Below, in pieces: positions 1-15,119 of a stretch of DNA of 15,119 bases. This DNA comes from Candidatus Heimdallarchaeota archaeon B3_Heim. Lineage in GTDB: Archaea; Asgardarchaeota; Heimdallarchaeia; Hodarchaeales; Hodarchaeaceae. Below the pieces are notes generated by a model. That model was not told the DNA's origin, ran no database searches, and saw nothing but the letters and a program-made list of their open reading frames with translations. The stretch spans positions 1 through 15,119 of the forward strand of contig NJBF01000059.1 in assembly GCA_003144275.1 (NCBI GenBank), given 5' to 3'. Position 1 is the first letter of the stretch. The number at the start of each line of letters is the position of its first letter. The position numbers and the translations under genes are program-made.

Positions 1-427
1 TTGGCTGATCTACGAGTTTATCATTTAATACTGGTTGCTTCTGTAGTTCCTCAAATGGGTACAATCGGACTTTCCCCTCTATCTCAAGAACTAAAGTAAG
101 AGCTTTTACATCGTATAGATTGTAAGGAGCTTCATTAGGTTTAAAGGAAGTTCGAAACCAAATAGATGATCTCTCTCGATATCCTGGATAGGTATTCGAG
201 TTGTAAGTTTCATCTGCATATTTTCCTGAGGCTCTGTCTAAAATGACTGTGTCAGGATATAATGTCTTCCACGCTTGCCATGTAGTTTCTGTGATTGCCT
301 GGATTGGGAGTTGTTGACCAATTTTTTCTCCTTTCAGGCTAACACCTAACATCTGTCTCCACAAACTATCAGAAATTCGATCATAAAATACAAGGTTATT
401 TTCATAGAGTTTGCCTGATGTTCCAAG
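1..427 (-). pseudogene. DUF3179-family protein, C-terminal part (downstream of the insertion; continues off the left edge)
   Basis: My translation of 427->1 is open throughout: LGTSGKLYENNLVFYDRISDSLWRQMLG...TETTWQAWKTLYPDT... This resembles the GxSGxLYxxNLxxYDRxTxSLWxQ and TTWxxW motifs of DUF3179. Not in the ORF track because it has no start codon and runs off the window. Confidence 0.88.
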
Positions 428-450
428 GGGTCAATACTGTTGTCGGATAG

Positions 451-494
451 ATTGACAGATATGGACATTTATAGACAACTAGGACAAGATGACA
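451..494 (+). repeat. Five phased GACA-core direct repeats at the element left end (putative TnpA binding motifs)
   Basis: GACA at 454, 464, 474, 483 and 491 (spacing 10, 10, 9, 8): attgacagat/atggacattt/atagacaact/aggacaagat/gacatt. Inverted TGTC copies occur at 441-444 and 866-869. Confidence 0.7.
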
Positions 495-704
495 TTACGG
501 AATGAAGAGAAATAGAAGGCAGGATATCTTAGGAGAAGGGAGTCGAGATTAAAATACATGGTTAACAGCGTGTTCAACCGATCTCATGGGATTATACCTA
601 AAATGACGCGCTAAATAACTTCTTGATATTAGAATAACGGGAAACAAGCAAATTTGTTTTAGATTACAGGGTTAGTAGGTTTATTAGAAGAAAAGCTACT
701 AATC

Positions 705-893
705 AATCAGGAAAGTCATGTGTCTTTCCTGTCGCCGAGAGTTCTGCGGAGACCTTAAACGCCTGTGGAGAGGTGGTAAGACCGGCATTAATGCCGGCTC
801 GCGTCGTTGAATCAGGAAGAACAGCGCCAAATAGTTAAGAATAATTTGGAAAAATTATTCCTCGCTGTCCTATTTGGGTAAGTCTTTCAGAAC
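705..893 (+). ncRNA. TnpB omegaRNA (reRNA)-like scaffold; the guide would be the flanking host DNA from about 894-915
   Basis: Contains aacgcctgtggagag...gtaagacc-[hairpin]-tcgttgaatcaggaa, which resembles the ETLNACGE...SLxQE region overlapping TnpB 3' ends. Hairpins: 708-715/724-731, 782-797 (16-bp palindrome), and 839-847/852-860 (GGAA loop). It abuts the right end. The 5' boundary is uncertain. Confidence 0.68.
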
Positions 894-1295
894 GGTAGCA
901 CCTCCAATACTTGAGGTATCATAAAGAATATCTGTACCAGTTAAGGGACAGAAAGTAATACATACATGCTCATCATTGAATTCATCGTTTACAGTCTCAT
1001 GCCAATTAAGTATATCACGAGGATACGCTCTAGCTTCGCCATCAATGACGATTCCCAGAATATAAAGACTATCTAGATCACCTGTATATTCTGATTCAAA
1101 TTCTGTTATTTCTAAAAATGTTGGGTTGTCGATTGAAGGGATGCTATCTGGGGGAGGGCCACCACCTATGATGTCATCACAAGGAACAAAACAATCGTCT
1201 GCTTTTGCAATAGCTGTAAAAGTGACTGTTAAGAGTAGTAGAGAAGTTATGAGAAGAAATTCTCCATAAAAATTAGAATTTTTGCGATTTTTCAT
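894..1295 (-). pseudogene. DUF3179-family secreted protein, N-terminal part (interrupted; the tracked ORF 870..1295 ends inside the insertion)
   Basis: Signal-peptide-like N-terminus (MKNRK...LLITSLLLLTVTFTAIAKA), followed by GGPPPDSIPSIDNP, ARAYP, LNWHETVND and TFCPLTGT motifs. The last 7 residues (VLKDLPK) and the TAG at 870-872 come from the inserted element. Confidence 0.88.
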
Positions 1296-1518
1296 ATCTA
1301 TTACGTCTTTTCAGGGTTTACTCCAATACATCACTACCTACAAGAATTTATATTCCTCCCTGAAAGATTTTCGTAATTGATTGACTTTCTATGCCCATGT
1401 CACTAGTATGTATTCATTAATCGTAATTTCGAAAGCAGTAGAATCTCCGAAAAACGAAATTAATCTGAATAAAGAACTCGTGATACTATCTTACCAAATG
1501 AGTTTATGATGCTGATGG

Positions 1519-2883
1519 TTAATCAAATTGTGGTAGATACTTCTTATGCACTTCAATGTAATCATCGAGCATTTGCTCCGCAATCGATAAGTCTGGAAGC
1601 ATTAAAGCGAATGCTTGGAGAGCTGGTTCTCTATCTCCCTTGATAGATGCGATTGTGAGTAGCTTTGCAATTGAGATTTCTCTCTGACACAGAGCTGCAA
1701 TAGCTTCGGGCAACCTACCGACTTTCATCCCCGAGACTCCAAAAGAATTTACTAGAGCTGGAACTTCTACAATGGCATCATCAGGAAGATTCGTGATTGC
1801 ACCTTGATTCGGAATATTGACTGCTTGTTCATAAGCATTTGAATTTGTGAGTAATTCCCCAATAATTGCATCTGCTCTTTCAGAAGGATTGGGTTGAATA
1901 TCTAATTCTCTTTTACCTGAAACAATATCCTTTATTCGTACCCACATTTTCTCTCGTTGAATTTTCCCCCGATTGAAGTCATATAATTGAATGCGATATT
2001 TCTCCCAATTTTCCTTTGAAAATGTATAAGGAAGGTACTCTGCGAGATGACAGTCCCCAGGAACTGGCAGTAATCCATAGATATCGTACATGTGTTTTGT
2101 TAGGGGTTCAAAGTTAGGATGAACATATTCTGCCTCTTGTCGTATTAAGGGATACAAATCTTCCTTTGTATCCAATCTACGCACATCAAGCATCCATGTA
2201 AAGTGATTAAGTCCAGCTGCTTTTATGTCATACTCACCAGCTGCTTCGACTGCAAACTCAGACATTATTTCTTGACTTTTATCAGTCCATTTTACCTCAA
2301 AATCAAGATTTTCAGTGATACCTAGATCCTTTGCCAGATAACGTCCCAATATACCGTAACCATGCCAGATTTGATGACACAATCCAATCGACTTTACTCC
2401 TACGTGTTCTGCGGCATAACCGATTCTAGGTACTGGGTTAGTAAAGTTGATTAACCAGCTATTCGGGGCAAGATCATGAATATCATATAAGATAGGCATA
2501 ATGAATGCTAATCCTCTCGCAGTATGGCCGAATGAACCCATTAAGCCATTCTCGGCATAGTGGTAAATATCATATTTTCTTGCTATCTGAAAATCCTTCA
2601 GCCATGTTTCCTCTCGGTCAATAGCCACCGATAAAATAACATAATCAGCGTCAATCAACGCTTGTTTTCGATCAAGAAAGGATTCGATTGTTATGTTGGA
2701 GTTCCATTCTAGCTTCATGAGCTCCCCTAGCGTATTTATTGTCTTCAAATTCTGCTCATGAGTGTCTACTAGTTTTAATGTAGAATTTGTTAAATCCTCA
2801 TGAGCAATGATGCCACTTAAATTGTCTAAACCAAAGCTTGCACTACCTGCGCCAATTATTACAATGTTTGCAGCGGAATCCAA
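1519..2883 (-). CDS. Family 4 glycoside hydrolase (NAD+/Mn2+-dependent; alpha-galactosidase MelA-like)
   Basis: GAGSASFG NAD-binding loop, NFTNP, GLCH (metal Cys) and GLNH motifs; 454 aa. TTG start with GGAGG about 7 nt upstream. Confidence 0.88.
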   Translation of the reverse strand: MDSAANIVIIGAGSASFGLDNLSGIIAHEDLTNSTLKLVDTHEQNLKTINTLGELMKLEWNSNITIESFLDRKQALIDADYVILSVAIDREETWLKDFQIARKYDIYHYAENGLMGSFGHTARGLAFIMPILYDIHDLAPNSWLINFTNPVPRIGYAAEHVGVKSIGLCHQIWHGYGILGRYLAKDLGITENLDFEVKWTDKSQEIMSEFAVEAAGEYDIKAAGLNHFTWMLDVRRLDTKEDLYPLIRQEAEYVHPNFEPLTKHMYDIYGLLPVPGDCHLAEYLPYTFSKENWEKYRIQLYDFNRGKIQREKMWVRIKDIVSGKRELDIQPNPSERADAIIGELLTNSNAYEQAVNIPNQGAITNLPDDAIVEVPALVNSFGVSGMKVGRLPEAIAALCQREISIAKLLTIASIKGDREPALQAFALMLPDLSIAEQMLDDYIEVHKKYLPQFD

Positions 2884-3037
2884 TAGAGAACCTCCAGTTA
2901 AGAATACCTATAGTTAATGATTTTCGAAATAATTTCTTCCAGAGTTTAATCTTTCTTTAGCATAATATATTTTTCTAGATATACAAAGAGGCCGATACCA
3001 AGAATGAAAAAGCGAAGAGAAAAAACCCAGAATATTG

Positions 3038-4738
3038 CTACTTGTCTTTGAGAGCTCTTTTAAGGACTTTTCCAACAGTTGTAAGGGGTAATTCTTCTCT
3101 AAATTCATAAACACGGGGTTTTTCATACTTGGAGAGATTTTCTGCAGCAAATTGTTGAATACTTTCTTTTACTGTTTCCGTGGCTTCAACATCTTTCTTC
3201 AATTTAATGTAGGCTTGCACGATTTCGCTTCCAGGACGATCTGGATCATCCATGCCTATTATGGCCACCATTTCAATATCTGGATGCTTTGTCAGCACAT
3301 CTTCTACGTGTACGGAGTAGACTTTATAGCCAGAAACAATCAACATATCTTTTACTCTATCAACAATTTGTATATAACCTTCCTCATCCATCACACCCAC
3401 ATCCCCTGTATGAAGCCATCCATCAGGTTCAATAGTTTCGGCAGTCGCTTCTGGTTTGTTGTAGTATCCTCTAGTTACGATAGGACCGCGAACTAAAATT
3501 TCACCAGGCTCTCCTGTTTCAACTGCTTCCCCTGTTTCGATATTGATAAGTTTCAATTCAGTATCGGGTAAAGGTAATCCCACCTTACCTACTTTCTTTT
3601 TGCCAAGTATTGGATTTGATACACAGACAGGAGAAGTTTCAGTCATACCATAAAGTTCCATTACTTTATTGGTTGCTTTCATTTTTGTTTCGAATTCTCG
3701 AATCATTTCAGCTGGGAAAGGAGCAGCACCAGATATGTATAGTCTGATATTATCTAAAACTTCGTTAGGTATTTCCTTTGCTTTTGGATGATTCATAATC
3801 ATCCCATAAAGTGTAGGTACATTTGCTACAATCGTTGGTTTATGGTCAATCATCTCCTGAATGACTTGACCTATGTCTCGCGGATTAGCAATTAATACTT
3901 GAGATCCTGCTACCCAGATTGACTCTGACATGACTGTGAGTCCAGCTGCATGAAACATCGGGAAAGCGGACAAAGTTAACGTTGTTCCTGGTTCCAAATT
4001 CATCCAATTAGCAAATATTGTATAATCAGCAATTAAATTTGTATGGGTAAGTTCAGTTCCCTTTGGAAAGCCAGTCGTACCTCCTGTATACTGAAGACAG
4101 GCTAAATCCTGATCTACATCTATCGTTACGGGTTTTACATTCGGATTTACTGACACCACATTTGAAAATTTGATTACTTTTTTCCCCGGCCAATCAAAAA
4201 TTTTCCCGTTTGGGATTTTACCTAGTTTTTTCCCCAGAAAGACCTTGATTTTACTCAGTCCCATATATTCAGAAATATTAGTAGCAATTACTATTTCTAG
4301 GGCAGGAATCTCATCTAGCTTTTTTGATAATACTTTTTCGTAAACAGCATCCAATGTCACTACAACTTTTGCCTTACTGTCATTTAGCTGATACGCGATT
4401 TCTTTGGCACTTAATAGTGGATTGAGACCTGAAGCTACACATCCAGCAAGTAGAGTTCCGACATGAGCAATTATATACTGTGGACAATTGGCTAAACTAA
4501 TAGCTACTACATCCCCTTTTTCTACAGCGTTTTCTTGTAAAAATGTGGCAAATCGTTTCACGTTTTCTAATAATTCTCCATACGTGATTTCCCTTTCCAT
4601 CATCCAACAGGCAATATTCTGTGGAAATTTTGCCATTTCACGCGTAAAAAGTACACCAAGGCTTTCTTTCGGATAACTTTCAGTTTTTACGTGACTATCC
4701 CACGATTTCATCCATAATTCAGGGGTAATTTTTGTCAT
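3038..4738 (-). CDS. Long-chain fatty-acid--CoA ligase (FadD-like, ANL superfamily)
   Basis: YTGGTTGFPKG, YGMTE, LHTGD, IVDRVKD and terminal GKVLKR motifs. ATG at 4738 preferred over the track's TTG at 4747 because of GAGGA spacing. Confidence 0.9.
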   Translation of the reverse strand: MTKITPELWMKSWDSHVKTESYPKESLGVLFTREMAKFPQNIACWMMEREITYGELLENVKRFATFLQENAVEKGDVVAISLANCPQYIIAHVGTLLAGCVASGLNPLLSAKEIAYQLNDSKAKVVVTLDAVYEKVLSKKLDEIPALEIVIATNISEYMGLSKIKVFLGKKLGKIPNGKIFDWPGKKVIKFSNVVSVNPNVKPVTIDVDQDLACLQYTGGTTGFPKGTELTHTNLIADYTIFANWMNLEPGTTLTLSAFPMFHAAGLTVMSESIWVAGSQVLIANPRDIGQVIQEMIDHKPTIVANVPTLYGMIMNHPKAKEIPNEVLDNIRLYISGAAPFPAEMIREFETKMKATNKVMELYGMTETSPVCVSNPILGKKKVGKVGLPLPDTELKLINIETGEAVETGEPGEILVRGPIVTRGYYNKPEATAETIEPDGWLHTGDVGVMDEEGYIQIVDRVKDMLIVSGYKVYSVHVEDVLTKHPDIEMVAIIGMDDPDRPGSEIVQAYIKLKKDVEATETVKESIQQFAAENLSKYEKPRVYEFREELPLTTVGKVLKRALKDK

Positions 4739-4759
4739 ATTCAGCAATCCTCTTATTAT

Positions 4760-4816
4760 TTGTAGAGCTACAAGGATCCAAGTATAATGTAATTAGATTA
4801 TAAGAATTTGCTACAA
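4760..4816 (-). promoter_or_regulatory. Putative promoter of the acyl-CoA ligase with a palindromic operator
   Basis: TATA-like CTTATAAT on minus (4797-4804). TTGTAG-N2-CTACAA palindrome at 4760-4773 and a further half-site at 4811-4816. Confidence 0.45.
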
Positions 4817-4846
4817 TAACAGTTGATGGAATATCGGGATTTTTTC

Positions 4847-5542
4847 CTACCAAGCAAGCTCATTACCTTGCCAGTCATAGAATCTTCCAGTTTCTTCTAA
4901 CGTTAATGAGTCGATAATTTGAATCATCCCTGAAATCGAATCTTTTTGTTCAATAGGAGCACTCTGTGTTCCCATCCTCGTCTTAACCCAACCAGGATGT
5001 ATAGGTATTACAATAATTCCTTTGTCACGAAGGGAATTCGATAGTAATTTCGTAAACATATTCAAAGCTGCTTTACTTGCACAATAACTGAAGTTTGTGG
5101 TGTTCTCTCGCGCTGAAATGCTACCCATCCAGCTTGAAATATTGATAATCTTACTATTCTCTTTGAATAGCTGGGAAAATTGTTCTGCAACCAAAACCGC
5201 TGAGATAGCGTTCACATTGAAAACTTCAAGCATATGATCAGCATGTAGATCACCAAATTTCAGTTCTCGTTTTCCAGTCATTCCTGCATTATTGATGAGT
5301 ATATCCAATCCTGAAATCTTCGATTTTACCTCGGTAAACGCTTTGGTTCTCGAATCACTTGATGTTATGTTCATTGGAACTAGAGTAAGAAAATCTGGAT
5401 ATTTTCTCTGCAGTTCTTCTAAGTCTGATATGTCATTATTTTCTCTAAAAGTAGCAACAACCTTTTCTCCCCTATCCAAATATTGTCTGACAAATTCCAA
5501 TCCTAGCCCGCGATTAGCTCCTGTTATTAAGATTTGTACCAT
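4847..5542 (-). CDS. Short-chain dehydrogenase/reductase, CsgA/C-factor-like
   Basis: TGANRGLG, INNAG, YCASK (YxxxK) and HPGWVKTRMG motifs; 231 aa. Confidence 0.9.
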   Translation of the reverse strand: MVQILITGANRGLGLEFVRQYLDRGEKVVATFRENNDISDLEELQRKYPDFLTLVPMNITSSDSRTKAFTEVKSKISGLDILINNAGMTGKRELKFGDLHADHMLEVFNVNAISAVLVAEQFSQLFKENSKIINISSWMGSISARENTTNFSYCASKAALNMFTKLLSNSLRDKGIIVIPIHPGWVKTRMGTQSAPIEQKDSISGMIQIIDSLTLEETGRFYDWQGNELAW

Positions 5543-5664
5543 TTTATTTCATTTCCGAGAATTCTATTTAGGTATTTTTAAGAATCTTATTTTAATTTAT
5601 CAACCTCAGTTTCGTAAATAATTTCATACACTCTAATTATTTTCTTCAAAGGAATTTGAGTTCG

Positions 5665-7932
5665 ATGTCTTTAACTGATAATTTGAAAATTCTTTTAGAA
5701 CGGAAGGATATTCCGAAAGATGTGAAAGAATTAATCAGAAATGGTTTCATCGTACATCAAGAGTCCCTTGCAAAGCTGGAGAAATCGGAAAAGCTTTATC
5801 GTAGTTTAGTTGAAAACTCTCGTGATATCATCTTTACAGCCGATATGGAGGGAATTATTACTTCCATCAATCCTGCAGCAGAAAAATTAACGGGTTGGTC
5901 AGCCGATGAATGGATAGGTAAACCTTTTCGTCCTAAGATACACCCAGAAGATTTAGATGCGGTATTAAGGGGATTTAGTACAATTACAGAGGGAGAAACC
6001 TTTCCCACTCCAGAAATACGCGTTTTAACTAAGTCAGGCATCTATAAACCATTTGAGATCAAAGGATCACCCAAGATGAAGAATGGGCGCATTGTAGGAT
6101 TGTTAGGATTTGCCCATAGTAAGCATGAATTGCGAGTTAGCGAGAATAGATATCAAACTCTAATCGAAACCGCTTTAGAAGGCGTTTGGATCACAGATTT
6201 GGATGACAAAACACTTTATGTGAATCCGGCGTTAGAAAAAATGTTAGGATGGTCGCTCAATGAAATGCTTGGAAGAGGTGTTGAGGAATTCCTCTCAATT
6301 GACTCTTTGCGGACATTTGAAGAAAAAGTAAAAGAAAGATTTGTTTCCAAGGTCCCCTCTTCTGTGTATGAACTCTCCTTGATTCGAAGAGATGGATCCT
6401 TCATCAAGGTAAGAGTCGCAGGAACAGTTTTACTTGACGATGAGGAAGAATTGGTTGGTTCTTTCGGGTTATTTACCGATATTACAACTGAAAAAGAAGC
6501 TCAAGATAGATATCGAAATTTAATAGAATTTAATCCTGATGCTATAATATTAACAGATCTAGATTTCAATATTATTACGGTTAATCAACAAGCTCTCAAC
6601 CTTTACGGAGTAGCTGGTCTTGAAGAATTAATTGAGAAGAATGCTCTCGAATTGGTAGTTCCTGAAGACCGCCAATATGCCATAGCAATTGTTGAGAAAA
6701 CTCTGGCTGAAGGAAAGATCTTTCGTTTTGAGTACACACTGCTTCGATTGGATGGGAGCACATTTCCTGCAGAGTTGATTGTCACTGCCATTGAAGATTT
6801 AAAAGGAGACCCGACCTCTTTTATAGCAATCACACGCGATATTACAGATAGAAAACAGTCCGAAGCTCGTTTAATAGAAAGTGAAGAGAAATATCGAACT
6901 CTTGTAGAAAATATTAACACAGGGATTTTTCGAGTAAGTCGGCAAGGACGTCTTTTACAGGCAAATTTCGCTTTTATTTCGATGTTTGGGTACACTTCTT
7001 TTGAAGAACTTGCCTCAACTGCTCTATCTGGTCTATATGTCGATTCAGAAGATCGAAAAACGTTTGTAGAAGAATTGTACTGTGAAGGACAATTAAATAT
7101 CAAAGATGTTTTGATGAAGAACAGGGATGGTATTCAATTTTGGGCTTCTATCTCTGCCCGAGTCTCACCAAATGGTCAATACCATGATGGTATAATAGAA
7201 GATATTTCCGAGAGAAAAGACGCGGAAGAGACAATTAAGCAAATTAAACTCGAGGAAGAACGATACCATGCGATGATGAGCCATTTTTTACGAAATGATT
7301 TGCAGAAAATTGTCAGCCAAATAGAGCTCTTATCGTATGAAAATGGAATAGAGAAAATTCTGGAAAAGGAAGAAGTTAAAGAAATTGTTAATATTGCTAA
7401 TCGTTCATCCAAGACAATTGATCTAGTTACCATGATTTTCGAAGTGCTTCAAAGGTCTCCCTTCTCTTCTGAATCCACATTTGCAGAAGAATATGCAATT
7501 AAGAATTTAGTAGAAACATTACCAATTAATCTGAAGAATACTAACAGATCTATTGATTTACAATTTCCTGAGCTAAGAATCGCTCATAGTGGATACCTAC
7601 CTCATGCTATCAACGAATTGGTATTGTTTTTAATCCATTCAACTGAAAAGGCAGCTCCTACTTCACCAATAATAATAGATGGTCATTCTTATGACCAGCA
7701 TTTCTGTTTAACGATAAGAGATTATATCTCTACTTCTATTCCCAAAGAAATTTGTGACCGTTTGACATCTAAGATAACAGATGACTGGGAATCCCACGGA
7801 TTCTATATTGGTATTACTCTAGCGTCTGTTGTCATGCAATACCTCAATGGGCAGTTAAAAATTGTACCCTACTTCCCCTATGGTAATGAATTTCAGATGT
7901 GGATTCCTAATACAATGATTAACAGAGAATGA
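5665..7932 (+). CDS. Cytoplasmic sensor with four PAS domains and a degenerate HisKA/HATPase-like C-terminus
   Basis: Four Y-R/Q-x-L-V/I-E...N...G units, three ending in D-I-T/S-x-x-K. H-box-like SHFLRN. No transmembrane segment seen. The track's TTG start at 5656 is an alternative. Confidence 0.85.
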   Translation: MSLTDNLKILLERKDIPKDVKELIRNGFIVHQESLAKLEKSEKLYRSLVENSRDIIFTADMEGIITSINPAAEKLTGWSADEWIGKPFRPKIHPEDLDAVLRGFSTITEGETFPTPEIRVLTKSGIYKPFEIKGSPKMKNGRIVGLLGFAHSKHELRVSENRYQTLIETALEGVWITDLDDKTLYVNPALEKMLGWSLNEMLGRGVEEFLSIDSLRTFEEKVKERFVSKVPSSVYELSLIRRDGSFIKVRVAGTVLLDDEEELVGSFGLFTDITTEKEAQDRYRNLIEFNPDAIILTDLDFNIITVNQQALNLYGVAGLEELIEKNALELVVPEDRQYAIAIVEKTLAEGKIFRFEYTLLRLDGSTFPAELIVTAIEDLKGDPTSFIAITRDITDRKQSEARLIESEEKYRTLVENINTGIFRVSRQGRLLQANFAFISMFGYTSFEELASTALSGLYVDSEDRKTFVEELYCEGQLNIKDVLMKNRDGIQFWASISARVSPNGQYHDGIIEDISERKDAEETIKQIKLEEERYHAMMSHFLRNDLQKIVSQIELLSYENGIEKILEKEEVKEIVNIANRSSKTIDLVTMIFEVLQRSPFSSESTFAEEYAIKNLVETLPINLKNTNRSIDLQFPELRIAHSGYLPHAINELVLFLIHSTEKAAPTSPIIIDGHSYDQHFCLTIRDYISTSIPKEICDRLTSKITDDWESHGFYIGITLASVVMQYLNGQLKIVPYFPYGNEFQMWIPNTMINRE

Positions 7933-8076
7933 TTATGGTGCCCTCTCACATTTTCCGTGAAGAATGACCCACCATAATTTTACTTTTGGCAAAAAGAGAT
8001 AAAGAGAGAAGTAAATACATTTCTGTCTTTTTACAAGTGGTTCATTGGGGTAATTTTTTTGAATAAGGAAAAGGAA

Positions 8077-8667
8077 ATGACCTATACTGCTCCTAGCTGG
8101 AATCATATACAAAATTTAAGCTTCGAGCTATATATGATGATCAAAAAGAGTAGCTTCAAGCCAGATATAATGGCTGGAGTGTCACGAGGAGGATTAGTAC
8201 CTGCTAGAATTCTCTCAGATTTATATCTGTCAGATGAAAAGAAAGTAACGCTAGCAATAATGCAAATAGGATTTTATTCGGGAATTGATAAAACAAAAAA
8301 AGAACCTATAATTTATCAGGATCTTCCCGGGCATATCTATGGGAAACGGATCCTTTTAATTGATGATGTAGCAGATAGTGGCGTATCATTACAATTTGCA
8401 CTTCAATATTTACAAATGAAGAAACCATTAGAGATTGTTGTTGGAACTCTTTACCATAAGCCATGGAGCCTTCTTAAACCTCAGTTTTATGTTGAGGAAA
8501 CGTCGGCATGGATAGTTTTTCCTCATGAACGTTTTGAATTCATGAATGATGTACTCAAAGATCAGAATATGAATGCTCATGCGTGTAAGGAGTTTTTTGT
8601 CAATAAAGTTGGTATAAATGAACAGGCTGTTAGGAATTTCTTAAAACTTAAGGAGATTAAAGAATGA
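8077..8667 (+). CDS. Type I phosphoribosyltransferase (hypoxanthine/guanine/xanthine PRT-like)
   Basis: SRGGLVPARILSD and PRPP loop LLIDDVADSG; its stop overlaps the purA start (ATGA, 8664-8667). ATG at 8077 preferred over TTG at 8059. Confidence 0.85.
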   Translation: MTYTAPSWNHIQNLSFELYMMIKKSSFKPDIMAGVSRGGLVPARILSDLYLSDEKKVTLAIMQIGFYSGIDKTKKEPIIYQDLPGHIYGKRILLIDDVADSGVSLQFALQYLQMKKPLEIVVGTLYHKPWSLLKPQFYVEETSAWIVFPHERFEFMNDVLKDQNMNAHACKEFFVNKVGINEQAVRNFLKLKEIKE

Positions 8668-9671
8668 GTGTTGATGTGGTTGTAGGTGGCTTCTGGGGAG
8701 ATGAAGGAAAAGGAAAAATTATCAGTCACCTCGTGAACAAGCGAAAAGCAACTATTGTGGCTAGAGGGGGAGTAGGCCCCAATGCAGGTCACACAATTGT
8801 TGTTGATGGAGTTGAATACAAATTACGAATGATTCCATCAGGAATCGGGGGAAAATTCGTGAGGAAATTATTAATCGGGCCAGGTGTACTGGTTAACCCA
8901 GAGGTATTTCTTGAAGAAATTGAGAAAACAAATATGCGTGGGAAAGCCTTTCTTGATCATCAGTGTGGAGTTATTAATGCCTCTCACAGAGAAATTGACA
9001 GATGTGATCCCCATCTCTCAAAGAAGGTTGGAACCACAGGTTCTGGATCTGGACCTGCAAATGAAGAAAGAGTTCGAAGAAAATTAAAATTAGCCAAGGA
9101 AATCGCGGAGCTCAAACCATTTTTAACTGATGTGCCTGGAGAAATACACGGAGGAATAGCTAATGGAGAACCTATTCTACTGGAAGGCACACAGGCTACC
9201 TACTTATCGCTATTTCATGGAACTTATCCATATGTCACTACAAAGGATGTAACCGCTTCATCCATCTGTGCAGATGTTGGTATAGGTCCAACTGTGGTAA
9301 CAGATGTAACGCTTGTATTCAAAGCGTACGTTACAAGGGTTGGTGAAGGTTTTTTACCAGAAGAGCTCACTGAAGAAGAAACTATAAAACGAGGATGGAC
9401 TGAGTATGGTACTGTGACCAAACGTCTTCGTAGAGCTGCTCCTTTCAATGTGGAGCTAGCAAAAAGAAGTATTCAGTTGAATTCCGCAACAAAAATAGCC
9501 TTAACAAAAATAGATATTTTATTTCCAGCGGATCAAGGTAACACTGAATTTGATAAACTATCTGAAGGTGCAAAAGAATGGCTGACTAGTAAAGAAAAGG
9601 AAATAGGAATGCCCTTTACCTTTATTGGCACAGGCCCCGCAGATGTAGAAATTATTGATAGAGAGGGATAA
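8664..9671 (+). CDS. purA: Adenylosuccinate synthetase, short archaeal type
   Basis: GGFWGDEGKGK, GPNAGHT, GTTGSG, EGTQ, TYPYVT and EYGTVT..RR motifs; 335 aa. Confidence 0.96.
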   Translation: MSVDVVVGGFWGDEGKGKIISHLVNKRKATIVARGGVGPNAGHTIVVDGVEYKLRMIPSGIGGKFVRKLLIGPGVLVNPEVFLEEIEKTNMRGKAFLDHQCGVINASHREIDRCDPHLSKKVGTTGSGSGPANEERVRRKLKLAKEIAELKPFLTDVPGEIHGGIANGEPILLEGTQATYLSLFHGTYPYVTTKDVTASSICADVGIGPTVVTDVTLVFKAYVTRVGEGFLPEELTEEETIKRGWTEYGTVTKRLRRAAPFNVELAKRSIQLNSATKIALTKIDILFPADQGNTEFDKLSEGAKEWLTSKEKEIGMPFTFIGTGPADVEIIDREG

Positions 9672-9672
9672 G

Positions 9673-10905
9673 ATGATACATCCTCTTGAAAATCGTTATA
9701 GAACGGAAATTGCTGATATATTTGAAGAATCATCTAGAATTAATAGAATGCTACAAGTAGAACTTGCCTTAGCACAGGCCCATGTAGAACAAGGTACGTT
9801 GACGAAAAATGAATATGATCTTTTATTTAAATCCAAGAGTAAGGTTACAGTTGAGCTCGTAAAGGAAATCGAAAAAGAAACACATCATGATACTATGGCT
9901 CTAGTAGAAGCATTTACACGGGTTTCAGGTTGTGATAAAGTACATCTTGGAGCTACAAGCTCAGATATCGTTGATTCCGCATTGGCATTACAGCTAAGGG
10001 AAGCTAATCAAGTGGTTCTTGCTGACCTGTTGATTTTAAAGAATTTATTATTGAGTAAAGCAGAGGAAACGAAAAATCTTGTGTGTATCGGAAGAACCCA
10101 TGGTCAGCATGCCATCCCCATGACTTATGGAATGAAGTTCGCATTATGGGCTTATGAAATTACAGATTGCTTGGAAGAACTAAGAAGAGCGAAATTTTAT
10201 GGAAAAATGAGTGGAGCAGTGGGCACTTTTGCAAGTTTCGGAGAAAAAGGTGTCCAAATTCAGACCAAAGTTTTACATGATTTAGGCCTATCGGTCCCTC
10301 TAATTACCAATCAAGTGGTTAGTCGAGTTTTTGTTGCTAAGTACATTTTCAACCTAATAACAATCGTATCGATAATCGAGAAGATGGCAAAAGAAATCAG
10401 AAATTTACAGAGGTCTGAAATCCAAGAACTGGCGGAACCCTTCGCTGAAAAACAAACAGGTTCCTCCACAATGCCTCACAAAAGAAATCCTATTTTGAGT
10501 GAAAATTTATGTTCATTGGCCAAACGGGTGCGTACAAACATCCTCCCTGCTTTAGAAAATATTTCTTTAGAACACGAGCGAGACCTCACAAATAGTGCTA
10601 ACGAGCGAATAATAATTCCTGAAACAGTGATACTGACCCATTTTATGATAAAAAGAATAACCAGAATAATTGTAGGATTAGATCTTTTTCCTGAAAATAT
10701 CAGAAAAAATGTTCATATCGACCCTGCCATATTTATGGAAAAGAAAATGGTCGAGCTCGTTACTGAGCAGGGATTAGGACGTCAGGAAGCTTATTCACGG
10801 GCAAAAAATTTCATATCAAAAGAAAAAATCGATCCAGAGATGTATCTCGGATTGTCTGAGCAAATAGTTCTCAAAACGATTGAACTCCTTCGTTCATCAG
10901 AGTGA
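9673..10905 (+). CDS. purB: Adenylosuccinate lyase
   Basis: THHD, HLGATSSD, GRTHGQHA and SSTMPHKRNP (fumarate-lyase signature) motifs. ATG at 9673 lies 1 nt after the purA stop; the track uses TTG at 9655. Confidence 0.95.
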   Translation: MIHPLENRYRTEIADIFEESSRINRMLQVELALAQAHVEQGTLTKNEYDLLFKSKSKVTVELVKEIEKETHHDTMALVEAFTRVSGCDKVHLGATSSDIVDSALALQLREANQVVLADLLILKNLLLSKAEETKNLVCIGRTHGQHAIPMTYGMKFALWAYEITDCLEELRRAKFYGKMSGAVGTFASFGEKGVQIQTKVLHDLGLSVPLITNQVVSRVFVAKYIFNLITIVSIIEKMAKEIRNLQRSEIQELAEPFAEKQTGSSTMPHKRNPILSENLCSLAKRVRTNILPALENISLEHERDLTNSANERIIIPETVILTHFMIKRITRIIVGLDLFPENIRKNVHIDPAIFMEKKMVELVTEQGLGRQEAYSRAKNFISKEKIDPEMYLGLSEQIVLKTIELLRSSE

Positions 10906-10907
10906 AA

Positions 10908-11651
10908 TTACAATAATCGCTTTATGGCTTCTATCGTTACATCAATTGCTTCTTTTTGTCCTTTCATGTGGTCTATGATTAATTCCCCAGATTCAGTATC
11001 ACCAATAGCGGCCATAATACCTCCAGCACGCCAACCCCGGATATAACTAATCACGAAAAGAGTTGAACATTCCATTTCCGTGATCAGTGTTCGTGCATTG
11101 ATCCAGACTTTCCATTTATTTTTTGCCCTCACGGCATCAGGTATTAATTCGGGTGTTTCAGAATAAAAGGCATCCTTGGAGTGGACAATTCCCTCATGAA
11201 ATCGATCTTGCAAATTCAAATGAGTTACTGCTTCCCGAAGAGCAAATATCACATCGGGATGGGCGACAGCGGGGAATGCAGGTAAGATGTATTCATGGGT
11301 TGTCCCTTCATCGCGTATAGCTCCCGTTGCTGAAACAAGATCTCCTAACTTGACATCTCTAGATAGTATTCCGGAAGTGCCAACGCGAATAATTGTATTA
11401 ACGCCCAGTTTTCCAAACTCTTCTATTCCAATTGCAGTAGAAGGTGCTCCTATTCCACATGATGATACCAGAATTGGAGTATCATTTAAATATCCTAAAT
11501 GCACACGGTACTCACGATTAAAAGATATCTCGTGTGGATCTTTGAGTTGTGCACTAATTCGTGGAACTCTTCCTGGATCGCCACAAATGATAAGATATCG
11601 ACTATTCTCTATTTCTTTGGCTGAGACATTAATATGATACTGTTTGTCCAT
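10908..11651 (-). CDS. Nucleoside phosphorylase, hexameric PNP/UDP family (uridine-phosphorylase-like; specificity uncertain)
   Basis: N-terminal YH, GDPGR, REY, GIGAPS, RVGTSG and EME motifs. ATG at 11651 has GGTGA 8 nt upstream; the track uses GTG at 11663. Confidence 0.88.
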   Translation of the reverse strand: MDKQYHINVSAKEIENSRYLIICGDPGRVPRISAQLKDPHEISFNREYRVHLGYLNDTPILVSSCGIGAPSTAIGIEEFGKLGVNTIIRVGTSGILSRDVKLGDLVSATGAIRDEGTTHEYILPAFPAVAHPDVIFALREAVTHLNLQDRFHEGIVHSKDAFYSETPELIPDAVRAKNKWKVWINARTLITEMECSTLFVISYIRGWRAGGIMAAIGDTESGELIIDHMKGQKEAIDVTIEAIKRLL

Positions 11652-11703
11652 TTTGAAACTCACCTTCGAGGGAAAAACTAGTTGTATGGTGGCTTCATAA
11701 TTC

Positions 11704-12162
11704 TTATGACTGAAGAGATGATAAAATCTCGTAATAATGTTGGGCTGTTATTCGGAGTTGCTTGAGTTGTTCGTTAGAAAGTCGCTGCGTGGTCAGATGA
11801 GAGGATAAAATTCCCTCGAAAGTGTAAGCGATATTTTCTTCTTCTAAGAGTAAAAATTGTGTCAATACTTCTGCCCTCTGATGGTAAACAACGAGATAAG
11901 CGGTACCAATCCCTTGTATGAGAAAAAATTTGGTAAGAGCAAATATTTCCACTTCATGGTTTGTGTGTTGACTCTCCCAGATAAGAGGAAGAAAGTTCCA
12001 GCCTATATCCTCCAAATTGTTTTTCGCAGCAAGTATTTTTATCAAGAGATCCCATGAAGATATCTCTGTATGCCAGGTGGAACCGCTCCAAAGAACTTCT
12101 GGCCTTTTATTGTATTCTATAACAGCAAATGTTAATCCAAGGCCAATTGGAGGTTGATTCAT
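11704..12162 (-). CDS. Hypothetical protein, 152 aa (possible longin/uDENN-like fold)
   Basis: ATG-initiated ORF filling the gap between the phosphorylase and the divergent gene, with no competing long ORF. No motif recognised with certainty. Confidence 0.7.
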   Translation of the reverse strand: MNQPPIGLGLTFAVIEYNKRPEVLWSGSTWHTEISSWDLLIKILAAKNNLEDIGWNFLPLIWESQHTNHEVEIFALTKFFLIQGIGTAYLVVYHQRAEVLTQFLLLEEENIAYTFEGILSSHLTTQRLSNEQLKQLRITAQHYYEILSSLQS

Positions 12163-12319
12163 TAAAAGTAATTCCTACATCTAGTTTTAGGTTCCAAGAA
12201 GCTACTACAGCTGCGTACGGACTGTCACTGAGTAGATCATTCTTATTCAAAGGTCTATTGTTAAAAAACTCTTTTATATTAGAAAAAAGGTAAAATAATC
12301 ACAATTGGTGAAATAAGCA

Positions 12320-12943
12320 ATGAGTATATGGAATCGTAAAAAATTTGGAATTTCTCAACGACATAGACGACAATTATCCCTTCAAGAAGCCTATCATATT
12401 CGAGATCCAGACAGCAATCAAAATATGCTCTGGGTCAAAAGGAAAAGATTTGGTCGGAAGACAAACATTAGGTTATGGGAATCCGAGGACACAACAGAGG
12501 GTAAGGAAGCTCTAACAATACAAGATGATGCAATGTTTGATGCTTTTGGGAAGTTCTCAATTATTGATCCTAATTCTGGCGCTGTCTTAGCTGTCCTAAA
12601 ACGCCATTTCTTCCGCAGTCTTCTTAGAGAAAAGTGGACTATTCGTGATCCAAAAACTTCTGAGGAACTCGTTACCGTCCAAGCACGTTCACTACCAATT
12701 TCATTGGTAAGGAATCTTCGGTGGTTACCAATACTAAATGCCTTCGATTTTTTCATTCAATTTATTCGACTGCAATGGGATTTTCTTGATTGTCAAACAG
12801 GAAAGAAGATTGGATACTTTGATCGGAAATTTACTATCGGAGATAATTATATTCTCGATTTCCAAGCAGATACAGAGAATAAAATTGATTCTAGAGTAGC
12901 TGTAGGACTAGGTGTAGTACTAGATACTGCTGAAAGCCGCTAA
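12320..12943 (+). CDS. LURP-one-related / scramblase (Tubby C-terminal-like) family protein
   Basis: Repeated Y/F/W-x-I-x-D...G...L/I-x-x-(V/L/F)-x-R-K/H hairpin units and a terminal hydrophobic helix (DSRVAVGLGVVLD). GGTGA 8 nt upstream; TTTATA at 12273-12278. Confidence 0.72.
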   Translation: MSIWNRKKFGISQRHRRQLSLQEAYHIRDPDSNQNMLWVKRKRFGRKTNIRLWESEDTTEGKEALTIQDDAMFDAFGKFSIIDPNSGAVLAVLKRHFFRSLLREKWTIRDPKTSEELVTVQARSLPISLVRNLRWLPILNAFDFFIQFIRLQWDFLDCQTGKKIGYFDRKFTIGDNYILDFQADTENKIDSRVAVGLGVVLDTAESR

Positions 12944-13020
12944 AATTCTTCATATCTTTTTTCCTTTTTTTCTTTCTCCTCTAATCTTTTTCTCTCTTAC
13001 CCTCATTTTTCTCTTCTTAA
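12944..13020 (+). terminator. Long T/C-rich tract after the LURP-like gene (archaeal-type U-rich terminator candidate)
   Basis: About 75 nt that are almost all pyrimidine, with several T4-T7 runs directly after the TAA. Confidence 0.45.
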
Positions 13021-13132
13021 ATAGCTTGAACAGAGCTGAACGGGAGGTTCTCGTTTTTTCATCAAAAGTCTTATAATGGAATTTCAACTGGATGGACAAA
13101 CCCAATTATTACATCTCTAGAGGTTCAATGAA

Positions 13133-15119
13133 ATGGAAGCGCTCACTGATACTGAAAAAAGTCCTGTACTTAAACTTGGTTTATCGATTTTACCTGTTTT
13201 GCTAATTATAATCGTGTTTTCAACTCCATTGGGACTGATACCACCACTGGGAGGATTAATTAATCCGAATGGCGGAATATGGGACGTCTCCACCTACGCC
13301 GAACATGGAAGTAAGACGTTGACAATTCCGAATGTCGAAGAGGAAGTAGTTTGCTATTATGATGAGTGGGGAATCCCCCATATCTTTGCTGAGAAAGATT
13401 CTGATATGTTTTTTGCCATTGGTTATGTGCACGCACGGGATCGTCTGTTCCAACTTGAAATGATTCGACGTCTATATACTGGCCAATTATCGGAAATTCT
13501 AGGTGAATCAGCTTTGTCAGTTGATATACAAATGAGAAATTTGTGTTTGGATAGATCAGCTAATGCGACCTGGAACATCATGCTAGCGGAAGATCCGAAT
13601 AGTGAACTAGTTAATTCATTAAAGAAATATTCTGAGGGAATTAACTATTTCATTGATCACTTGTCTCCTCACAAAATTCCTCTTGAATTTCGATTACTCG
13701 ATATTAAACCAAGCCATTGGTTACCATATTATACGATTGGATACGGGAAGTACATGTCAATGGGCTTAGCTCATGATGGTTTTCAAGAGTTTACTGTGGC
13801 TCTCTTAGGTTCATATTTCTCTGAAGCAGATATGCTTGAACTATTCCCAATTAATAACACAGTAGGCATCATCCCAGTTTTACCGAATTATGGATCGTAT
13901 CCCTCCCCACCTAATCCGCCAGAAAATACCACTGGGCTATTAAAAACTGGAATCGTCGAAAATCAAAATCCTTTACCAGATAATGTGATTACTAGTATGC
14001 TTGAGATTCTGGTAAGAAGGGAAATTTCAGACCAAGTTGTTATCAACGATGGATATATCGTGAAAGATTACCTCAATGTATTTGACACGATAATCGGAAG
14101 TAATAATTGGGTCATAAATGGTAGTATTTCGTCTACTGGCTATCCGATCTTAGCAAATGATATGCATTTACAACTAGTTATGCCAGGCGTTTGGTACGAG
14201 CTCCAGCACGCTTCTAAGGAATCGGGAATCAATGTTTATGGGTTTTCGTTTGCTGGTATGCCAGGTGTAGTTGCGGGTCATAGTGAATATGCGAGTTGGG
14301 GATTTACAAATGTAGGAGCCGATGTTGTTGACTACTTTTATTATAATACCTCCGCAGATGGTAAAAAATATTTAAATGGGAGTACGTGGGATGATTTTGA
14401 GGTGGTCACTGAAACCATTCCAGTAAGAGGGACAACAAATTATGAATTGACAATTCGCTTTACTGGACATGGACCAGTTCTTTCTCCCGACATCGACTCT
14501 CATGTTGAGGCAGCAAACTTCGCTCCCATTGCAATGCGTTGGACAGGTCATGATGATTTAATGTTTGGAACACCTGATTATCTTGTGAAAGCTGTTTTTG
14601 GTTTATGGACTGCTCAAACACTAGCGGATTTTGCCGAGGTTCAAAAGGATTGGAGTATTCCAGGACAGAATTTTGTAGTTGCAACAACAGATAATCACAT
14701 TGCAATCCGGCCCGTAGCCAATTACCCAATTCGTCCTAAAGGAAATTGGGGCAGACAACCAGTAAATGGTTCAAACCCGGCTAATGATTGGCTAGGTTAT
14801 ATTCCTTATGATGAACTTGCAGTTGCTGAAGACCCTGCACAACAGTTTCTGACGTCAACCAATCAAAAAACCACAGGTCCAGATTATTCCTACTATATGG
14901 GAAGTTTTTTTGCCCCTGGGTATCGTAGTCGGAGAATTACAAACTTGATTCAGGAGAAAATTGATACAAATGAGAAAATCTCTGTTGAGGATATGCAAAG
15001 ATTTCAATCCGATATCGTAGATACAAGTGTGGAGGCATTTCAACCAGTTTGGAGTACGATAGACACACACGGGAATACAACCTTACAAGCAGCTTTGGAC
15101 TATATGCATAATTGGGGTG
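13133..15119 (+). CDS. Penicillin acylase family Ntn-hydrolase (peptidase S45), N-terminally membrane-anchored; partial, runs off the right edge
   Basis: My translation is open from ATG 13133 to the window end (662 codons). It shows a hydrophobic segment (LGLSILPVLLIIIVFS), DEWGIPHIFA, GYVHARDRLFQ, catalytic GSNNW (Ser codon 14099-14101), LANDMHL, PGQNFV and YRSRRI. GAGGT RBS and CTTATAAT at 13070-13077 lie upstream. Confidence 0.92.
   Translation, partial: MEALTDTEKSPVLKLGLSILPVLLIIIVFSTPLGLIPPLGGLINPNGGIWDVSTYAEHGSKTLTIPNVEEEVVCYYDEWGIPHIFAEKDSDMFFAIGYVHARDRLFQLEMIRRLYTGQLSEILGESALSVDIQMRNLCLDRSANATWNIMLAEDPNSELVNSLKKYSEGINYFIDHLSPHKIPLEFRLLDIKPSHWLPYYTIGYGKYMSMGLAHDGFQEFTVALLGSYFSEADMLELFPINNTVGIIPVLPNYGSYPSPPNPPENTTGLLKTGIVENQNPLPDNVITSMLEILVRREISDQVVINDGYIVKDYLNVFDTIIGSNNWVINGSISSTGYPILANDMHLQLVMPGVWYELQHASKESGINVYGFSFAGMPGVVAGHSEYASWGFTNVGADVVDYFYYNTSADGKKYLNGSTWDDFEVVTETIPVRGTTNYELTIRFTGHGPVLSPDIDSHVEAANFAPIAMRWTGHDDLMFGTPDYLVKAVFGLWTAQTLADFAEVQKDWSIPGQNFVVATTDNHIAIRPVANYPIRPKGNWGRQPVNGSNPANDWLGYIPYDELAVAEDPAQQFLTSTNQKTTGPDYSYYMGSFFAPGYRSRRITNLIQEKIDTNEKISVEDMQRFQSDIVDTSVEAFQPVWSTIDTHGNTTLQAALDYMHNWG

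Follow-up and report, generated by a model that had tools for sequence, protein, structure and literature searches.

A gene-less IS607-type derivative with a TnpB omegaRNA-like module interrupts a DUF3179 gene in a heimdallarchaeal genome

The interrupted DUF3179 gene and its empty allele

The window, i.e., the whole stretch of 15,119 nt from Candidatus Heimdallarchaeota archaeon B3_Heim that was analyzed, carries near its start a DUF3179 gene on the minus strand that is broken into an N half (ORF 870-1295) and a C half (2-427) by a 466 bp insert. The C-terminal half begins LGTSGKLYENNL, runs off the start of the window and matches PF11376 positions 85-217 (E 2e-27), while the N-terminal half (896-1295) matches positions 2-80 (E 1e-24). 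The ORF of the N half continues for 8 codons inside the insert, to a stop at 870, and the real coding sequence ends at 896. Four intact homologues are present in the genus, one in G020 (73-79% identity), one in G016 and two in G001, and the C half is collinear with them. In all four, the match to the N half runs straight into that to the C half in a single frame (tblastn), and the motif IGG[AS]T runs without a gap into LGT[ST]GxLYENNL, a reading that is restored when 466 bp are excised (428-893, with a GG ambiguity of 2 nt). The reconstructed empty-site DNA, in which the donor joint is predicted to read CCAAGGGTAGC, aligns to the G020 orthologue without gaps. DUF3179 is represented in this MAG by one interrupted gene and not by two genes, and for the host the insertion is likely to be a null allele of an accessory gene.

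The empty allele also occurs naturally. Contigs from two marine-sediment metagenomes of different studies (X1 record 1, of 6557 nt, and X2 record 11) are about 95% identical to the window and link position 427 to 894, with exactly 466 bp absent and an overlap of 2 nt. Together with the four intact homologues, which match the fused junction, they bear out an earlier note on this DNA, in which a 466 bp element was proposed to split the DUF3179 gene precisely. That the element lacks terminal inverted repeats and any longer target duplication, as also stated there, agrees with a repeat scan, which found neither in the insert, and with the length missing from the empty allele. Among the sequencing runs listed as sharing words with the window, the shared fraction of the words sampled never exceeds 0.15 and there is no RNA run, and these shares have no bearing on expression and bear on habitat only through the two bridging contigs.

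The genome is a 94% complete MAG of 103 contigs, in which many copies of the repeat family described below sit at contig ends, and the metagenome contigs that match the window carry the empty and not the occupied allele; both points would suit an assembly chimera, with a repeat misplaced in a MAG contig. However, the insert is flanked by neighboring codons of a single gene, and its junctions show exactly the RGG/G...AACGG/ anatomy of the family (the slash marks the element boundary), which a chance misjoin would not create, and the contigs of run X4 break at 429 and 894, as for the repeat boundary of an occupied allele. A chimera is accordingly given very little credence.

Features of the insert

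The insert is bounded at both junctions by a GG core, at 428-429 and 894-895, as the earlier note had read it. One of the two GG copies belongs to the target, and the left boundary can be placed only to within 2 nt (427 to 894 metagenome joint), while the right GG closes the element terminus AACGG, at which about 40 related right ends lose their likeness exactly. A left-end segment (430-712, plus strand) matches positions 1-284 of a parent element of 1.65 kb that encodes only TnpB, with 70-73% identity to six full-length copies (blastn), and the left end includes a conserved, purine-rich leader of about 190 nt. Four direct GACA-type motifs, TTGACA, TGGACA, TAGACA and AGGACA (plus strand), were found by motif scan at 451-486, where they are phased with a spacing of 9-11 bp; they are candidate binding sites for TnpA. 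Inverted copies of the end motif occur near the right tip (866-886, minus strand), as AGGACA at 866-871 and AAGACT at 881-886, and an inverted repeat (I2) pairs 476-486 with 866-876.

A BRE/TATA-like block, TAGTAGG-TTTATTAG...TAATCAATCAG, is found at 672-710 (plus strand) and is kept by every full-length copy and by each of the four mini subfamilies (see below). It is a putative archaeal promoter of tnpB and the omegaRNA and runs into the deletion junction of the 466 bp subfamily (708-731, plus strand), a small hairpin, CAGGAAAGTCA / TGTCTTTCCTG, that differs in sequence in the other mini subfamilies. Positions 725-838 (plus strand) retain the last ~38 codons of tnpB, FPVAESSAETLNACGEVV...TAPNS and a stop, which match the C-terminal end of TnpB (426 aa) as encoded by full-length copies, and an omegaRNA-like scaffold module (731-895, plus strand), GTCGCCGAGAG ... 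CTTTCAGAACGG, stops at the right end and is common to all copies and mini subfamilies. The earlier statement that no internal ORF resembles a transposase was wrong in this detail: the insert has neither tnpA nor an intact tnpB, but the statement overlooked the relic of the 3' end of tnpB and the omegaRNA-like module. Rfam searches of the whole window on both strands, at E up to 1, gave zero matches, including for omegaRNA, RAGATH-18 and the intron families. The insert is well supported as a gene-less IS607-type derivative that consists of transposon ends, a promoter-like block and a TnpB omegaRNA region.

Family members and the parent element

The insert belongs to a repeat family of which this genome contains about 20 right ends, and a sister species at least 15 mini copies. 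A search of the genome and its relatives for copies with the same ends, as had been suggested, recovered about 40 right and about 30 left ends with shared boundaries in this genome and the sister species, all at GG. Every copy has the form flank-RGG/G...AACGG/flank, without terminal inverted repeats or duplication, and all of the roughly 30 left flanks end in GG with a purine at -3. Phased GACA motifs mark the left end of family copies, and the motif recurs in inverted form at the right end. Mini copies fall into four subfamilies of 466, 431, 455 and 460 bp, in all of which 0-20 nt separate the TATA-like block from GTCGCCGAGAG; their 5' breakpoints lie within ~40 nt of one another, and the four junction sequences cannot be aligned to each other. 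Complete copies of the 466 bp subfamily are mostly found outside long ORFs (8 of 10), and the two inside are too few for a test of sense-orientation bias.

The mini copies are 90.5-94.6% alike and show a star-like pattern, and the copy nearest to the insert is 94.6% identical. Because copies differ by 5-9%, the recent insertion postulated earlier is unsupported, and with likeness this limited and star-like the family may be an old burst that is now immobile. Despite its small size, its lack of genes and its multiple copies, the element is not a MITE in the strict sense, as both terminal inverted repeats and a target-site duplication are absent, and non-autonomous IS607 derivative is its accurate name.

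The parent has a TnpB of 426 aa as its sole gene, preceded by a non-coding left end of ~330 nt, and the insert is an internal-deletion derivative of it. This TnpB has OrfB_IS605, Cas12f1-like_TNB and HTH domains, aligns over residues 1-406 to the solved ISDra2 TnpB (E 9e-47), and retains D199, E283 and D363/365 as well as the two CxxC pairs. Elsewhere in this genome, at least six TnpB genes are intact.

The long non-coding left end of the family, and the fact that removal of the insert is precisely in frame, could also be accommodated by an intron (group I, group II or IStron) or an archaeal splicing substrate that is cut from the DUF3179 mRNA and leaves the gene functional; IStrons of the IS607 family whose left ends are long and non-coding are known (10.1101/2023.11.20.567912). 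However, the insert lies antisense to DUF3179, the Rfam searches gave no match on either strand, complete copies of the subfamily are found mainly outside long ORFs, and the empty form was recovered as DNA. Splicing is hardly credible in the light of these results.

Relationship to IS607 elements

The non-autonomous IS607 derivative of the earlier note is upheld by the family boundaries, the RGG and AACGG junctions, the phased motifs, the termini of congener elements and the placement of the TnpB in a clade associated with IS607 TnpA. Among the 80 nearest TnpB loci, a full IS607 TnpA is encoded directly upstream in 21, and fragments of one in another 11. NF033518 was above cut-off in 5 of 21 congeners, and tnpA(serine)-tnpB elements were located in three of the congeners, G012 (C120), G013 (C56) and G016 (C133). 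These elements start GGG/TTGTCAA...ATATAGACAGATAGGAC-ATG(tnpA) and end ...TGTCTATAATGAAAGGAACGG/, their ATAGACA/AGGACA motifs adjoin tnpA, and in that of G012 an inverted TAGACA lies 16-21 bp from the right tip. Their termini are of the same type as those of the insert, but they carry a different TnpB (~540 aa) and a different right-end interior. The elements of bacterial TnpB relatives end ...GGAACGG/. Elements of the IS607 family insert at (G)GG and end in GG, and subterminal direct motifs are a trait of the family (PMC6188088). With termini and motifs shared by the tnpA(serine)-tnpB elements of congeners, and TnpA upstream of 21 of the 80 TnpB loci, reading the insert as an IS607-type derivative is supported.

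The autonomous tnpA-tnpB element with the same ends that had been anticipated was not found, the immediate parent being the TnpB-only element. A blastn comparison with the congener tnpA loci gave only a 59-nt match at the left tip, in G012, and therefore no autonomous element with identical ends. No IS607 tnpA was found in this 94% complete assembly. The sole serine recombinase of the genome is an ordinary invertase beside a reverse-transcriptase gene on contig C2 and is unrelated to the element.

Insertion without duplication 3' of a fixed short motif is also IS605-like, and the closest solved structure, ISDra2 TnpB, comes from an IS605-family element. Both would fit a miniature element of IS200/IS605 type (Y1/HUH; PATE), which moves as single-stranded DNA and inserts 3' of a short GG-ending motif, as would a small hairpin into which the left tip of the 466 bp subfamily can be folded on paper (GTCAAT...ATTGAC). 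However, the other subfamilies do not conserve this hairpin, Y1 TnpA (PF01797) is absent from this genome, and a crude motif scan of the 80 nearest TnpB loci found the Y1 motif in none, compared to 32 with IS607 tnpA or its remains. The termini and motifs fit the serine-TnpA elements of congeners and bacteria, and a PATE is judged very improbable.

The omegaRNA-like module

The module of 165 nt is conserved and structured, overlaps the 3' end of tnpB and is homologous to the tnpB 3' end plus right end of six intact TnpB copies. Its identity to full-length copies (80-86%) exceeds that of the left-end interior (68-73%). In the consensus structure, which was obtained with RIBOSUM scoring (a default RNAalifold run gave weak structure), pairing extends to 92% of cells, compared with 33-44% for slid partners. 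Compensatory changes were seen at eleven pairs, and covariation scored 0.122, compared with no more than 0.061, although it was scored on a structure predicted from the same alignment and the module is partly protein-coding in the parent. Folding of the single sequence gave a z of only -1.8.

In an IS607 TnpB system the scaffold ends ...UCGG and the guide comes from the flank (10.1101/2023.11.20.567912). By analogy, the right flank (896-915, plus strand) is the predicted guide segment, which matches the empty-site target after the AGGG motif; the predicted omegaRNA target, after the motif, is TAGCACCTCCAATACTTGAG. As in standalone omegaRNAs, which function in trans according to the account in PMC10691335, the locus has a scaffold beside the right end, no effector gene, and compatible TnpB genes elsewhere in the genome. 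It is somewhat more likely than not that the mini element would be transcribed as an omegaRNA and used by TnpB in trans to cut empty sites.

The same IS607-type derivative may instead be an inert fossil without a working omegaRNA, its 3' module kept as a recombinase substrate or through descent from one ancient deletion. The divergence of copies by 5-9% and the absence of tnpA from the genome are in keeping with this, and the clustering of the 5' breakpoints of all subfamilies within ~40 nt makes one ancient deletion followed by divergence hard to set aside. On the other hand, the junctions of the four subfamilies are mutually unalignable, the module is far better conserved than the left-end interior, and its base pairs persist through sequence changes. 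Ends of 60 bp are enough for excision in a studied IS607 element (10.1101/2023.11.20.567912), so that ~165 nt exceeds what a recombinase substrate would be expected to need. An inert fossil seems to us doubtful on this evidence, though well ahead of the splicing, chimera and PATE explanations.

Comparison with described elements

Like members of the IS607 family (IS607, IS1535, ISC1926; PMC6188088), the insert has GG at its tips and target, a preference for (G)GG, short direct motifs inside its ends, and no inverted repeats or duplication; in the parent, the 3' end of tnpB lies at the right tip, as in the family. It differs in lacking both tnpA and tnpB, while the parent has tnpB only and an unusually long non-coding left end, and the cognate tnpA is absent from this genome. 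By encoding TnpB alone, the parent resembles IS1341-type elements, a group usually filed under IS200/IS605, but in this case both the ends and the relatives indicate IS607.

In the CboIStron, an IS607 element of Clostridium botulinum, TnpA and TnpB both use TGGG, and position -3 separates self from non-self (10.1101/2023.11.20.567912). The transposase target and nuclease motif are one GG-ending sequence there, TGGG, and would be one here as well, ARGG. CGG closes both the scaffold and the element in each case, and -3 would here, too, tell an occupied from an empty site. Mini elements consisting only of CboIStron ends are excised by TnpA in trans (10.1101/2023.11.20.567912). In contrast to the CboIStron, the host is archaeal, no group I intron was detected in the insert, and the motif, known here from sequence, has a purine and not a fixed G at -3, and A instead of T at -4.

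Two kinds of comparable element are already described, whereas the earlier note knew of no such miniature family in this kind of archaeon. ISC1733 is an IS607-type tnpA-tnpB element. The ISC1733 transposase moves SMN1 of Sulfolobus islandicus, which is non-autonomous and 320 bp long (PMC3718332). Compared by description, SMN1 is like the insert in being archaeal, gene-less, miniature and dependent on a transposase in trans, but belongs to a different phylum. Standalone omegaRNAs are mobilized loci that encode a guide RNA but neither an effector nor a transposase (Altae-Tran et al. 2021, per PMC10691335). As outlined in that account, they share with the insert transposon ends and an omegaRNA, no protein gene, and compatible TnpB loci in the genome; the insert is distinguished from those outlined there by its IS607 type, its Asgard host, and four subfamilies with a promoter-like block fused to the omegaRNA start. 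The insert is a further example of such elements and no new kind.

Proposed mechanism and implications

The best explanation, and one held with considerable confidence, is that 430-893 plus one GG is a non-autonomous deletion derivative of an Asgard IS607-family transposon with a TnpB-only parent. The derivative keeps the GACA-motif left end, the ~190-nt leader, the TATA-like block and the 165-nt omegaRNA-like scaffold that reaches the right tip, the scaffold being fused 20 nt 3' of the promoter-like block. Its anatomy suggests that a serine-recombinase exchange at the GG within AGGG placed it antisense in DUF3179 without duplication, which would need TnpA in trans; congeners carry one, and none was found in this assembly. 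Its own promoter would then drive an omegaRNA with the right flank (TAGCACCTCC...) as guide, and one of the six or more intact TnpBs encoded elsewhere may use this RNA to cut empty AGGG+flank sites, which would favor keeping the insert. Flank RGG and element-internal CGG differ at -3, and the occupied site would be spared.

As a clean, natural IS607-type insertion in an Asgard archaeon, with occupied and empty alleles both present in nature, the locus allows the TAM, the scaffold limits and the guides of an archaeal TnpB family to be predicted, and its ARGG target and TAM-like motif versus internal CGG parallels the one IS607 TnpB system that has been studied in detail. The repeated fusion of the TATA-like block to the omegaRNA start, in four subfamilies, suggests that promoter-guide cassettes are under selection and that selection acts on non-autonomous elements to keep the guide RNA, which bears on the persistence of TnpB systems and the origin of guide-only loci. 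Tentatively, the spreading unit may be the promoter and guide-RNA cassette itself, with deletions that take out precisely the coding portion of tnpB and bring the element's promoter up to the omegaRNA start having arisen and been amplified repeatedly, and the cassettes parasitizing TnpA for movement and TnpB for homing, both in trans. If true, guide-only transposons would be more numerous than the parents that encode protein, and would survive in a genome from which tnpA has been lost.

An empty allele of the split DUF3179 gene

The insert (466 bp, window 428-893, with a 2-nt GG ambiguity) separates two minus-strand pieces of a DUF3179 gene: the N-terminal half (ORF 870-1295) reads to SSIGGAT, after which come eight foreign codons and a stop, and the C-terminal half, in frame at 2-427, begins with LGTSGKLYENNL. 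The pieces match positions 2-80 and 85-217 of Pfam profile PF11376, respectively. Four intact homologues were found in the same genus (one each in the congeneric genomes G020 and G016, and two in G001), and in all of them IGG[AS]T is followed without a gap by LGT[ST]G, the two matches abutting in one frame. The G020 orthologue shares 73% identity across the N half and 79% across the C half, and aligns base for base with the empty site as reconstructed. Logan contigs from public runs, aligned to window 1-1400, gave the strongest evidence: position 427 was joined to 894 in a 6557-nt contig (2016 marine-sediment metagenome), and the identical joint occurred in a second contig (584 nt; 2024 run from a separate study). 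Both omit exactly 466 bp, with 2 nt fitting on either side, and differ from the window at ~5% of positions. Because this joint is present in metagenome contigs, a close relative naturally has the empty allele, and the insertion was precise. The in-frame fusion proposed in the earlier note is borne out by the homologues and by these two independent contigs. As also described there, GG is found at both junctions (428-429 and 894-895), and neither a terminal inverted repeat nor a target duplication was found at the 466-bp insert.

The DUF3179 protein is cut short after residue 133, and was most likely inactivated by the insert. The gene was found in only 4 of the 22 genus genomes searched (the window's own counted), and its neighbourhood is ordinary chromosome, with genes for a GH4 hydrolase, an acyl-CoA synthetase, an SDR, a PAS sensor, purine enzymes and a penicillin amidase. 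The closest intact-length orthologue (G020, contig C100) carries TAG in frame at a codon that is Trp in all others (the W of TETTWQAWK in the window), which could reflect a pseudogene, an error in sequencing or stop recoding.

Repeat family and parent element

The insert belongs to a repeat family with 27 matches in the window's own genome (G000; 3.95 Mb in 103 contigs, 94% complete). One second complete copy (94-95% identical) is found on contig C54, and two partial copies occur at contig ends (C24 and C62). Several matches are paired, with sequences corresponding to the initial ~283 bp and final ~173 bp of the insert lying ~1.2 kb apart on one strand, and between the members of such a pair is a 426-aa ORF with the Pfam domains HTH_OrfB_IS605, OrfB_IS605 and Cas12f1-like_TNB. 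Residues 1-406 of this TnpB align with the solved ISDra2 TnpB (E 9e-47), and the RuvC acidic residues (D199, E283, D363/365) and both CxxC pairs are intact, as read from the alignment to the best match, which is an AI-designed RNA-guided nuclease rather than ISDra2 TnpB. Six full-length copies (1630-1653 bp) have an intact tnpB. Since the two parts of the insert flank this ORF in full-length copies, it is an internal-deletion derivative, consisting of parent positions 1-284, a short junction and the parent's terminal ~175 bp, which include the final ~38 tnpB codons and the 57 bp after them. The full-length copies support the non-autonomous derivative proposed in the earlier note, which reported no internal ORF resembling a transposase; the insert does carry this relic of the tnpB 3' end. 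The TnpB/RNA sense is the window plus strand, and DUF3179 is antisense to it. In the sister species G013, 36 matches were found; at least 15 of them are mini copies that share 88-93% identity with the window's copy.

Three further loci were noted. Full-length elements at G000 contig C82 (50642-52295) and G013 contig C139 have a common left flank (CCTGAAAATGGG), and may represent an orthologous insertion predating the species split. On G000 contig C96 (23420-23815), two family right ends occur 222 bp apart in the same orientation (23420-23608 and 23643-23815); one is that of a 455-bp-type mini element situated just past a full-length copy's right tip. In region 3656-4130 of Promethearchaeota MAG contig JBHLMN010000005.1 the tnpB match is ~320 nt longer than expected and the omegaRNA module (see below) has its first 53 nt present twice (3656-3708 and from 3974), which suggests a nested insertion or duplication within the tnpB 3' end.

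Element ends

Across the window's genome and G013, ~40 different right ends are alike through ...GGGTAAGTCTTTCAGAACGG and diverge from the next base, and ~30 different left ends start G-T-(T/C), each preceded by a flank ending in GG; the base ahead of this GG is always a purine, and the one before it mostly A. Given these shared boundaries and the empty site seen in the contigs, the sequences can be read consistently only as flank-AR[GG]-G...AAC-[GG]-flank with one GG in the target, and copies with identical ends and GG cores, which the earlier note proposed to look for, were recovered. Four GACA-type motifs are spaced at 9-11 bp intervals in the left end (451-486), and inverted copies lie near the right tip (866-871 and 881-886). 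Hallmarks of IS607 elements are (G)GG insertion, GG termini, the lack of inverted repeats and duplications, and short direct motifs to which the serine transposase binds (PMC6188088). The insert family has the same tips, GG target, GACA-type motifs and lack of repeats or duplication and, judged by its ends, the insert is classed as a non-autonomous IS607-family member. A MITE in the strict sense was rejected, there being no inverted repeats and no duplication. The ~190 nt purine-rich left-end interior (490-670), upstream of a TATA-like block, is ~70% conserved between mini and full-length copies and retained in all mini subfamilies; it lies too far inward for known TnpA footprints.

A conserved omegaRNA-like module and its fusion to a putative promoter

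The block from GTCGCCGAGAG to AACGG (731-895) is kept in all copies and all gene-less derivatives, and its identity to full-length copies is 80-86%, compared with 68-73% for the left-end interior. Consensus folding of 36 copies with RIBOSUM scoring gave 51 pairs, with 92% of cells pairing, against 33-44% when partners were slid by 1-3 columns; 11 pairs show changes on both sides (3-9 in slid controls), and the covariation score of 0.122 (controls ≤0.061) was reached by none of 500 shuffles, although the fold itself was predicted from this alignment, and in the parent two thirds of the module also encodes protein. In position (tnpB 3' end to right tip), size and pairing the module fits known TnpB omegaRNAs; no Rfam family matched it. 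In its terminal hairpin (839-860) the window has the loop TGGAAA, where all other copies of the subfamily have TTTCCA, its reverse complement, or TTTCCC, between identical palindromic stem arms, and this looks like a loop inversion specific to the window copy. Scaffold positions 770-778 (GAGGTGGTA) are complementary at 8 of 9 bases to the predicted guide start at 896-904 (TAGCACCTC), probably by chance.

There are four gene-less subfamilies (466, 431, 455 and 460 bp). All keep the left end through TAGTAGG-TTTATAAG-AAGAAAA...TAATCAATCAG, which is also conserved in full-length copies, and all resume 0-20 nt from GTCGCCGAGAG. By sequence, this block resembles an archaeal BRE/TATA promoter, located ~45-75 nt before tnpB begins. 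The shared endpoints might descend from one ancient deletion that later diverged at the junction, but the junction sequences differ among the four subfamilies and are unalignable, and we favour several independent deletions selected for promoter-guide scaffold fusion. In the insert's own subfamily the junction (708-731) is a small hairpin (CAGGAAAGTCA / TGTCTTTCCTG) whose bases resemble an inverted copy of those just upstream of GTCGCC, a pattern that looks like what a template-switch deletion would leave.

Link to serine transposases

Neither a Y1 TnpA nor a true match to the NCBIfam IS607 TnpA model was found in the window's own genome (94% complete). Its sole resolvase-type gene encodes an ordinary invertase with a C-terminal HTH and adjoins a reverse-transcriptase gene. 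At this locus (short contig C2, 5532-7731) the 183-aa invertase, a resolvase N-terminal domain plus the HTH, is unrelated to the IS607 family, and the adjoining 416-aa reverse-transcriptase-like ORF may be part of a retron-like or defence system.

True IS607 TnpA matches occur in five congeners, with complete tnpA-tnpB elements at three of the loci (G012 contig C120, G013 contig C56 and G016 contig C133). Their left ends read GGG|TTGTCAA...(ATATACCCAA)ATATAGACAGATAGGAC, then the tnpA start, and their right ends ...TGTCTATAATGAAAGGAACGG|. They share tip type, motif and GAACGG terminus with the insert family but carry another TnpB (~540 aa), and their right-end interior is unlike. The tnpA-tnpB element with the same ends that had been sought was not found among the congener tnpA loci. 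In G013, the sister species with most mini copies, this tnpA starts ATG AAA CTA TAG, with a stop at codon 4 (TCT in the G012 copy), and from this sequence is probably inactive.

The neighbourhoods of the 80 nearest relatives of the 426-aa TnpB were surveyed in one-genome-per-species collections; titles include Heimdallarchaeota, Hodarchaeota and Promethearchaeota MAGs. The Asgard relatives (77-88% identity) are TnpB-only. At 21 more distant loci (43-51% identity), mostly of Bacillota, Chlamydiales, Omnitrophota and Ktedonobacteria, a full IS607 TnpA gene runs up to the start of tnpB, and TnpA remnants are present at 11 others; a crude scan found no Y1 motif at any of the 80. Elements of the bacterial relatives likewise terminate ...GGAACGG|. 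The IS607-like assignment of the earlier note is supported by tips, motifs and the TnpA genes upstream of related tnpB, the company this TnpB lineage keeps; neither an autonomous element with exactly these ends nor any tnpA in this assembly was found.

Age of the insertion

Complete copies of the insert's subfamily share 90.5-94.6% mutual identity in a star-like pattern, and the two in the window's genome resemble each other no more than they resemble G013 copies. Since the intact allele occurs in a strain ~5% diverged, either the insertion is younger than that split or scarless excision has removed it in the other lineage. Nothing in these values supports the recent insertion previously suggested, and the lack of stops in the 283 codons of both DUF3179 halves bears only weakly on age, either way.

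Proposed mode of action and relation to known elements

The data show that a gene-less IS607-type derivative, still carrying an omegaRNA-like module, inserted precisely at a GG site in a genome with at least six intact cognate tnpB genes. By analogy with CboIStron (10.1101/2023.11.20.567912), a serine TnpA provided in trans would excise the element as a circle and insert it at GG. Its transcript would act as an omegaRNA, with the scaffold ending ...ACGG and the right flank (TAGCACCTCCAATACTTGAG) as guide; TnpB would then cut empty sites showing ARGG followed by the guide sequence, and repair from an occupied copy would restore the insert. For CboTnpB, discrimination between TGGG and TCGG was measured; in parallel, every flank here has a purine at -3 and the element has C at -3.

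Gene-less mobilised omegaRNA loci acting with TnpB in trans have already been described (PMC10691335), laboratory work has shown TnpA excising mini IS607 elements in trans (10.1101/2023.11.20.567912), and in Sulfolobus an archaeal miniature element depends on the ISC1733 transposase (PMC3718332). What is new here is the Asgard host lineage, the pair of occupied and empty alleles observed in nature, the contrast between ARGG and ACGG, and the repeated fusion of putative promoter and scaffold.

Follow-up and report, generated by a model that had tools for sequence, protein, structure and literature searches.

The window analyzed here, the whole 15,119-nt stretch of contig NJBF01000059.1 from Candidatus Heimdallarchaeota archaeon B3_Heim, opens with a gene of the DUF3179 family that is present in two pieces on the minus strand. 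Between the pieces lies a segment of 466 bp (430-895), in which ~285 bp of left end (LE) are followed, after a short junction, by a 166-nt block made up of the tail of a tnpB gene and a right end (RE) (Table 1). Open reading frames inside 430-900 do not exceed 43 aa, and a tRNA scan found none. This segment is almost certainly a non-autonomous miniature derivative of a TnpB insertion sequence that contains an omegaRNA-type scaffold. The host is an Asgard archaeon, a possibility raised in the preliminary description of this DNA: MAGs of the same genus, linked to it through identical loci, carry the names Candidatus Heimdallarchaeota, Hodarchaeota and Promethearchaeota in public records.

Table 1. 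Features of the mini-element and of the interrupted gene (positions in the window)
Feature	Position	Strand	Remarks
C-terminal DUF3179 part	2..429	-	Pfam PF11376 profile positions 106-217; runs off the window
Left target flank AAGGG	425..429	+	Predicted TAM; ends in the GG core dinucleotide common to the RE
Left end (LE)	430..715	+	Homologous to a ~325-bp region upstream of tnpB in full-length copies
Subterminal inverted repeat, left arm CAACTAGGACA	476..486	+	Within phased GACA repeats
TATA-like box TTTATTAG (TTTATAAG in most copies)	680..687	+	Predicts an archaeal transcription start near 708-712
Deletion junction	702..731	+	LE motif AATCAATCAG, then a clade-specific hairpin 708-718/721-731 (pair I3)
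omegaRNA-type scaffold	730..895	+	Relic of the tnpB 3' end (residues ~383-420) plus RE, ending ...CAGAACGG
Subterminal inverted repeat, right arm TGTCCTATTTG	866..876	+	Pair I1
Predicted guide TAGCACCTCCAATACTTGAG	896..915	+	Host DNA just 3' of the RE; flank-derived
N-terminal DUF3179 fragment	897..1295	-	Pfam PF11376 profile positions 2-80; ORF continues into the element, stop at 870-872

Boundaries of the mini-element and its empty site

Homology to the region upstream of tnpB begins where ...A(A/G)GG is followed by GTTG..., and the mini-element therefore spans 430-895. Left ends of 11 copies were aligned, and blastn against the full-length copies covered reference positions -1622 to -1366. 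A GGTTTATAAG block is kept in every aligned left end. Inspection of 12 left junctions yielded the consensus A-R-G-G directly before GTTG or GTCA, with AAGGG in the window. On the right, the element had been taken to end at 893; this is 2 nt short, since similarity to other copies extends to 895 (...ACGG, with the ambiguity of the GG), whereas the guide proposed on that basis stands and corresponds essentially to 896-915. The arms of an 11-nt subterminal inverted repeat are 91% complementary, and a transposase might bind at the left arm. The 9-nt sequence AATCAGGAA is repeated exactly and in direct orientation, at 705-713 (LE/junction) and at 810-818 (scaffold).

The insertion point is a GG inside the DUF3179 gene, ...CCAAG[GG]TAGC.... 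Removal of 466 nt restored a continuous minus-strand reading frame in which ...LYDTSSIGGAT is joined to LGTSGKLYENN..., and a congener carries an intact gene to which the joined sequence could be aligned gap-free at the junction (76% identity over 817 nt). A third, independent line of evidence is a 6557-nt contig from a marine-sediment metagenome (run of 2016): it matches the flanks at ~95% identity and passes from position 427 straight to 894, skipping the 466 nt. Two letters at this joint fit either side, the ambiguity being the GG present at both junctions. This contig is a natural empty site, ...CCAAG[GG]TAGCACC.... Three further sequencing runs (X1-X3) contained only short, partly fitting pieces of related copies. 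Thus, in this genome the insertion has turned the DUF3179 gene into a pseudogene, and intact versions are present in the sediment contig and in the congener. The preliminary description had placed a transcript of the element antisense to the 5' part of DUF3179. The orientation is correct, but the gene itself is split by the insertion.

The tnpB relic and its intact paralogs

Positions 731-784 translate as VAESSAETLNACGEVVRP. An intact paralogous TnpB of 426 aa encoded on contig C82 of the same genome (P0001) ends in ...FPVAESSAETLNACGEAVRPASEQARIDESGRTAPRTVCNNCS and contains ...LDRDQNAAFNVANYYTIYQFLLFPVAESSAETLNACGEAVRPASEQ... in its tail region. The motif spotted in the first reading of the sequence is thus the C-terminal tail of TnpB, a match far beyond chance. 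The SLNQE string noted in a second frame is likewise present, at 805-819 rather than 804-818, one base from where it had been placed. An in-frame TAA occupies 635-637, and the upstream region is devoid of a RuvC-III block or Zn-ribbon, both as originally described. A tblastn search of the window with TnpB recovered residues 383-420 only, at 722-835.

P0001 contains the domains OrfB_IS605, Cas12f1-like TNB and HTH_OrfB, carries DRDQNAA and scores 262 bits on the NCBIfam model guided_TnpB (cut-off 100). Genome-wide there are 19 matches to PF07282, and those adjoining the five contig-complete full-length copies of this family fall in open reading frames of 428-463 aa that are uninterrupted by stop codons. 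The paralogous TnpBs retain the RuvC motifs. Their nearest natural relative of solved structure is ISDra2 TnpB (E 2e-47); a higher score was obtained for one AI-designed nuclease. For Mimivirus Fanzor2 the alignment was confined to the RuvC/Zn part (E 3.8e-9), and bacterial homologs reach up to ~50% identity. By these comparisons the family's TnpB is of an ordinary prokaryotic type with no specific bearing on the origins of Fanzor. The relevance to Fanzor evolution suggested earlier is not upheld, the protein being far closer to ISDra2 TnpB than to Fanzor2.

To survey the family, the genome (3.95 Mb in 103 contigs, 94% complete, 36% GC) was searched by blastn with window positions 640-930 as query and with a covariance model, R1, described below. 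Together these searches identified 18-19 copies, 8 of them full-length and ~10 without tnpB. The host genome thus contains the cognate tnpB that had been anticipated, in eight paralogous copies. Intact tnpB precedes the copies on C63, C61 (two copies), C38, C96, C82, C48 and C25, two of which are truncated by contig ends. No more than ~45 codons from the end of the gene remain in the window and in the copies on C54, C62, C24, C68 (two copies), C101, C96 (C96b), C82 (C82b) and C93; C92 carries an additional degenerate copy. In the eight full-length paralogs the block spans TnpB residues ~383-426 and ends at the RE, and the window block is 82-86% identical to their scaffolds. Every copy ends in ...GGGTAAGTCTTTCAGAACGG (window: 895), and the 3' flank after the GG is unrelated in each. 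A fixed right end followed by a variable flank is the anatomy of a TnpB RE with a flank-derived guide. Among relatives, at least 13 of ~26 assessable copies have no tnpB upstream.

One arrangement on C96 (23420-25300; loci L154, L015 and L010) combines both types of copy. Here a mini-element encloses a full-length tnpB element, the RE of which ends at 23643; pieces of the mini LE are found upstream of the LE of the full element, and the mini scaffold (23420-23604) begins 38 nt after the RE of the full element. The arrangement resembles a nested insertion immediately ahead of the TATA-like box of the mini-element, and not a designed two-guide array.

The scaffold has a conserved predicted fold

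The region 690-915 folded better than all of 200 shuffled versions (z = -3.1). The covariance model R1 was built from 17 copies of the own genome and comprises 168 positions with 35 pairs; the window copy scored 185.7 bits. R1 matched at 19 places in the own genome and in 11 of 24 genomes of the order, with weaker matches in 35 of 151 sampled Asgard genomes. These weaker matches (40-70 bits), often 5-18 per genome, occurred in 13 of 52 sampled Asgard genera. Right ends of related TnpB elements are therefore common across the phylum and present in many copies.

Covariation was evaluated on 58 aligned matches (49 distinct). Note that this alignment was fitted to the model, which favours structure, yet the margin over controls with slid partners was large: 91% of cells were paired (controls 37-47%), 18 pairs had changed on both sides (controls 7-11) and 93 cells were doubly changed (controls 11-33). 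None of 500 shuffles reached the observed covariation values. Helices 1-3 fall within coding sequence in the full-length copies, a constraint from which the orphan copies, those without tnpB (n = 24), are free. The 24 orphans alone were 88.7% paired, with 16 double-changed pairs, as compared to 93.5% for the tnpB-linked copies. All 24 orphans examined keep model positions 1 to 168.

Thus, the view that the locus carries a TnpB omegaRNA-type scaffold without its nuclease is borne out by homology to the tnpB 3' end and RE and by a covariation-supported structure. With regard to curated omegaRNA models, no Rfam family reached its gathering score over the window, and extending the search to E values of up to 10 over 400-1300 returned chance-level matches only.

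Loss of tnpB and subsequent spread

A tree was computed from the scaffolds of 43 copies. The label orphan or full-length changes 8 times on this tree, with at least 3 changes forced by the well-supported branches alone. The window copy belongs to a clade (support 100/98) that comprises six orphans, two of them from a congener and the other four from this genome; all six have one LE-RE junction in common and differ in their flanks. Six mini-elements sharing a junction at different sites indicate that the mini-element itself transposed after the loss of tnpB. What had initially been read as an orphan omegaRNA kept after loss of the nuclease is not a stranded leftover: the element is complete, with both LE and RE (430-895), and its lineage moved after tnpB was gone.

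In several orphan lineages the deletion breakpoints cluster near -1366 in the LE (~45 nt ahead of the tnpB start codon) and at -167 to -180 towards the RE. The LE of full-length copies contains ATCAATCAGT, and ATCTATCAGT precedes their scaffold by ~15 nt (repeat ATCWATCAGT). Recurrent deletion between these direct repeats is plausible from the sequence. The clustering of breakpoints at a direct repeat means that retention of the whole scaffold could be mechanistic, and an argument from selection is weakened accordingly. 

These observations bear on whether the mini-element is an inert hitch-hiker, a deletion product that a transposase moved in trans and that keeps its omegaRNA part because of direct-repeat deletion and youth. 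Such an element would be neither transcribed nor used by TnpB, and would gain no advantage in retention. Besides the shared breakpoints of several orphan lineages at ATCWATCAGT, this reading draws on some orphans with long terminal branches (0.27-0.45) and on an orthologous orphan found in two congeners (L166:1501-1658 and L167:1501-1656; identical 3' flank). Between these two the scaffold is the most diverged part, with 64-70% identity as compared to 76-86% for the LE and 88-98% for the flanks. Such decay argues against lasting purifying selection on a fixed copy; however, decay after fixation is expected of a selfish homing-type module and of junk alike. Against inertness stand the retention of model positions 1 to 168 in 24 of 24 orphans, their pairing with compensatory changes and the conserved TATA-like box ~45 nt upstream of the scaffold. 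Moreover, a characterized IS607 element can be excised with no more than 40 bp of LE and ~60 bp of RE (bioRxiv 10.1101/2023.11.20.567912), far less RE than the orphans have kept. On balance, we regard an inert hitch-hiker as somewhat unlikely.

The ends point to IS607-type mobility

The GG dinucleotide is invariant at both junctions in all copies (LE, ...RGG followed by GTTG; RE, ...ACGG). A characterized IS607 element has a strict GG core at both ends and short inverted motifs close to them, and uses TGGG as target and TAM (bioRxiv 10.1101/2023.11.20.567912). IS607 TnpA was detected above the curated cut-off in four of five relatives. In a congener (loci L059/L184, contig JBHLMN010000026.1, 1-2450), an IS607 tnpA fragment runs into a tnpB, with overlap of stop codon and ATG; the fragment is cut by the contig end and contains an in-frame TGA. 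The linked TnpB is 60% identical to P0001, and its RE matches R1 and ends in GGAACGG. On the same contig, 668 nt after this RE (at 1645), there is a second scaffold copy without tnpB (2313-2448).

No IS607 TnpA_S was found in the own genome or in any of its copies, and the 94%-complete assembly holds no transposase for this TnpB family. The IS607 tnpA loci of relatives other than L140 showed no similarity to the ends of the mini-element. The only serine recombinase of the genome was considered as mobilizer and rejected, since it is of the Hin/resolvase type with a C-terminal HTH_7 and lies beside a reverse transcriptase. At this locus (L050; C2:5532-7731) the reverse transcriptase (416 aa, PF00078) is convergent with the recombinase, and the locus may be retron-like or another retroelement.

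The alternative is an IS200/IS605-type PATE, in which a Y1 (HUH) TnpA reads single-stranded ends, ARGG being the TAM and ACGG the transposon-encoded cleavage motif, and the shared GG reflects this recognition. Insertion without duplication is compatible with both mechanisms, and ISDra2 TnpB, the nearest solved relative, stems from an IS200/IS605 element. P0001 also scores higher on the NCBIfam model IS200_TnpB (270.6 bits) than on IS607_TnpB (224.3 bits, where the cut-off of 350 is not reached). However, we rejected this score order as a means of typing the element, as the tnpA_S-linked TnpB of the congener shows the same order, with 256.3 bits on IS607_TnpB (again below the cut-off of 350) and a higher score on IS200_TnpB. 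The order found for P0001 is thus no evidence against IS607, and the test has little power in this clade. A Y1 transposase (PF01797) is absent from the own genome (94% complete) and from four of five relatives, only one having such an enzyme. Although the window LE can form GTCAAT...ATTGAC, other copies differ, and no conserved subterminal hairpin was seen in the alignment of 11 left ends; the hairpins of the RE belong to the RNA model. Together with the GG at both junctions, these findings make an IS200/IS605-type PATE unlikely. The element is probably mobilized in the IS607 manner. The earlier assignment to IS607 accordingly receives support from the GG ends and the tnpA_S-linked sister clade, but lacks a tnpA_S in this genome.

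Predicted activity of the orphan RNA

A series of steps would account for the present locus. An internal deletion between the ATCWATCAGT direct repeats would have removed tnpB and fused the LE, with its TATA-like promoter, at a point ~20 nt upstream of the 166-nt scaffold/RE. A serine recombinase would then have moved the element at the GG core into the DUF3179 gene, splitting it. As the LE repeat lies ~23 nt after the conserved TATA-like box, a transcript of the mini-element would start near 710 and run into the scaffold, so as to comprise the scaffold and a guide (896 to ~915). Guides of published TnpB systems are 16-20 nt long. The assignment of the box as a promoter follows archaeal promoter geometry and is to be read as a prediction. 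In full-length copies (for example at L143, minus strand), the codons for NYYTIYQF read AATTATTATACTATCTATCAG. This TATA-like run, ~45 to 15 nt ahead of the scaffold, is positioned such that transcription could begin at the scaffold; that it serves as an internal omegaRNA promoter of these copies is speculative.

One of the eight intact paralogous TnpBs might load the RNA of the mini-element, and the complex would cut element-free alleles at the TAM ARGG (here AAGGG) followed by TAGCACCTCC..., the predicted target being AAGGG plus TAGCACCTCCAATACTTG. The guide would match the element-free allele beside a G-rich motif, as had been anticipated, and that allele exists in a public metagenome. Given ARGG on the left and ACGG on the right, the occupied site would differ from the empty site at position -3. 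Cutting would favour copying of the mini-element back into the empty allele by repair, as has been shown for full TnpB elements. A search of the own genome for off-targets of the guide (up to 3 mismatches over 16 nt) gave chance-level matches only and was uninformative.

A working RNA is favoured by the intact scaffold, the promoter-like box, the eight tnpB paralogs, an RE in excess of need and an empty allele that presents TAM and guide. We consider the odds evenly balanced as to whether the orphan RNA functions in trans with a paralogous TnpB. For the chain as a whole, comprising an IS607-type mini-element, use of the promoter, loading in trans and TAM-dependent cutting, we lean towards its being correct.

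A further possibility is that the host has domesticated the RNA, which would either regulate DUF3179 in antisense or direct a TnpB-like repressor that is nuclease-dead. Both the guide and read-through RNA, if any, would indeed be antisense to the 5' part of DUF3179, but the insertion has already split that gene. Furthermore, the paralogous TnpBs keep their RuvC motifs, the flank differs from copy to copy and old orphans decay. Domestication by the host is therefore highly improbable.

Relation to known systems

PATE-like elements without coding genes were described in Geobacillus stearothermophilus by Meers et al. 2023, who state that PATEs often encode omegaRNAs requiring TnpB in trans (bioRxiv 10.1101/2023.03.14.532601). 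The concept of trans-acting PATE omegaRNAs is thus already published, and the novelty implied by the preliminary description cannot be claimed for it. Like the G. stearothermophilus PATEs, the window element has no protein-coding gene, shares its LE and RE with tnpB-bearing elements of the same genome and would rely on TnpB in trans. In contrast to them, it has a GG core, resides in an Asgard genome without a Y1 transposase (IS607-like) and retains ~285 bp of LE with a TATA-like box, and a natural empty-site allele is documented.

With the IS607 CboIStron (TnpA_S, TnpB and omegaRNA; bioRxiv 10.1101/2023.11.20.567912) the element has in common the GG at both junctions, a G-rich TAM (ARGG predicted, TGGG published), short inverted motifs near the ends and a guide taken from the flank 3' of the RE. 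Unlike CboIStron, it is without tnpA_S, tnpB and group I intron, and its TAM is predicted from junctions only. As to the ISDra2 TnpB-omegaRNA complex (PDB 8EXA, 8H1J, 8BF8), the paralogous TnpB aligns with it over residues 1-406 at the E value given above, and both have a C-terminal ...LNA.G..VRPAS tail that overlaps the 5' part of the omegaRNA. ISDra2 differs in using a Y1 TnpA and the TAM TTGAT, whereas the window scaffold matches no curated model and the window copy has no protein.

Within the set of papers searched, nothing relevant came up on TnpB in Asgard archaea or on orphan omegaRNA MITEs, which is not proof of absence. The novelty lies in the host, an Asgard archaeon, in ends resembling those of IS607, in an empty allele that is documented, and in the evidence that a mini lineage has spread on its own.

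In conclusion, the locus presents a clean natural case of an element that has lost tnpB and still carries a guide-RNA module. With the occupied allele in the window and the empty allele on the metagenome contig available for comparison, the predicted TAM and target are explicit and testable. The current picture of TnpB biology is unchanged, and no specific link to Fanzor origins emerges; the finding adds Asgard archaea, and probably IS607-type mobility, to the known range of omegaRNA-only mini-elements. Tentatively, guide-only mini-elements composed of promoter, scaffold and ends may be self-propagating lineages in this Asgard genus, about as numerous as the nuclease-bearing elements, that act as parasites on TnpB and on a serine transposase supplied from elsewhere, and every copy would give the shared nuclease another guide. 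We consider this possible rather than probable. If true, it would represent a natural state of one nuclease with many dispersed guides, which would be of interest for the origin of guide arrays.
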